Below are positions 1 to 64,000 of a DNA stretch of 64,000 nt, piece after piece. Under the pieces are notes generated by a model. The model was not told the origin of the DNA and searched no databases. It saw nothing but the letters and a program-made list of their open reading frames with translations. The stretch covers positions 128,001 to 192,000 of the forward strand of contig CAWHWQ010000001.1 of NCBI GenBank assembly GCA_963833095.1. The letters are read 5' to 3'. Every line of letters starts with the position of its first letter. Within the stretch, counting starts at the first letter, position 1. Made by a program: the position numbers and the translations under genes. The DNA comes from Vulcanimicrobiota bacterium (lineage in GTDB: Bacteria; Vulcanimicrobiota; Vulcanimicrobiia; Vulcanimicrobiales; Vulcanimicrobiaceae).

Positions 1-883
<883 letters not shown>

Positions 884-887
<4 letters not shown>

Positions 888-3228
888 CCGAGTTCGAACA
901 TCGTCACGCCGCCGGAGCCCTCGTCCTCGCTGCCATAGCGCAAGCTCTTCACCGACGGATGCGTACGAAGATACTCCTGCAGACCGCGTCCAAGCATGCC
1001 GGTGCCTTTGCCGTGGATCAGACGTAGCGTCGAGTTGCCGGCAAGCGCGGCTTCATCGATCCACCGCTCGACCAGCGGCTCTGCTTCGAGAACCGCTTGC
1101 CGCGAACGTCGAGTTCGGCTGGTCGAACGCGCCGCCGCATCGAGCCTCGCACGCGCTCCACTCGAGCGCGTTTCGTCCTTGCTCGCGCCGCCCGCGCGCT
1201 TCTCCACATCGCTGCGCTGGACGACGGTTTTCATCGGCCCGATCGCGATCAGGACGGTCTCGCCGTAATCTTCGACCACGCTGCCCTCGGTGTGGAGCGA
1301 ACGAATGCGCACGCGATCGTTTGGGTTGAGCGGGGCGCGCTCGGCCGGCGCGTGCGGCGCTTCGACGGCTCCTAGTTCCCGGCGCAATCGTCGGCGCTCT
1401 TGCCGAGTAGCGCTGCGTGCGAAGCGGTAACCCGCGGACGATTGGCCTGCGCGGCTGCCGCGCGCCGCTGCAATTCGGCCATGAACTCACGTAAGCTCTG
1501 CTGCATACGCTCTTCTGCGCGATCGGCAAAGGCCCGCCGCTCGACTTTCGAACGTTGTGCGCTCGTGCTCGAGGGTACCGCGCTCCCGTTCAGCGGCGAG
1601 GCGTTGGGCCCGCAGCCCGTCGCGCTCGCTTTGCAATTCGGCTGCGCGCAAGGAAAGTTCGGCCAAACGCCGACTCGTAGTCACGTTCTCTCGAGTCGAG
1701 CAGCGCTTGCGCGCGCTCAACCACGCTCTCGGTGATCCCAAGCGCTCGCGCGAGCGGAAATGCGAGCGATTGTCCGGGCGCACCGACATCCAACATGAAA
1801 CGTTGGAGCAAAGGTGTACGGATCGAAGCGCACGCTCGCGTTGGCGACGCCCGTCCTGCCGCTCGCAAAAAGCTTGAGTTCGGTCGCGTGCGTGGTCACG
1901 ACACCGGAGGCGCCGCACATCGAGCAGCCGTTCGAGCATCGCAACCGCGAGCGCAGCACCCGCGCCCGGCTCGGTGCCGCCGCCGATCTCATCAACGAGC
2001 ACGAGCGTACGGTCGTCCGCCACATCGAGCATCTCGCGCATGCGGGCCAAGTGCGCGGAGAACGTCGATGCATTGAGCGCGATCGATTGCTCGTCGCCGA
2101 TATCTGCGATGACGCTGCGTAAAATGGCCAATCCGCGTACCGACCGAGGCGGGCACCTGCATCCCGCAGTACGTCATCGCGACGAAAAGCCCGACCATCT
2201 TCAGCGCGACCGTTTTTCCGCCCATGTTCGGTCCGCTGATCACCAGCAGTCCGCGTGCCCCGATCGAGCGGGATCGACTGCGGTATTGCGCGATCGCTCA
2301 AGCAGCGGATGCCGTCCGGCTTCGACGTGCACGACGGCGTCGTCGACAAGTTCGGGCTCGATCGCGTCCATCGCGCGCGCGACGTTGGCTTTGGCGACGA
2401 GCAGATCGATCTGAGCGAGCATCTCGATATTGCGCTCGATCGCGTCGGCTGCGCTGCCGACGCCGCGCGAAAGCTCTTCGAGCACGCGCTGCACCTCACG
2501 CTCCTCTTCTAGTCGCGAGCGTGCGCACGCGGTTATTGTCGTCGAGCGCGGCGAGCGGCTCAATGAAGAGCGTCTGGCCTGAGCCGCTGGTATCGTGCAC
2601 GATACCGGGGAATTCGCCCGAAAACTCGGCTTTAATTGGTACGACGAAACGGCCCTCCCGAATCGTGACGACGTTATCCTGAATCGCGCGAGCATAACGG
2701 TCCGAGCGCAAGATCGCGCCGACACGGTCGCGCGCGTCGTTTTGCGCCTGCGCCAAACTGCGCCGAATCCGCCCGAGCGCCGGCGACGCTCGGTCGAGCA
2801 CCGCGCCACGCTCGTCGATGGCATCGGTGAGCGTACGCTGCAGATCGCGCAAATTGCTATAGGGCGCCGTAATTGCCGCGAGCGCCTCGTGCTTGACCTC
2901 GCGCAGCGCGTTGAACGCCGCTGCCGCAGCCGAGATCGCGTCGCCGACAGCTCGCAAGTCCGACGGCGCAAGCGTACGCCCAAGCACCGCCGCTTGGGTT
3001 AGCGTCTGCGGTGTCGATTGCCGGCAACACGTGCAGATCGCTGCCCGCGACGAGATTGCGAATGAGCGACGTCCGCCCTTGTTCGAGGCGCACCAGCGCG
3101 AAGTCGACCGCGGGTTCCAGCAGCGCAGCGCGCGCTTTCCCACGCTGCGTGCGCGTAGCCGCCACGACCCGCTCGCGAACGGTCGCAAAGTCGAGCGCTT
3201 CCAGCGTGCGCTCGTCCGCCAGACTCAT
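884..3228 (-). CDS. mutS2: Endonuclease MutS2 (frameshifted)
   Basis: TLEALDF N-terminus, [18 protein letters not shown]-loop [26 protein letters not shown], Smr IHGKGTG. Confidence 0.95.
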
Positions 3229-4686
3229 TGCTCCAGCTTCTGCTTCATCAGGTTGTTGACGAGTTGCTGGATCGGCTTTACCGGCGCTAGCTTTCATCAC
3301 CTGTCCGACAAGAAATCCCATCACGTTGGTCTTGCCCGCTCGATAATCGTTCACGCTTTTCTCGTTCGCCGCGAGGACCTGGTCGACGAACTTTTCGATC
3401 GGCCGCCGGATCGCTGGTCTGCGCGAGGCCTTCGCGTTGCACGATTGCCTTGGGCGAACCCTCGCCGCTCCACATCCGCGTCACCAGGTCTTTGGCAATC
3501 TTGGAGTTGATCGTCTTGCCTTCGACCAGCGCAATCAGCTCGGCGAGATGCCCTGGAGTCACCTCCGATTCGTACACCGGTTTGCCGGTCTCGTTGGCCA
3601 ATCGCGAGAGATCGCCGAGAACGAAATTCGTCGCTTGTTTGGGACTCTCGCTGGCCTCGACTACGGAATCGAAAAATGTCGCGAGCGCGCGCATTGTCGA
3701 CCAGCTGCGTCGCCTGCTTAGCGTCGAGTCCGAGTTTGCCCGTGTAGCGCTCGAAGCGATGGACCGGCAATTCCGGCAGTTGCTCGCGCAACCGTTCGAC
3801 CGTGCCGCGCGCAATCTCCAGCGGCACCAAATCGGGATCGGGAAAGTACCGGTAGTCGTGCGCTTCTTCCTTGCTGCGCATCGGCACAGTGATGCCGCGC
3901 AGTTCATCCCAACCACGCGTTTCTTGGATAATGCGCTCGCCCTTTTCGAGCAAATCGATCTGGCGCTCGATCTCAGTCTCGATGGCGCGATGCACCGACC
4001 GGAACGAGTTCATATTCTTGATCTCAGTCTTGGTGCCGAGCTTCTCAGAGCCAACCGGACGCACCGAGACGTTGGCATCGCAGCGCAGCGAGCCTTCTTC
4101 CATCTTTACGTCGCTTACGCCGAGTTGCTGCAGCGTGCGCCGCAACGCCTCGAGATATCCGACTGCCTCATCCGCGCTGTGCAGCTCCGGTTCGGACACG
4201 CATTCCATCAGCGGCACGCCGGCGCGATTGAAGTCGACCAGTGAATAGGTGCTTCCCGCGATGCGGCCGTCGTCCGAACCCGCGTGCGTCGACTTACCCG
4301 TATCTTCTTCTAAGTGAATGCGCGTGAGGCGGCATTCCTTCACCGTGCCGTCCTCGAGCCAATAGCGCACCACGCCGCCTTGCGTGAGCGGCATGTCGTA
4401 CTGCGAGATCTGGTAGTCCTTAGGCATGTCGGGATAGAAATAATTCTTTCGGTCGAACTTCGAAAACGCCGGAATCTCCGCTCCGAACGCGAGGCCCGCA
4501 ACGAATCATATGCTCGATCGCGGCTTTATTTACGACCGGAAGCGAGCCGGGCAACGCGAGGCACACCGGACACACTTTGGTATTCGGTTCGCCACCGAAC
4601 TCGTTTGCGCAGCCGCAGAACATTTTGGATTTGGTCCTCAGCTCGACATGGCATTCAATGCCAATCACTGCCTCGTACTTAGACAT
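3225..4686 (-). CDS. gatB: Asp/Glu-tRNA amidotransferase subunit B (frameshifted)
   Basis: [55 protein letters not shown]. Confidence 0.96.
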
Positions 4687-4720
4687 GGCCAGCAACGGTC
4701 TCGATGGAGCGGGCGACGCG

Positions 4721-4840
4721 GTAACGTCGATTAGGCGCGCCCTGGGGGAATAAAACGCTTGCCGCAATCGCGCGCGCGCCATGGTTTGGGGTCCCCACGA
4801 CGTGGGGGGCGCGGAGCCTAGGGCGGAGCGCCTTTTAAAC
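4721..4840 (+). repeat. ~120-bp structured intergenic repeat (family B)
   Basis: Aligns with 44390->44271 (identical GGCGCGCCCTGGGGGA; GGGG(T/G)CCCC hairpin; GGGGGG-GCG..GGAGC..CC) and partly with 43179->43119 and 14316->14248. Confidence 0.8.
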
Positions 4841-4850
4841 AAGATGCTCA

Positions 4851-6351
4851 TCAGCCGACCACCTCAGTTAAAGTGGGTTTGTATTTACGCGCATGCTGAG
4901 TCTTTTGTTCGTAGGCGTGGGCGGCTGCCAAAAGCGGCCGCTCAGCGAAAAGCGGCGCGCAGAGCTGCAGACCCATCGGCATGGGGCGATCCCCACCGGG
5001 CGGCGTCACCCAGCCGCACGGGACCGAGAGCGCCGGCAATCCAGCAAGCGACATCGGAATCGTATAGTAGTCCATCAAGTACATGCTGTAGGGATCGCTC
5101 TTGGCATTGAATTGGAAGGCCGGTGAGCTTGCGGCCGGGCAGGCGATCAGATCGCATGACTTCGCAAACGCGCGTTCGAAAATCGTTGCGCGATGAGCGT
5201 GCGCGCCTTCTGCGCGCGCACGTAGTAGGCGTCGTAGTAGCCGCTCGAGAGCGCGTACGTTCCGATCAGGATGCGCCGCTTGACTTCCGGGCCGAAGCCC
5301 GCCGCGCGCGTGCGCTCGTACATCTCGCTGCACGTCGGCGCCGTCGACGCGCAAGCCGTAGCGTACGCCGTCGAAGCGCGCGAGGTTCGACGAGCACTCG
5401 GCCGGCGCGATGAGGTAATAGGTCGCAAGGCCGTAGTCGGCGGTCGGCAGCTCGACCTCGACCGAGTTCGGCGCCGAGCGCTTGCGAGGTCGCGATACGC
5501 CTGCGCATAGACGGCGTCGATCTCCGGGCCGAGCGCGCCGGTCGCGAACTCGCTTGACGATCCCGACCCGCACGCCGCGAGATCGGCGCGCAGATGCGTC
5601 GGCCGTCGTCTCGAACGGCCGGTCGATCGAGGTCGAATCCATCGGATCGTAGCCGCCCATCGCGTCGTACGCCAGCGCCGCATCTTCGACGGTGCGCGCA
5701 AACGGGCCGATCTGATCGAGGCTCGAGGCAAACGCGATCAATCCGTAGCGCGAGACGCGGCCGTAGGTCGGCTTGAAGCCGACGAGGTTGCAAAACGCCG
5801 CCGGTTCGCGAATCGAACCGCCGGTATCGCTGCCGATCCCGATCGTCGCTTCGTACGCCGCGACCGCCGCCGCGGAACCGCCGCTCGAACCGCCGGGCAC
5901 GCGCGAGAGGTCGTAGGGATTGCGCGTGACGCCGAGCGCCGAATTTTCGCACGAACTGCCCATGGCAAACTCGTCCATGTTCGTTTTGCCGATCGGCATG
6001 CAGCCGGCGTCGAGCAAGCGCGCAACGGCCGTCGCGGTGTACGGCGCGACCCAATGCTCGAGAATTTTACTCGCCGCACGTGGTGCGCGTGCCGGTCAGG
6101 CACATGTTGTCTTTGACGGCAAGCGGAACGCCGGCTAGCGGCAAATGCTCGCCCGCCGCAATGCGCGCGTCGACGTTCGCGGCCTGCGCGCGCGCCAGCT
6201 CGTGCAGTACGGTCAGATAGGAGCCGATCTGCGAGTCGACAGCGTCGACGTGCGCGAGCGTGGCATCGGCGACCTCGCGCGCGGAAAGGCTACGCGCATT
6301 GACGTCGCGCGCGATCTGCGCGGCGCTTTGTTCGATCAGAGGATTGGACAC
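4851..6351 (-). CDS. gatA: Asp/Glu-tRNA amidotransferase subunit A (frameshifted)
   Basis: [58 protein letters not shown]. Confidence 0.96.
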
Positions 6352-6362
6352 GGGTGTTCCTT

Positions 6363-6654
6363 TTATTCGGCGATGATCCGCGGAACGCGGAAGAATCCGC
6401 CCTGCTCGCTGCGGCGCTTGGGCCAGCACGACCTCGCGGTCGAGGCACGGCGACCAACGGTCATCGCGCTCGACGTTGCGCGACTCAACGACCTGCGCGG
6501 TGGCCGCAACGGCTGAGACGTCGAGTTTCGCGAGCGCGTCGACGTGTTCGAGCAGGTCGCCGAGTTGCGCGCCGAAGCGCTCGACCTCGTCGTCGGTCAG
6601 CGCTAATCGCGCGAGCTTGGCGACGTAGCGGACGTCAATTTTCTCGGATGACAA
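6363..6654 (-). CDS. gatC: Asp/Glu-tRNA amidotransferase subunit C
   Basis: VRYVAKLARLAL; C-terminal FFRVPRII after a frameshift; position before gatA. Confidence 0.92.
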
Positions 6655-8127
6655 AGTCGGGATACTCCGATTGGTTTTGGGCGAAGTCGTCTTGCGGCCA
6701 GTTCGGCGGCTCGACGTCCGCGAACGCCTTGGCCACAGCCGGTTCCTCGGCCTCGCGGTACAGCGTCACCAGGGTCTCGACGTGCCCCGTCTGCGGAAAC
6801 ATATCGAACGGTTGCACGATGCCGAGCCGGTATCCATTGGCGGCGAGGAACTTCAAATCCCGGGCCAGCGTCGCCGGATCGCACGAAAGATACCAGATAT
6901 ACGGGGCCTGTGCTGCGGCGATCGCCCCAAGCGTCACCTCGTCGCTGCCCTTGCGGGGTGGATCGAGGAAGACGATCTCGGCCTCGCGCAGCGCGGCGTG
7001 CGCCTCGGGCGTCTGCACGACGTCTTCGACGCGGCCGGAGCGAAAGCGCACGCAATTCTCGAGGCCGTTGAGCGCGGCATTTCCCTCGGCCTCGAGAACT
7101 GCTTGCGGGTTCTCTTCGATGCCGTAGACCTGACAGCCGTGCTTCGCAAAGAAAAGCGCGAAGGTTCCGGCGCCGCAGTAGAGATCGACGATGCGGCGCG
7201 GGTGTTCGAGTCCCGAGCGCATGAAATCGAAGATACGCCCGACGATCTCGACGTTGACTTGGAAAAACGAACCCGCCGAGACGCGGTAGCGCACGCCGTC
7301 GATCGTCTCTTCGATCTCGGAGCGCCCGACGAGCGTGCGGTGGCGACGTCCCATGATCGCATTCTCGCTGCCCAGTTCGAAGGAGTTGGTAAGCCCGACA
7401 GCTCCAGGGAAGACGCGCATCAGGGAATCGGCCGCGCGCGCCACTTCCGGAGCAAGCCTCGATGTCGTCATCGTTACCACCGATTCGCCGCTCGAGCGCG
7501 CGTTACGCGCGACGACGTGTCGTGTAACCTCGAGCGCTTCGTTGACCTCCGGCAGGGTCCGTGCCCGATTGAGGCGCGCGATCGTAGTCGCTCAACTGCG
7601 GCGTAACGATCGGGCATGAGTCGATCGGGACGACCTCGTGCGAGCGCTGCTTGTAAAAACCGATGGTCGGCGTTCCGCCGCGATGCTCGACGACCAGCGA
7701 CATCTTGTTGCGATAGGCGCGCGGATGGGTCATGCCCACCGCGTCGCGAACGCCGGCATCGTGAAAGCCACCGATGCGTTGAAGTGCGCTGCGGACGGTG
7801 TCGGTCTTCCAGGCTAATTGCGCCGGGTAACTCAGGTGCTGAAGCTGGCATCCGCCACAGGTGCCGAACACGCTGCAGAACGGCGTCGTGCGGTAGGGTG
7901 AAGGCACGAGAATCCGGACGAGCTGACCGATCGCGTACTTCGGTTTGACGGCGGTGATACGGACGCGCGCCCGCTCTTGCGGTAAAGGACCAAAGCAAAA
8001 GACCACGATCCCTGCCGGCCCGTCCGACCGCTTGACCGTTGGCCAATAGGTCAGTGAAAGCAAGCTCGTACTCCGCGCCGACCGTGACCGCCGGCGCGCC
8101 GCTACGCGCTGTTTCTCTGTTCGTCAA
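6635..8127 (-). CDS. rlmD: 23S rRNA m5U methyltransferase, RlmD family with TRAM domain (frameshifted)
   Basis: CSVFGTCGGCQLQH, YRNK, SFFQVN, DLYCGAG, DPPRKG, YLSCDPATLARD, DMFPQTGHVE. Confidence 0.92.
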
Positions 8128-8332
8128 GCGTCTTGAGCAAGTGGTTGGCCTCGTCGATGAGCTGCTGAATACGCTCGCTCGTGGGATCTGCCGGCCGCCG
8201 GCTCAAGAGCACGCGCGTCACCGTAAAGGCGAGCGCGGCGCCGAGGCCCGCGACCCCGATCCAGATCAACGTGCGCGTGAGGTTCTGCTGGCGGCGTTCT
8301 TCAGATCGATCGAAATCGGGTTGCTGGTCCAT
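8102..8332 (-). CDS. Small single-TM hypothetical protein
   Basis: 76 aa, hydrophobic LIWIGVAGLGAALAFTV then a helical tail. Confidence 0.65.
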   Translation of the reverse strand: MDQQPDFDRSEERRQQNLTRTLIWIGVAGLGAALAFTVTRVLLSRRPADPTSERIQQLIDEANHLLKTLDEQRNSA

Positions 8333-8442
8333 CGTAGCGGTATCGTTCGCCTCGCCAGGGGGGGCTCCCGCCCCCTCCTGCGGGGAAGTCGTTGCTCTCA
8401 GGAAGCATTACGTTTACGCTTGCTCTAATAAAGCCGGCGCCG

Positions 8443-9300
8443 ATGATCACCGAGACCGAAGACCAACAGCAACGCGACGATGACCGCACCACCTTGGTGT
8501 GGTCACTTCTCGTTTCCGGCTTTGCCAACCTGATGGTCTGGATCGTGCTGGGGTGGGCGATCATCGCGCACATTCGCACGCTTGCACCGGTGCAGGAACG
8601 TCCTGAGATCATTACCGTCACCACGCAAATGATGCACGCGCCGATGGTTGCCTCATCGTCGCAGCACCTCGCGGCGCGCAGCCATCCGATCCCTCGATCG
8701 CAGCAAGAGCCGCAGCACCAAGCGCAACCGGAACCCAATCACAAATCGGTGGCGATGAATTTGGCCGCGACCCCGAAGCCGCAGGAGCGGCCGACCGAGC
8801 TTGCGCGCACCACGCCCAATGGAACGCCGGTTCCGCACAGCGCGCCCAAGCGAACTGAGGCGCTTGCCGAAGTGCTCGCGCAACAGCAGGCCGCGTTCGC
8901 GAAAGAAGCCGACGCGCTCAATGCCAAGAACGGGCCGATCTCGGTTGCGACCATCGATCCGAATCAACGCGAATCCGCGAGCAAGTCGTATCGCATGAAC
9001 CTCTCCGGCAACACGGAGATCCAAGGCCAGGGCTTCGGTTTCTTAGACCCGTTGGAGCGTTGGATCAGCAACGGCCTGCACTGCTATAAGGGGCGATATC
9101 ACTGGCTCTATCCGACCGGCGCCACCGAAGTAGCGAACATTCCGTGGCCCTTCTGCTATCCGCCGGGCGCCGACCCGATCGCGCGCGGTTTGCGCCAATT
9201 TCCGTTCCCGCTGCCCTTAGCCGGATATCGTCTGCCGGCGGGAACGTTCCTCGACCCAATCGAGAAGGACGTCTATGAGTCGTGGCTCGCGCATCAATGA
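8443..9300 (+). CDS. Membrane-anchored Pro/Gln-linker protein, paralog 1 (TonB-like topology)
   Basis: N-terminal TM, P/Q-rich linker, C-terminal domain shared with 9337..10191. Confidence 0.8.
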   Translation: MITETEDQQQRDDDRTTLVWSLLVSGFANLMVWIVLGWAIIAHIRTLAPVQERPEIITVTTQMMHAPMVASSSQHLAARSHPIPRSQQEPQHQAQPEPNHKSVAMNLAATPKPQERPTELARTTPNGTPVPHSAPKRTEALAEVLAQQQAAFAKEADALNAKNGPISVATIDPNQRESASKSYRMNLSGNTEIQGQGFGFLDPLERWISNGLHCYKGRYHWLYPTGATEVANIPWPFCYPPGADPIARGLRQFPFPLPLAGYRLPAGTFLDPIEKDVYESWLAHQ

Positions 9301-9336
9301 AGGAGCGGAAGTAGCGGAAGTAGCGACCGGCAACCC

Positions 9337-10191
9337 ATGATAACCGAACGAGACGATCAGCAAGAACACGACGATGACCGCGCCACTTTGGTGTGGTCGC
9401 TTCTCGTTTCCGGCTTCGCCAACCTGATGCTGTGGATACTTCTCGCGTGGGTGATCGCGTTTCGCACTCACGAGTTGGTCCTGGTGCAGAAGCAGCCGGC
9501 CGAAGTGTTCACCGTGACGTCGTCATCTTTGAATATCGCCAAGCGTACGCAGCCGATCCCGGCGCAACCGAATCAACAGGCCGTCCCGCAGCCCCGGCAA
9601 CAACGGGAGCCGCAGCACCAGCCCAAGCCGAAGCACGCGCCGCAACAAGCTACGCCAAAGCCGCGAGCGCAACCGACTGAGCTCGCGCACGTCACGCCGA
9701 ACGGAACGCCGCAGCCGCGGAGCGCACCGAAGAAGCAGGCGCAAGGAACGCTCGCCGAGCAGCTGGCGCAGCAAGAGGTAGCGTTCCAGCACGAAGCCCA
9801 GCAGATTAACGCGCAACATTCGGTGATCTCGATCGCGACGGTCGAACCGAACCACACGCCCTCAGCGCAAGAGCCCTTTCAAATGGATATCTCGGGGCTG
9901 CCGGGCGAACCGCAGCGTGGGGAAGGAATCATTTTCCCAAATCCGATGGCAAGAGTGCATGGCTACGACTGCTACAACGGCGGCAGATATACGCTTCGGT
10001 ACAATAATGGACAACTCGAACGGGGCGATATTCCGTGGCCGTTCTGCTTCGCGCCCAGGCAGGATCCGTTTTTGCAAAGGTACCGTTCGTTCGATATGCC
10101 ATTGCCGGTGGCGGGCTATCGTTTGCCGCCCGGAGTTGAGCTCCAGCCGGCAGCAAAGGACGTCTACAGTGCATGGCTTTCGCAACAGTAA
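9337..10191 (+). CDS. Membrane-anchored Pro/Gln-linker protein, paralog 2
   Basis: Shares DDDR.TLVWSLLVSGFANLM, IPWPFC, PLP.AGYRLP.G, KDVY..WL with paralog 1. Confidence 0.8.
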   Translation: MITERDDQQEHDDDRATLVWSLLVSGFANLMLWILLAWVIAFRTHELVLVQKQPAEVFTVTSSSLNIAKRTQPIPAQPNQQAVPQPRQQREPQHQPKPKHAPQQATPKPRAQPTELAHVTPNGTPQPRSAPKKQAQGTLAEQLAQQEVAFQHEAQQINAQHSVISIATVEPNHTPSAQEPFQMDISGLPGEPQRGEGIIFPNPMARVHGYDCYNGGRYTLRYNNGQLERGDIPWPFCFAPRQDPFLQRYRSFDMPLPVAGYRLPPGVELQPAAKDVYSAWLSQQ

Positions 10192-10195
10192 GACA

Positions 10196-13100
10196 TCAGT
10201 GAAAATTGTGGGAACGCACGCCGCCCACCACGCCTTCGTCATCGAAGACCCATGCTGCGCGCGCGAGCACGTCGATCGTCCCCTGTTCTTTCTGTAAGAC
10301 GCCTTCGATCACAATCATGCTGGCGGTGCGAATGACGCGGCGGTAGCGCTCGTAGACGTCGGGCCGCACGATCACGTTGACCAGGCCCGTTTCGTCCTCG
10401 ATCGTCAAAAAGACGAAGCCTTTGGCCGTGCCCGGCCGCTGCCGCGTAATCACCAGGCCGCCCACACGGCAGACCAGATGATTGGGCATCGCCTCTAAAC
10501 CTTTCGCTGGAATCACCCGCTTGGCGTCGAGCTGTGCCCGGAAATGCGCGACCGCTTGGCCTTTGGCGGTAACGCCGGTCGACCACAGATCGAAGGAGGT
10601 CTCGACCTTGGGTCCGAGCGGCGCAAAGCGCACCGCCGGTTCTACGACATCCATCAACTTCCCAAGTTCACCGCGCGCCTCGCGTTCGTCGAGCGCGCGC
10701 AGCGCCCACATTGCCTCGCGCCGCGACCCGAACCAGGGTGCAAATGCGCCGGCTACTGCGAGATTCTCGATCGCCTCTTTTTCCAAGCGCGTACGTTGCG
10801 CGAAGGTGAGTAGATCCGTGAACGCTCCGCCACGCAACGCCGCTTCGAGGCGCTCTTTCTGCGCGCTGCCGAGGCCGCGCACGAGATGGAATCCGAGGCG
10901 CAACGCGCCCCGCGCATCAACGTGCGACCAGTATTCGCTTGCGTTCACTTCGACCGGCTTGACCACGACGCCGTGACGACGAGCATCGTTGACCAGCACT
11001 TCGGTTGAGTAGAATCCCATCGGTTGCACGTTCAAAATCGCCGCCGCGAAGATCGCCGGAAAGTGGCACTTCACGTAGGCCGAGGCATAGGCCAGCAGTG
11101 CAAAACTGGCCGCATGCGATTCAGGAAAGCCGTAGTCGGCAAAGCCTTCGAGCATGTGGAAGAGCTGCTCGGCCGCCGCGCGATCGATCCCGTTCGCCAT
11201 CATGCCTTCCACCAGCCGCGGAAAGATCTCGCGCATGCGTTCGTGCGAGCGTTTGTGTCCCATCGCGCGCCGCAGTACGTCGGCTTCGCCCGGTGAAAAT
11301 CCGGCCGCTTCGATCGCCATGCGCATCCCCTGCTCTTGAAAGAGCGGCACGCCCATCGTGCGCTCGAGCACCGGCTTTAATTTTGGATGCGGATAGGTCA
11401 CCGGCTCGAGCCCGGCGCGCCGGCGCAAGAACGGATGCACCATCTGCCCTTGAATCGGCCCGGGCCGGATGATCGCGACCTGCATCACGATGTCGTAGAA
11501 GCACCGTGGTTTCATTCGGGGGAGCATCGACATCTGCGCACGCGACTCGATTTGAAACACGCCGATCGTATCGGCTTTGGTGATCATGTCGTAGGTCGCG
11601 GGATCATCCGGCGGGATGGTGTGCAATGCGAGGGGCTGCCCTCTTGTCATCCCGAGCGTAGGCGCGCAGCGCCGTAGTCGAGGGAAGCGCATCTGGGCCG
11701 CTGCTTGCGAAGACGCTCCTCGCGGCACATCCTGTGCCGCTCCTGCTGCGCGAGTTTTGCGCAACGACCAACGGAAGTTCGCATCCTGCGAATTGCGCAA
11801 AACTTCGAGCCTTCGCTTATCAGCAGTCCAGATGCGCTTCCCTCGACTACGCTTTGCTACGCTCGGGATGACAAGAGTGCGTTTATGAATTGAGAATGCC
11901 TCTCGTAAAAGAGAAAGCATGCCCAGACCTAAGAGGTCGATTTTGATCAGGCCTAACGCTTGCAGGTCGTCTTTGTCCCACTGAATGATGGTGCGGTCGC
12001 GCATCGTGGCCCATTCGATCGGCGCAACACGAATGAGCGGATCACGCGTGATGACCATGCCGCCGGAGTGAATGCCCATGTGGCGCGGAAAGCCGTCGAT
12101 ACGCCGGCAGAATTCTTCGAGGCGCCCGGCGCGCTGCCCGAATTGGGCGGAAGCATCGGCGAGCGATTCGCGCGCGTCGTATTCCTTGGCAAGCTCGTCG
12201 GTTTGCTCGACGGTAAAGCCCAGCGCTTTGGCCACGTCGCGAAGTGCCGAGCGCGTGCGGTAACTGATGACTTCGGCTGCCATCGCGGCGTTGCTGCGCC
12301 CGTAGCGTTCGTAGATGTATTGAATGACCTGCTCGCGGTCTTGATGCGCGAAGTCGATATCGATGTCGGGAATCTCTTGGCGCTCCTCCGACATGAAACG
12401 TTCGAAGAGCAGATCCATGCCGATCGGATCGACCGCGGTAATGCCCAGCGCGTAGCAGACCGCGGAGTTCGCGGCCGAGCCGCGGCCTTGGCAGAGCACG
12501 CCGAGGCGCGCAGCAGCTTGGACGATATCCCACACGATCAGGAAGTAGCCCGCTAGATCCATCTTGGCGATGATGCCAAGCTCGTATTCGAGTTGACGCT
12601 CGACGTTCGATGCGATCGGCGTGCCGTAGCGCTCGGACGCACCGCGATAGGTCAATTCGCGTAGATAGCTTTGGCGCGTGTACGTATCCGGCACCGGAAA
12701 GAGCGGGAATTGACCGGTCAGGCGTTCGAGCCGGAAAGCACAGCGCTGCGCGATGCCCAGCGTTGCATCGACGGCCTGCGGATAGGCGCTGAAAATCGCG
12801 CGCATCGCGGCGGCGGATTTGAGGTGGTACTCGGCATTAGGGCGCAGGCGGTGCTGCGCGCGGGCCGCATCGAGCGTGATCGTCTCCTTGACGCACGCGA
12901 GGATGTCGGCGAGCTGCGCATCCTCGCGGCGCGCGTAGACGACGCCGTTGGTTGCGACGCAGGCTACGTGCATCTCGCGGGCCAAGCGAACCAGCCGATC
13001 GTTGCGCTGCGCATCGTCAGGTGTGAGATGGTGCTGCAGTTCGAGATAGCAGCGTTCGCCGAAGAACGCGCGCAACGCGTCGATACGCTGGGAATCCGGG

Positions 13101-13492
13101 ACCTGTGAGAGCGCCACAAGGCCGCTGCTGCGACCATCGAGATCCTCAATTACGAGCCGTGCATTGCCCTTGCTGCCGCGCAGCTGCGCGCACGAAATAA
13201 GCTCGCACAGATTGGCATAGCCGCGCTCGTCTTCGATCAGTAAAGTAAGGCGCGTGCCGTCTTCGAGCGTTAGCTCGCTGCCGATGATCGCGGCAATGCC
13301 CGCGCGCCGAGCCGCTCCGGCAAACCGCACCGCGCCATAGAGGCCGTCCCGGTCGGTCAGCGCGATCGCCGTCAGCTCGAGCTGAGCAGCACGCTCGATC
13401 AGCGTCTCGGGATGGCACGCTCCTTCGAGAAAGGTGAAGTTGGAATAAGCGTGCAGTTCCGCATAGCTCAAGGAAGCTCTGACAATGTCCAT
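10196..13492 (-). CDS. dnaE2: Error-prone DNA polymerase DnaE2 with a 79-codon in-frame palindromic insertion
   Basis: YAELHAYSNFTFLEG, QGRGSAANSAVCY, PDIDIDF, FQIESRAQ, GFPESHAASFA, RQRPGTAKG, C-terminal SHNFH; alternative TTG start at 13471. Confidence 0.96.
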   Translation of the reverse strand: MDIVRASLSYAELHAYSNFTFLEGACHPETLIERAAQLELTAIALTDRDGLYGAVRFAGAARRAGIAAIIGSELTLEDGTRLTLLIEDERGYANLCELISCAQLRGSKGNARLVIEDLDGRSSGLVALSQVPDSQRIDALRAFFGERCYLELQHHLTPDDAQRNDRLVRLAREMHVACVATNGVVYARREDAQLADILACVKETITLDAARAQHRLRPNAEYHLKSAAAMRAIFSAYPQAVDATLGIAQRCAFRLERLTGQFPLFPVPDTYTRQSYLRELTYRGASERYGTPIASNVERQLEYELGIIAKMDLAGYFLIVWDIVQAAARLGVLCQGRGSAANSAVCYALGITAVDPIGMDLLFERFMSEERQEIPDIDIDFAHQDREQVIQYIYERYGRSNAAMAAEVISYRTRSALRDVAKALGFTVEQTDELAKEYDARESLADASAQFGQRAGRLEEFCRRIDGFPRHMGIHSGGMVITRDPLIRVAPIEWATMRDRTIIQWDKDDLQALGLIKIDLLGLGMLSLLREAFSIHKRTLVIPSVAKRSRGKRIWTADKRRLEVLRNSQDANFRWSLRKTRAAGAAQDVPRGASSQAAAQMRFPRLRRCAPTLGMTRGQPLALHTIPPDDPATYDMITKADTIGVFQIESRAQMSMLPRMKPRCFYDIVMQVAIIRPGPIQGQMVHPFLRRRAGLEPVTYPHPKLKPVLERTMGVPLFQEQGMRMAIEAAGFSPGEADVLRRAMGHKRSHERMREIFPRLVEGMMANGIDRAAAEQLFHMLEGFADYGFPESHAASFALLAYASAYVKCHFPAIFAAAILNVQPMGFYSTEVLVNDARRHGVVVKPVEVNASEYWSHVDARGALRLGFHLVRGLGSAQKERLEAALRGGAFTDLLTFAQRTRLEKEAIENLAVAGAFAPWFGSRREAMWALRALDEREARGELGKLMDVVEPAVRFAPLGPKVETSFDLWSTGVTAKGQAVAHFRAQLDAKRVIPAKGLEAMPNHLVCRVGGLVITRQRPGTAKGFVFLTIEDETGLVNVIVRPDVYERYRRVIRTASMIVIEGVLQKEQGTIDVLARAAWVFDDEGVVGGVRSHNFH
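11641..11877. mobile_element. 237-bp palindromic REP/RPE-like element in frame in dnaE2 (family A)
   Basis: Perfect IRs 11641-11661/11857-11877 (21 bp) and 11673-11696/11828-11851 (24 bp); internal CATCCTG hairpins. Confidence 0.88.
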
Positions 13493-13734
13493 GTACCGGT
13501 CGTTATGGCCCCGATGATTGCAGCGCCGAGGAGTCGGTGAGGAAGCATAGCCGGGGCGTTCTGTAACCGAGCCGACGACGACGGAGATGCGTCATCGCGG
13601 CCATAACCCGAAGGGCAAGGGCATTTGTGGTGCACCTCTTCGTTGCACCCTCGGTCACAGAGCGCGTTACTATGCTCCTTCGGCTGCGCCTCAATCTGCA
13701 CCACAAATGCATCTTGCGATCGGCACAGCGACAT
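13468..13734 (-). CDS. Possible 88-aa spacer ORF crossing the palindrome at 13621-13710
   Basis: ATG 13734 after AAGGA; its TGA overlaps an in-frame TTG of dnaE2; no recognisable domain. Confidence 0.3.
   Translation of the reverse strand: MSLCRSQDAFVVQIEAQPKEHSNALCDRGCNEEVHHKCPCPSGYGRDDASPSSSARLQNAPAMLPHRLLGAAIIGAITTGTWTLSELP
13621..13710. repeat. 90-bp ERIC-like palindromic element
   Basis: Perfect 14-bp IR GCATTTGTGGTGCA; core CGGTCACAGAG..CTATGCTCC resembles the ERIC core GTCAC...GCTCC. Confidence 0.65.
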
Positions 13735-13747
13735 CGTCAGAGTTTCC

Positions 13748-14230
13748 TTATCTCCGTAGCCACGTGCGGAGCATCCGCAAATCGAGTCGCGTAACGATCT
13801 GCGGACACTCGGCACTGCAGCAGTGCAGCGCACGCAACCGTTCGCGCACGCGCTCCCGCGCGCAGGCGAACTCGGCATCGATCGCGGCACTGGATAGAAA
13901 GCGTTCGTTCTCGATTCGCAAGTGAGCGAAACGACGGTGCAGGGTCCGTTCGTCCTCGATCTCGCCGACGAAGCACGCGCGTAACCGGAGACGCTCGCCG
14001 TATCGGAACCCCGCGCGCAGTTCCCGGATACGCCTCATCGGATGCTCCGAGTAGCCCACCTTCACGCAGCCGCCGTCGAGCTCGAGCAGATAGACGAATC
14101 CGTAGTTAAAGCCGGCCAGTTCTTCGAGCGGGGAGAGCAGATGATTGGTACGGGTGATCTCGCCGCTGCGAAGCCACGCCGATGCGACACGTTGAAACCG
14201 CTCGCACGCGGTTTGCTCGACGCTAATCAT
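13748..14230 (-). CDS. T5orf172/MUG113-like (GIY-YIG superfamily) protein
   Basis: GFVYLL...VKVGYS..P..R...L...E..LH..F...R...E.F pattern. Confidence 0.8.
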   Translation of the reverse strand: MISVEQTACERFQRVASAWLRSGEITRTNHLLSPLEELAGFNYGFVYLLELDGGCVKVGYSEHPMRRIRELRAGFRYGERLRLRACFVGEIEDERTLHRRFAHLRIENERFLSSAAIDAEFACARERVRERLRALHCCSAECPQIVTRLDLRMLRTWLRR

Positions 14231-14247
14231 ACGACCCCCGCAGATTT

Positions 14248-14316
14248 CCCCAACGGCCGGCCGCCGTCGGGGGCCCCTTCCGTTTTAAAGCGCTTCGCTT
14301 ACGCTCCGCGCCTCCT
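14248..14316 (-). repeat. Family B repeat with halves permuted, between duplicated imuB 3' ends
   Basis: GGCGCGGAGCGTAAGCGAAGCGCTTTAAA then GGGGCCCCCGACGGC..GCCGTTGGGG. Confidence 0.7.
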
Positions 14317-14352
14317 GTCGCTGATATCTGCGAGCCTGCGATAAGAGCAATG

Positions 14353-15618
14353 CTAATCATATGAACCTCGCAGATACCAGCGTTCGCCTTGACGATAGAT
14401 CCGCCAGACTTGGCCGGTATCGAGTTGCACGTCGTATTCGTCGCGCGCGGTGTGGGCGGCGGTGAACCACCCTTCTTCAACGCGCCACGGCCCGGAGCAA
14501 TGTTGTACGATACGCTCCCCGATACTCGAGGGCTCTCCCCGGCGCAAGCGGACGTCGATCTCAGTGACCGCGAGCAAGCGCAGTTGCGGCACGATCTTCG
14601 TGGATTCGGCTTCGCCCAATCTGTAGCGTTCGGCCTTGGGCCGATCCGCACTAAGCGTGAACGGTTCGTAGGTGAAACGCTCTTCGAGCTGGTGGGCTGC
14701 CCGTGTGTGCGCCCGGCGCACCGGTTCACCAAGCATCGCTTCGAGCCGTGCCAGCACCACCGCAACGTTCGCGCGATCGATCTCATCGCCGGCGAGCAAC
14801 GGCATCGGTTCTCCACCTTCTTCTAAGCCGGCCGCACGCAGACGCAAGCCGCAGATTGGCGCCGGAAAACTCGCGCCTTCCAATTTTGCACGCAGTACGT
14901 CAAGCATCGCACGCTCCTGCGAGGTGGCAGCGGCGAGTTGCACCTCGATGCGCGCGGTATCCGCACTCTCGAGTTCGATCTCGACCTGTAATGCGCTCGC
15001 GCGCTTGCCGCAACGTTCCAAATCGCTGCAGATCCGTCCGATCAATACGCGCAATGCAAAGACGACGGCTGCTTCGCTCTGCGCCGAACCCTCGCCGAGC
15101 ATAGCCGCCTCGATTGTGATTGCGTGTCCGCGTGGCACGAACGGTGAACGATCGACGCCGCGCGCAGCCTCGTGCCAACGCGCCGCATCGGGACCGAAGC
15201 GGCGCACGAAGGGCCCGTGCGGCAGTGCAGCTAGCGCTCCGAGCGTCGTGACACCGAGCAGATGCAACCGTTCGATGATATCGGCATCGCATTCCAAAAC
15301 ACCAAGCGGCATCGGCGCCAGCGTTTGCGCTTCGCGGCCTACCTCGATCTGCGTGACATCAGCATTCCAGGAAGCGGCAAATGCGCAGAAACGATTCGGC
15401 CCCGCTCCGACGCGCGCGCAAAGCGCATACGGGACAAGCGCGGTGCGGATGCTTGCGCTCCATGCTGCAAAATCGCCGCCTGCGCCGTGCATATCGAGCA
15501 ACGTGACGCCGCGACGCACATCTTCGATCAGCGGCGTGACCGCGTCGAGCGCATCGAGGATCTCTTGCCAGACGTCATCACTGCGCACGTCATCAACAAT
15601 CCGGACACAAACGATCAT
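14353..15618 (-). CDS. imuB: ImuB-like inactive Y-family polymerase
   Basis: VTPLIE, VGAGPNRFCA, LHLLGVTTLGALAALP, RRFG, GPWRVEEGWF, RDEYDV, WYLRGSYD; operon position. Confidence 0.88.
   Translation of the reverse strand: MIVCVRIVDDVRSDDVWQEILDALDAVTPLIEDVRRGVTLLDMHGAGGDFAAWSASIRTALVPYALCARVGAGPNRFCAFAASWNADVTQIEVGREAQTLAPMPLGVLECDADIIERLHLLGVTTLGALAALPHGPFVRRFGPDAARWHEAARGVDRSPFVPRGHAITIEAAMLGEGSAQSEAAVVFALRVLIGRICSDLERCGKRASALQVEIELESADTARIEVQLAAATSQERAMLDVLRAKLEGASFPAPICGLRLRAAGLEEGGEPMPLLAGDEIDRANVAVVLARLEAMLGEPVRRAHTRAAHQLEERFTYEPFTLSADRPKAERYRLGEAESTKIVPQLRLLAVTEIDVRLRRGEPSSIGERIVQHCSGPWRVEEGWFTAAHTARDEYDVQLDTGQVWRIYRQGERWYLRGSYD
14601..14646 (-). repeat. 46-bp repeat (family C) in frame within imuB
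   Basis: 43/46 identical to 16396-16441 in opposite orientation. Confidence 0.8.
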
Positions 15619-16283
15619 TGCACCATCCCCAGTTCATTGAGAACAAACGGAGTTAAAGATTTCCTGAACTTGTGTTTACGCAGTTCGGTCCGCACCTCAA
15701 ACCCGGTAAAGACCCCCCAGATCCCCCGCGTACCAGTGTGAACGTGCCGCTCGACGCGGCATGACAGGCAGACCGTTGCCGCCGCGGAAAGCTCCGCGAT
15801 CGTCCTCGTCGCGAGCACCACGAGCACCGCTCCGGCCTTCTGAGCAAGATTGGCAAGGCGGGTCCAGACCGCGGCACGTAGCGTTGTGGCTGTCATAACC
15901 ACGACTCGGGCGGTACGCGAGCGTAGGAGCAAATCGGCGGCCCGAGCTGCCCGAACCGGCGTAGCGGCGGGAACGATCAAGAGCCGGTCCAAACGGACCC
16001 CGGCGGCTTCTAAGGCGGGCGGATAGAGCTCGCCGCCGTCGATGACCGCAGCTAACCCATTGCGCGTCGCCTGGGCGAGCAGCACCGCAGCGATGCTGTG
16101 GGTACCGGCGGTCCCGCAGCCTTCGAGGGTGACCAGGGAGCCGCAAGGGAAGCCCCCACCAAGCAGGGCGTCAATGTCCGCAATGGCGGTTGGAAAGAGC
16201 GCCTCCCGGCCGTTGCGTGGCGCGGTGCCCGCAGCGTAGAAGCGGGCTTTGAGCTCCTGGAAGTCGGTGCGTGCCGGAAGCAT
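15615..16283 (-). CDS. imuA: ImuA-like RecA-fold protein
   Basis: FPTAIADIDALLGGGFPCGSLVTL, LYPPALEAAGVRLDRLLIV, RLANLAQ; ATGA-coupled to imuB. Confidence 0.85.
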   Translation of the reverse strand: MLPARTDFQELKARFYAAGTAPRNGREALFPTAIADIDALLGGGFPCGSLVTLEGCGTAGTHSIAAVLLAQATRNGLAAVIDGGELYPPALEAAGVRLDRLLIVPAATPVRAARAADLLLRSRTARVVVMTATTLRAAVWTRLANLAQKAGAVLVVLATRTIAELSAAATVCLSCRVERHVHTGTRGIWGVFTGFEVRTELRKHKFRKSLTPFVLNELGMVQ

Positions 16284-16291
16284 GGGTCCCC

Positions 16292-16321
16292 ATCCTAATC
16301 GAACATATGTTCGGTCGTCAA
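16292..16321 (-). promoter_or_regulatory. sigmaA-type promoter with LexA (SOS) box
   Basis: TTGACG-18 nt-TAGGAT; perfect CGAACATATGTTCG at 16300-16313 between the boxes. Confidence 0.88.
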
Positions 16322-16395
16322 TCCCCCAACTTCGCCAAAGAATCCCACCCACGGATCGGCCGTAGGCCGAACGTAAAGGGGCCAGCCAAGCTGGA

Positions 16396-16441
16396 GATCA
16401 GCCGAAGGCCGAACGCTACAGATTTGGCGAAGCCGAATCCA
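16396..16441 (+). repeat. 46-bp repeat (family C), intergenic copy; partial copy at 16352-16372
   Basis: GATCAGCCGAAGGCCGAACGCTACAGATTTGGCGAAGCCGAATCCA. Confidence 0.8.
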
Positions 16442-16830
16442 TGCCGCCGGACGATCGCATTGAGGAATGGGCCCTAGGACTCGTCAAAGCGGACGTGCAC
16501 GCTTTTAAGCGGGCGCGGGTGCGCTTTTTGCGTCAGCGCAGCGCCAAACGCTTGCACGAGCTGCGTACCACCGCGCGGCGTTTGCGGTGCATTCACGAAG
16601 ATCTGCGAGAAGCAATTCCACCGTTTTCGCTCAAACGCTTACGCCGCTTGATCGATTTGACCGGCGAGGCGCGCGATGCGGCGGTCATGCGTGAGGCGCT
16701 ACGCAACGCCCTCGACACACGCGAGCGTCATGCCGCTCGTAGCTTGTTGCGCGCGCTGCGCCGGCGCGAGCGTCTCGCCCTTGCTCGCATCGCTCGGGCG
16801 CTCGAACACGTGAAGCCGACGCAGCCATGA
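16441..16830 (+). CDS. CHAD-domain protein, N-half type
   Basis: LHELRTTARRLR, GEARDAAV. Confidence 0.8.
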   Translation: MPPDDRIEEWALGLVKADVHAFKRARVRFLRQRSAKRLHELRTTARRLRCIHEDLREAIPPFSLKRLRRLIDLTGEARDAAVMREALRNALDTRERHAARSLLRALRRRERLALARIARALEHVKPTQP

Positions 16831-17282
16831 AAGCCCGTCACGTCGATCTCTCCGATTCGTGCGGCGTCGATGATGCGATGCGCCGCATCGCCATCGTGCG
16901 TTTCGCTGAAGTGCTTACACTCGTTCCTGCGCTGCGTCATGGAAGAAGCAAGGATCTGCACGATCTGCGCATCGCCTGCAAGCGCCTGCGTTACGCCCTC
17001 GAACGCTACACGCCACGCGAGCCGGCGCTCCTCGAAGCAGCGAGCCGCCTAAGCCAGTTGCAAGACGCGCTCGGCGACTTGCACGATCGTGACCTGCTGT
17101 TGCTCGCAATGTCGAAAGATTTACACGTGAGCGCGCAGCGCATACGCATGCAGCGCGATGACGCGCTCTCCCGCGCGCGCGCATTGTGGCGCGATGCATT
17201 CGCGACCTACGGCCCCTTCGAAGGGCTGATGCGCTTTACCGGACTCGGTTACGGTTTCGGTGACGGCGTGGGAACCGGCTGA
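16827..17282 (+). CDS. CHAD-domain protein, C-half type
   Basis: LHDLRIACKRLRYALE, LQDALGDLHD. Confidence 0.85.
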   Translation: MKARHVDLSDSCGVDDAMRRIAIVRFAEVLTLVPALRHGRSKDLHDLRIACKRLRYALERYTPREPALLEAASRLSQLQDALGDLHDRDLLLLAMSKDLHVSAQRIRMQRDDALSRARALWRDAFATYGPFEGLMRFTGLGYGFGDGVGTG

Positions 17283-18067
17283 CCGCTGCAGTATCTGCTC
17301 GTGGCGATGATCGCGTTCGCGAGCGGAGCCTCATCCTTTTTGTTCTGTTCTTGCGCCCACTCAACGCCGTCTTTGAGGCTGCTGACGGGATTGTAACCAA
17401 CCGCAAGACCGGGAATTTTGGACAGATCGATCTCGTACTGATTGGGTTGAAGCCCAGCCTGGAGCGCCGTGTCGTCGAACACCTGCGGCTTCCCCTGCGG
17501 GTTAGGGGTCCCGGTAATCGAATTGAGATCGTTGCTCGATTGGCCGGGCGCATTGTTGCCCGTCATGGCGGATAAATACCCGAAGCCTTCGTGTTGCATT
17601 TGCCCGAGCTGCTGCGTATCGACGAAACCGTTGATGATGTCGATCGACGCCTGCTGATTGGCAAGCGCTTTGAGCGCTTCATTTTTAATGCCGACCAGCT
17701 GCTTATCTTCAGGCGTCTTGGGATCACTCGGAAAGACCGACGGGTCATCGAGAAGCTTTTGAATCGCCAGCGTGTTTTGAACCAGCGGCGTAACCAAATT
17801 CTCGAGATGCATTACCGCCATGTTCTGACCCGCATCGCTTCCGGCCGCGCCCGAATCGATGTAACTCTTGAAGAGCGGGGGACTCTTGGCGATCGTCGCG
17901 TCGTTTTGGATCATCATCGCAATCGCCGGTCGGAACTTCGTCGCCAGCGCGCTACAGAGTGGACGCGAGACCGAGTGATAGATTTCCGGCAGAAATGTCG
18001 GCGCCGGAGTCGGGGTCGCGCCGATCAAAAGCAACGCGAGCAAGGCGGGAGTACGCATTGTGGTCAT
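17249..18067 (-). CDS. Secreted hypothetical protein
   Basis: Signal-peptide-like ALLALLLIGA, PTPAP linker, terminal Cys pair. Confidence 0.75.
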   Translation of the reverse strand: MTTMRTPALLALLLIGATPTPAPTFLPEIYHSVSRPLCSALATKFRPAIAMMIQNDATIAKSPPLFKSYIDSGAAGSDAGQNMAVMHLENLVTPLVQNTLAIQKLLDDPSVFPSDPKTPEDKQLVGIKNEALKALANQQASIDIINGFVDTQQLGQMQHEGFGYLSAMTGNNAPGQSSNDLNSITGTPNPQGKPQVFDDTALQAGLQPNQYEIDLSKIPGLAVGYNPVSSLKDGVEWAQEQNKKDEAPLANAIIATSRYCSGQPVPTPSPKP

Positions 18068-18146
18068 CTACGACAAGAACACAGCACATTGCCTGCTGTG
18101 ACGGCGCAATCCTCAGGATACGGATGAAGTGTTCGGAGCACAGAAT

Positions 18147-18173
18147 GTTCGACCCACCAAAGGTGGGCCGAAC
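18147..18173 (-). terminator. 12-bp hairpin immediately after cheW
   Basis: GTTCGGCCCACC-TTT-GGTGGGTCGAAC on minus strand; no strong U-tract. Confidence 0.45.
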
Positions 18174-18177
18174 CGTC

Positions 18178-18684
18178 CTAAGTCGCTACGGCTTCGTTGA
18201 CTTGCTCGAGCGCCTGCTTCTCCTCGCCCGAAATCACCATGGTGAGATCGAGCATAATAATCAGTCGCTCGTCCATCTTACCGACGCCCTGGATGTACTC
18301 GGTACCGACGCCGGCGATCATTTCGGGCGCGTCCTCGACATTCTCGATCGGAATGTTGAGCACTTCGCTCACCGAATCGACCACCATGCCGACGCGCTTG
18401 TTGCCGATCTCAGTCACGATGATGCGCGTGCTCTTGGTCGCGTCGATGCGCTTCATGCCGAAGCGCGTGCGCAGGTCGATGATCGGAATCAATTGGCCGC
18501 GCAGGTTAATCACGCCCTCCATGAACTTGGGAGCGCGCGGGACGTGCGTGATTTCGACCATACGGATGATTTCTTGAACTTGCGAAATATCGACGCCGTA
18601 CTCTTCGCTTCCCAAGCGAAACGATACGACCTGGACGACCTCGCCCGAGAACTGCTGCTTCTTCTCTTCTCTACCGTCTGCCAT
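18178..18684 (-). CDS. cheW: Chemotaxis coupling protein CheW
   Basis: FRLGSEEYG, VPRAPKFMEGVINLRG, VVDSVSEV. Confidence 0.96.
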   Translation of the reverse strand: MADGREEKKQQFSGEVVQVVSFRLGSEEYGVDISQVQEIIRMVEITHVPRAPKFMEGVINLRGQLIPIIDLRTRFGMKRIDATKSTRIIVTEIGNKRVGMVVDSVSEVLNIPIENVEDAPEMIAGVGTEYIQGVGKMDERLIIMLDLTMVISGEEKQALEQVNEAVAT

Positions 18685-18696
18685 TGTGTGTGATCC

Positions 18697-20691
18697 TTAC
18701 ACCCCAGAGAATTCAGCGCGGGCAACTCTTCCGCCGGCGTAGGCTTCGCCCACCAGCGAGTGCACGTCGATGATCAGCGAGATCGATCCGTTGCCGAGAA
18801 TCGTCGCGCCCGAAATGCCCGCGATTCTGCCGACCACGTCGGAGAGCGGCTTGATCACGATCTCTTGCTCTCCCTCGAACTGGTCCACCACGAGCCCGAC
18901 TTGGCGTCCCTGCAGGCCCACGATGACGATCATCACCTTGTCTGGGTCGCGCTGACCGCCCAACTCGAAGAACTCGGCGATTCGCACCAGCGGCACGACC
19001 TGTCCGCGCAGGGTGATGACTTCGTTGCCATGGACGGTCCGCACGTCGACCATCTCTACACGCTGCGACTCGATGACCGAATCAAGCGGAATCGCATATA
19101 GTTCTTCACCCACGCGGACCAGGAGCGCCTGGATAATGGCCAGCGTCAAGGGTAATTTGATCGTAAAGCGCGTGCCCTGCCCGGGCGTGGTGTCGACGTC
19201 GAAGACGCCTTTGAGTCGGCTGATGTTGCGCTTGACGACGTCCATGCCTACGCCACGACCGGAAACGTCGGAGACCACGTCAGCCGTCGAGAAGCCTGGT
19301 GTAAAGATCAGCTCAATGATCTCGCGATCGGAGAGGCGATCGTCGGCCGAGATCAATCCTTGCTTGATGCCTCGCGCGCGAACTTTCTCGAGATTGATCC
19401 CCCCACCGTCATCGGACACCTCGATGATGATCTGATTGCCTTCGTGGTACGCGTTGAGCGAAATCGTGCCGACGCGCGCCTTGCCGAGCTTTTCCCGCTC
19501 GTCGGGAGGCTCGATCCCGTGGTCGACGTTGTTGCGCAGTAGATGCATGAGCGGCTCACCGACTTCATCGACGATGGTCTTGTCGAGGTCGGTTTCGGCA
19601 CCCGAGATTATGAGCTGCACTTCTTTGCCACGCGCCTTGGCCACGTCGCGCACCAGTCGCGGGAAACGATCGAATACTTGACCGATCGGCACCATGCGCA
19701 CTTTCATGATCGACTCTTGAATCTCGTTGGTCGTACGCGCGAGCAGCGCGGCCGAATCGGCGAGATCCTTGGCCAGCGGCGCGATGATCCCCGAAGATGC
19801 TCCGCCCGCAGTGCTGGCCTTGTCGGCCATCAGTCGCTCCAGCGTATTGGCGATGTCCGAGATGCGCGTGCGGTTGATCACCAATTCGCCGACGAGATTG
19901 AGTAACGCATCCAAACGCTCGATATCGACGCGAATCGTTTGGTGAATGGACGAACGCTTTTGCTCTGCGTTGGGCGACGCGGTGCCGGTCGCGCCGGCGG
20001 CCGGCGGCGCTTTGGGCGCCGGTGCTTCGGGCTTTGGTGCGACGGGCTCGGGCGCCGCACTCGAAACCGCCTGGACGTCTTCGAAGGCCGGTACGTCGGT
20101 GGACGCGGGTGCGGTCGCTGCGGCTGCAGCCTTTTCTGCCGCAGCCTGCGCCAAGAGCCGCTGCACTTCGGCCTCGAAGGCCTCGGCGTCGGTTGGGCCG
20201 GCCGCGGTCTGCTCGGCAGCGTGCGCTGCATCAAAGGATTGTTCGGGGCCGCCGCGGCCCTCGATGACCTGCGCGGTCTGCTCGTAAATCGAAGTGAACT
20301 TATCGAGCTTTTCGATGTATTCTTGGACGCCGGTGGGCGAGCTCTGATCGCCGATCGCCGCTTCGACGAGTTCGGTTAGCAGGTCGCGCCCCGAAAAGAG
20401 TATTTCGAGAACGCTCTCCGAGAGCGGCATGCGATCCTTGCGCAGCAAGTCGCACAGATTTTCGAGCTTGTGCGCCAGACCCTGAACGTCGGTAAACCCG
20501 AGCATGCCCGCGCTACCCTTGACGGTATGCAGCGCGCGAAAGAGCGAGTTGACGATCTCAGGATCGTGTTCGCCGGTCTGGACGAATTCTTCGAGCTTCA
20601 GCAAATCCGCATCGATTTGCTGAAGCAGTTCTTCAGCCTCGTCGCGGAAATACGAGATGAACTCTTCTCGATTAAAGAGTTCGTCTGACAT
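18697..20691 (-). CDS. cheA: Chemotaxis histidine kinase CheA
   Basis: LFRALHTVKGSAG, LLNLVGELVI, HLLRNNVDHGIE, SGRGVGMDVVK, KLPLTLAI. Confidence 0.97.
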   Translation of the reverse strand: MSDELFNREEFISYFRDEAEELLQQIDADLLKLEEFVQTGEHDPEIVNSLFRALHTVKGSAGMLGFTDVQGLAHKLENLCDLLRKDRMPLSESVLEILFSGRDLLTELVEAAIGDQSSPTGVQEYIEKLDKFTSIYEQTAQVIEGRGGPEQSFDAAHAAEQTAAGPTDAEAFEAEVQRLLAQAAAEKAAAAATAPASTDVPAFEDVQAVSSAAPEPVAPKPEAPAPKAPPAAGATGTASPNAEQKRSSIHQTIRVDIERLDALLNLVGELVINRTRISDIANTLERLMADKASTAGGASSGIIAPLAKDLADSAALLARTTNEIQESIMKVRMVPIGQVFDRFPRLVRDVAKARGKEVQLIISGAETDLDKTIVDEVGEPLMHLLRNNVDHGIEPPDEREKLGKARVGTISLNAYHEGNQIIIEVSDDGGGINLEKVRARGIKQGLISADDRLSDREIIELIFTPGFSTADVVSDVSGRGVGMDVVKRNISRLKGVFDVDTTPGQGTRFTIKLPLTLAIIQALLVRVGEELYAIPLDSVIESQRVEMVDVRTVHGNEVITLRGQVVPLVRIAEFFELGGQRDPDKVMIVIVGLQGRQVGLVVDQFEGEQEIVIKPLSDVVGRIAGISGATILGNGSISLIIDVHSLVGEAYAGGRVARAEFSGV

Positions 20692-20694
20692 GGT

Positions 20695-21306
20695 TTATTC
20701 TACGCCAAAGACCGAGAGAAGCGGCCCGAGCGATCCCGTTTCCGGGATGAGGATGAATTGCCCGGCGACTTCTTTCTCTTTGTCGAGGAAGCTCGACTCG
20801 ATGAGGAAGACGTCTTGATCGGGCAGGATCGACATCAGCGTGCGGAACGCGGCTTGCACCGTGCCGTACGAGAGCGTCGGCACCGAGGGCAGCAGGTTAG
20901 AACCGGTAAGCTGAATGATCGCGGTGAGATACGAGCCCGCGATGATGTTGCCCAGTTCCTTGAGCGTTGAGTCCGCGATCGAATCGAAGATCTGAATGTC
21001 GCCGATCACGCGGTGCAAGAACTGGCTGACGAAGTCGAGCGCCTGTTCGCGATCGAAGAGAACGACCATTTGCCCTGGCGCTTCGCCGCGCACATACATG
21101 TGCAGTGCCGCGACGGTACGGTTCTCATGTCCGACGCGCGATGCGAGATCGCGAAATTTGATAACGTCGATGCGCGGCTCGGAAAGATTGATCTTGGTGT
21201 TGAGCAACTGTGAGAGCGCGGTCGCCGCGTGACCTGCGCCGATGTTTCCGACCTCCTTGAGCGCGTCTTTTTGGAGGTCGTTGAGTTGCATGCCGCCGCC
21301 GCTCAT
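20695..21306 (-). CDS. cheC: CheY-P phosphatase CheC
   Basis: DALKEVGNIGAGHAATALS and STLKELGNII. Confidence 0.93.
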   Translation of the reverse strand: MSGGGMQLNDLQKDALKEVGNIGAGHAATALSQLLNTKINLSEPRIDVIKFRDLASRVGHENRTVAALHMYVRGEAPGQMVVLFDREQALDFVSQFLHRVIGDIQIFDSIADSTLKELGNIIAGSYLTAIIQLTGSNLLPSVPTLSYGTVQAAFRTLMSILPDQDVFLIESSFLDKEKEVAGQFILIPETGSLGPLLSVFGVE

Positions 21307-21665
21307 GAGAGCACCTTTTGAATGGTTTCGAGGATCTTGGGCGGCTGGAAGGGCTTGGTAATGAACGACTTCGCGCCGGCTTGAATCGCCTCGACGACTA
21401 GCGCCTGCTGGCCCATCGAGGTGCACATGATGATCTTGGCGTTGGGATCGTTGGCGACGATCTGCTTGACGGCGGTGATGCCGTCCATCTCGGGCATGAC
21501 CATGTCCATCGTCACGAGGTCGGGTTGGAGTTGCTTGTACTTCTCCACCGCCTCAACACCGTTCTGGGCCTCTCCAACGACTTCAAAGCCGTTCTTGGAA
21601 AGGATCCCTTTGATCATCATCCGCATGACGACGGCATCGTCGACGATGAGGACTCTCTTGCTCAT
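21303..21665 (-). CDS. cheY: Chemotaxis response regulator CheY
   Basis: VLIVDDA, PDLVTMDMVMPEMDG, FITKPF. Confidence 0.93.
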   Translation of the reverse strand: MSKRVLIVDDAVVMRMMIKGILSKNGFEVVGEAQNGVEAVEKYKQLQPDLVTMDMVMPEMDGITAVKQIVANDPNAKIIMCTSMGQQALVVEAIQAGAKSFITKPFQPPKILETIQKVLS

Positions 21666-21715
21666 CCAATGCTCCCAAGACGAAGTGCTAAAAACACGAT
21701 TCGATCCTTTGAACT

Positions 21716-21743
21716 CAATCGGCTAAAGGATAGGGGTACTTTA
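21716..21743 (-). promoter_or_regulatory. sigma28-type promoter of cheY-cheC-cheA-cheW
   Basis: TAAA-16 nt-GCCGATTG. Confidence 0.75.
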
Positions 21744-21751
21744 TAGATAGG

Positions 21752-22420
21752 TCAGGCCAATCCCCGGCTGCGCAGATCGGACTGGCGCCGGTTGATGAAG
21801 TCGATGATCGTCTGATCTTCATCCGGCCGCAGCCCCTGAAAGCGCAATCCATGCGAGAACTTCCCTGAGCTCTTGATCTTCTCGTGGCGCATGACTTCGC
21901 CAAGCAGGGTCATGGCGGGCGCCTCGGGCTTGAGCTTCATGCGGACCTCGACGGTGGTGTGGGGTTTGAGCTCCCGGTCGATGATGAGGGAACAACCGCC
22001 GCGACTGATGTCCCGGACCGTTGCCCGGGCGAACTCCCCGGTTCCGACACCCCCCGGCGCAAAGCGCCATTCCCCGGTCACGATGGCATCGAGGCGCACG
22101 CTCTGGCGCTTCTGCGCGCCGCTCGCGGCCGCGATGAGGATGAGCCGCCGCGGCGGATCGAACTGGGTGCTCGAAGAGTTCACCGACGCGATCTTGGTCT
22201 CCATCCGGAAACGCCCGGCTGCGGCGCTGTAGATGAGGATCGCCGTCTCGCCGACCCGGCCGAGTGCGTCGCGAGTCACCACGCCCTTGGCCCCGACCTG
22301 TTCCACGGTCACCGAGCGGGCTTGGCGTCCGCCGACAATAACCTCGACAAACGAGTGGAGCTGGGGCAATTTGCTCAGGGGAACGCCTCCCCCCCGGCCT
22401 CCGAAAATCGATTTGAACAT
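21752..22420 (-). CDS. PilZ-domain (YcgR-like flagellar brake) protein
   Basis: RQSVR (RxxxR) and DISRGG (DxSxxG). Confidence 0.88.
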   Translation of the reverse strand: MFKSIFGGRGGGVPLSKLPQLHSFVEVIVGGRQARSVTVEQVGAKGVVTRDALGRVGETAILIYSAAAGRFRMETKIASVNSSSTQFDPPRRLILIAAASGAQKRQSVRLDAIVTGEWRFAPGGVGTGEFARATVRDISRGGCSLIIDRELKPHTTVEVRMKLKPEAPAMTLLGEVMRHEKIKSSGKFSHGLRFQGLRPDEDQTIIDFINRRQSDLRSRGLA

Positions 22421-24546
22421 CAACTTTTTGCTTCCGCGGTTTCCTCGGTCGCGGTGATCTGGCCAATCGACTCAACCCGTAGCCCAGGCGCAATCTCCGA
22501 ATACGAGAGTACGACCAATTGTGGCGCCGCACGTTCGGTAAGCCTTTTGAGCGCCAAACGCACGGACGGCGAGCACAAAACGATCGGCTGCAAACCGGCA
22601 TTCTGTGCCACCGCGATCTGCCGCGTCAACGACGTGTAGATCCGTGACACGGTATTCGGGTCGAGCAACGCAAACGCATCCTCCCCGCGACGAACTGCTT
22701 CGGAAAGAAGCGATTCCAGACGCGGATCGACGGTGATAACCGACAACAGACCATTCTCAGCGTACTCAGCCGAAATGTGGCGCGCCAGTGCCGCACGGAC
22801 CTTTTCGGTGAGAAAGTCTATGTCTTTGCTCACCCGCGCGGCATCGGCCAGCGTTTCGAGAATCATCACGAGGTTACGAATCGGGATGCGCTCGCGTAGT
22901 AGATTTTGTAATACGCGCTGGACTTCGCCGACGGTAAGCAGCCCCGGCACCAGCTCGTCCACGACCACCGGGTAGTGCGATTTAATATTGTCCAGTAGTG
23001 CAGAAGTCTCTTGACGGCCCAGAAGATCCGGCGAATGCGCTTTGATCAATTCCGTTAGGTGCGTGGCGATCACACTGGTGGGATCGATAACCGTATAACC
23101 CGCCATCTCGGCCTCGCTGCGCGCATTCTCTGCAATCCACAGCGCCGGAAGCCCGAAGGCCGGCTCGGTCGTCGGGATGCCGTCGATCGGAGCGGTCGCG
23201 GTGCCCGGATTCATCGCCAGCAATCGGCTGACCATCACTTCGGCCTGCGCGACCTCCAGCCCATAGATCTTGACGAGGTAGCTGTTGGGACGCAACTGTA
23301 AATTGTCGCGCACGCGAATCGGTGGAACCGCGATACCCAAATCGCGCGCGGCATGCCGGCGAATGAGCGTAATGCGCTCGAGCAAGTCGCCGCCTTGATT
23401 GACGTCGACCAGCGGAATCAACCCGAAGCCGATTTCGAGCTCCATCGGATCGTACGAGAGCAGCGGCACGACGCTCTCGGCACCGGTCTTGGCTGCGGGT
23501 TGCGCGCCGGGCGCTCCAGGCTTCCCGCCGGCAGCGATCACCTTGCGCTCCGCGGCCGCTTCAGCCGCGCCTTCGCGGCGCGCGAAGTACACGATGAACA
23601 GGATTGCCGAAATGAGGAACATCAGCCAGCGCAGGAGACCGGCAAAACCAAAGAGACCCGTGATAATGGCGGTGATCAGTAGCGCGCGCGGCTGCGCGGT
23701 CAATTGCTTGGTGATATCGCTGCCGAAGTCGGTCTCAGCCGCAGCGCGGGTCACGATGATACCCGTCGCGGTCGAGATCAACAGCGCCGGTACTTGGGTG
23801 ACGATGCCTTCACCGACCGTCAGTAGCGTAAATTTCTGCAGCGACTCGATGATCGTGAGGTGTTGTTGCGCCACACCGACGATGAAGCCGCCGACGGTGT
23901 TGATGGCGACGATGATCACGGCGGCGATCGCGTCGCCGCGCACGAACTTGCTGGCACCGTCCATCGCGCCGTAGAAGTCCGCCGAGCGCTGGATGTCCTT
24001 GCGGCGCTGGCGCGCCTCGGCTTCGGTAATCAGCCCGGCGTTGAGGTCGGCGTCAATGGCAAGCTGCTTGCCGGGCATGGCGTCGAGGGTAAAACGAGCG
24101 GCGACTTCGGCCACGCGTCCGGCACCGTTGGTGATCACGACGAATTGGATGATGATCAAGATGAGGAAGATCACGAAACCGACGGCATAGTTGCCGCCGA
24201 CGACGATCTGTCCGAAGAAGTTGATCACTTCGCCGGCGTACCCGTGCAAGAGAATCGCGCGGGTCGCGGTGATGTTGAGCGACAGCCGGAAAAGCGTGAT
24301 GATCAGCAACATCGTCGGAAACGCCGAGAACGCGAGGGCGTTTTCGGTATAGAGTGCCGTCGAGATAATGACGAGCGCGATCGTGATGTTTGCGGAGAGG
24401 AGAATGTCGAGCAGCCACGCTGGGATCGGAACGATCATCAGCACGACGAGCATCACCGAGGCACCCGCGATCAGAATCGGGGTGAAGCTCGTAAGTCGCT
24501 GGACTAAACTTTGCTGGCCCGCGGCCGCCGGTGCTCGGGTAGCCAT
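22420..24546 (-). CDS. flhA: Flagellar export gate protein FlhA
   Basis: RVAEVAARFTLDAMPGKQLAIDADLNAG, FYGAMDGASKFVRGDA. Confidence 0.97.
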   Translation of the reverse strand: MATRAPAAAGQQSLVQRLTSFTPILIAGASVMLVVLMIVPIPAWLLDILLSANITIALVIISTALYTENALAFSAFPTMLLIITLFRLSLNITATRAILLHGYAGEVINFFGQIVVGGNYAVGFVIFLILIIIQFVVITNGAGRVAEVAARFTLDAMPGKQLAIDADLNAGLITEAEARQRRKDIQRSADFYGAMDGASKFVRGDAIAAVIIVAINTVGGFIVGVAQQHLTIIESLQKFTLLTVGEGIVTQVPALLISTATGIIVTRAAAETDFGSDITKQLTAQPRALLITAIITGLFGFAGLLRWLMFLISAILFIVYFARREGAAEAAAERKVIAAGGKPGAPGAQPAAKTGAESVVPLLSYDPMELEIGFGLIPLVDVNQGGDLLERITLIRRHAARDLGIAVPPIRVRDNLQLRPNSYLVKIYGLEVAQAEVMVSRLLAMNPGTATAPIDGIPTTEPAFGLPALWIAENARSEAEMAGYTVIDPTSVIATHLTELIKAHSPDLLGRQETSALLDNIKSHYPVVVDELVPGLLTVGEVQRVLQNLLRERIPIRNLVMILETLADAARVSKDIDFLTEKVRAALARHISAEYAENGLLSVITVDPRLESLLSEAVRRGEDAFALLDPNTVSRIYTSLTRQIAVAQNAGLQPIVLCSPSVRLALKRLTERAAPQLVVLSYSEIAPGLRVESIGQITATEETAEAKS

Positions 24547-25610
24547 CAGGCGATAATCTTTCTCTTGAGCTTATAGATGAACGCGATGACTTGCGCGACT
24601 GCGGCATACAGGTTCGGCGGAATCGGATGGTCGAGTTCGACGCGCTCGTAGAGCGTGCGAGCCAGGGGCGGGTTCTCCATGATCGGGACGCCGTGCTCCT
24701 TCGCGATGTCGCGAATCCGCTTGGCTAAGAGATCCGCGCCTTTTGCCACGACGACCGGAGCGTCCATCTTGACTTCATCCCACTCGAGTGCCACGGCAAA
24801 GTGGGTAGGATTGGTCACAACCACGGTTGCGCGCGGTACGGCGTGCATCATCCGGCGGCGAGCGAATTCGCGCTGACGTTTTTTGAGCGCGGCTTTGGCC
24901 TCGGGGTTTCCTTCAGATTGCTTCCACTCGTCTTTGACCTCTTGTTTGCTCATCTTCATGTTTTGTTCGAGCTGCCAGCGCTCGTACGCGTAGTCCAAGA
25001 GACCGACGATGAGGAGAAACAGCCCGAACTTCCAAGCGATGCTAAAGATGACGTCGAACGTTAGCCCAATCACGCCGGCAGGACTGCTCTGGCCGACTTT
25101 GGCGAAGACGCCCATGTCGCCGGAGATCGTCGTATAAATGATGATGACCACGGCGGACAGCTTAAGCAGCTGTTTGGAGAGATTGACCAAAATGCGTTTT
25201 GAAAAGACGTTCTTAAAGCCGTTGATCGGATTGACTTTGCTGAACGACCATTTGAATGGAACCGTCGTGAGCACGAATCCGAACTGCAGCAGGTTCGCGC
25301 CGACGCCCGCAACCACCGCGATCCCGAAGACGATGAGCACGACCCAGCCGATGCCCGCGCCTGCTTGCACGAACATTGGGTATATCGTTTGGTAGGTCGG
25401 GTCGCCGTGATCCGCGATGCGTGACAAATACGCCGTTGCTGAACCTTGAAGTCCATTCAGCATCGGCACAAAGAGTGCGTGTAAGGTCAACACTACCGAC
25501 AGAAAGATTACGGCGCCGGCAAGGTCTACGCTGCGTGGGACCTGACCGCGTTCGCGTGCTTCCTGGCGGCGCTTTGGGGTGGCTTTTTCGGTTTGTTCCG
25601 GCCTAGCCAT
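24546..25610 (-). CDS. flhB: Flagellar export protein FlhB
   Basis: TEKATPKR, MSKQEVKDE, NPTH autocleavage motif. Confidence 0.97.
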   Translation of the reverse strand: MARPEQTEKATPKRRQEARERGQVPRSVDLAGAVIFLSVVLTLHALFVPMLNGLQGSATAYLSRIADHGDPTYQTIYPMFVQAGAGIGWVVLIVFGIAVVAGVGANLLQFGFVLTTVPFKWSFSKVNPINGFKNVFSKRILVNLSKQLLKLSAVVIIIYTTISGDMGVFAKVGQSSPAGVIGLTFDVIFSIAWKFGLFLLIVGLLDYAYERWQLEQNMKMSKQEVKDEWKQSEGNPEAKAALKKRQREFARRRMMHAVPRATVVVTNPTHFAVALEWDEVKMDAPVVVAKGADLLAKRIRDIAKEHGVPIMENPPLARTLYERVELDHPIPPNLYAAVAQVIAFIYKLKRKIIA

Positions 25611-25640
25611 CGCTATAGCTCGCGAGCATGCTCATAGAAG

Positions 25641-25667
25641 TTTTCGGCGAGCCTGCGCCCATCCTGA
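25641..25667 (-). promoter_or_regulatory. Possible sigma28-type promoter of flhB
   Basis: TCAG-15 nt-GCCGAAAA. Confidence 0.4.
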
Positions 25668-25777
25668 GGACGCTTGCTTGCTGCCGGATCACAGCTTCCA
25701 GCAAGCTAAGCGGGAAGGCGAGGGCGGCCTGCCAATAAGGGAGGCTGACCCAAAACGATCATCCGTAGGAGAGAAAC

Positions 25778-26809
25778 TTGAAACATACGCTGGTCTTGGC
25801 CGGCGCGGTGGCTGCCGCGTTCGCGCTGGGCGGCTGCGGCCATACCACCCCCATCACGTCCGGGACGGCGACACCGAGCCCGACGTACTCCCCCAACGTG
25901 AGCAGCGAATACCCCATTCCTACGGCAAACTCCCAACCTGCGGGAATCGTCCGGACTCAGACCGCCCTGTGGTTCACCGAGGAAGCCGCGAACAAGATCG
26001 GTATCCTGAACCAGACCGCTACGATCACCGACTATCCGCTCCCGAACCCTGGTTCCAAGCCGCTTAGCCTAACCGTGGGTCAGGATGGAAATTTGTGGCT
26101 GACCGAATTCGGCGGTGGCCGTATCGCAAAGTTCAACGTGGGGACCCTGGGCTTCACCGAATGCACCCTGCCGCCGCAGACCGGCGCGACGCCGACCCCC
26201 TTCGGGATCGCAGCCGGGCAAGATGGGAACCTGTGGGTTACCGACCCGGCCAGTAACGGTATTTGGGTTATCCAACCTGGATGCGGCATGTACGCCTTCT
26301 ATCCGATCGCAACTCCCAACGCCGACCCGCAAGCCATTACGGTTGGCCCCGACACCGCGCTCTGGTTCGTGGAAGCGGGCGTCGATAAGATCGGGAGAAT
26401 CCCGATTGGCGCGGCGTCCGGCACGGCACCGGCTGAGTACCCGGTGAGCGCCGGCGCAGGTCTCGGAGTGATCGTCTCCGGCGCCGACAACGCCCTGTGG
26501 TTCACCGAAACCAGAAGCGACAAGCTTGGCCGCATGTTGACCACGGGCGTGCTCGCATCCGAGACGTCTCTCACCGGCGTGGGTTCACCCTACGGCCTCG
26601 TTCTCGGACCCGATGGCAATTTCTACATCGGCGATCAGACCAAGAGCGCGATCGTGCAGTACATCACCTCGACCGGAGCGATCAACAGCTATCCTACGAA
26701 GACGGCGAATTCGGGGCCGTTCTGGCTAACGATCGGACCCGATAACGAAGTCTACTTCACCGAGCAGACAGCGAATCAGATTGGGCAGTTCCTCTACTTC
26801 AATCCGTAG
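25778..26809 (+). CDS. Vgb (virginiamycin B lyase)-like beta-propeller lipoprotein
   Basis: Lipobox LGGC; repeated GPD/GQDGNLW(F/L)TE...(K/R)IG blades. Confidence 0.85.
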   Translation: MKHTLVLAGAVAAAFALGGCGHTTPITSGTATPSPTYSPNVSSEYPIPTANSQPAGIVRTQTALWFTEEAANKIGILNQTATITDYPLPNPGSKPLSLTVGQDGNLWLTEFGGGRIAKFNVGTLGFTECTLPPQTGATPTPFGIAAGQDGNLWVTDPASNGIWVIQPGCGMYAFYPIATPNADPQAITVGPDTALWFVEAGVDKIGRIPIGAASGTAPAEYPVSAGAGLGVIVSGADNALWFTETRSDKLGRMLTTGVLASETSLTGVGSPYGLVLGPDGNFYIGDQTKSAIVQYITSTGAINSYPTKTANSGPFWLTIGPDNEVYFTEQTANQIGQFLYFNP

Positions 26810-26916
26810 CCCACGGTCTTCGCATCCTCGACCTCCGTTACGTCTCTCAGCCTAAAGCGCTAGGATCGTAGCGAGTGCGGTTGTCACATCGACAACGCAT
26901 CATCGCGCGGCGAGCG

Positions 26917-27705
26917 CTATGGGGGCTTGAGGCCCCGCATTACCGTGTCCATCTGTCCGGAGACGTCTTGAAAGACTTCCGGGCCGACGGTCGCGAGCAG
27001 CGGTAACGCGATGATCATCATCGTGAAACCCACCGCGACCTGAATCGGCAGCCCGATCACAAAGACGTTCATCTGCGGCGCAACACGGGCCATCAGCGCG
27101 AGCGCGACGTTGGTAAGGAAGAGCGCGACCACGACCGGCGCTGAAATCTTGAAGACAATCAAGAGCGATTGGCAAAAAACGAGACGCCAGATTGGCCATC
27201 GACGCTCGGATCGAGATGGATGAACGGTAACGGCACCAAGTTGAACGAACCCGCGACTCCTTCGATGAAGAGATAATGCGAGTTGGTGATGAGAAAAATC
27301 AGCGTTGCGATCGCGAGCTGGAGTTCGCCGATGATCGTGATGTTCTGTTGGGTCTGCGGGTTGAGTACGTTGGCGACCGCAAAACCGATCTGAAGATCGA
27401 TCAGTTCGCCCGCAAACTGAATCGCCGACGAACACGAGCGACGCGACATACCCCACGATCACGCCGAGCACGCACCTGCGCGATGCCCGCAACGCGCAGT
27501 TCGAACACGCCGTCGTCAAATTGGAACGGCGGAACGACGTGAAAGATGATGAACGAGATGAGCGCGCCCAACCCTAGCCGCACGTGATGCGGAATCTGGG
27601 CCGAGGAAAATATCGGGAACAGCATCAGCATCTGAGCGACCCGGAGGAGGATCAGCAGGAACTCTTCGAACTGCTGTGCGGTGTAAGCCCAAAGAGATCG
27701 GTCAC
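26917..27705 (-). CDS. fliR: Flagellar export protein FliR (frameshifted)
   Basis: FAGELIDLQIGF, ARVAPQMNVFVIGLP. Confidence 0.92.
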
Positions 27706-27713
27706 CGGGCGCC

Positions 27714-27988
27714 TCACTTAATAGAATGTGCGGAGGCCGGTAGAAGATGCGGGCGGTGAAGTCGGTCAGCATCGCGAGCATGAACGGCGCCGAAAAACAG
27801 CAACGCGAGCGCTGAGACGACGATCTTCGGGATAAAGGCCAGCGTCGGCTCCTGGATCTGCGTGACGGCCTGAAAGAGCGAGATCATCAATCCGACGACC
27901 ATGCTCAGCAGCAGGACCGGCGCGGCCGACCAGCAGCGCCACGAAGATCGCCTCGCGGCCGAGACCGAGATGCGTCCGCGAAGCTCAT
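27714..27988 (-). CDS. fliQ: Flagellar export protein FliQ (frameshifted)
   Basis: [24 protein letters not shown]. Confidence 0.92.
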
Positions 27989-28831
27989 GGGTTGCCGAAG
28001 CTCTGGAAGAGCGCGCGACGGTGAGATTCCAGCCGTCGACGAGGATGAAGATCAGGATCTTAAACGGAAGCGAAATGAGGATCGGCGGGATCATCATCAT
28101 GCCCATCGAGAGCAGGATGCTCGCCGTCACCATATCGATGACGATGAACGGGACGTAGATCGCGAAGCCGATCTCGAAGGCCGTCTTCAGCTCGGAGATG
28201 ACGAACGCCGGAATGAGGATGATACGTCGGAACGTCCTTTTGCTCGGCCGGCCGCGGCTCTTTGGAGATCGAGTAGAACAGCTGCAGATGTCTTTCTCGC
28301 GCGTCTGCCGGAACATGAACTTGCGCAGCGGCTGCGTGCGCCGCGATCGAGCGCGACGGGCTGGCTGATCTGATCTTCTTCAGATACGGCTGGACGGCGT
28401 TGGCGTTGACGTCCTTGATCACCGGGCGCCATCACGAAGAACGTCAGCAGCAGCGCGAGGCCGCTCGAGCACCTGGTTGGGCGGCGATCTGCTGCGTGCC
28501 GATCGCCGTGCGCACGAACGAGAGCACGACGATGATGCGCGTGAACGAGGTCACCATCACGAGCAGCGTCGGCGCGATGCGAGAGCACGGTGAGCAGCAG
28601 CATGATCTGCAGCGCGCCGACGACGTCGTGCGGCGACTGTCGCTTGCCCGACGCCGATGTTGATGTTCGGAATCGGAATCGTCGGCGCGGTGGGCCGGTC
28701 GGCGGCGTCTGCGCGAACGCCAGCGACGGCAGCACCAAACAGCGCGACGAACGATCACGGCGCCGGCGATCAGGAACGAGGCCGTGCCGCTGCCACAGCA
28801 GTGCCCGGCCAGAATGCGCAGTACGGTTCAT
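27985..28831 (-). CDS. fliP: Flagellar export protein FliP (frameshifted)
   Basis: [47 protein letters not shown]. Confidence 0.92.
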
Positions 28832-29192
28832 AGCCGCGAAGCGCATCGTCACCATATCCGCAAGCGTTGCCGCTCGGCTTTACCGAGCGTCTCGCGCTGC
28901 GCCTCGAGCCACGGCGTCGACTTCGTCGGCCGGCAGTTCGGCCAGCAGCGAGAGCGTGCCGTTGTTGCCGCCGCCGACGAGCAGGTAGCGCTTCGCCGAC
29001 TTTGACGACGTGGACCGCGACGTGCTGCGCGAGCACCGTCGACTCGAGCACGGTCACCATCCGCTTGCTCGGCCGAGGCGAAGATGCGGCCGCGCGAAAG
29101 GCCGCGCACGACGCACCCAGAGGCCGCCGAGCAGCATGAGCGCGACGACGCAGAGCGCGAAAAAGTAGTTGAGCCAGAAGCCCGCCGGACAT
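28830..29192 (-). CDS. fliO: FliO/FliZ family protein (frameshifted)
   Basis: N-terminal TM, VLESTVLAQHVAVHVVKVG; between fliN/Y and fliP. Confidence 0.75.
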
Positions 29193-29205
29193 TCACGGCG
29201 CGGCG

Positions 29206-30116
29206 CTAGCCGACCTGCGGATTGAGCTCGCTGATCTTCACCGCGTACTTGTCGTCGACGACGACGACCTCGCCGCGAGCGATCAAGATGTTGTTGACGT
29301 ACAGATCGATCGGTTCGGCCGCAAGCTTGTCGAGCTCGAAGACGCTGCCCGATTGCAGCGAGACGACCTCGCGCAGCGGCATGACGGTCTTGCCGAGCAC
29401 CGCGCTGATCTGCAGCGGCACGTCGTGAACCAGGTCGAGATTCGCCTGGCCGGGTTGCGCGGCGCGCACCGGGGTCGGCTGCATCGGCGTGTAGGCGACG
29501 TTCTGCGCGTCCGGGCGCGCGGCGCCGGGCGTTTCGACGCCGGTCCCGCTGCGGCGGGTTCGGCTTCGGCGCGTCTTGGCGGCTGCGCTGGCATTCGACC
29601 TTATCGATGCCGAGCTTCGAGAGCGTGATCGCCGCGAAGTCGATGCTGACGCGCGGGTGCAGGTCGCTCGCCGACTTGAATCTTGCCGTCGTACGACTCG
29701 AACGGCGGCGGCGGAAGCAGCGTCGGCGTCGGTGCAGAGTTCGGCGCGGACGCCGCTCGGCCGAAATGCCGAGTTCGCTGCGCCAGTTGCTTCGACCATC
29801 GCCGTCGCGATCTGCGAGACCGTTTCCGAAGCGATCGAAAGCTGCATCGGCCCCATCTCGGCCAAATCGTCGCCTCCGCCCAGCATCACGCCGACGATTG
29901 CCTGCATGTCGGCCGTCGGAAAGCGGACGACGAGCTTGTGCGCCGAGCGACGGAATGATCGCTAGCGAAACGAGTTCGTCGCCGTCGGTGCGGATCGAGC
30001 CTTCGTGATCGTTGCGCGTCGAGGCCCGCGCGGCTCGCCGGCTGCTCCACCAGCCGGCCGAGGACCGTGCCGGCCGCGGCCAGCATCGAGTCGGCAAGCT
30101 GTTGTATATCGGGCAT
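29206..30116 (-). CDS. fliN: Motor switch FliN/FliY-type protein (frameshifted)
   Basis: NLDLVHDVPLQISAVLG...IARGEVVVVDDKYAVKI with extended N-terminal region. Confidence 0.85.
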
Positions 30117-31123
30117 TACGCTATCTCCGTCCTCGTCTCGTATTCGAACGTGTGACTACTTGACACCGTCAACTGATCTTTGTTGAGGCCCGGGAACACG
30201 CGGAACTTCTCGCTTTCGTTGACCTTGGCCAGCAGCGGCTCGTTGGTCGGTTTATCGAAGACGACCACGTCGCCTTCCTGCAGCGCGACCAGATCGCGCA
30301 GCGAGACCATCGTCCGGCCCAGCTCGACTTCGATCTCGACCCCGGCGCGCTCGACGTTTCGCGTCAATTGCGGATATCTTCTTCGGTCATGCCGCGGCCG
30401 GCGATGACCGTCGGCGACCACTGGAAATCGGTGAGCTGCTGCCCGATCGACTGCAGCACGAGATAGGGAAGGCAGAAGTTCATCACGCCGGCCATGTCGC
30501 CGATCTTGAGCTCCATCGAGATGTAGGCGACGATTTGGTCGAGCGGGATGATGCGCGGAATGAACTGCGGGTTCGAATCGAGCGCTTCGATCTTCAGCGA
30601 GAGCGTCAGCAGGTAGTTCCACGACTCGCGATAGCTGTTGAGCATGCGCGCCATGAAGCGCTGCATCAGCGTCCGCTCGATGTCGGTCAGGTCGCGCAGC
30701 TTGTTCGGGAACCAGCCCGGGCCGCCGAGCAGGCGGTCGATGATCGAGAAGACCAGGTTGAGGTCGACCTGCACGATGCCGCTGCCGGGCAGCGGGTCCA
30801 TCGAGAAGATCGCCAAGGATCGACGGGATGCCGATCGAGGCGATGAAGTCGCCGTAACTGATCTGCTCGATCGAGACGATCGTCGCCTCGACGCGCGTCC
30901 GCAGGTAAACCGAGAGCGAGTTGTTCAGCAGGCGGGTGAAGTTCTCGTGCAGCGTGCGCAGCGTCTGCAGCTGGTTGTTGGTGAACTTATCGAGCCGCTT
31001 GTTGAAAGCGGAAATCGAACGACTTGACCCTGCGTCCGTCGATCGCTTCTTTGCCGGCGCTTACCTTCGGCCGGAGAGTTGATTGATGAGCGCATCGATT
31101 TCTTCTTGTGAAAGGCTCGACAC
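30116..31123 (-). CDS. fliM: Motor switch protein FliM (frameshifted)
   Basis: LSQEEIDALI, IIDRLLGGPG, LTDIE, NFCLPY. Confidence 0.93.
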
Positions 31124-31920
31124 TGCGTTCTCGCTCGGACCTTTCCCGGCGTTGCCCGGTGCTACGCTACCGTTCAGCAGCACGATATCGACGCGGCGGT
31201 TCTGCTGGCGGTCTCGTCCGTGTCGTTCGGCTTGCGCGGCCGGAACTCTCCATAGCCGGCCGCCGAAACGCGCGTTGGGTCGAGGCCGTCGTGCTCCACC
31301 AGGTACCGCACGACGCCGACCGCTCGCGGCCTCGAGAGTTCCCAGTTGGTCGGGTACTCGGTACGTCGAGATCGGCACGTTGTCGGTGTTGCCCTCGACG
31401 CGAATCAGTTGCTTGTTCTTCTTGAGCAGCTGCGTCGATGCCGTCGAGAATCGTTAGCGTCGTCCGGGCGCAGCTCGGCGCTGCCGCTGTCGTAGAACGA
31501 CTTGTCGGACAGCAGCGTGATCACCAGCCCGCGCGCTGATCCGATGTGCACCTGAACTTGCTTCTGCGAGGTGATTCTCTTTGAACGTACTTCTCGCAGC
31601 TGCTTTCTGGATCGCCGGCACGCTGAACTGGCATCGAAGGATTGGCTCGTCGTTCGTGCCGCCGTTGGGCGGCTGGTTGACCGTCCACGAGTTGTTGAAG
31701 CCCGCCGAAACGAGACTTCGCGAACTGCCTGCACCTTCACGCGGCTGATCGTCGACATCGCGAAGAGGATGATGAACAGCGCCAACATGAGCGTGATCAT
31801 GTCGGCGTACGTCAGCAGCCAGCGCATCATGCCGGCCGTCTCGAGGTCTGTTCCTTCTGACGGCTTGCGCGAACGTTCGATTCGGCGGCCCGCGCCGCGC
31901 GTCTTGACCGGTTGGGCCAT
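31124..31920 (-). CDS. motB: Stator protein MotB (frameshifted)
   Basis: WLLTYADMITLMLALFIILFAMS, OmpA-like QQNRRVDIV. Confidence 0.92.
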
Positions 31921-31926
31921 CAGTGG

Positions 31927-32788
31927 CTACGCGCGCGCTTCCATTATGCCGCCGACGCGGAGAAGCCGGCTTCGCCGGCGACGTGTCCGCCCTCTTCGAT
32001 GTCGCGTCTCGCGCTCGCGCGGATCGAGGAAGGCGAGCAGCTTCTCTTCGAGCAGACGCGGGTTGTCGCCGGCCTGGATCGCGAGGATGCCTTCGATCAT
32101 GATCTCGCGCATCAGCAGCAGCTGACCGTTGCGCTCTTTGATCTTCGTGGCGATCGGCAGCCAGAGCAAGTTGGCAAACATGATACCGAAGAACGTCGCG
32201 ACGAACGCCTGCGCGGTCGCAACGCCGATCGTGCCGGCGACGTTGGTGCTGTTGCCCATCGTCCGAGAGGCCCTTGAGCATGCCGATCAGGCCGAGCACG
32301 GTACCGATGATGCCCAGGGTCGGCGAGAAGCCGCCCAAATTCATGAAGACTGCTTCGGCCTTGGCGCTGTGTCTCTTGCGTGTTGCTGACTTCGGTCTCG
32401 AGAACTTTGCGGATGATTCGGTGTCGCGGCCGTCGATGACGAGCTGGATGCCTTTGCGCATGAACTCGTCGTCGAGCGCCGCGGCCTCGTTCTCGAGGGC
32501 GAGCAAACCTTCGCGGCGCGCCTTTTCGGCGAACGAGACCAGGGTCGAGATGATGTCGCGCTCGTGATAGTCGACCTCGACGAACGCGGTCTTGAAGCCA
32601 CCGAAGAACCCGCGCATGAAGATGCGCATCGGGAACGAGGTCAGCGTCGCGCCGAGCGTTCCGCCGAGGATCAGGATGAACGCTTCGCAGCGCCCGAAGA
32701 TGATGCTCGGGTCGGTTCCGCCGACGTACCCGGCAAAGAAGATGGCTCCAAAGCCGAAGAGTAGGCCAATAATAGTCGCAAAATCCAA
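31927..32788 (-). CDS. motA: Stator protein MotA (frameshifted)
   Basis: ARREGLLALE, PTLGIIGTVLGLI, ATFFGI, AIQAGDNP. Confidence 0.94.
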
Positions 32789-32883
32789 CGATCGATCTCC
32801 GCAGGGTGAAGTCGCTCCTTTAGGGTATCGGCCAGGGGGCCAATCCCAATATGAAGTTTTCGTACAGGGCTACGCGGGCCGAT

Positions 32884-33078
32884 TTAGCCCTCCCTGGCCC
32901 GTAGATTCGCCGTCTTGAAGGCCATGATCTTGCTGCTGAATCGTCGGCATCGGTCCCGAACGATCAGCTTGTTGCCCGAGGTCAGGGTCACGACCGTATC
33001 GGGGGTCTCCTCGATCGACTCGATGAGGTCGCTGTTGACCATCACCGGATGGCCGTTAAGCCGCGTCAGTGCAATCAC
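32884..33078 (-). CDS. flbD: Flagellar FlbD family protein
   Basis: IALTRLNG, NSDLIESIEETPDTVVTL. Confidence 0.9.
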   Translation of the reverse strand: MIALTRLNGHPVMVNSDLIESIEETPDTVVTLTSGNKLIVRDRCRRFSSKIMAFKTANLRAREG

Positions 33079-33183
33079 GAGGCTCCCTTAGTCGCGCAGA
33101 ATGCGGCGGCGGACCCTCCCGCCGCCCGCGAGATCTGAAAACGGCAGCAGCTTTCGCTGCTGCCCGTGCGCGTGGTGCCTGAA

Positions 33184-35051
33184 CTAGTTTTCGCTTGCCT
33201 CGGAGGTGCGTGATGGTGATCGAGGTTCTGGTCGGCGGTCTGGATGCCGCGCGTGTTCGCTTCGAACGCGCGCTGGGCGACGATGAGGTTGGTGAACTCG
33301 GTCGCGAGGTTGACGTTCGATTGCTCGAGCGATCCGGCCACAATCGAACCGAGATCGCCGCTGTTTGCCGTTCCGACTTGCGCCAAGCCCGAGTCGGCGG
33401 TCTGCGGCGAACTGGTTGCCGCCGATGCGCTCAAGCCCGTCTTCGTTTTGGAAGCGTCGCCAACGCGAGCTTGAGCGAGCGTCTTGTGCTGACCGTTCGT
33501 GAACGATCCGGTGACCGTACCGTCTTCGCCGACCGTGATGTTCGAGAGCGTGCCGGCCGAATAGCCGTTCTGCGTGATGACGTTGGCCTGTACGAACGCC
33601 GTTCAAGCTGGTGTTGTCCAAGAAGCCGAGCGCGATGGCGCCGGGACTGCGGTATTGGTGGGTGCTTGTGCGGCGTTGCCCGCGCCCGGGCCCCACTGGG
33701 TGACGTTCAACAGGTTGCCGTCGAGCGTGGGACTGCGGTGGCCCGGCGGTCGTGGAAGTAGCCGGCAGCGTTCGCGCCGATGACTGCCCCGCGGCCGCCG
33801 ATCCCTATCGACGACGAGTTGATGAACTGGCCGTTCTGATCGAAGTAGACGTAGCCCATGTTACCCGTGTTGCTGTTGCCCGTCGTGCCTGCGGTGACCG
33901 CGCCGCCGGCATTGACCGTGCCTGGCGTGTTGAGGGTTTGAAACGTCGTGCCGTCCGCGAAGCTGACGCTGACTGGCCATGCGCGTCGACGGGTTTACCG
34001 TAACACCGGCTGAGTTGGAAACACCGGCTGGGAGTCCGCTCGAGGCCGCCGTCGCGGTGATGGTCCCGGCAGCGCCGGCATCACCGACCGTGAAGGCGCC
34101 CACGGTGAAGCTCACGCCGTCCATCGGTAATCGCGTCGCCGGCAGTGGCGTTCTGCGTGTTGCCTTGACCGTCGGTCACCGTCGCTGCGGTGCCCGTTCC
34201 GTTCACGGTGACGTCAATCGTTCCGTTGAAATTATCAGCCTGATTGACCGTTTGTCCGTTGATCAGATTGCCCGTGATCAGCGCTGCGTTTGCCGTAGCG
34301 ATGGTAGCGGCGACCGCGTTCGGCGCAACCGGTGTGTAGGTGAGCGTCGCTTCGTGCGCGCTGCCGAGCGAATCGTAGAACGTCGTCGAGACGGTCACAG
34401 CCGCGCCCGGATTGGCTGACGCGCCGACGGAATTCTGGAAGGCTTGCGGCCAGTTGGTCTGATCGAGATTGCCGCCCAGCGCGACGTCGAAGTTTTGGTC
34501 GTTGATCGAGGGGCCGGTCTTGACGCCCGAGCCCGTCGCCGTGGCTTGCTCTTGCAGACCGACCGGAATCGTGATCGCGCCCGGCGTGCCGCGTGGCGTT
34601 GACGACGCCGGCGTTATTGGCCATGTAGCCCATGCACCGCATTTCCCGACGCGGGATCGTAGAGGAGCCCGTTTGAGTTGAGCGAGAATGCGCCGTCGCG
34701 TGTATAGGTCGGCGATCCCGTTCCGTTGGCGTTGTTCATGATGAAGAATCCGTCGCCATTGAGCGCGAGATCGGTGTTGATGCCGGTCGTTTCCAGGCCG
34801 CCTTGGCCGAACTCGGTGTCGACGGTATTGACCTTAACGCCGAGTCCCTGATCGACCGGATTGACGCCACCGCTGGTTTGGGTCGGGCCCGACGGTGAGC
34901 CGATCTGCTGATAGAACTGATCGGCGAAGGTCATACGCTGGGCTTTGAAGCCCGTGGTCGCGGTATTCGCGATGTTATTGGAGATCATGTCGATCCAGCT
35001 CTGGTATGCATCCAGGCCGGAGATCCCCGTATAGAGTGAATCGAAAGCCAT
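33184..35051 (-). CDS. flgE: Flagellar hook protein FlgE (frameshifted)
   Basis: SLYTGISGL, SNNIANTATTGFK, YTRDGAF, LEQSNVNLATEFTNLIVAQRAFEAN. Confidence 0.94.
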
Positions 35052-35071
35052 TCTTGACCTCTATTACGGAT

Positions 35072-35129
35072 CCGCGATGTTTCAGTTGATCCACATCACG
35101 GCCGGAGCTCCGCAAGCGGTCCGCCCCGG
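35072..35129 (-). promoter_or_regulatory. Two-hairpin candidate cis-regulatory RNA in the flgE leader
   Basis: CCGGGGC/GCUCCGG and CCGUGAUGU/ACAUCGCGG stems, G-U pairs only on the minus strand. Confidence 0.45.
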
Positions 35130-35137
35130 GAGTGTTG

Positions 35138-35566
35138 TTAGATGATTGCGGCCGAGTCGATGTTGGTGAAGACGTTTTCTTTCATCGAGTCGGAGTCGAC
35201 CGCAGTGATGACGGTACGGTTCTTGATGCTCACGACCATGGCAACGTCGCGGACGATGAAGAGCGAATTTTTCGCTCCCTTCGCTGCGGCTTTGTCGGCC
35301 ATCGCGTTCATCTTGGTCACGTCGTCCGACGTGAGGCTGATGTTACGTGATTGCAGACGCGCCATCGCGTGAGCTGAGAACTTGAGTGGTTCGCTCGACG
35401 TATTCGCCGGCGTTTGCTGTTGTTGTTGGGTTGCAACGCCTTCGAACACCGAGCGGAAGCTCGGCGACGAGGTCGGCGGAATCTCGACAGGTTGACCGAC
35501 CGGACGCGCCGCCGGACCGGGAAGAATTCCCGGCTGTTGGACGCGGCTGATGTCGTTCGGATCCAT
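35138..35566 (-). CDS. Flagellar operon protein, TIGR02530-like
   Basis: LKFSAHAMARL, KAAAKGAKNSL, NRTVITA, NVFTNIDSA. Confidence 0.9.
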   Translation of the reverse strand: MDPNDISRVQQPGILPGPAARPVGQPVEIPPTSSPSFRSVFEGVATQQQQQTPANTSSEPLKFSAHAMARLQSRNISLTSDDVTKMNAMADKAAAKGAKNSLFIVRDVAMVVSIKNRTVITAVDSDSMKENVFTNIDSAAII

Positions 35567-35570
35567 GTCG

Positions 35571-36083
35571 TTATGTCCCCGGAGTACTCGAGCCGGTGCC
35601 GGTTATGGATGCCGCGCTCCCGATGCCAACGATTTGGCTGGTCGAGAACAGCAGCGGATTGCCGTTATTATCGGTCATCGTCTGACCGGACGAATTGGTC
35701 ATGGTGAAGTACGGCGTGCCGTTTTGCACGTCGATCGATTGAATGATGCCCGTGACGGTCGAGCTGTTACTCGAGCTTCCGCTCGTGCTCGTGTTGACCG
35801 TCGCGGCCTTGCCGATGAGCGACGCTGCCTGCGTTACACTGAAATTGCTCTGAAACGAGGCAAAGTCGTTGGTCAGCTGTTGCTGATACTGCAGTTCGGA
35901 CATCTGGGCAAGCTGAGTCACCGATTCATTTGCGTCCTGCGGCGACGTCGGATCTTGGTTTTGCAATTCCGTCGTCAGTAGTTGCAGAAACGCGTTCGGA
36001 CCCAGTTGATTGTCCGTCGTCGTCGCTGAGTTGTTGGCACCGGCGTTGACCGTAGTCGTTCCGACGCCTGTTGTGGGTTCCAT
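35571..36083 (-). CDS. flgD: Hook capping protein FlgD
   Basis: FLQLLTTELQNQDP, QLAQMS, AASLIGK. Confidence 0.93.
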   Translation of the reverse strand: MEPTTGVGTTTVNAGANNSATTTDNQLGPNAFLQLLTTELQNQDPTSPQDANESVTQLAQMSELQYQQQLTNDFASFQSNFSVTQAASLIGKAATVNTSTSGSSSNSSTVTGIIQSIDVQNGTPYFTMTNSSGQTMTDNNGNPLLFSTSQIVGIGSAASITGTGSSTPGT

Positions 36084-36091
36084 AGTTCCTC

Positions 36092-37753
36092 CTACGCGAG
36101 GGAGTTAAAGAGCTCGAGGTTCGAACCGCCTAACAGCGACGGTCCTAGATTCGAAGCTTCGGTGGTTTCGGTCTTGGGTTGACCGCCCAACTCGTGAACG
36201 GTATACCGCCGTCCAAAACCGGCGGTGCGATCCTTGCTTTGATCTTGACCCGCGTCACCTCCCGACACGTCGACCGAGAAACCCGAGAGGGTCAACCCGG
36301 CTTGTGAGAGAGAGCGCGCGAGGTCTTGTTGGTTGGCAACGAGCGCACTGCGCACGTCGGCGCTCTGCGCGACGACGGTGGCGCTGACTTGATTTCCGGT
36401 AACGGTGAGCCGCATCGTCAATTGACCCAGGTTCTCCGGATGCAACTGCAACCGAATTTCCGAGGTCCCTTGTGCGAGCGTACGCATCGACATCCCGTTG
36501 ATCATCTGCTCGAGGACCGCGTTCGCATCGACCGTGGTGCCGCCGCCCGTCGTCGACTGCAAGGCGTTCTGCACTTGCGAGCCCAGACTGGTGTTTGGCG
36601 CCGCGATCAGACTCGCCGCATTGGTGCCCGAAGGCGCCTGCTGCGCGAGATCTTGACCGAACGAGTGTCCCGAGTTGGTACTTGTCGAGGTATTCCCCGA
36701 GGACGAACCCGCCGTTACCGCTACGCCGTCTGCGTCCCCGAGGAGCGCTGCAAATCGCGCAGCGAGCATCGAGGGTGAGACCGACGTGCCTGCGGGTGCA
36801 GCCAGCGCCGATGCGCCGCTGCTTGCGTCACTTGCACCCGGCGTACCGCCTGCGTTGAGCTGCGCGTCGACGCCGGCTGCGCGCACGAGCATACGCGCGA
36901 GCAAGTCGGGTGCGTTCGACATCGAGATCGACGTCTGCGGTGACGGTGGTGCTGGTGAAGCAACCGCGTTTGCGGTGGATTGGGTCAGCAGTCCGGCGTT
37001 GAGCGTGGACGGGGCGCTTTGTTGCGCCGCGAGCGCGGACGTTGCCGGAGACTGCGCAGTTGCGAGTTGTACGGGGGAATTGGACGGCTTTGCGGGTGGA
37101 GCGGTTGCCGACGGCGCGTTGAGCGCCGCGATCACCGACGACAGAAGCGAACTCACCAGCGACGAGACGTCGAGCGTACTCGATGTGCCGTTGCTTTGTT
37201 GTTGTTGGGCCGGGAGTTCTTTCGCCGAGTTGGCGTCCAAGAGGTTCCCCGAGAGTTCATTCTGCTGCCCAGATCCGTTTTGCGCGTCCCTCGCGATCGA
37301 CTCGACTACACTTTGCAATCGGGCTGCGAGGGCTGCCGCTTGTTCGGCGGCGGTCCCAGGTGGTCCGTTACTGGGTGGAGAGAGTGCGTTTGCGAGCGTT
37401 TGCGTGATGGAGTTGCGAAGTCGATCGAGGTCACTCGAACTCATCTTTCCGGCGAGCAGCTGGGCTGCCGACGAACCGACGCTTTGAGCGAGTTGATCGA
37501 CGATCGTTGCCATCGGTGTTCCGTTTTGCAACAGCGACGTGAGTTGCGCGAGTAGATCTGCGTTGGTCGCCAACGGACTAACCGACGGCGATGAAGACGA
37601 AGATGCGCTACTCGCATTTGCAAGTGAGGCTCCGAACAGCGACGCCCAATGTGCGCCTTTGCCCTTAGCTCCCGCGTGCGCTGTGCCGGTGGCCGTAGTT
37701 GTTATAGTGGCCGGAAGCACCGATGCGATGGATATCATGCTTATTTCATTCAC
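36092..37753 (-). CDS. fliK: Hook-length control protein FliK
   Basis: Low-complexity body; IRLQLHPENLGQL; position before flgD. Confidence 0.88.
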   Translation of the reverse strand: MNEISMISIASVLPATITTTATGTAHAGAKGKGAHWASLFGASLANASSASSSSSPSVSPLATNADLLAQLTSLLQNGTPMATIVDQLAQSVGSSAAQLLAGKMSSSDLDRLRNSITQTLANALSPPSNGPPGTAAEQAAALAARLQSVVESIARDAQNGSGQQNELSGNLLDANSAKELPAQQQQSNGTSSTLDVSSLVSSLLSSVIAALNAPSATAPPAKPSNSPVQLATAQSPATSALAAQQSAPSTLNAGLLTQSTANAVASPAPPSPQTSISMSNAPDLLARMLVRAAGVDAQLNAGGTPGASDASSGASALAAPAGTSVSPSMLAARFAALLGDADGVAVTAGSSSGNTSTSTNSGHSFGQDLAQQAPSGTNAASLIAAPNTSLGSQVQNALQSTTGGGTTVDANAVLEQMINGMSMRTLAQGTSEIRLQLHPENLGQLTMRLTVTGNQVSATVVAQSADVRSALVANQQDLARSLSQAGLTLSGFSVDVSGGDAGQDQSKDRTAGFGRRYTVHELGGQPKTETTEASNLGPSLLGGSNLELFNSLA

Positions 37754-37819
37754 CTCCTTTCTTCGTATTAAGGCCGAAATACCAAAACGGAGAGCATGGC
37801 CTGGACGCCCTCAACTCTT

Positions 37820-37847
37820 TCATCGGCCCCCAGAGAGGCGGGGTTTA
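37820..37847 (-). promoter_or_regulatory. sigma28-type promoter of fliK, overlapping the trpG stop
   Basis: TAAA-16 nt-GCCGATGA. Confidence 0.75.
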
Positions 37848-38438
37848 GGCCGGCCCGAGACCGGCGGCCGCAAGTACGGAGCGGAGCATCTGGCCACCGC
37901 TCTCGCTCAGGACCGACTCGGGGTGGAACTGAACGGCCGCGACGGGGAGGCTCCGATGGGCGATCCCCTGGACGACGCCGTCGGCGCTGCGAGCGCTGAC
38001 GTGCAGTGAATCCGGAAGGGTCGCTGGGTCGAGGCACAGGGAGTGGTAGCGGGTCGCGGTCAAGGGCGAGGGGAGGCCGGCGAAGATCCCCGAGCCGTCG
38101 TGTTCGATGGCGCTGGTCTTCCCGTGCATCAGGGATGGAGCGTGGGTCACCGTACCGCCCAGCGCCTCACCGATCGCCTGGAGCCCAAGACAAACGCCGA
38201 AGACCGGCATCCCACGCTCGATGGCGCTTTTGAGCACTGCCATCATACGCGGTTGCTCCGACGGGTTGCCCGGGCCGGGTCCGATCACCAGCAACCGATA
38301 GCCATCGAGGAGCTCGGGCACCAAACGCTCGTCGTCGTTGAGGATCACGTCCGGCGGCGCGCCTTGCGCGGCAAGCAGATGCACCACGTTATACGTGAAG
38401 CTGTCGTAGTTATCAATGAAGAGGACGTCAGCGCTCAT
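37845..38438 (-). CDS. trpG: Anthranilate/ADC synthase component II
   Basis: IDNYDSFTYN, GPGPG, GVCLGLQ, HGKTS, RYHSL, QFHPES. Confidence 0.93.
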   Translation of the reverse strand: MSADVLFIDNYDSFTYNVVHLLAAQGAPPDVILNDDERLVPELLDGYRLLVIGPGPGNPSEQPRMMAVLKSAIERGMPVFGVCLGLQAIGEALGGTVTHAPSLMHGKTSAIEHDGSGIFAGLPSPLTATRYHSLCLDPATLPDSLHVSARSADGVVQGIAHRSLPVAAVQFHPESVLSESGGQMLRSVLAAAGLGPA

Positions 38439-39760
38439 AAAACTCCCAACATCTCGCGAGCGATGCGAGTTTTATGGAGCACTTCTTCGTACTCGAACTG
38501 CGGATCGCTGTCGGCGACGATGCCGGCCGAGGCCTGCCAATAGACCTTGCCGTTTTGCACGTGTAGGCTGCGCAGCGTGATGCACGAGTCGAAGTCGCCG
38601 CCGTACGACCAACGCCCAACGCTGCCGGCATAAAAGCCGCGCGTGACCGGCTCGAGTTCGTCGATGAGCTGCATCGCTCGCACCTTCGGCGTCCCGGTCA
38701 CCGTCCCGGCGGGGAATCCCGCGCGAAAGAGATCGAGCCCGTCGCACTCAGGTCGCAGGTCTCCAACGAGATCGGAGACGATGTGCATCACGTGACTGTA
38801 GCGCTCGATCTGCAACAATTCGTCGACCGCAACCGATCCGTACTCGCAGACCATGCCGAGGTCGTTGCGCCCAAGATCGACCAGCATCACGTGCTCGGCG
38901 CGCTCCTTTTCGTTTTCGAGCAGCTCGCGCGCAATGCGCGCATCGTCTTCGTCGGTGTCGCCGCGCGAGCGCGTGCCGGCGAGCGGCCGGATGCGCGCGC
39001 GCCGTCCTTCCAATCGCACGAGAAATTCCGGCGATGCGCCGAGGACCTTTCCAAACGGCCCGTCGACGTAAAACATGTACGGCGACGGATTGCGCCTGCG
39101 CAGTGCTCGATACAGGTCGAACGGATCGCCGTGCAGATCGGCGCTGAAGCGAATACCGAGCTGCAATTGATAAACGTCACCGTCGTAGATATGGTGCTTC
39201 ACCCGGGCTGCACGCTCGAGATACCCATGCCGGTCCATCGATGCGTGCACGGTGCCCACCGCATGCACCGGCAGTGCAAGTTGCGGTGCTTGCGCAAGCA
39301 AACGCGACACATAGCCGTCGAGCCGCTGTTCGACGCTGCTCGCGCTTTCGCCGCAGCCCCACAACACGAGCGAATGAGTCAAATGGTCGAAGACCAGCCA
39401 ACTTGCCGGCACCGCGACGTAGGCAGCGGGCATCGCCGGCGTATCTTGTTTTCGCTGCGGGAGGTGCGCGAACGGACGTGCTGCATCGTAGGCGAAGGCG
39501 ACCAGTGCGCCGCCCCAGCCGCCTGGGTCATCGCTTGGACGAAAGCGCTCGACAAACGCGCGGATGCGATCCAGCATATCGGCCGTTGCAGGGAACGATT
39601 CGGCCGCCAGATAGTCCAAGCCAATGAACGAATAGCGTGAGATTTTCCCGCCGTGCTCAACGCTCTCGAGCAAGCACGAGGCACCCGGCGACGCGAGCGC
39701 GAGATACGCACCGATCGGTGAGAGGACGTCGGCGGGAAGCGTTCGCGTGCGGACGATCAA
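38435..39760 (-). CDS. trpE: Anthranilate synthase component I
   Basis: LLESVE, NPSPYM, ASPEFLV, EKERAEHVMLVDLGRND, GTPKVRAMQLI, SAGIVADS. Confidence 0.92.
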   Translation of the reverse strand: MIVRTRTLPADVLSPIGAYLALASPGASCLLESVEHGGKISRYSFIGLDYLAAESFPATADMLDRIRAFVERFRPSDDPGGWGGALVAFAYDAARPFAHLPQRKQDTPAMPAAYVAVPASWLVFDHLTHSLVLWGCGESASSVEQRLDGYVSRLLAQAPQLALPVHAVGTVHASMDRHGYLERAARVKHHIYDGDVYQLQLGIRFSADLHGDPFDLYRALRRRNPSPYMFYVDGPFGKVLGASPEFLVRLEGRRARIRPLAGTRSRGDTDEDDARIARELLENEKERAEHVMLVDLGRNDLGMVCEYGSVAVDELLQIERYSHVMHIVSDLVGDLRPECDGLDLFRAGFPAGTVTGTPKVRAMQLIDELEPVTRGFYAGSVGRWSYGGDFDSCITLRSLHVQNGKVYWQASAGIVADSDPQFEYEEVLHKTRIAREMLGVL

Positions 39761-39770
39761 GACGCCGCGA

Positions 39771-40434
39771 TTACCTTTTTAGGCTAGGGTTCTCTTGCGT
39801 CAGTTGTGCCGCAAACGCGGGCGGAACTGCGTCGAGAATGGCCCCGACGTCATCGGGCGACATCAGCGCAAGACTTCGGCGACATACGGAACCGGCAATC
39901 GCTGCAGCGACCTTTGCGGCGTTTTCCGGCTGCATCGTTCGCCCACACCTGCGCGGTACGGCGCATCTCCGGTGTGGCGTTGGACGATCGTCGTCGGTGG
40001 CGCCGCCGGCAGTGGCCGTTGCGGGATTGCTTTGCGCAGCCCCTGCAGCCGGCGCTGCGCTTGGCGCGGTCGCGGAGCTGCGCGCACTTGCGGCCTGGCT
40101 CTGTAGTTGACCGATCTGCTGTTGAGCGATGAAATCTGCTTGTCTTTAGCGGCGCTTTGCGCTTGCAGGCCGGCGATCTGTGATTGGAGTTGCGCGATCT
40201 GCCGGTTGCGATCGGTGAAGACTTGATTTTGCGCGGCGAAATGAAACGGCTGCCGCAGTCGTATCGAAGCGCGACCCGACGATTTTGGAGCATCGGCGAA
40301 AGCGGGCCACCGTTGAGAATCACGTTGCGCGAGGGCGGCCAGACGAATGCGAAAACGACGAGACCAATGGCGACCACCGGCAAGATCAGGCGTCTCCACG
40401 GAAACGGCTTGCGCCGCTGGCGCGTGACAATCAC
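39771..40434 (-). CDS. MotE/YlxF-like flagellar protein (frameshifted)
   Basis: N-terminal TM, coiled coil, C-terminal MSPDDVGAILDAV; follows fliJ. Confidence 0.65.
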
Positions 40435-40892
40435 GGCGTACCTCCTACTTGCGCTCGCCCGTGCCGGCGGGCATTTGCGTCTTCGAGCTCGCTTTTGTTC
40501 CATGCGCATCTCCTCGGCGCGTATCGCTTCGCGGCGGCGCTCCTTGAGCTTCTCCACGATCTTCTTCTCTTTACTCGCTGCGAGGAGATCCGTTCGGGCT
40601 CGTTCCAGAGCGGCACGGCGCTCCGCCACGATGCGGATCTGCGCGACGATACGCGGTCGAGGAAATGCAAATGCGCGTAGATGCATTGCAGCTCGCGCGT
40701 CTCGAGCTTCTTATGGCCGTCGCGCAGCATCGCCGAATGCTTGCGAAACTCCTCGTTGAGACGCTCGAGTTCGCGCTCGGCCTCGTCGCAGCGAGCGGGC
40801 ACGCGCGGCAACGATCATTGCTTCTCGTCTTCGATGCGCTGGCGGTGATCGAGCACCGGCTGCAAAGGCGAAGCGTTCGACACGCGCTTCAC
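40431..40892 (-). CDS. fliJ: Flagellar export chaperone FliJ (frameshifted)
   Basis: LQPVLDHRQRIED, KEKKIVEKLKER; follows fliI. Confidence 0.85.
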
Positions 40893-42208
40893 GTGATGCT
40901 CAGCAATTTGGCGAGCGTCTGCTCGTACGAGCTGGCCTCGTAGATGCCCTGGCGCAAGAAGTGCCGGATCGCCTTCGATCTTCGAGAGCGCGAGATCGAC
41001 GCGTGGGTTGCTTCCCGGAACGTACGCGCCGATGTTGATCAGATCTTCGGCATCGCGATACGTGGCGAGCACGTCGCGCAGCTGCCGACGCGGCCGAGTA
41101 CTGATTGGCGTCGACGACGTCCGGCATGACGCGGCTGACGCTCTGCAAGACGTCGATTGCCGGATAGTGATTGGCCGAAGCGAGCGCGCGCGAGAGCACG
41201 ATGTGCCCGTCGAGAATCGAGCGCACGGCGTCCGCGATCGGTTCGTTCATATCGTCGCCGTCGACCAGCACGGAGAACAGTCCGGTGATCGTGCCCTTCT
41301 CGCGAGGTGCCGGCGCGCTCCAACAGTTTCGGCAAGCAGCGCGAAGACCGACGGCGTGTAGCCGCGCGTCGTCGTCGGCTCGCCGATCGCAAGACCGACT
41401 TCGCGCTGCGCCATCGCAAAACGCGTCACCGAGTCCATCATGAACATGACGTCGAGACCCTGATCGCGGAAATACTCGGCGATCGTCATCGCGACGAACG
41501 CGGCCTTGATGCGCACGAGCGCCGGCTGGTCGCTGGTCGAAACGATGACGACACTGCGGCGCAGACCTTCTTCGCCCAGATCGCGATCGATAAAGTCGCG
41601 AACTTCTTTGCCGCGCTCGCCTACCAGCGCGATGACGTTGACGTCGGCGGCGGTGTTGCGCGCGATCATGCCGAGGATCGTCGACTTTCCGACGCCCGAG
41701 CCCGCAAAGACGCCGACGCGCTGGCCCTTCCCGCAGGTCAGCATTCCATCGATCGCCCGAATGCCGAGCGGAAGCGGTTCGGTGACGCGACGGCGTGACA
41801 ACGGCGGCGGCGGCGCTGCGGTGACGACCGCGCGCTGTTCGGCGACGATCGGACCCTTGCCGTCGATCGGACGGCCGAGGCCGTCGAGCACGCGACCGAG
41901 CAAATGATCGGTCACGCCGATCTCGAGCGGCGCGCCGAGCGCGACGACGTCGCTTCCGGCGGCGATGCCGGCGAGCTCGCCGAGCGGCATGATGAGCACT
42001 TTGTTGTCGCGGAAGCCGACGACTTCGGCCAGCACCGGCTCGGCGTTGCGCTTATATGATATCGCACGTCTCGCCGACGGCCATGTTCGGCCCGAGGCTC
42101 TCGATCACGACGCCGATGACCTGTCGCACTTTACCGTATTGCCGCACCAAGTCGGCGCCACGGAACGCGTCGAGGTAGCGGCTCGGCGGAGAAGGCGGTC
42201 GTCTCCAC
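40889..42208 (-). CDS. fliI: Flagellar export ATPase FliI (frameshifted)
   Basis: [38 protein letters not shown]. Confidence 0.95.
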
Positions 42209-42218
42209 AGTGCGGCCG

Positions 42219-43088
42219 CTAGCTGGCTTGCGCGGGCGAGTGAATAGTCCGCCTCGCCGAGCGCGATCTCGTCGTCGCTCAGAAATGCGCGCCGCGCTTC
42301 GCGCAATTGGGTGGAATCTTGGCGTCGATCGTGCCGGCGTCGGTCTCGACGATGACGCCGCCGCGGTCGACGCGTTGATCTTCGACGACGCGCAGATGTT
42401 CGACGTCGTTCGCCGCGACGATCTCATCGCGATGCTCGCGGATCGTATCCAGATCGCCGGGATTGACCCGCAGCGTCACGACTTCGCGGCCGACTAGGCG
42501 GGTCAGCGCCTGGCGTACGTTTTCGACGACGACGTTCGGGTTCGAACGAGTTCGTTCGTGCACGATGCGCTCGGCGATCGCCATCGCAAGTCGCGTGAGT
42601 TCGGGTTCGGCTGACGGTCATAACCGCGCTGCGCTGCGCGCGAATGCTTTCGATGAGCTCTGCGAGGCGTCGAAATCACCGGCTGCCAGCTCCGCTTCGG
42701 CGGCGCTCTTTCCGGCGCTGGAGCCTTCCTCGTGTCCGCTCGCGCGAGCGTCTTCTTCCATTTGCGCGATGCGCATCGCAGCCGCAGCCATAAGGTCGAG
42801 TGCGTTGGCATCGCTTGGCAGGATCAGACTCTCGGCGTCGCTTGCCGCGTGATCGATGATCGCCGCGTGCGTCGGCGCGCAGCTTTTCCCAATCGACGCT
42901 GGGCTCGGCCTGCGGAAGCGTAATACGCTCCGTGTGTCCGTTGGAAGACGGCGTTACAAACGGCGCGGCGAACCGGTCGTCCGGCTCGCCAGGTGTTTGC
43001 GCTTGCGCTTCGGCGACAAAGTCAACGTGCGGAACTTCGACGACGTAAGCGGCGTCGGAGAAGCGCGCCGCTTTACTATTTTACCCAT
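42219..43088 (-). CDS. fliH: Flagellar assembly protein FliH (frameshifted)
   Basis: LRVNPGD, VDRGGVIVETDAGTIDA. Confidence 0.85.
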
Positions 43089-43118
43089 CCGTACTCCGCA
43101 CGGACGGGTCCCCAAGAG

Positions 43119-43179
43119 GTTTAACCGGCGCTCCGCTGCGCTGCGCGCCCCCCGACGGCAGAGCCGTCGGGGACCCCCC
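43119..43179 (-). repeat. Family B repeat between fliG and fliH
   Basis: GGGGGGTCCCCGACGGCTCTGCCGTCGGGGGGCGCGCAGCGCAGCGGAGCGCCGGTTAAAC. Confidence 0.8.
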
Positions 43180-43187
43180 GACCGTCA

Positions 43188-44271
43188 TCAGACAAGGCGC
43201 TCGTCCTTTGCTCCGCGAGCGATGACGATCTGGCCGTTCTCTTCGAGCGTGCGGATGACGTCGACGATCTGCTGCTGCGCCTTGCCGACTTCGCGCATGC
43301 GCGTCGGGCCGAGCAACTCGATTTCTTCTTTGAGCATCGGCGACGCGCGCGTCGACATGTTCTTGTAGACGCGCGCGAGCAGCTCTTCGTTGGCGACCTT
43401 GAGCGCGAGCGCAAGATCCTTGCCATCGACTTCCTTGAGGATGCGCTGGATCGAGCGGTCGTCGAGGTTGATGATGTCTTCGAAGACGAAGAGCAGGTTC
43501 TTGACTTCCTGCGCGAGCTCGGGATCGCGCTTGGCGAGACCGTCGAGAATGTTTTTCTCGGTTTCGCGGTCGACGAAGTTCATCACGTTGGCCAGCGACT
43601 GCACGCCGCCGGCCTTGGCGAAGTCGGCGCCGCTGACGAGCAGTCGGCGGCCGAGCAGCTCGTCGAGCTGCTCGAGCACTTCCGGCGCGGTCTTCTGCAA
43701 AATCGCGATGCGCATCGCGACTTCGGCTTGCAGATCCGGCGGGAGCGCCGAAAGCACGGCGCCCGCTTGTTCGGGCTGCATGTAGACGAGGATCAGCGCG
43801 ATCGTCTGCGGATGTTCGTCTTGAATGAACTGCAGTAGCTGCGCGGGTTCGGTCTTCTTGATGAGCTCGAGCGGATTGCCGTGCTTGAGCGCGGCAAACA
43901 GCCGCGATCGTCATGTCGTCGGCTTGGCCGGCGCCGAAGCTGCGCTCGAGAATCTCCTTGGCGTACTCGATGCCGCCTTCGTTGATGTACTTGAGCGCGA
44001 TCGCGCGCTGGTAGGCTTCTTGGATGACGGCGTCGCGCTTCTCGATCGGAACGGTCGTGATCTTGGCGATCTCGAGAACGATCCGCTCGACTTCGTCTTG
44101 CCGCAAGAACTTGAAGATCGTCGCCGAGAGCTCGAGCCCCAGCGTGATCAAAAGAATCGCGGCCTTTTCCGGCCCCGAAATCTCGATCTGCGGATTTTCG
44201 GGCAGACCGGTGAGCGGCGGCGGCTCCGGCAGCCCGCCCATGCCCGAGAGATTGACGATCGGTGATTCCAT
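43188..44271 (-). CDS. fliG: Motor switch protein FliG (frameshifted)
   Basis: KAAILLITLG, GGIEYAKEIL, LFVFEDI, LALALK. Confidence 0.95.
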
Positions 44272-44390
44272 TAGCAAGGTGCTCCGGCCGAGCCTACGCA
44301 CCCCCCGCTAAGCGGGGCCCCCGTACCAAGGCGCGCGACAGATCGCATGTATGCAACAGTCTCCCCCAGGGCGCGCCCAAACAACATTAC
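44271..44390 (-). repeat. Family B repeat (full-length) between fliF and fliG
   Basis: Aligns end to end with 4721-4840; GGTGC/GCACC covaries with GGCGC/GCGCC. Confidence 0.8.
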
Positions 44391-44416
44391 GTCGACAGCG
44401 TTCATTTCACGGGACC

Positions 44417-46093
44417 TCATTCCGCCAGCCACAGTTTGACGAGTTTGGCGATGCTGTCGGGGTTCTCTTGAGCGACGGTGGTAACGTATTCGATCATCTG
44501 TTCGCGAGTCAGATCGGCAGCGGATCGTATCGGTGCGGCGATGCCCGGCGCACCTTCGAGGATCGGATGCTCTTCGAATGGGGGCAGCTCTTCGGCAAGC
44601 GAGGTGTCGAAGGACGGCAGTTCGGTGGCCGGCGCGAAGCGTCCGCGACGCGAACGCGTTACCAAGAGGCCGCCGATTGCGAGCGCGGCTGCGAGACCGA
44701 CGGCGATAAGTGCCCAAAGTGGCATGCCGAGGACGGTCGTCGTTGCGGACGACGGCGCACCGACGTTTTCAACCGACGGATTGAACGGAATGGCTTCGAC
44801 CGACACTTGATCGCCCTGCGCGACGTTAAGGCCGGCAGCGGCAATGACGGCGTTGCGAATCTGTTGCACGTTTGCCGGCGTCAATTGGTAGGTCTGCGCG
44901 GCGGCGAGAGCGGGCGTGCCGTTTGCGTTTGCAGCTTGCGCCGAGGCGTCGACCAGCACCGCGACGCTGGTTTGCAAAACTTTGCCCGGCGCGTCGATGT
45001 GCTTGATGTTCTGCTCGGTGATGTCGTAGTTGGTCGTCGACTTCGAGCGATTGTAGCGCCCGTTAGCTTGTTGATTGGCGGCCTGATAGGTGCCGATGTT
45101 GCTCGTCGTTCCCGGGACGCCGACCGCCGGGTTACGAACCGGCTGCGTCCCGACATACGATTCGCGCTCGGATTGCGCGGAGAGCACGGTGCCTTGCGGC
45201 GCGTACACTTTGCTGTCGGTCGAGTTAGCGTCGAAATTCATCTTGGTCGAAACGCGAGCGACCGCGCGCTTGGGACCCAGTGTCGAATCGAGCATCGACT
45301 GGATGCTGGTTTGCAGCGCCGACTCGTAGCGCTCCTTAGCGAGCAGTTGCTCTTGCGTCATCTGCAATGCGCTGGCCGAACCGTCCCCCGAACCCGAGCC
45401 CGTTGGTCCCGCGCCGGGCAAGAGAATTTGCCCGTCTTGATTGACGATCGTAACGTCTTGAGGCTTGAGCCCGTCCACCGCGCTGGCGACGAGCATCGTG
45501 ATGCCTTTGACTTGGCCGGCATCGAGGCTTTGGCCAGGCTTGGTCTTGATCGCGATCGAGGCCGTTGTAGGTTCCTGCGTTGCCGTGTAGAGCGCCTGGT
45601 CCGGCGCGGCGATGTTCACGCGCGAGGACTCTACCGGATCCAGGCCATCGATCGTGCGCTCGAGTTCTCCCTCGACGGCGCGCGTCTTATCGAGCTTCTC
45701 CTGGAACTCGGTCATCCCGAAGTTGGTCCGGTCAAACAGCTCGTAACCGGTGGACCCGCCTTTGATGAGACCTCCGCCGGCGATCGCGACCCGCTCGTCG
45801 CTGACGCTGGCGTCCGGAACGTAGACCGTTTTGCCGTCGGCAGAAAGATGATAAGGAACTTTATCATCTTTTAAATGTTGTGTAACGGCAGCGGCGTCGT
45901 CGGCCGAAAGGTTCGAAAACAGGGTCTCGTAGTGCTGACCCCGACCGAGGTAGAGCCACGAAAGTGCGAGCAAGCCGATGACGACCGCGGCGATACCGGT
46001 GACGGCAATCGTGCGTGTCTGGCGGTTCTGATTCTGCCAAATAGCCGTTAAACGGCCGGCAAGGTCGGACCAAAGCGAGCTAAGACGGTCCAC
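44417..46093 (-). CDS. fliF: MS-ring protein FliF
   Basis: GYELFD, RAVEGELERTI, LVASAVDGL, two TMs, AKLVKLWL. Confidence 0.96.
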   Translation of the reverse strand: MDRLSSLWSDLAGRLTAIWQNQNRQTRTIAVTGIAAVVIGLLALSWLYLGRGQHYETLFSNLSADDAAAVTQHLKDDKVPYHLSADGKTVYVPDASVSDERVAIAGGGLIKGGSTGYELFDRTNFGMTEFQEKLDKTRAVEGELERTIDGLDPVESSRVNIAAPDQALYTATQEPTTASIAIKTKPGQSLDAGQVKGITMLVASAVDGLKPQDVTIVNQDGQILLPGAGPTGSGSGDGSASALQMTQEQLLAKERYESALQTSIQSMLDSTLGPKRAVARVSTKMNFDANSTDSKVYAPQGTVLSAQSERESYVGTQPVRNPAVGVPGTTSNIGTYQAANQQANGRYNRSKSTTNYDITEQNIKHIDAPGKVLQTSVAVLVDASAQAANANGTPALAAAQTYQLTPANVQQIRNAVIAAAGLNVAQGDQVSVEAIPFNPSVENVGAPSSATTTVLGMPLWALIAVGLAAALAIGGLLVTRSRRGRFAPATELPSFDTSLAEELPPFEEHPILEGAPGIAAPIRSAADLTREQMIEYVTTVAQENPDSIAKLVKLWLAE

Positions 46094-46196
46094 GCCTATA
46101 TGTACCTAATTCTCCGAGCCAACCGTGGCATGCAACACCGAGCCTCCGTGTTCGGTGCGGGAGAAGCCCAACTCGAACGTCAGGCTACTATCTCGT

Positions 46197-46223
46197 GTAT
46201 CGGTCACGGTGCTATCGCCTTTA
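46197..46223 (-). promoter_or_regulatory. sigma28-type promoter of fliF
   Basis: TAAA-15 nt-ACCGATAC. Confidence 0.65.
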
Positions 46224-46227
46224 GCAC

Positions 46228-47481
46228 TTACCGGGCCAGTTCGTTTCGTTCTCGTCCGACCGAGATTAATTCGACCGGGGTCGCTAGTACCTCTTCTATA
46301 CGGGCGATGTAGCGCCGGGCTGCTTGCGGCAACGCCGCCTTGGCGCGAATGTGCCCGATCGGCTCGCTCCAGCCATCGAGTTCCTCGACGACAACCTCGA
46401 GATCCGGGGATCCGGCAGCCGAGAACTCGGCTGCTTGCCCGCGCAACCGATAGCCTGTCACGATCCCCACGCGCTCGAATCCGCAGAGCACGTCGAGTTT
46501 TGTAAGGGCTAACGCCTGCAAACCATTAAGCCGAACCGCATACCGTCCCGCGACCGCATCGAACCAGCCACACCGCCGTGGGCGCCCCGTCACGGTGCCG
46601 AATTCGCCTCCCGCTTGGCGCAAGCGTTCCCCCCGCTCGTCCGGTAACTCGGACGGAAATGGGCCGGCACCCACTCGCGTGCAGTAGGCTTTGACCACCC
46701 CGATCACGCGGTCGATCGCCCCGGGGCCGATGCCGAGGCCAATGCACGCGCCGCCGGCAATGGTGTGCGAACTGGTAACGTACGGATACGTCCCATACCC
46801 CACATCTAACAGCGAACCTTGCGCGCCTTCGATTAACACTCGCTTATCGCGCTCGAACTTTTCGTGAATGTACGCAACGCCGTCCACGATGTGCGGCGCG
46901 AGCCGTTCGGCCGCGTCGAGCGTGGCTCCAACTAGGTCCGCTTCGCTCGGAACGTTCTCGCCCTCGAGCAACGCGGCGCGGTGGAGCAGATTCAAGCGAA
47001 TTTTCTCGGCGAGCGACTCTCGTCGCGCAAACTCACCGAAGGTAATGCCGCTGCGCGCGGCTTTGTCCACATAGGCGGGGCCAATACCGCGGCCGGTCGT
47101 TCCAATCGCGCCGGCTCCTCGGGCCCGTTCGCTCGCGCGATCTTGCGCGGCATGGTACGGCAGCACCAGGTGCGCGCGATCGGAGATCTTGACACGCGAG
47201 ATGTCGACGCCGATCGCGGCTAATCGGTCGAGCTCCTCCAGCAGGCCGGTCGGATTGATGACCGTGCCGCCACCGACAAAGAGCTCGACGTGCGGATTGA
47301 GTACGCCGGAAGGCACGATGCGCAGCGCGATGTCAACGTCGCCGACCTTGATCTGGTGACCGGCATTGTCGCCGCCGCCGAAGCGCGCAACCACGTCGTA
47401 GTTCTGCGCGTACAAATCGACGACGCGCCCTTTTCCTTCGTCACCCCACTGGATGCCTACGATGATATCTGCTTTGGTCAT
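46228..47481 (-). CDS. purA: Adenylosuccinate synthetase
   Basis: QWGDEGKG, GTTGRGIGPAY, TVTGRPRRCGWFD, TKLDVL. Confidence 0.98.
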   Translation of the reverse strand: MTKADIIVGIQWGDEGKGRVVDLYAQNYDVVARFGGGDNAGHQIKVGDVDIALRIVPSGVLNPHVELFVGGGTVINPTGLLEELDRLAAIGVDISRVKISDRAHLVLPYHAAQDRASERARGAGAIGTTGRGIGPAYVDKAARSGITFGEFARRESLAEKIRLNLLHRAALLEGENVPSEADLVGATLDAAERLAPHIVDGVAYIHEKFERDKRVLIEGAQGSLLDVGYGTYPYVTSSHTIAGGACIGLGIGPGAIDRVIGVVKAYCTRVGAGPFPSELPDERGERLRQAGGEFGTVTGRPRRCGWFDAVAGRYAVRLNGLQALALTKLDVLCGFERVGIVTGYRLRGQAAEFSAAGSPDLEVVVEELDGWSEPIGHIRAKAALPQAARRYIARIEEVLATPVELISVGRERNELAR

Positions 47482-47489
47482 CTCTGCTT

Positions 47490-47632
47490 TCGTGATTTGT
47501 CATTTGCTCCTGAGGGAGCCACTCCTCGCAACCACATCGTGTGGTTGCTCCTGTTGCACTTCTCCGCGCTCTCGCCATCCTGGCTGCGCGCCTCGTACGT
47601 AGCCTCCCCACGGAACAGGTGACAAATCACGA
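47490..47632. mobile_element. 143-bp palindromic element (family A-related) directly upstream of purA
   Basis: Perfect 13-bp IR TCGTGATTTGTCA; internal module 47522-47557 homologous to 11716-11749. Confidence 0.75.
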
Positions 47633-47681
47633 CGCTAGAGATTGCGACGCGATGTCATCTGCGGGGGGAATTGGATGGGTT

Positions 47682-49007
47682 CTATTCAGACCTGAATTCT
47701 AAGTCGCTTGTGTCACCCATCGGGATTTCGCGCGCGCCTTGGAACTGCGTCATAACGAACTCCGAGAACAGGGCATTGGGCCATCCGAAGTCTTCGCGCG
47801 TGAAGCGCTTGGGATCGTCGGGATCGAACGATTCGTGCAGCAGGTGATCGCCGGGATCGCTCGCGAGCAATTGCGTCAGGACGTCCTGCTTTTCCACGCT
47901 GGTCGTTGCGGTGAGACCCTCCATGATCAGCGCGAGCGGCCAGATCCAATGGTCGGGTGTATGGAAGCTGCCGATACCGCGCGCAACTTGCCCCTGATAG
48001 AACGACGGGTTGTCGGCGGAAAGCAAGAAGTGGCGCGTGTTCTCGTAGTAGCGGTCGTTGGGCGTCGTATAACCGATGTAGGGCGCCGAGAGCAGACTCG
48101 GAACGTTGGCGTCGTCAGTAAGGATCGCGTGACCCAGTCCGTCGACCTCGTAGGCGTAGATGTAGCCGTATTTCGGCACCAGCACCAATCCATAGGTTTG
48201 GATGCCGCGCTGTACTTCATCCCGCAGCGAGGTCGCTTCGTTGGCCTTAACCACATTGTGATAGACCGTGCGCTCGATCTCAGCCATGTCGCCGAGCGCG
48301 ACCACCGCGAACATTTCCGACGGGATCAGGAAGTTGTAGTAGCACGCGTCGTCCGATGGGCGGAATCCCGTCCAAATCATGCCCGTGTAGCCGACGGCAC
48401 GACCCTTGCCGTCCTCGGCGAGTTCCTTATGCGTATAACGCGAGTCGCGCGGATGATCTTGTTCGCGCTGCATCGTCGCCAGAACCGCGTCCAGCGCTTT
48501 TTGGTAGTCGGGCGTGAAAATCGATGCGTCACCGGTGGTCTTCCAATAGCTCCACGAAAGCGCGATCGGATAGGCAAGGGAATCGAGTTCGAACTTCTGC
48601 TCCCACACGCGGTAGTCGAGCGTGAACGCATTGGCGTAGGGATCGACTTGCAGGTACTTCACCATGCGCGCGATGATCGCGCGCAAGAGCGAACGCGTAT
48701 CGGGATCGTCTTTGGCGAAGAACAGATACGGACGCGCTTGGGCGCTGGCGTCGCGTAGCCACTCAGCCGGAATGTCGCCGGTCTTGATGTACGCGGTGCC
48801 GTCGGGCGCGTACTCGGCGAGCTTGCCCGTGTCGAGTAAAGCCGCCCGGAACATCTCGGCCAGGTGGGCGTTGGGGTTATTGTAGTCGGCCGCGGCGCGC
48901 GCAATCGACTGCAGCTCGAGCGAATTGGCGCGCAACGGAAACACTCCGGCGAGGAGCGCCACAATCAGCGCGCACACGCGCGTCCCGCGGGTCCAAGTCT
49001 TAATCAC
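47682..49007 (-). CDS. Glycoside hydrolase family 125, probably secreted
   Basis: TGDIPAEWLRD, KFELDSL, FRPSDD, DDANVPSLL, FGWPNALF; signal-like N-terminus. Confidence 0.9.
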   Translation of the reverse strand: MIKTWTRGTRVCALIVALLAGVFPLRANSLELQSIARAAADYNNPNAHLAEMFRAALLDTGKLAEYAPDGTAYIKTGDIPAEWLRDASAQARPYLFFAKDDPDTRSLLRAIIARMVKYLQVDPYANAFTLDYRVWEQKFELDSLAYPIALSWSYWKTTGDASIFTPDYQKALDAVLATMQREQDHPRDSRYTHKELAEDGKGRAVGYTGMIWTGFRPSDDACYYNFLIPSEMFAVVALGDMAEIERTVYHNVVKANEATSLRDEVQRGIQTYGLVLVPKYGYIYAYEVDGLGHAILTDDANVPSLLSAPYIGYTTPNDRYYENTRHFLLSADNPSFYQGQVARGIGSFHTPDHWIWPLALIMEGLTATTSVEKQDVLTQLLASDPGDHLLHESFDPDDPKRFTREDFGWPNALFSEFVMTQFQGAREIPMGDTSDLEFRSE

Positions 49008-49513
49008 GGCCACGCTCCATGAGCATACAATCCTTGCAATTCCCGGTAGCGACCGCAATAGTCGAGCCCGTAGCCCACGACATAGACGTCGGGGATTTCA
49101 AAACCGCGGTACTTGACCTCAATATCGGCAATTCTGCGCGCCGGACGATCCAGCAGGGTGCAGACCGCCAACGAGGCAGGCGAGCGGGCGGAAAGCGACT
49201 TGAAAACATATTGGAGAGTCATACCCGTATCGATGGTGTCGTCGACTAGGATAACGTCCCGCCCCTCAATGGAGGCTGAGGTGTCCTTGAGGAACCGGAT
49301 GCCCTCGGCGCTGCTGAACTTGGTGACGGCGATCGCATCGTACTCGCACGGGATCGTGACGGCCCGTGTCAGATCGGCCAAAAAGGTCGCAGCCGCGTTG
49401 AGGACGCCGATCAGCACGGGGATACGTCCCTCGTAATCTCGCGAGATCTGGGCGCCCAGCTCCGCGACGCGAGCGGCGATCGCCCGGGCGTCAAAGAGCA
49501 CCTCGCCGATCAT
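49004..49513 (-). CDS. hpt: Hypoxanthine phosphoribosyltransferase
   Basis: VILVDDTIDTGMT, YVVGYGLDY. Confidence 0.88.
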   Translation of the reverse strand: MIGEVLFDARAIAARVAELGAQISRDYEGRIPVLIGVLNAAATFLADLTRAVTIPCEYDAIAVTKFSSAEGIRFLKDTSASIEGRDVILVDDTIDTGMTLQYVFKSLSARSPASLAVCTLLDRPARRIADIEVKYRGFEIPDVYVVGYGLDYCGRYRELQGLYAHGAWP

Positions 49514-49839
49514 GCGGCAGGCCGAAGGCGCGCGAAGAGCCGCTCGATGTCACGTCGCGTAAACAGTTTGACGCGCACGCGAGGATGATGCTGCGCCATC
49601 AAACGCAGCTTGCGGTTCTTGCGCGTATTCAACGCGGGCTTGGCCACGGTCATCTCGATATACAGGTCGTAATCCGGCAGATAGAAATCGGGCGTAAAAA
49701 AAGCGACAGGTCTGCCGCTGGGGTCCCAAAAGATCGGGAACGAACGAGGTTCGTATTCCCAGACGATTCGATAGAAGTCGAAGAGCCGGGCGAGAGCCGA
49801 TTCGCTCTCGTGCGCAAAAACAATCCGCGACGCCGCCAC
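49510..49839 (-). CDS. Small PD-(D/E)XK-like hypothetical protein
   Basis: SE..A..F....WEYEP...FTPDFYLP..DLYIE. Confidence 0.7.
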   Translation of the reverse strand: MAASRIVFAHESESALARLFDFYRIVWEYEPRSFPIFWDPSGRPVAFFTPDFYLPDYDLYIEMTVAKPALNTRKNRKLRLMAQHHPRVRVKLFTRRDIERLFARLRPAA

Positions 49840-49849
49840 GGAAGACGTT

Positions 49850-51001
49850 CTACGACATGCTCGGCCGAAATTCCGCCTTTGCGCCGGGCAAACGAATCAC
49901 AAATCGCGCCCCTCCCAGCGGAGAGTCGGCAATGCTTACGTTGCCGGCCGCGCGTTGCACGATCGTACGAACGATGGCAAGGCCAATTCCGCAGCCGCGT
50001 GCCGCGTCGCTCGCGCCGCCTCGCGCGCGATGCTCGAAGACAAGCTCGCGCTCGGAGGGTGCGACGCCGGGTCCATCATCGTCCACGATCGCGTGAACAA
50101 ACGGATCCTGGCGTTCCACCGTGACGATAATCCGTCCGCCGGGTCCGGCGTACTTGATGGCATTCTCGATCACGTTGAGCAGCACGTGCATGCACGCGTC
50201 ACCGCCGATCCGCGCGACGACGTCGCCATCATGCGCGACGCGCAGGCACATCCCCGCTTCTCGCGCGATCGGATCGAGCGCATCGATCGCGGCCTGGGCA
50301 GCGGCCACAAGATCGGTGACGCCCGCTACCGGTTGCGGGGAGAGATCCAGAAGCGAAAAGTCGAGCATGCCGTCCACCAGGCGCCCGAGTCGCAGCGCTT
50401 CGTTGCGCGCGACCTCGAGAAACCGGCGCGCCGTAACGACGTCGAGATCGTCGTCGTCAAGCAAGGTTTCGATGTAGCCGCGTATCGACGTGAGCGGCGT
50501 TCGTAGCTCGTGGCCGACCGTTGCAAGAAATTCGTACCGTTCGCGCTCGCGCGCGCCGCGTTCCAGGGCTCGCTCGATTGTCGATTCGAAGGCTTCAACG
50601 TCACCGGGTGTGGAGATCGGCCACCAGCCGGTCTCCATCCGCTTTCCGGTCACGAGCGACATCGTAGCCGCAATCCGCTCGAGCGCCGAACGCGCATCAA
50701 GCGTCAGCGCAGTGGCTGGATCCCGCGCGGGCGCGAGCATCGCGATGACAAACCAGTCGCTACCCGGTTCGTGAGCTAGCCGGTCACCCTCGCGCACAAT
50801 GCGCTCGGCCGCACGGGCAAATGCTTCAACGGTTTCACGTTCCAATCGCCGCGCCGCGCGCCTCCCGTCACGCCAGGCGAGACGCGCTACCTCGGGCAAA
50901 CGCAGAACCAAGAGCGGGACCTCTCGATTCTGCGCGAGCACCTCCAAAATCCGCGGTTCGAGCTGCGCAAGCGCGTAGATTCGACGTCCGCGAACGTTCA
51001 T
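49850..51001 (-). CDS. Cytoplasmic sensor histidine kinase
   Basis: GHELRTPLTSIRG, NVIENAIKY, DDDGPG, GCGIGLAI; no TM seen. Confidence 0.92.
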   Translation of the reverse strand: MNVRGRRIYALAQLEPRILEVLAQNREVPLLVLRLPEVARLAWRDGRRAARRLERETVEAFARAAERIVREGDRLAHEPGSDWFVIAMLAPARDPATALTLDARSALERIAATMSLVTGKRMETGWWPISTPGDVEAFESTIERALERGARERERYEFLATVGHELRTPLTSIRGYIETLLDDDDLDVVTARRFLEVARNEALRLGRLVDGMLDFSLLDLSPQPVAGVTDLVAAAQAAIDALDPIAREAGMCLRVAHDGDVVARIGGDACMHVLLNVIENAIKYAGPGGRIIVTVERQDPFVHAIVDDDGPGVAPSERELVFEHRARGGASDAARGCGIGLAIVRTIVQRAAGNVSIADSPLGGARFVIRLPGAKAEFRPSMS

Positions 51002-51687
51002 ACCCGAACGAATTTGTATCCGTACCCGTGGATGGTTTGGACGATCGGGGGCATCCCGGCATCCTCCTCGATCTTGGCGCGCAAGCGGCGCACGTGGACG
51101 TCGACGGTACGCTCGTCGCCGTCGAAGTCGAAACCCCAGACGCGCTCGAGTAACCGTTCGCGCGACAGTGCGACACCGGCGTTGGCCGCGAGTTCGAGCA
51201 GGAGGGCAAACTCGCGCGGTTTGAGCCGGACGTCGACCCCGTCGACGCGCGCCTCGCGCGCGGCTTCGTCGATCTCTAACCGCCCGAAGCGCAGGCTTGC
51301 CGGCGCCGCATCGAAGGTCCGCCCCGCCCGGCGCAAGACCGCGCGCACGCGCGCAACGACCTCGCGCGGAGAAAACGGCTTGCAGATGTAGTCGTCGGCG
51401 CCCAGTTCGAATCCGACGACGCGATCGATCTCATCGATGCGCGCAGTTAGCATCACGATGGGTACGGGTCGCTCCTCGCGTCGAAGGGTCCGCACCACGT
51501 CAAAGCCGTCGACACCCGGCAAGCCAATATCCAGAATGACCAAATCGGCAGCATGACGCGCGCTGCGAAGTGCCGCCTGGCCGTCGCTTACAGCGACGAC
51601 GCTGAAGCCCTCGCGTTCCAAATGATGCGCGAGGAGCTCGCGGATCGCACTGTCGTCCTCAGCGACGACAATCGTGGGGGCGGCCAT
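50998..51687 (-). CDS. OmpR-family response regulator
   Basis: LDIGLPGVDG, GADDYICKPF, RTVDVHVRRLR, GYGYK. Confidence 0.95.
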   Translation of the reverse strand: MAAPTIVVAEDDSAIRELLAHHLEREGFSVVAVSDGQAALRSARHAADLVILDIGLPGVDGFDVVRTLRREERPVPIVMLTARIDEIDRVVGFELGADDYICKPFSPREVVARVRAVLRRAGRTFDAAPASLRFGRLEIDEAAREARVDGVDVRLKPREFALLLELAANAGVALSRERLLERVWGFDFDGDERTVDVHVRRLRAKIEEDAGMPPIVQTIHGYGYKFVRV

Positions 51688-51713
51688 ATGTTGACCAGTG
51701 CCCGCTGGGTTGT

Positions 51714-52196
51714 CTAGAGGGACAGGATCTCCGAGAGCGCTGTGTCGTTTGCAGCCCTTTCACGCAGCACCGCATAAATTGTGGATGCTGCAAAGCCCAA
51801 ACGCTCGAGGCGACGCGCAGCGGCGGGGTAGCTTGGCGCCGCGCTGCGAAGGAGCGCATCGAACGCACGTATGCAGCGCGAACGCTCGCCTTCATCGAGC
51901 GCATCGACGGCGGCCTGCGCCTCGTCGCGGCCGATACCCTTGCGGATTAGGTCGCCGACCAGGCGCATATCGCCCAGCGCCTTGCGCGTGCGCTCAACGT
52001 AGAGTTGCGCAAAGAGACGATCGTCGAGAAAGCGCTCGGCCTTGCAACGAGCGACGACACCAGTAATGGTGTCGTCGTCGAAGCCTTTGCGCTCGAGGCG
52101 CTCCCAGAGCTGCGCCTGCGTCAACCGCCTCCGTGCCAACATCCCCAGAGCGCACGCATAGGCGGTTCGTTCAGCCGCATCGTGCGGCTTGCTCAT
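51714..52196 (-). CDS. recX: Regulatory protein RecX
   Basis: [20 protein letters not shown]; coupled to recA stop. Confidence 0.85.
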
Positions 52197-53245
52197 CACT
52201 CTTCCGTGGCGGCGACGACGGCGCCGATGCTGTGGCCATTCTTTGAAACCGCGTTGGTAAGAGCCTCGCGGATCTTCGTTTCGATCTCGCCGGCCATATC
52301 GAGGTGTTCTTCCAGAAATGCTTTGGCGTTCTCGCGCCCTTGTCCAATGCGTTGCTCGCCGTAGGTGTACCACGAACCGCTCTTGCCGACGATGTTCTGT
52401 TCGAGCGCGACATCGAGGATCGAGCCCATCTTCGAGATGCCCCGACCATAGGTGATATCGAATTCGGCTTGCCGGAACGGCGGCGCCACCTTGTTCTTGA
52501 CGACCTTGGCGCGCGTGCGTGAACCGACCACATCTTGCCCGACCTTGATCTGTTCGAGCTTGCGTACGTCGACGCGGATCGAGGCATAGAATTTGAGCGC
52601 GCGGCCGCCCGAGGTCGTCTCGGGACTTCCAAACATCACGCCGACCTTCTCACGCAGCTGGTTGATAAAGATCATGACGGCCTTGCTGCGCGAGATCGCG
52701 GCGGTGAGCTTGCGCAGCGCTTGCGACATCAAGCGCGCTTGCAGGCCGACGTGCGCATCGCCCATGTCGCCCTCGAGCTCGGCCTTGGTCACGAGCGCCG
52801 CCACCGAGTCGACGACGATCACGTCGACCGCGTTGCTGCGCGTGAGCATTTCGGCGATCTCGAGCGCCTGTTCGCCGGTATCGGGTTGCGAGACGAGCAA
52901 ATTGTCCAGATCGACACCGAGCGCGGCGGCATAATTCGGATCGAGTGCGTGCTCGACATCGATGAAAGCGGCGGTGCCGCCGTTCTTTTGCGCCTCGGCG
53001 ATTGCATGCAGCGCGAGGGTCGTCTTACCGCTTGATTCGGGACCGTAGATCTCGACGATACGGCCGCGCGGATATCCGCCGACGCCGAGCGCGAGATCGA
53101 GTGCGATCGATCCGCTGGGCACAACCTCGAACGCCATGCGTTCCTGGAAGTCGCCCATTTTCATGATCGATCCCTTACCAAATTGCCGCTCGATCTGGGC
53201 GAGGGCATTGCCCAGGGCGATTGCTCGTTCGTCTTGCGCTGCCAT
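52196..53245 (-). CDS. recA: Recombinase RecA
   Basis: [42 protein letters not shown]. Confidence 0.99.
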
Positions 53246-53286
53246 TCTCTCTCCTCTAGTAATCGTTGCTTTCATATACCATCACG

Positions 53287-53317
53287 TTGTCAGGCGCTGG
53301 TGACAAGTGTATGTCAC
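53287..53317. promoter_or_regulatory. Overlapping TGTCA/TGACA palindromes upstream of recA
   Basis: TTGTCA-N8-TGACAA (53287-53306) and GTGACA-N6-TGTCAC (53300-53317). Confidence 0.5.
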
Positions 53318-54246
53318 ACTTTCACGGAATCCGGGGCCTCATCGAAAAGGGCTTGGGTGAATTCGGCGGCGACAAATGGGCGCAGGGCATCGGGAGTCTC
53401 GCCCAGGCCGATGAATTTGATCGGAATCTCCAGCGTGTCGACAATGGCCACGAGCACGCCGCCCTTTGCCGTCGAATCGAGTTTGGTGACCACGACGCCC
53501 GTGAGCTGCGTCGTTTCATTAAAGAGCCGCGCCTGCGAAATCGCGTTCTGCCCGGTCGTGCCGTCGAGCACCAGTAACGTTTCATCGGGCGCGCGACCAA
53601 GTTCGCGCTCGATCACGCGGCGAACTTTTTTGAGTTCTTCCATCAAATTCGTTTTGGTTTGCAGCCGCCCGGCGGTGTCGACCAAGATCACATCGACGCC
53701 GCGCGCTTTTCCGGCTTTGATGCCGTCGAAGATCACCGAGGCGGGGTCGGCGCCTTCGGCACCACGCACGATCTCACTCTTGGAGCGATCGGCCCAAATC
53801 GCCAATTGTTCGGCGGCTGCGGCGCGGAATGTATCCCCGGCGACCAAGAGCACGCGTTTGCCTTCGGCGCGAAGTCGCGTTGCGAGCTTGCCGATCGTCG
53901 TCGTCTTGCCGCTCCCGTTCACGCCGACGACAAGAACCACCGACGGCGGATCGCTGCTCAGTTGTAACTCTGCGCCGGGAATCGTCAAAAACTTTTCGAC
54001 GTCGCGGTGGAATCGCGCAACCGCCTGATCGGTCGTAGCCCAGGCCTCTTGCTTGGCAACGGTCTTGAGGCCCTCGATGATCTTAGCCGTCGTCGGAACC
54101 CCGAAGTCGCCCATGATGAGCAGCTCCTCGAGGTCGTCCCAAAACTCCGGCGTGAGCGGCTTGCGGGCGAGGCCCAGGTTCTGTACCGCGGCGAAGGTGT
54201 CGCGGGCCTTGCCAAGGGACGCCTTGAGTCGTTGAAACCAGCTCAC
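53314..54246 (-). CDS. ftsY: SRP receptor FtsY
   Basis: GVNGSGKTTTIGKL, DTFRAAA, DTAGRL, TKLDSTAKGG. Confidence 0.98.
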   Translation of the reverse strand: MSWFQRLKASLGKARDTFAAVQNLGLARKPLTPEFWDDLEELLIMGDFGVPTTAKIIEGLKTVAKQEAWATTDQAVARFHRDVEKFLTIPGAELQLSSDPPSVVLVVGVNGSGKTTTIGKLATRLRAEGKRVLLVAGDTFRAAAAEQLAIWADRSKSEIVRGAEGADPASVIFDGIKAGKARGVDVILVDTAGRLQTKTNLMEELKKVRRVIERELGRAPDETLLVLDGTTGQNAISQARLFNETTQLTGVVVTKLDSTAKGGVLVAIVDTLEIPIKFIGLGETPDALRPFVAAEFTQALFDEAPDSVKV

Positions 54247-54302
54247 GGACCCTTTCCTTTCCTACCCAAGCATCGAACTCCTGTTCGCTAGTGCCAGCAT
54301 TT

Positions 54303-54826
54303 TTGTCACCCTGAGGTGCAAGCCCGCTAGGGCGAGCCTCGAAGGGTCGACCCCGGAGAGGTGGTCATTGCAGTTTACGCTTCGCCCTCAGCCTTCTGCG
54401 GTGTGGCCAACTAGCAACGACCTGAAACGCCGCCGACAATAAAGTCGGACAATGCCAGCAGTAAGATACGCACTACTTTCGTGCGTGACGACGGCAATCG
54501 ATCGTGATTTTTCTTTGGGACATTTCCCACCGATCAGCGTACCAGCCAAGCCGGCCGCCGACTACAGCATTCCCGTTATAACATAAGAGCGTTTCAGGTT
54601 GGTAAGCCGTCCCGTCGAACACGTCGTCGCTATACACCGATAAATCAGACGATGATGCTTGGAACGAGAGAATGATCAGAACGGGCCGCTATGAGACTCG
54701 TTGCCACACCGAGCACGCCCGACCACTTCTTAACGACCACTACGAAACTATCTCGAAACATTTGATCGCCTTCACTCCGCAACACCCTTCGAGGCTCGCG
54801 CTAACGCGCGCACCTCAGTGTGACAA
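54303..54826. mobile_element. Cassette bounded by ~45-bp TTGTCA...TGACAA inverted repeats (family A)
   Basis: Arms 54303-54347 and 54784-54826, including a perfect 16 bp and a 16/17 bp segment. Confidence 0.75.
54361..54740 (-). ncRNA. Candidate multi-stem structured RNA of unknown family
   Basis: Nested stems 54361-69/54732-40, 54399-407/54703-11, 54420-30/54589-99 plus inner hairpins; G-U pairs favour minus strand. Confidence 0.4.
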
Positions 54827-54837
54827 GTTGCGGTGCT

Positions 54838-54873
54838 CCCTCGACTACGCTTCGCTACGCTCGGGATCACAAG
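54838..54873 (+). repeat. Solo family A arm
   Basis: 34/36 identical to 11840-11875 in dnaE2. Confidence 0.85.
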
Positions 54874-54874
54874 G

Positions 54875-55378
54875 TTAGGCAACGGGGTCCAGGCCCGTGA
54901 TGCTGGAGGCCTCCATCTTTACCCACTGCGGGGCGGCGCCGTCGACCCGCACCGGATACTCGAAAGTGACGTTGGGCTGCCCGATTTGATCGCGCATGAT
55001 ATCGGCCAACCGTCCTTCGATGAACACGCGCCGGCCCGCCCCGAACGGTGCGTGTCCAGGCGCGAAGTGAATCTCGAAGACGGCTGCCGAGGCCGAAAAC
55101 GCGTGCACGCTCCCGCCGAAACAATCGTGCACCGCCATCTTGAGCGCAGCGACGATTTGCGAGAAGAGCGTGTCATCGACGCGCGCGTGGCGTTCGTCAA
55201 AGCAGCGTTCGCGATCGATCACGTAGCGCGTCGGCTCGACGCCGTCGATGAATTCGACCCTAAACTGACGACCTGAGATGTGCATCTCGAGGTTCCCGCC
55301 CATTTTGGTCAAGCGCACTTCGCGAATCCAGTCCTTGTGATCGCGCATCGTCTTGGAAAGCCAGTTCTTCTTCCACAC
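54875..55378 (-). CDS. Hypothetical protein
   Basis: 167-aa ORF starting 2 nt after the upstream gene; no recognised motif. Confidence 0.65.
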   Translation of the reverse strand: MWKKNWLSKTMRDHKDWIREVRLTKMGGNLEMHISGRQFRVEFIDGVEPTRYVIDRERCFDERHARVDDTLFSQIVAALKMAVHDCFGGSVHAFSASAAVFEIHFAPGHAPFGAGRRVFIEGRLADIMRDQIGQPNVTFEYPVRVDGAAPQWVKMEASSITGLDPVA

Positions 55379-55380
55379 GG

Positions 55381-55686
55381 TTAACCGGTGCGCTCCCGAA
55401 AGGCGGCATCGACCCGATAGACATACGCGAGCACTTCGGCCACCACGCTGTAGAGTTCACGCGGAATGCTGTCCGTCACGTTGAGGCGCGCCAGCGCTTC
55501 GACCAGCCCGGCATCTTCGTAGAGCGGGATACCGCGCTCTTTGGCGATGCGCACGATCGTTTCGGCCGTGATACCGCGTCCGACCGCAACGACCTCGGGC
55601 GGATCCGAGCCGAGCGGATCCCACTTCAGCGCAGCCGCCGCCGGCCGCTTGAACACCGATTTGCGAAAATCGAAAAAACGGCTCAT
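55381..55686 (-). CDS. FlhB C-terminal-like protein (FlhX/YlqH; EscU/YscU/HrcU family)
   Basis: AAALKW, PEVVAVGRG, IPRELYSVVAEVLAY; no NPTH. Confidence 0.88.
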   Translation of the reverse strand: MSRFFDFRKSVFKRPAAAALKWDPLGSDPPEVVAVGRGITAETIVRIAKERGIPLYEDAGLVEALARLNVTDSIPRELYSVVAEVLAYVYRVDAAFRERTG

Positions 55687-57563
55687 GCGCGTGTATCCCA
55701 GAACGATTTTCGCTCCCCAGATGCCGGCGATTGCGCGGCTTCTGACGCGGATGCGACACTACCCGATGGCGACGCGACGCCGGCACCGATCGAGGAGATG
55801 CGGTAGCGCAGTCCTTCCAGGCGTGAACGCAGGTCGTTCAATGTCGTGCGGAAACGATCGGCGGCCAGGGTGGCCTGCGTCTTCACGTCCACGCTCACCG
55901 CGCGACCAACGGTCTGCACGTCGATCGCGACGGTTCCCAGCGACTTGGTATCGAGGATGAAGGCGATGTGAAAATTATCGGCATCCATCGCATTCTTACC
56001 GTTTGGCGCATCGCGTGAAATACGCAGCTGCACAGGTTCGCCGCCTTCGTAGAAATAGGCCGGGAGCGGAATAGCAATGGTTCGAGGATCGTTGCTCTGC
56101 GACGAAAGCACATTGAGCTGCAGCGCGGTCGTCGCGGTAAGCGCGTCGCGCAGCGCACCGGCGATCTGCGGCGAGCCGTCGCGCGACGCTGACGTAATCA
56201 TCGCAAGGATCGCCGACTTCACGTCATACTCCATGGCCGCAGCGCGTTCGGCCGCCTGCGCCGCGGCGTTGACCCCCGCCGGCGTGACCGGTTGCGCGCT
56301 CTGCGCCAACGCCTGCGCTTGTGACTGCGCTTGCGCGGGCGTTTGCGACGGAGCATCCGCCGGAGCATCCGCGGGTGGTTCAGTCTGTGCGAGCGTGTTC
56401 CACGCAGCGACGCTCTGCACGATCTTCGATTCGGCGCCGTCGAGCACGTCGGAAACAAATGTTGCGAACTGCTCGGGCAGAGCGCGCGGGTTGCGCAGAT
56501 CGAAGCGCGCAACGAATGCCAGCATCGAACGCAGTGCGCCAGCGCTATCCGGCGCGATTCGTGCAAGCAGGCCTTCGAGCCGTTCGTATGACGCGGTGAC
56601 GCTCTGCGTCGCCGTGTTGACGGTCCGCGCTGCCGCGAGTGTGGGCGGAGTGATCGGCACGCCGAGGCGTGTTAACAGTTCGCCTTCGGGCGTCGACGGC
56701 GTCGCTTGGGCGGGCGCGGGTGCTTGCGGCGAAGCCGGGAGGTTCGACGCGGGCGCAACGATGGGCGGCGCCACCGGAAAGCGCGGACTCTGCGGTGCGG
56801 CGTTGACTGCAGCCGCCGATGGCGGCGGAACGCCGCGCGCAGAAGCGGGAAGCGCCTGCGACGACGATGGCGCCGACGGCGGCGCCGGCGCGGCGCTCGC
56901 GCGATTTGCCGCAAGACGCGCCTCGACGTCGTTGCTCGCAATCGCCTCTTCGATTTGCGCGGCGAGTGCGCGCGCATTGGCGGCCAAATTCGGGCGCACC
57001 GACGCGGCGACAAAGACTTCACGCGGCGGAGCAACGTTCGCGGGAGTCGCTGCGGGCGGCGCCGTGGCCCCAGGCGACGGCGGGACAACCGGCGGAAGCA
57101 CCGTCGGCGCGGCCGCGCTTGGCGCGGGCGCAGTCGCCGGGATCGTTTCCGGGGCACTCGGCGCGGGCGCGATTTGGGTGGTCAGCACGGCAGTTTGCGG
57201 AGTGCTGCTTGAAGGCGCAGTCAGCCCGGGGTTGACGGTTGGAATCGGGTTCTGCGGATCGATCGACCCGAGATTGCGAACCGTCACCGTTGAATTGGTA
57301 AAGCCCGTCACTTGTAAGAGCAACGTTTCGCCGGGATTGATGCCGGGCGGAATTTGCGCTGCGACTGTCTGCCCAAGGAACGATAGGAGATCGGTGCCGC
57401 CTTGCGGCGGTAGGACGGTAGCAGCGATCACGTCGCCAACGTTGATTTGTGCTTGGAGGGTCGCGACATCGGCTCCGAGGCTAAGAATTGCCTCGTCCAT
57501 CGCGATTTGCGCGTTGGCGACCGCTTGAGCAGCGAGTGCAGCGAGCGGATCGAGCCCCGACAT
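55683..57563 (-). CDS. Second FliK-like protein (YlqG-like)
   Basis: P/A-rich body; LDTKSLGTVAIDV...LRSRLEGLRY; ends WDTRA; adjacent to FlhX-like gene. Confidence 0.7.
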   Translation of the reverse strand: MSGLDPLAALAAQAVANAQIAMDEAILSLGADVATLQAQINVGDVIAATVLPPQGGTDLLSFLGQTVAAQIPPGINPGETLLLQVTGFTNSTVTVRNLGSIDPQNPIPTVNPGLTAPSSSTPQTAVLTTQIAPAPSAPETIPATAPAPSAAAPTVLPPVVPPSPGATAPPAATPANVAPPREVFVAASVRPNLAANARALAAQIEEAIASNDVEARLAANRASAAPAPPSAPSSSQALPASARGVPPPSAAAVNAAPQSPRFPVAPPIVAPASNLPASPQAPAPAQATPSTPEGELLTRLGVPITPPTLAAARTVNTATQSVTASYERLEGLLARIAPDSAGALRSMLAFVARFDLRNPRALPEQFATFVSDVLDGAESKIVQSVAAWNTLAQTEPPADAPADAPSQTPAQAQSQAQALAQSAQPVTPAGVNAAAQAAERAAAMEYDVKSAILAMITSASRDGSPQIAGALRDALTATTALQLNVLSSQSNDPRTIAIPLPAYFYEGGEPVQLRISRDAPNGKNAMDADNFHIAFILDTKSLGTVAIDVQTVGRAVSVDVKTQATLAADRFRTTLNDLRSRLEGLRYRISSIGAGVASPSGSVASASEAAQSPASGERKSFWDTRA

Positions 57564-57573
57564 CGGTTAGCCT

Positions 57574-57897
57574 TTACGCGGTGAAGTCGATGAAGTGCTC
57601 GCCTTCGCCGGAGAGTCCGAGTGGCGACTCCTGAGCTCCATCGTCGTCTGGACGGCCGTGCCGCTGACCGGGCGTATAGCCGCCGTTATTACTGCCGTCG
57701 GGGTTGGTGCGAAGCGACGTGCGTTCACCGTGCTCGGTCTGTTCGATGGTTTCTTCGCGCTGCTGCAGTTGCGCGGCGAACGCAGTCTGGGCGGCTGCCT
57801 GAGCGGCCTGTGGGGCCTGCTGGGCGACGCTAACCTGGGCCGCGTTTTGCGGGGCGGCCAGGTATGCCAGCTGCAGATCCGCCGGACGGATCGCCAT
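57574..57897 (-). CDS. Hypothetical flagella-associated protein
   Basis: MAIRPADLQ...GEHFIDFTA; downstream of fliA. Confidence 0.7.
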   Translation of the reverse strand: MAIRPADLQLAYLAAPQNAAQVSVAQQAPQAAQAAAQTAFAAQLQQREETIEQTEHGERTSLRTNPDGSNNGGYTPGQRHGRPDDDGAQESPLGLSGEGEHFIDFTA

Positions 57898-57931
57898 GGT
57901 CCGGTATTTCCCCCGGGAGGTCCTTTCTACT

Positions 57932-58765
57932 TTATTTTCGGCCGCTTCGGGGCAGGCGGCGGGCTTCCGCAAATACTTCTGTTTGATCGTCGGGTCGTCT
58001 TCGCGATAGCCAGGTCGTCGCGCAGCTCGCGCAGGCGTTGCGCAAGTGGATCACGGCCTGGGCGTGGATCTGCGAGACCCGCGACTCCGAGACGCCCAGA
58101 GCGCCCTTGATTTCCTTGAGCGTCTGGCCTTCGAAGTAGTAGAGCGGATCACGGTGCGCTCTTGCGGCGGCAGCGCGTCGACCGCGCCGACCAGTCGGCC
58201 CGTGACTTCGCGCGACTCGACCTCGCTCGTGACGTCGTTGCCGTCGTCCTTGAGCGTGTCGACCAGCGGGATCTCGTAGCCGCGTTCGTTGGGCAGAAAC
58301 TCCTCGAGCGAGAGCACCGCGGTGCCGCGAACGCGCTGCATCAGCTGATCGAACTCTCTGCATCGTCAGGCCCAGCCGCGCCGCGACTTCTTCTTCGGTC
58401 GGCGCGCGGCCGAGTCTCGATCTCGAGTTCTTGATAGGTGCGCTCGAGCTCGCGGGCGCGTTGACGCACGGCGCGCGGAACCCAATCGAGCGAGCGCAGG
58501 GCGTCGAGAATAGCGCCGTTGATGCGGGTGATCGCGTACGTCTCGAACTTGACTCCGCGCGCGTCGTCGTACTTTTCGATCGCGTCGATCAAACCGAGAA
58601 TACCGTCGTTGATCAAATCGTTGATCTCGACGTTCGGGGGCAGGTTCACCGAGATTCGACCGGCGACGTACTTGACCAAGATGCAAGTACTTGTGCACGA
58701 TCTCTTCCCGTGAGAGTTCGGCGCCGCCGATAATGTAGCGCCGTGGCTCGCGGCTCAGCCTTCAT
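57932..58765 (-). CDS. fliA: Flagellar sigma factor FliA/SigD/WhiG (frameshifted)
   Basis: [47 protein letters not shown]. Confidence 0.93.
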
Positions 58766-58879
58766 GCATTCCCCGCGGACGCGCAAAGCAGCGCGCCGTG
58801 CCCCGTTATTCACAGTCTGCCTATCGGCCTCCTTGCGCGATCAGTCGGGTCTCGGCAAAGCTCTGTTATCAATATGCGT

Positions 58880-59978
58880 TAAGCCTTCGCGCCGGACGTC
58901 AGCGAGGACCAGAATGCCGCGAGATTTCGTCGAGCGGCGCGACGCGATCGACCAGCCCGGCGACCGCGGCGGCTCGCGGCATTCCGTAGACGACGCACGT
59001 CTTCTCGTCTTGCCCGACCACATAACCGCCGCGCGCTTTAAGACGCTTGAGCCCTTTGACGCCGTCCTGCCCCATGCCGGTCAGGATGACGCCGACCGAA
59101 AGCGGGCCGTACATATTGGCAACTTGCTCGGTCATGAAGTCGACGCTCGGAACATGCAGCGACGAACCGTCGTCGCGGATGCAGTCGACTTCGACCTCAC
59201 CCGTCGCGCGGCGACGCAGCTCGCACCTGCTTGCCCGACGGGATCGACGAGCGCCGTGCCTGTCTCGAGGATCATGCCGTTGGCTGCTTCGAGCACGCGC
59301 ATTTTGCTCTACGCGTTCAGGCGATCGGCAAGCGGGCGCGTGAAGCCGATCGGCATGTGCTGAACGATGACGATCGGCGTCGGGAAGTTTCCGGGAAGAT
59401 CGGCATGACGTGCGAGAGTGCGACCGGACCGCCGGTCGACGTACCGATCGCGACGCATTCGTAGTTTCCGCGTGCGCGACGCGTCGCGCGCAACCGGCGG
59501 CGGCGCGATGATCCGCGGAGCTTGCTCGATCGGCGGCGCGGGCGTCGCACGATCGGTGAGCCGGCTGACGCGCCGCGCCGCGCAAGGTGCGGATTTTGGC
59601 GACCAGATCGCGCGCCACTTCGATGATGTTCGTGTACGCTGCATCCGGTTTCGCGATGAAATCGACCGCGCCGAGTTCGAGCGCGCGGAACGTCGTCTCG
59701 GCGCCCTCGCGCGTGAGCGAACTGCACATGATGATCGGCACGCGATGATGCGCGACGATGTTACGCACGGCTTCGAGACCGCCCATTCCCGGCATCTCGA
59801 CGTCCATCGTGATGACGTCGGGATTGATCTGCTGGGCCTTGGTGATCGCCTCTTCGCCGGTACGCGCGGTGGCGATCACGCGGATGTCCGGCTCGTTTTC
59901 GACAATGTTCGTGATCGCTCGGCGCATGAACGCCGAGTCGTCGACCACCAAGACGTTGATCAATTCCCACGTTGACAT
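58880..59978 (-). CDS. cheB: Chemotaxis methylesterase CheB (frameshifted)
   Basis: VVDDSAFMR, GTSTGGP, VQHMP, PSVD, LTGMGQDG, VYGMP. Confidence 0.95.
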
Positions 59979-60835
59979 CAGCCTTCCGTCGGTAGTAAAT
60001 GGCTTTGGGAGTGATCGACCGGTTGGTATATGTCGGTCACGCGCATGATCGATTCCGCATGCCCAAGGAAAAGAAATCCGCCCGGGCGCAGCGCTCGCGC
60101 AAAGGCCTCGACGACGCGCTTTTGCGTGGGCTTATCGAAATAAATGAGGACGTTGCGGCAAAAGATCGCGTCGAATGTGCCGATCGATGCGACGGCGTGT
60201 TCGTCCATGAGGTTGATGCGCGAAAACTGCACCATGTGCTTGACCTCGTCGTTGATGAAAAAACCGCCTTCAAAAGGGCGGAAGTACTTTTGCACCATCT
60301 CCGGCGGCGTGGCTCGAAAGGACAGTTCGCGATAGAAGCCGGTCGCCGCCTGCTCCAGCGCCCGCGGCGAAAGATCGGTTGCGCGCAAAACCACGTTCGA
60401 CGGCGTGACGCGATGCGTCTGCATGAGCATCATCGCCATAGTGTAGGGTTCTTCGCCGGTCGATGAGGCGGAGGACCAGACTCGCAACGGTGTGCCGGCG
60501 CGTTGAGCCTCGTCGAGAACTTCGGTGACGAGAACCTCGAGCTGCGCGCGCTCGCGGAAGAAATAGGTTTCGTTGTTGGAGAGGACCGACGCCAGTTCGC
60601 TCCACTCGCTTTCCCGGTCCGGCGACGACGTCAGGAAGCGCTGGTAGCCTGCGAAATCGGCGACGCGGCACTTGAGCAGGCGCGTCTGCAAACGGCTTTG
60701 CAGCAAAAACTGCTTGGTGTCGTCGTAATAGATACCAAACCGCTCGCGGATCAAATCGCGCAACGTTTGAAATTCGGTTCCGATATAGCAATAGTCGACA
60801 AGCGATCGTATCCGTACTAGGCCCGGCTTCGCCAT
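59978..60835 (-). CDS. cheR: Chemotaxis methyltransferase CheR
   Basis: NETYFFRE, WSSASSTGEEPY, IFCRNVLIYF, GHAES. Confidence 0.96.
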   Translation of the reverse strand: MAKPGLVRIRSLVDYCYIGTEFQTLRDLIRERFGIYYDDTKQFLLQSRLQTRLLKCRVADFAGYQRFLTSSPDRESEWSELASVLSNNETYFFRERAQLEVLVTEVLDEAQRAGTPLRVWSSASSTGEEPYTMAMMLMQTHRVTPSNVVLRATDLSPRALEQAATGFYRELSFRATPPEMVQKYFRPFEGGFFINDEVKHMVQFSRINLMDEHAVASIGTFDAIFCRNVLIYFDKPTQKRVVEAFARALRPGGFLFLGHAESIMRVTDIYQPVDHSQSHLLPTEG

Positions 60836-62029
60836 CTAGACAAAAGAAGCCCGCGTCGCAAAGCGCAGTGCGTTGAGAGCAAGCGTGAGGCGGTCGAATG
60901 GCGTCCGCTGCACGTCTTCCTTTTGAAGTGCGTCGGCAAACCGTGCGCTTCCCGCGAGCTGATCGAACAGCAGGCCGTAACGCGCGGGGCGCGCCTCGAG
61001 GTAGCGCATCAACCGAACGCGATGTTCGAGCCGCCGCGTAAATCGGCCGCGAAGCCGCTGCGCGTAGAGTTGCGCGGCGCTTTGGGGCGCGGAACGGCGT
61101 TCGCGCACCGCTGCCGCGGCGAGGCGCCCGCTCATCGCTGCTTCGAAGATCCCTTCGCCGTTGGTCGCATCCACAAGGCCGGCAGCCGTGCCGCCAACCA
61201 TCGCGGCGCCGGCCGCAAACTGCGCGCGCGGCCAGCCTCCATAGAGGAGATGTCCTTCTTCCTTAATCCGCTTAACGTTCGCGTTTGCGTAGAGCCGATC
61301 GCGCGTACGCGCCGTGAAGGCGTCGAGCTCTTCGCGCAGACGCTTCCCGTCGAGTTTGCCGACCAGACCCAAACCGATGGCCAGGTGATCGCGCTTGGGA
61401 AACATCCAGGCGACGATTTGGCGCCCATCGGAAGCCGAATAGTAATGAAGCTCGAGCGTGCGATACGCCTCGGGTACCGCCGGACGATCCAGATACACGC
61501 GATATTGCAGCGTCGTCATCAAGCCACCGTTCCAGCGTGGATCGCAAAACGCGCGATCGAAGCGCGCCGTCGCTCCCTGCGCGAAGAACACGTTGCGCGC
61601 GCGAAGACGCCGCCGTTCGCCCGAACGCAAATCGGCGTACTCGACAATCGATCGATCCCCATCCCGTTCGAAGGAACGCCAAAGCGATTGGGTTCGGATG
61701 ACCGCGCCTTCGTGGGCGGCAAGGCGCGCAATCTCTCCGTCGAGTTCTTCGCGCGTCGTCGTGTGACCGGGGCCGAAGAAGATTTCGTACTCGCGCCCTT
61801 GCGGGTCAAAGAGCGCGAGGCGCGGCGTGTCGCAGTGAATCAGTTCGCGCGAAAGATCGAACGTGCTGCAAAAGCCCGGGCGCAATCCCGCAGCGCAGAC
61901 GCGCTTTGCGCCGACGACCGCATCCTTCTCGAGCACCACGGTCTCGACACCGGATCGTGCGGCCTCGCGAGCAGCGGTCGCTCCCGCCGGGCCCGCGCCA
62001 ACGACGAGAAACTCGGTCTCCTCCAGCAT
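60836..62029 (-). CDS. Geranylgeranyl-reductase-family FAD oxidoreductase
   Basis: VVGAGPAG, WMFPK, AAGLVDATNGEGI. Confidence 0.85.
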   Translation of the reverse strand: MLEETEFLVVGAGPAGATAAREAARSGVETVVLEKDAVVGAKRVCAAGLRPGFCSTFDLSRELIHCDTPRLALFDPQGREYEIFFGPGHTTTREELDGEIARLAAHEGAVIRTQSLWRSFERDGDRSIVEYADLRSGERRRLRARNVFFAQGATARFDRAFCDPRWNGGLMTTLQYRVYLDRPAVPEAYRTLELHYYSASDGRQIVAWMFPKRDHLAIGLGLVGKLDGKRLREELDAFTARTRDRLYANANVKRIKEEGHLLYGGWPRAQFAAGAAMVGGTAAGLVDATNGEGIFEAAMSGRLAAAAVRERRSAPQSAAQLYAQRLRGRFTRRLEHRVRLMRYLEARPARYGLLFDQLAGSARFADALQKEDVQRTPFDRLTLALNALRFATRASFV

Positions 62030-62071
62030 GTCGAGGTCCTTGGTTGAGCTTGCGAGAACACCCTGCGCCTC

Positions 62072-62611
62072 ATGAGCCTACCGGATCCCCGTAATTATTT
62101 ACTATTACCGCTGGGGGAGCGCCAACCCGACGAAATCAACGTCGTGGTCGAGATTCCGGAAGGATCGCGAAACAAGTACGAATACGACAAGTCGCTCGAC
62201 ATCTTCCGCCTCGATCGAGCCTTGCATTCGGCAATTCATTATCCCGGCGACTACGGGTTTGCGCCGCAGACGCTCGCGCTGGACGGCGATCCGCTCGACG
62301 TGCTGGTGCTCGCCATCGAGCCGACCTTCCCAGGATGTCTGGTCGCGGCCCGTCCGATTGGGCTGCTCGAGATGGTCGACGGCGACAAACAGGACGACAA
62401 GATTCTCGCCGTCCCGGTCGGCGAGCCGCTCTTCGACGAAGTCCACAACTACTCGCAGATCTTTCCCCATCAACTGCGCAAGATTTCGCACTTTTTCGAA
62501 ACCTACAAAGCGCTTGAAGGGAAGCAGACGCGCGTCGGGTCGTGGCGCGACGCCGCGTCGGCACGCCGGGAGATCACTGAGTCCTACCAGCGCTTCGCGG
62601 AGAAGGACTAG
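62072..62611 (+). CDS. ppa: Soluble inorganic pyrophosphatase (family I)
   Basis: VVEIPEGSRNKYE, YPGDYG, DGDPLDVLV, DDKILAV, FFETYK. Confidence 0.96.
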   Translation: MSLPDPRNYLLLPLGERQPDEINVVVEIPEGSRNKYEYDKSLDIFRLDRALHSAIHYPGDYGFAPQTLALDGDPLDVLVLAIEPTFPGCLVAARPIGLLEMVDGDKQDDKILAVPVGEPLFDEVHNYSQIFPHQLRKISHFFETYKALEGKQTRVGSWRDAASARREITESYQRFAEKD

Positions 62612-62693
62612 GCGGACCATCGCAGTACCGCCCTAGATTAAGCGGCGCCCCTTGGGCGCCGCACTGCTGCTTCCTCAAGGACCTATACGTTAC

Positions 62694-64000
62694 ATGACGG
62701 CACAATACGCGATTTGGGCCGGGCTTATCGGTGGTGCGCTGGCGGTGCTCTATGGCATCGTGCTCACCTTCTGGGTGCTCGGTCAACCGGACGGCAACGC
62801 CCGCATGAAGGAGATCGCTGCGGCGATCCAAGAGGGCGCCATGGCCTTCCTCAAACGCCAATATGGAACGATCGCGATCGTCGCGGTTATCCTGGCGATT
62901 CTCATCTTCATCGCCCCCGCCGCTAGGCTGGGAGGCGGCGGTCGGCTTCCTGATCGGCGCGATCCTCTCGGGGGCGGCCGGTTTTATCGGCATGATCGTC
63001 TCGGTCCGCGCCAACGTGCGCACCGCCGAGGCGGCGCGACGCGGTCTGGGCCCGGCGCTCAACGTCGCTTTCCGAGGCGGCACCGTGACCGGCATGCTCG
63101 TCGTGGGTCTTGGACTGCTTGGCGGTTTCCGGTTACTTTGCGTTCCTGCAAAACATCAACGCCGGCGACACCACCAAGACGCTCGGCGCGATGGTCGGCC
63201 TGGCCTTCGGATGCTCGTTGATTTCGGTCTTCGCGCGTTTGGGCGGCGGCATCTACACCAAGGCCGCCGACGTCGGCGCCGACCTCGTCGGCAAAGTCGA
63301 GGCCGGTATTCCCGAAGACGATCCGCGCAATCCGGCCGTGATCGCCGACAACGTCGGCGACAACGTCGGCGACTGCGCCGGCATGGCCGCCGACCTGTTC
63401 GAGACGTATTGCGTCACGACGGTCGCCGCAATGCTGCTCGGCAACCTGCTCTTCGGTGACAAACTGCCGGGCGCGACGACCTTCCCGCTCGTGCTCGGCG
63501 CGCTCTCGATCGTTGCTTCGATCATCGGCTCGTTGTTCGTCGGCCTGGGCAAGGTCTCCAAGGCTCGCATCATGGGCTCGCTCTACAGCGGCATGATCAT
63601 TGCGGGCGTGCTCGCGCTGATCGGCTTTTGGTTTGTGACGCAACAAGAGTTCGCGCGGTGCGACGGGCGTCAATCCGCTCAGCATCTTCTTCTGCGCCGT
63701 GGTCGGCGTCGTGATTACCGGCCTGATCACCTTCATCACCGAATACTACACCGGCACGCAATTCGCGCCGGTGCAGAGCATCGCGAAAGCTTCGGTCACC
63801 GGACACGCGACCAACATCATCGCGGGTCTGGCCGTCTCGATGCAAGGTACGGCGCTTCCGGCCATCGTGATCGTGCTCGGCATCCTCGTGAGCTATGGTC
63901 TTGCCGGTATTTACGGCGTCGGCATCGCGGTCATGGCGATGCTTTCAATGGCCGGCATCATCGTCGCGATCGACTCGTTCGGCCCGATCACCGATAACGC
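62694..64000 (+). CDS. hppA: Membrane-bound ion-translocating pyrophosphatase (partial, frameshifted)
   Basis: [57 protein letters not shown]. Confidence 0.96.

Follow-up and report, generated by a model that had tools for sequence, protein, structure and literature searches.

The window, a 64-kb stretch of a Vulcanimicrobiota genome (G000), contains fliF (44417..46093, minus strand; Pfam YscJ_FliF and YscJ_FliF_C) followed by fliG (43188..44271, minus strand; Pfam FliG_N, FliG_M and FliG_C across two frames). The junction is occupied by a hairpin repeat and crossed by a 49-codon bridging ORF (44271..44420, minus strand). Its ATG at 44420 lies at −4 to the fliF TGA, which it overlaps, and its TAA overlaps the fliG ATG. 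We assigned three structural parts to this copy, all on the minus strand: a variable 5′ hairpin, P1 (44330..44377), with a 7-bp stem and a long loop; a C4/G4 hairpin, P3 (44301..44322), with the loop TTA here and usually GNA; and a conserved 3′ core (44277..44306) composed of a 5-bp stem, a GNA/GNA internal loop and a 3-bp stem. The last loop of the core is GGAG, 11 nt before the fliG ATG. The element was gap-free in short-read contigs of three of four runs, with two contigs spanning it completely and one covering 44286-44433. The fliG frame is broken by one extra base at 43908/43909, which was absent from all four short-read runs; this 1-nt insertion is an assembly error, and the assembly is error-prone.

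Three further junctions in the window, all on the minus strand, carry copies. A type II copy with a 35-codon bridge lies between fliG and fliH (43081..43188), with the start at −1 and the stop 8 nt inside fliH (+8); the fliH start agrees with those of relatives. A truncated type II copy with a 45-codon bridge (−8/+8) separates imuB from a T5orf172-like nuclease gene (14223..14360), and its flanks are the duplicated imuB end and an 8-nt overlap. The gatA/gatB junction contains an inverted type I copy (4686..4851), in which an ATG at 4851 shares its frame with the native gatB start (ATG at 4686). This in-frame fusion may be an assembly indel, because the same allele in G005 and G010 is one base longer and encodes a separate −4/+8 bridge, and because the fliG indel occurs in the same assembly. 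The four copies represent two subtypes, which have only the 3′ core in common.

The doubly coupled ORFs at three of these junctions and the gatA/gatB fusion, as described in the original prediction, are all present in the sequence. Its claim that every copy is bridged failed genome-wide: 9 of 11 spacer copies in the window genome were coupled or fused, and the proportion ranged from 43 to 61% across four sets of copies. By profile search the window genome has about 15 copies, including four located within the end of a gene, next to a tRNA or in an N-terminal extension.

Extent, structure and placement of the family

The family was found by pattern and profile searches; an exact-repeat search of the 64-kb window did not list it, and the profile searches recovered it. 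The core pattern gave 99 matches in 17 of 18 genus genomes, and the reversed-pattern control gave none. In a phylum sample, the pattern occurred in 37 of 81 genomes of the same taxonomic family, which comprises soil bacteria, and in none of 69 outside it (G030 is one of the zero-match genomes), with 1-38 matches in each positive genome. A GTDB-wide scan detected at least 125 stretches; among the 80 matches listed, most were from Vulcanimicrobiota/Eremiobacterota, and a few records were labelled otherwise. Viral contigs gave no match to the family, and neither did a search of the window against Rfam at the gathering score. The repeats are mostly ~110-200 nt long. G070, from a genus outside the main one, has a longer composite element without bridges. 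In the titles and abstract openings of mostly open-access literature, searches on the repeat family and on the general mechanism gave no published description of this family.

Type I elements consist of the variable 5′ hairpin, the C4/G4 hairpin and the 3′ core, and type II elements of the core followed by a second hairpin. Twenty-six copies in an unfitted alignment show pairing in 95.3% of the cells and changes on both sides in 10 of 21 pairs, which none of 500 shuffles reached; the tested structure was drawn from the same 26 sequences, a bias that favours structure. Five of the seven P1 pairs changed on both sides. The compensatory change noted earlier is real (24 C-G and 2 U-A at the position among the aligned copies), and the covarying stems and genome-wide copies bear out a structured dispersed repeat. 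The aligned ends are asymmetric; in some long copies GTCCCG follows a GTAG-like motif, and in others this motif varies. The P3 loop, left free by the search patterns, was GNA in 65 of 72 copies. As RNA, the fliF/fliG spacer folded no better than shuffles (z 0.55) and the fliG/fliH spacer folded better (z −3.85). Because the GNA loops match GCGNAGC, which PMC13037366 presents as a very stable DNA mini-hairpin, a single-stranded DNA stage is suggested; by this analogy, the conserved stems with their GNA loops are probably there for movement of the element as single-stranded DNA and not for the relay.

Gene starts were taken from a purpose-made gene finder, with 19 starts set by hand. Among 108 copies examined in the genus, 99 of the 100 intergenic copies with both neighbours called lie between co-directional genes and none between convergent genes, against a background of 1852 co-directional pairs among 2613 gene pairs. 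In the window genome, 504 of the 1852 co-directional pairs overlap or abut. The 3′ end of forward copies is mostly 6-8 nt ahead of a start codon. Placement is looser in other genera, with 10 divergent and six convergent cases among 69 copies; in two uncurated sets, 41 of 61 and 27 of 39 copies have a start codon no more than 12 nt away, operon heads included. The neighbours are core genes, among them purC, gcvPA, infA, nuoH/I, adk/map, truB/ribF and greA/lysS.

Among copies no farther than 10 nt from a start, 74 of 79 have GGA as the last loop, compared with 4 of 15 of the more distant copies, which come from few junctions. The distance between GGAG itself and the start is 9-11 nt in 64 of 72 copies; the motif is partly paired, with an average probability of 0.53 of being unpaired. 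An anti-Shine-Dalgarno sequence was found in the 16S rRNA of relatives in three of five genomes. Intragenic copies maintain the reading frame. At gatA/gatB of G002, G009 and G017, the stop/start junction has shifted inside the element, so that one half of it encodes the C-terminus of GatA and the other the N-terminus of GatB. The element accounts for unusual extensions at the ends of core proteins annotated in the phylum.

Coupling frequency and junction alleles

We scored a spacer as bridged when an ORF started between −11 and +3 of the upstream stop and ended between −3 and +11 of the next start, or ran in frame into the next gene; this window was chosen after inspection of the genus copies. 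The null spacers retained both ends and received one or two inserted bases (frame-shift) or a shuffled interior. In the genus, 55 of 90 spacers were coupled, compared with 29.5 (frame-shift) and 31.5 (shuffle) expected, and none of 200,000 draws reached this number; the p values overstate the significance, because kin genomes are not independent. For this count, 13 copies were dropped (fusions, intragenic and tRNA-adjacent), two were added, and 14 starts and two stops were set by hand. With one copy per junction, a median of 18 of 32 was coupled against about 11 (median p 0.0002). Where an ATG was present at the upstream stop, the number was 52 of 59.

Coupling exceeded both nulls in all sets, consistent with the predicted excess of doubly coupled ORFs over shuffled spacers. 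In other genera, 21 of 41 spacers were coupled against 9.5 and 9.7 for the frame-shift and shuffle nulls (seven copies dropped; five starts and one stop set by hand). The two uncurated sets, which partly overlap, gave 18 of 42 against 7.6 and 11.8 (75 copies examined) and 20 of 39 against 12.4 and 14.5 (54 copies examined). Inverted copies were coupled in 12 of 31 cases, with 5.3 and 7.7 expected. Ordinary co-directional gaps of 40-300 nt in the window genome were bridged in 21 of 469 cases, with 17.9 expected. The coupled share is roughly double that expected from the ends alone, yet coupling is far from universal: ~40-55% of spacer copies (35 of 90 in the genus) have no strict bridge. Much of the bridging pattern is built in, because the nulls already reach about a third.

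The bridges use all three frames (23/18/15), in line with the earlier proposal that the stems are conserved and the peptides are not. In a total of 76 bridges, −4 is the start offset of 31 and +4 the stop offset of 31; the remainder use other offsets, within overall ranges of −10 to +2 for starts and −2 to +11 for stops. The stops cluster at +4, −1 and +1 of the next start.

The family constitutes a natural experiment, in which one and the same junction may be found without an insert, with a copy, an inverted copy or an eroded remnant, or with an unrelated repeat. At purB/purC, three of 20 loci are plain ATGA overlaps, and 17 are filled by inserts of 93-366 nt, consisting of this family in either orientation or of several unrelated repeats, with ATGA on both sides of the inserts. 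Sixteen of the 17 filled loci are bridged, and the exception contains unresolved bases. The nulls gave 12.3 (frame-shift; p 0.004) and 9.3 (shuffle) of 17, the former being high because the purC start supplies stops in both other frames. Bridges of 92-122 codons remain open at this junction. The bridging of unrelated repeats here, and of inverted copies elsewhere, does not support the view of the bridge as a property of the repeat family's structure.

At atpA/atpG, 12 of 18 genomes have a −1 overlap and six are filled; of these six, three were scored as coupled by the script, one with a 19-nt remnant was judged coupled by eye, and two were not coupled. The filled atpG/atpD alleles bring their own Shine-Dalgarno site, and eight of nine filled genomes are uncoupled; bridging is relaxed where the next gene keeps its own site. 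The fliG/fliH junction is a 4-nt gap in nine genomes, and the remnants of 35-59 nt in G008, G012, G013 and G015 are all bridged, as read by eye. Bridges withstand erosion to 10-60 nt, with remnants of 19-72 nt bridged at several junctions. The empty imuB/nuclease allele is a −8 overlap (G001, G004 and G005), and the filled alleles repeat the last codons of the upstream gene and the whole 8-nt overlap on both sides.

The fliF/fliG junction of the genus is a Shine-Dalgarno-led gap of 9-12 nt in 10 genomes and filled in seven, six of which are strictly bridged and one of which starts at +6. Simple insertion fails at this junction, because the empty state is such a gap rather than an overlap, and the filled allele replaces the gap. 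Across the taxonomic family, five of 29 fliF/fliG loci have a −1 overlap, and seven of 10 with a gap above 15 nt are bridged. The predicted empty sites were found, and some of them are stop/start overlaps (purB/purC, fliF/fliG across the family, and imuB/nuclease).

History and mobility of the copies

In a fliF tree, the filled and empty fliF/fliG alleles alternate and form three filled/empty sister pairs. These pairs show 5-6 differences in the last 30 nt of fliF, compared with 0-5 in earlier bins. Filled and empty alleles also co-occur in the same metagenomes. Copies at the same junction are 72% alike, compared with 52% for different junctions of one genome. A recent within-genome burst was rejected, as the likeness within a genome (0.52) is no greater than that across different genomes and junctions (0.51). 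The best forward match of inverted copies was at the same junction in four of eight cases, which suggests inversion in place. Based on these comparisons, the copies appear to be old and locus-bound, and to invert, shrink and be exchanged between lineages.

We detected no general excess of a fixed target duplication (mean shared flank 4.19 against a null of 4.00; largest null 4.24). A Y1 transposase (PF01797) was absent from all five genomes searched, including the copy-richest, and was found in 6 of 14 controls. TnpB occurs in three of the five genomes, in none of them beside copies, and comparison of the family profile with nine tnpB loci gave a single match (E 0.28) and no end homology. One of the five genomes has a reverse transcriptase. 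Among the neighbours of copies, 47 of which were annotated, no transposase-like gene was recognized when N-terminal translations were read by eye. The linked transposase or nuclease envisaged as a mobilizer was not identified in these five genomes.

The repeat on either side of the small GIY-YIG genes is a different one; titles and abstract openings contained no published link between GIY-YIG and such repeats. A bolder reading, which we regard as doubtful, is that the family represents an undescribed class of enzyme-less single-stranded-DNA mini-elements. Such elements would actively target start codons, arrive as a ready-made translation cassette of relay ORF and Shine-Dalgarno loop, be swapped between related species at fixed hot-spot junctions and remodel the ends of essential proteins. 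They would perhaps be mobilized in trans by small GIY-YIG nucleases within arrays of a second GNA-rich repeat.

Interpretation and relation to known systems

The repeats are placed at start codons, are structured and carry an excess of bridges that is indifferent to the peptide and to the identity of the repeat. The element is probably a non-autonomous, MIRU-like hairpin repeat that brings part of the bridge with its own ends, while selection retains those frames in which translation of the downstream gene continues. We infer both this selection and re-initiation. In the proposed course, the 3′ end would settle 5-8 nt before a start, as observed, mostly at operon junctions whose empty state is an overlap or a gap of a few bp. 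Arrival would duplicate part of the junction, as seen at some sites, or the ends of the element would supply the ATG and the stop; the GC-rich body is stop-poor, so that about a third of the copies would be bridged by construction. Purifying selection, suggested by the statistics, would then retain those alleles whose downstream start is still reached by ribosomes, which would raise the bridged share roughly twofold. The routes to that start would be a frame from upstream stop to next start, a fusion, or a Shine-Dalgarno site (the GGAG of the last loop). Having crossed the bridge, ribosomes would begin translation anew on the following gene; their passage would also open the hairpin that covers GGAG and protect the RNA from Rho. 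The bridge peptide itself would be irrelevant. Because bridges are retained about twice as often as expected by chance and are less constrained wherever a Shine-Dalgarno site is available, matched alleles allow a direct test of what double coupling is worth to selection.

The main advantage of the bridge might instead be the presence of ribosomes on the spacer, which would prevent Rho polarity and open the hairpin so that free ribosomes can use GGAG, and not handover of the same ribosome. Protection from Rho polarity is a live alternative because Rho is present (G000, G002 and G006), and the position and partial pairing of GGAG fit it; PMC12548453 also gives RNA unfolding and polarity as alternatives. 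We nevertheless consider it unlikely, as the bridge stops cluster at +4, −1 and +1 more tightly than unfolding requires, and G145, which has no match above the Rho cut-off, has 12 of 18 copies bridged.

The bridges might also be a pure by-product of junction duplication, built-in ATG/TAA ends and GC-rich, stop-poor sequence, with no maintenance of the ORFs. The built-in third, the many copies without a bridge and the repeated overlap and last codons at imuB/nuclease are all expected from such an origin. Against it, the frame-shift nulls that preserve the ends give only about half of the observed count, the 92-122-codon bridges at purB/purC stay open, and bridges outlast inversion and erosion, so that this explanation is rather improbable. 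A domesticated regulatory cassette in housekeeping operons, either an attenuator-like RNA switch or a stoichiometry tuner, would account for the preference for core operons, the supplied GGAG and the repeated filling of the same junctions (fliF/fliG, purB/purC, ABC-transporter and atp operons). It appears very unlikely, given the sister species that lack the element in the three filled/empty pairs, the use of both orientations and all three frames, the substitution by unrelated repeats, and the shuffle-like RNA fold of the fliF/fliG copy (z 0.55). Intron-like removal from RNA, with irrelevant ORFs, would fit the coexistence of empty and filled forms in samples and is extremely unlikely, as the skipped form occurs in DNA contigs with 23 other letters and is another allele, Rfam gives no match in the window, and intragenic copies hold the frame.

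The preferred reading, a MIRU-like repeat with selected frames, has a precedent in the mycobacterial MIRUs, and the original prediction was wrong in knowing of no named system like this. The MIRU passages of PMC12548453 describe repeats that appear mobile, insert at start codons and contain an internal ORF coupled with −4 spacing; those of PMC3184786 give 40-100 bp, 4-nt direct repeats and ends that overlap the adjacent genes. Both kinds of element are short and GC-rich, contain internal inverted repeats and lie at the start codons of genes within operons; they have ORF ends overlapping the neighbouring genes, occur as empty and filled sites, and are proposed to leave downstream expression intact. 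PMC12548453, a 2025 review, still presents as likely the MIRU idea that a repeat can enter an operon by ferrying ribosomes over itself. The present element differs in occurring in another phylum, in its length (~110-200 against 40-100 nt) and in its 1-38 pattern matches per positive genome against 40-50 MIRU copies. It also occurs in both orientations and all three frames with variable offsets and apparently no fixed 4-nt duplication, is only about half bridged, supplies GGAG and is absorbed into protein ends.

Neisserial REP2 shares a length of 120-150 nt, two stem-loops, the lack of terminal inverted repeats, a copy number of about 25, and a position just before ORFs with a ribosome binding site (PMC3184786). 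In that account, REP2 brings a promoter together with an ATG of its own and lies at the head of transcripts, whereas the present element is mostly intra-operon and crossed by bridges. The GTAG/CGTC REP-RAYT systems, as outlined in the relevant part of PMC3733652, are likewise small, palindromic, non-autonomous structured repeats, some of them in frame inside genes; unlike these, our element has no Y1 transposase in the five genomes searched and apparently no constant terminal tag. The same account places REPs downstream of genes, often between convergent ones, whereas this element precedes start codons. Unlike MITEs, it has asymmetric ends without terminal inverted repeats and no fixed target-site duplication, and in contrast to an IS200/IS605 end or a TnpB guide RNA, it showed no homology to the ends of the nine resident tnpB loci compared. 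Coupling by −4/−1 overlaps and ribosome-delivering uORFs, as treated in part of PMC12548453, have the same junction geometry; the difference is that in the present case there are two serial couplings, one at each end of a repeat-derived ORF without conserved sequence. The element works like a MIRU and, by its host, size and end structure, is not a member of the MIRUs.

Hairpin repeats at and within gene ends

The hairpin repeat, whose copies often precede start codons inside operons, was also found as part of the genes themselves. At the loci L477, L482, and L485, the gatA/gatB stop/start junction lies inside the repeat, with the end of GatA derived from the 5' half and the beginning of GatB from the 3' half. 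The gatA/gatB junctions of the genomes G006, G012, and G016 retain the 5' half alone. Additional copies are located within genes or at their C-terminal ends (L129, L130, L131, L140, L056, L068, and L096). These copies are apparently in frame with their host genes, which, judging from the translations, would be dxr-, ybeY-, rplD-, and accC-like.

In the filled fliG/fliH allele of G004 (L010), a stretch of approximately 45 nt from the 3' end of fliG is repeated after the hairpin repeat, and the bridge, the small ORF crossing the repeat, therefore terminates in a copy of the FliG C-terminus. At G000:C1:213187, in the genome containing the window, a tRNA-like sequence is directly followed by a type II copy. 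A longer composite repeat, sharing the 3' core of the hairpin repeat, was detected in G070 (L196-L205), where it occupies gaps irrespective of their orientation and none of its copies is bridged.

Frameshifts, purC loci, and Rho

Three frameshifts were observed in the window, in fliG (43908-43909), gatB (4420-4427), and a CHAD gene (16827-16830). The fliG frameshift is an assembly error, as judged from short-read contigs. G000 possesses two purC loci (C4:257612-258802 and C5:15291-16463) with different junction inserts. The C5 locus is identical to the G002 allele across the spacer, and thus this second locus may represent either a duplication or contamination of the bin. The Rho search yielded no match above the cut-off in G145, a 95% complete genome, unlike in G000, G002, and G006.

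Nuclease genes and other repeats

A T5orf172/MUG113-like nuclease gene (window 13748-14230, minus strand), present in 10 of the 18 genus genomes, has imuB on one side and a dnaE2-like polymerase gene on the other. The window also contains a 46-nt inverted pair separated by 1.7 kb (14601-14646 and 16396-16441), an inverted pair of 39 nt in the interval separating purA from a GH125 gene (47480-47642), and two tandem paralogous ORFs with no Pfam match (8440-8595 and 9334-9489).

A second palindromic repeat, tagged with TGTC/CGTC, forms inverted arrays on both sides of small GIY-YIG genes in four of the five genomes searched, and a related inverted repeat is present at window 11673-11851. The products of these genes consist of 100-125 aa (L160, L161, L162, and L163; L162 lies at about G000:C2 304950-305285). 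The small GIY-YIG nuclease is a candidate mobilizer, since the CGTC REPs are described as lacking a dedicated transposase (PMC3733652).

Follow-up and report, generated by a model that had tools for sequence, protein, structure and literature searches.

The window, the whole 64,000-nt stretch of DNA analysed here, carries ftsY, recA and recX in a row on the minus strand, preceded by a conserved gene for a 167-aa hypothetical protein. Between the stop codon of this hypothetical gene and the leader region of ftsY, which is conserved, lies an insertion of ~582 bp, whose limits follow from alignment with congener loci and contigs. The features of the locus and of the inserted block are:

51714–52373, minus strand: recX, after recA (Pfam RecX_HTH1)
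52196–53275, minus strand: recA, after ftsY (Pfam RecA)
53314–54246, minus strand: ftsY, flanking the insertion (Pfam SRP54)
54274–54287, no strand assigned: palindrome CGAAC-N4-GTTCG, in the flank outside the insert, before ftsY-recA-recX
~54293–54874, no strand assigned: the whole lineage-specific insertion, ~582 bp
54303–54345, plus strand: left hairpin, TGTC-tagged, rarer ‘GAGGTGC’ subtype, facing inward
54346–54785, no strand assigned: interior, 440 bp, single-copy, 53% G+C, without an ORF or a detected relative
54361–54369/54732–54740: stem with one G-U pair on the minus strand
54399–54407/54703–54711: perfect 9-bp stem
54420–54430/54589–54599: perfect 11-bp stem
54420–54599, minus strand: best-folding sub-domain, 180 nt, closed by the 11-bp stem, of marginal significance
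54451–54462/54561–54571 and 54489–54495/54554–54560: further stems, with three small hairpins
54786–54826, minus strand: right hairpin, TGTC-tagged, same subtype as the left one, facing inward (DNA fold z −3.6)
54838–54871, minus strand: third hairpin, of the commonest subtype in the genome, its tag altered by one base
54875–55378, minus strand: conserved 167-aa hypothetical gene, its stop codon abutting the insertion

The 167-aa hypothetical protein is 75–96% identical among congeners and matches no Pfam or NCBIfam family. We detected ftsY in 16 of 17 congeners, and seven of the corresponding slots between the hypothetical gene and ftsY are empty, with only 50–87 bp separating the two genes; the two closest congeners (90–91% identity over the query) belong to this group. 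Seven other slots hold an amidohydrolase gene and one a zinc-type dehydrogenase gene (gene-filled intervals at loci L006, L007, L009–L012, L017 and L018), with Pfam confirmation of the cargo at one amidohydrolase locus and at the zinc-type dehydrogenase locus. The remaining slot is unresolved. The block is missing from the ftsY site in all 15 congeners with both flanking genes seen. The slot is thus a variable cassette slot that carries different cargo in different species, and the cargo found in congeners (amidohydrolase and dehydrogenase genes) is unrelated to the block and has no hairpins. Contigs of related populations from the same samples join across the site with 35–36 other letters. 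Judged from these alignments, the block was inserted recently. The congener alignment reveals no target-site duplication at its ends, and no second copy of the whole cassette exists to show movement as a unit.

Contigs assembled from the short reads of four runs, all of a single study and possibly the source of the genome itself, reproduce the interior without indels and with one or two substitutions. Two of these cover the whole interior, with two substitutions, while runs X5 and X6 reach just the hairpin or the flank. Assembly error as the origin of the interior is ruled out by the complete lack of gaps in these contigs, and the stop codons of the interior are, for the same reason, not assembly errors. 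Elsewhere in the window, the ORFs read as fliA (58051–58679) and cheB (58899–59978) look frameshifted, as does uvrC at locus L021, probably through assembly indels in this genome.

The original prediction described an inverted-repeat cassette with REP-like ends, and this part of it held. Both pairs of inverted arms are present (54303–54319/54810–54826, 17 nt, 94%; 54322–54347/54784–54809, 26 nt, 88%), together with the third hairpin at 54838–54871, and the ends belong to a dispersed family of TGTC-tagged hairpins tied to small GIY-YIG nucleases. The terminal TGTC tag is found on the two inner hairpins and, with one change, on the third. Merely ~10 bp and ~3 bp of the insert lie outside the outermost hairpins. 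Genome-wide, the TGTC-tagged repeat has 116 motif matches compared to a single match in the reversed genome, and the ‘GAGGTGC’ subtype has 16 copies compared to none. The repeat favours intergenic sites. Its units are 34–55 nt long, with a rather long interrupted stem, a variable inner hairpin and no CCA tail.

Elsewhere in the genome, facing pairs of these hairpins surround short spacers, members of two multicopy spacer families (120–190 bp), a GIY-YIG gene and a GIY-YIG remnant. Family A consists of conserved spacers of 150–190 bp between facing hairpins, with 7 full and 2 partial copies at 88–95% identity to the reference copy (genome G000, C1:139684–139840, 509911–510066, 536827–536994 and 837183–837335; C4:258873–259033; C7:38724–38880; C8:6706–6895). 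It folds strongly on both strands (z −4.4 to −9.7 with RNA and −5.0 to −10.9 with DNA parameters) and, as a possible structured mobile element, makes a stronger candidate than the block at 54303–54873. Family B, with spacers of ~130 bp, gave 11 matches at 75–93% identity to its reference copy (G000, C1:425371–425506 and 438972–439095; C4:71972–72107; C5:313276–313411 and 572677–572809; six more elsewhere), and its folding is variable (z −5.6 to +0.9).

An intact small GIY-YIG gene lies between facing hairpins at C2:304940–305289 (protein at C2:304952–305242 in G000; PF01541, 56 bits, above the cut-off). The 3′ remnant of another such gene (C5:230493–230675, within the locus C5:230455–230733) sits between hairpins that, like those of the cassette, are of the rare subtype. 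Among related genomes, hairpins face inward on both sides of the nuclease gene in 15 of 19 loci. The end pattern of the cassette, at a spacing of 425–455 bp, encloses a GIY-YIG gene in 10 of its 15 matches in GTDB genomes (Alphaproteobacteria, Actinomycetota and one Candidatus Eremiobacteraeota record) and in three of five matches among 330 genomes of the family. Six viral matches to the end pattern have neither hairpin nor nuclease and were discarded. Intact nucleases accompanied by ‘GAGGTGC’ hairpins also occur in G004, G010, G011 and G015. These loci hint that the genus has two nuclease-hairpin subtypes. The local nuclease shares 32% identity with a canonical NTS-linked nuclease, and UPF0213 proteins are its nearest relatives of solved structure, so cleavage of the local hairpins is an extrapolation. 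Four unpublished genomes (G025, G048, G059 and G252) contribute only to negative tallies, to a nuclease tally and, in the case of G252, one rejected match.

Between these ends, the interior has the low G+C content and lacks the credible ORF that had been noted for it. At 53.2% G+C, compared to a genome mean of 61.9%, it lies below 99% of equal-sized genome windows (only 0.9% of 12,919 windows of 434 nt are as low). Each of the six frames contains 4–7 stops, and no frame shows sustained host-like codon scores. Stop density and frameshift tiling are those of shuffled sequence (P 0.40–0.83), and the length of open frame attainable with 0–3 frameshifts is likewise at shuffle level. Hydrophobic stretches are present in minus-strand frames, and two frameshifts tile 395 nt on the minus strand, as far as 40% of shuffles tile. 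A 71-aa open frame reached an Atlas recognition of 1698, compared to 2300 typical of real families, and has no viral relative that we could find. A degenerate long palindrome was rejected, since the two halves of the interior show no alignment in inverted orientation (P 0.30–0.68).

Searches of Rfam 15 gave no match (best E-values 7.2 and 8.9, far below gathering scores) and ARAGORN called no tRNA or tmRNA at the block, in agreement with the earlier remark that SRP, RNase P, tmRNA and intron signatures are missing. On the whole genome, which is 81% complete, ARAGORN called 41 tRNAs and no tmRNA. In retrons, a reverse transcriptase gene adjoins the msr-msd region; PF00078 was not found in this 81%-complete genome, and the neighbours of the block are ftsY and the 167-aa hypothetical gene.

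DNA relatives of the interior were absent from all 60 kin genomes searched, and 400 genomes of the phylum yielded only matches of 20–35 nt, in 15 genomes; the 12 of these that we inspected all lie inside unrelated reading frames and are chance. An exact 20-mer had no occurrence in GTDB genomes, and blastn against plasmids gave no match. A single 45-nt phage match, nine viral 18-mer matches and 119 metagenome loci containing the 9-bp stem pattern (19 of 64 parts scanned) were also rejected, the former two as chance and the last for showing no similarity beyond the pattern. A single-sequence covariance model of the best domain produced one weak match (24.5 bits) in 149 genomes, located in G002 antisense inside a housekeeping ORF read as phosphoglucosamine mutase, and it was dismissed. 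A covariation analysis with R-scape, as proposed originally, had no homologue to draw on, either in kin, in phylum genomes or from the covariance model.

At the protein level, the six frames gave nothing significant against Pfam, NCBIfam, PHROGs or plasmids, and three minus-strand frames found no relative among proteins of 79–256 aa in a set of 5.8 billion. Two minus-strand frames searched in 250 phylum genomes returned zero matches and one match, the latter in G113, antisense inside an ORF read as phosphoesterase, and attributed to chance. The alternative raised in the original prediction, a decayed membrane-protein gene starting at ATG 54761, thus found no protein relative, and both stop density and tiling are at shuffle level.

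Since the size of the interior suits a nuclease cassette, we searched directly for a nuclease remnant. Frameshift-aware scores stayed at shuffle level against 31 kin-type nucleases (P 0.11–0.25) and 18 canonical-type nucleases (P 0.18–0.86), and the true nuclease remnant scored 90 bits against 15. Similarity to nucleases at the DNA level was not significant under a dinucleotide null (P 0.09–0.33) or a genomic null (P 0.45–0.66); a pairwise DNA likeness, significant against mononucleotide shuffles only, disappeared with these nulls and was rejected. Nuclease-like words picked by eye occur on both strands and do not survive these nulls either. Simulated decay (30% substitutions and four indels) was detected in 93–100% of 15 controls, an optimistic rate because the controls are training-set genes.

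All stems named in the original prediction are present in the sequence, with their Watson-Crick parts located. The full 571 nt fold at z −4.64, which reflects the repeat arms, because the signal vanishes once they are removed: the interior folds at z −0.52 on the minus strand (31 of 100 shuffles fold as well) and −0.85 on the plus strand (21 of 100), or at −0.26 and −0.74 with DNA parameters. As a control, seven of seven family A spacers between like hairpins scored z −4.4 to −9.7. The interior as a whole is therefore not more structured than chance, and this unremarkable z-score is the outcome that had been named in advance as speaking against an RNA.

The perfect 11-bp and 9-bp stems are mildly unusual (equalled in 12–13 of 400 shuffles), and their nested sum is reached in 5 of 400. 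The sub-domain 54420–54599 folds as a multibranch structure (z −4.3 minus, −3.5 plus) that is equalled by one of 84 selection-matched shuffles, for which the closing stem could likewise be picked in hindsight; with this stem taken away, 10 of 84 do as well. On the minus strand, z is −3.2 for 54399–54711 and −2.2 for 54360–54742, and the segment 54600–54783 is less stably folded than its shuffles (z +1.4 to +1.7). Two variants bear on the structure. The substitution 54430 C>T, common to the four runs of that study, lies inside the 11-bp stem and gives an A-C mismatch on the minus strand and a U-G pair on the plus strand, a single event of weak weight; 54549 A>G sits in a loop. No sigma-70-like promoter or intrinsic terminator was found for the interior.

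Beside the insertion, which abuts it, the palindrome CGAAC-N4-GTTCG is kept in 17 of 17 ftsY loci of the genus (L002–L018). It is likely the LexA (SOS) box of the lineage, because three copies with one mismatch precede lexA (L550, 1780–1900), and it resembles the Firmicute and actinobacterial LexA consensus. The genome contains 13 copies, which is not above the 3–17 obtained with control patterns. Copies also precede ORFs resembling DNA-repair genes. If the palindrome is a LexA box, ftsY would fall under SOS control together with recA. Hairpin repeats also occur within ~40 bp of the box at C4:236739–236797 and C5:44908–45012; overall, three of 13 boxes have one nearby, which may reflect shared intergenic space alone. 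A limited literature search, from which absence from print does not follow, returned nothing that connects Eremiobacterota with LexA.

We give somewhat better than even credence to the following explanation: the block is a recent hairpin-bounded insertion, and its middle is foreign passenger DNA with no conserved RNA or protein function, captured by recombination at nuclease-cut hairpins. That the interior is likely passenger DNA and not a new RNA follows from its folding at shuffle level and from the lack of matches; this status draws on negative searches, in which the source of the interior was not found. The route of capture is proposed by analogy with the Ssn/NTS system (PMC11893778). A cognate small GIY-YIG nuclease would bind and nick the hairpins in single-stranded DNA, either incoming or on the lagging strand; the nicked ends could then recombine, and DNA between two facing hairpins would be swapped or taken up in one piece. 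On this model the interior would have arrived as a passenger of that kind, its few long stems mostly chance. Any effect on the host is predicted to come from the hairpins, which lie a short way upstream of the SOS-type box that precedes ftsY-recA-recX.

Other explanations were weighed against this one. It is unlikely that the interior represents a previously unknown structured RNA of ~300–380 nt on the minus strand, carried as cargo of the hairpin system. The nested perfect stems (5 of 400 shuffles), the sub-domain 54420–54599 with its z of −4.3 (equalled by one of 84 selection-matched shuffles) and the values of −3.2 and −2.2 for the two wider minus-strand segments would fit such an RNA, as would the lack of coding signal and the structured non-coding spacers that like hairpins carry elsewhere in the genome. 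However, the whole interior reaches only z −0.5, its part 54600–54783 does worse than shuffles, 10 of 84 shuffles equal the sub-domain once the closing stem is removed, and neither an Rfam match, a credible structural homologue in 149 genomes, a sigma-70-like promoter nor an intrinsic terminator was found. The in-stem variant 54430 C>T, one event, disrupts pairing within the 11-bp stem when the minus strand is read. The large minus-strand RNA of ~380 nt at the centre of the original prediction accordingly did not find support in the z-score of the interior, in relatives or in this variant; the small chance it retains is owed to the sub-domain 54420–54599. We are similarly doubtful of the fuller scenario in which a hairpin system with a GIY-YIG nuclease, related to Ssn, would have captured and moved an undescribed multibranched RNA (~300–380 nt, core 54420–54599) into the ftsY-recA-recX promoter region. 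Were the RNA reading true, a REP-type element would be spreading a large structured RNA, and a new RNA class would await characterisation.

A dead nuclease-hairpin element, its interior a heavily decayed GIY-YIG gene from an unsampled branch, has a comparably small chance of being correct. Size and end layout match those of nuclease cassettes (10 of 15 GTDB matches), a truncated nuclease lies between hairpins of the same subtype in this genome, the plus strand scores slightly above the minus strand in six of six settings against the kin-type profile, and motif-like words are discernible by eye. Against this stand frameshift-aware scores within the range of shuffles for both nuclease types, DNA similarity that is not significant under dinucleotide or genomic nulls, the detection of simulated decay in 93–100% of the 15 controls (an optimistic figure) and the nearly intact state of the adjoining hairpins. 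We hold it to be just as unlikely that the block did not move as a single unit and that hairpins settled independently on both sides of a foreign fragment already present in the slot. The repeat has 116 copies and prefers intergenic sites, the slot takes unrelated cargo without hairpins in congeners, and the right end carries two hairpins of different subtypes, all of which would suit separate arrivals. Yet both inner hairpins are of a rare subtype (16 of 116 copies), their inward orientation is exactly that seen at nuclease genes, and only ~10 bp and 3 bp of the insert extend beyond the outermost hairpins. Least probable of all is a small membrane-protein gene, broken only recently, on the minus strand from ATG 54761. 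Hydrophobic minus-strand stretches and the 395 nt tiled with two frameshifts suggested it, but 40% of shuffles tile as far, no match came from the minus frames among proteins of 79–256 aa or from six frames in plasmids, Pfam, NCBIfam or PHROGs, and the two minus frames had one antisense chance match in 250 phylum genomes. Furthermore, the 71-aa frame falls below the recognition value of real families (1698 compared to 2300), and short-read contigs without indels indicate that the stops are genuine.

Passenger DNA between hairpins, the reading we prefer, can be set beside several known systems. The large bacterial and housekeeping RNAs represented in Rfam include RNase P, SRP, tmRNA, OLE and HEARO. 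The interior falls into a comparable size range and shares an intergenic position and lower G+C, but it has no Rfam match at E ≤ 8 (best value 7.2 being far below gathering score) and, unlike housekeeping RNAs, is absent from the same site in congeners. REPINs, or REP doublets mobilised by RAYT, consist of two inverted hairpins around a spacer, an arrangement seen both in the block and in the two multicopy spacer families of this genome. In contrast to REPINs, the partner enzyme here is a GIY-YIG nuclease and not a HUH transposase, and the cassette spacer occurs only once, has three times the length and lacks strong folding. A limited search found no literature joining REPINs, cargo and GIY-YIG, which does not imply absence from print.

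REP elements have been linked to RAYT, and the CGTC/TGTC families (1–4) are characterised by stems of 8–9 bp, loops of 4–5 nt and a CCA tail, with DNA inserted between dimer partners noted (Di Nocera et al. 2013, PMC3733652). The local repeats share the terminal TGTC tag, intergenic dispersal and mostly facing dimers, and differ in their units of 34–55 nt, longer interrupted stem, inner hairpin and lack of a CCA tail.

The closest parallel is the Ssn/NTS system, whose nucleases belong to CDD cd10448. Ssn proteins cleave single-stranded DNA next to a hairpin of defined orientation and change the uptake of NTS-flanked DNA, and NTS-gene-NTS layouts around variable genes are reported as well (Chenal et al. 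2025, PMC11893778). Compared to what is described there, the local set shares an oriented hairpin that bears a 5′ YGTC tag and is dispersed in many copies (here 116), and the inverted copies that flank a single-domain GIY-YIG gene of ~95 aa (at C2 and at 15 of the 19 kin loci). The SRM pattern, in its published form, matches none of the three hairpins and nothing in 54250–54900, and its 16 genome matches lie outside the TGTC repeat family. Further differences are the divergence of the nuclease (32% identity to the NTS-linked one, with UPF0213 structures closest) and the cassette ends, which enclose non-coding orphan DNA in which no nuclease was detected. By these sequence features, the local hairpin-nuclease set has the Ssn/NTS layout and is not a strict member of that system. 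In summary, the ends are of a known kind in variant form, while the middle is unexplained but unremarkable and adds no new RNA. Under the preferred reading, the block is a modest example of GIY-YIG-linked hairpins around DNA unrelated to them, in a slot of variable content, and is in keeping with the notion that such nuclease-hairpin systems move cargo about in addition to themselves.
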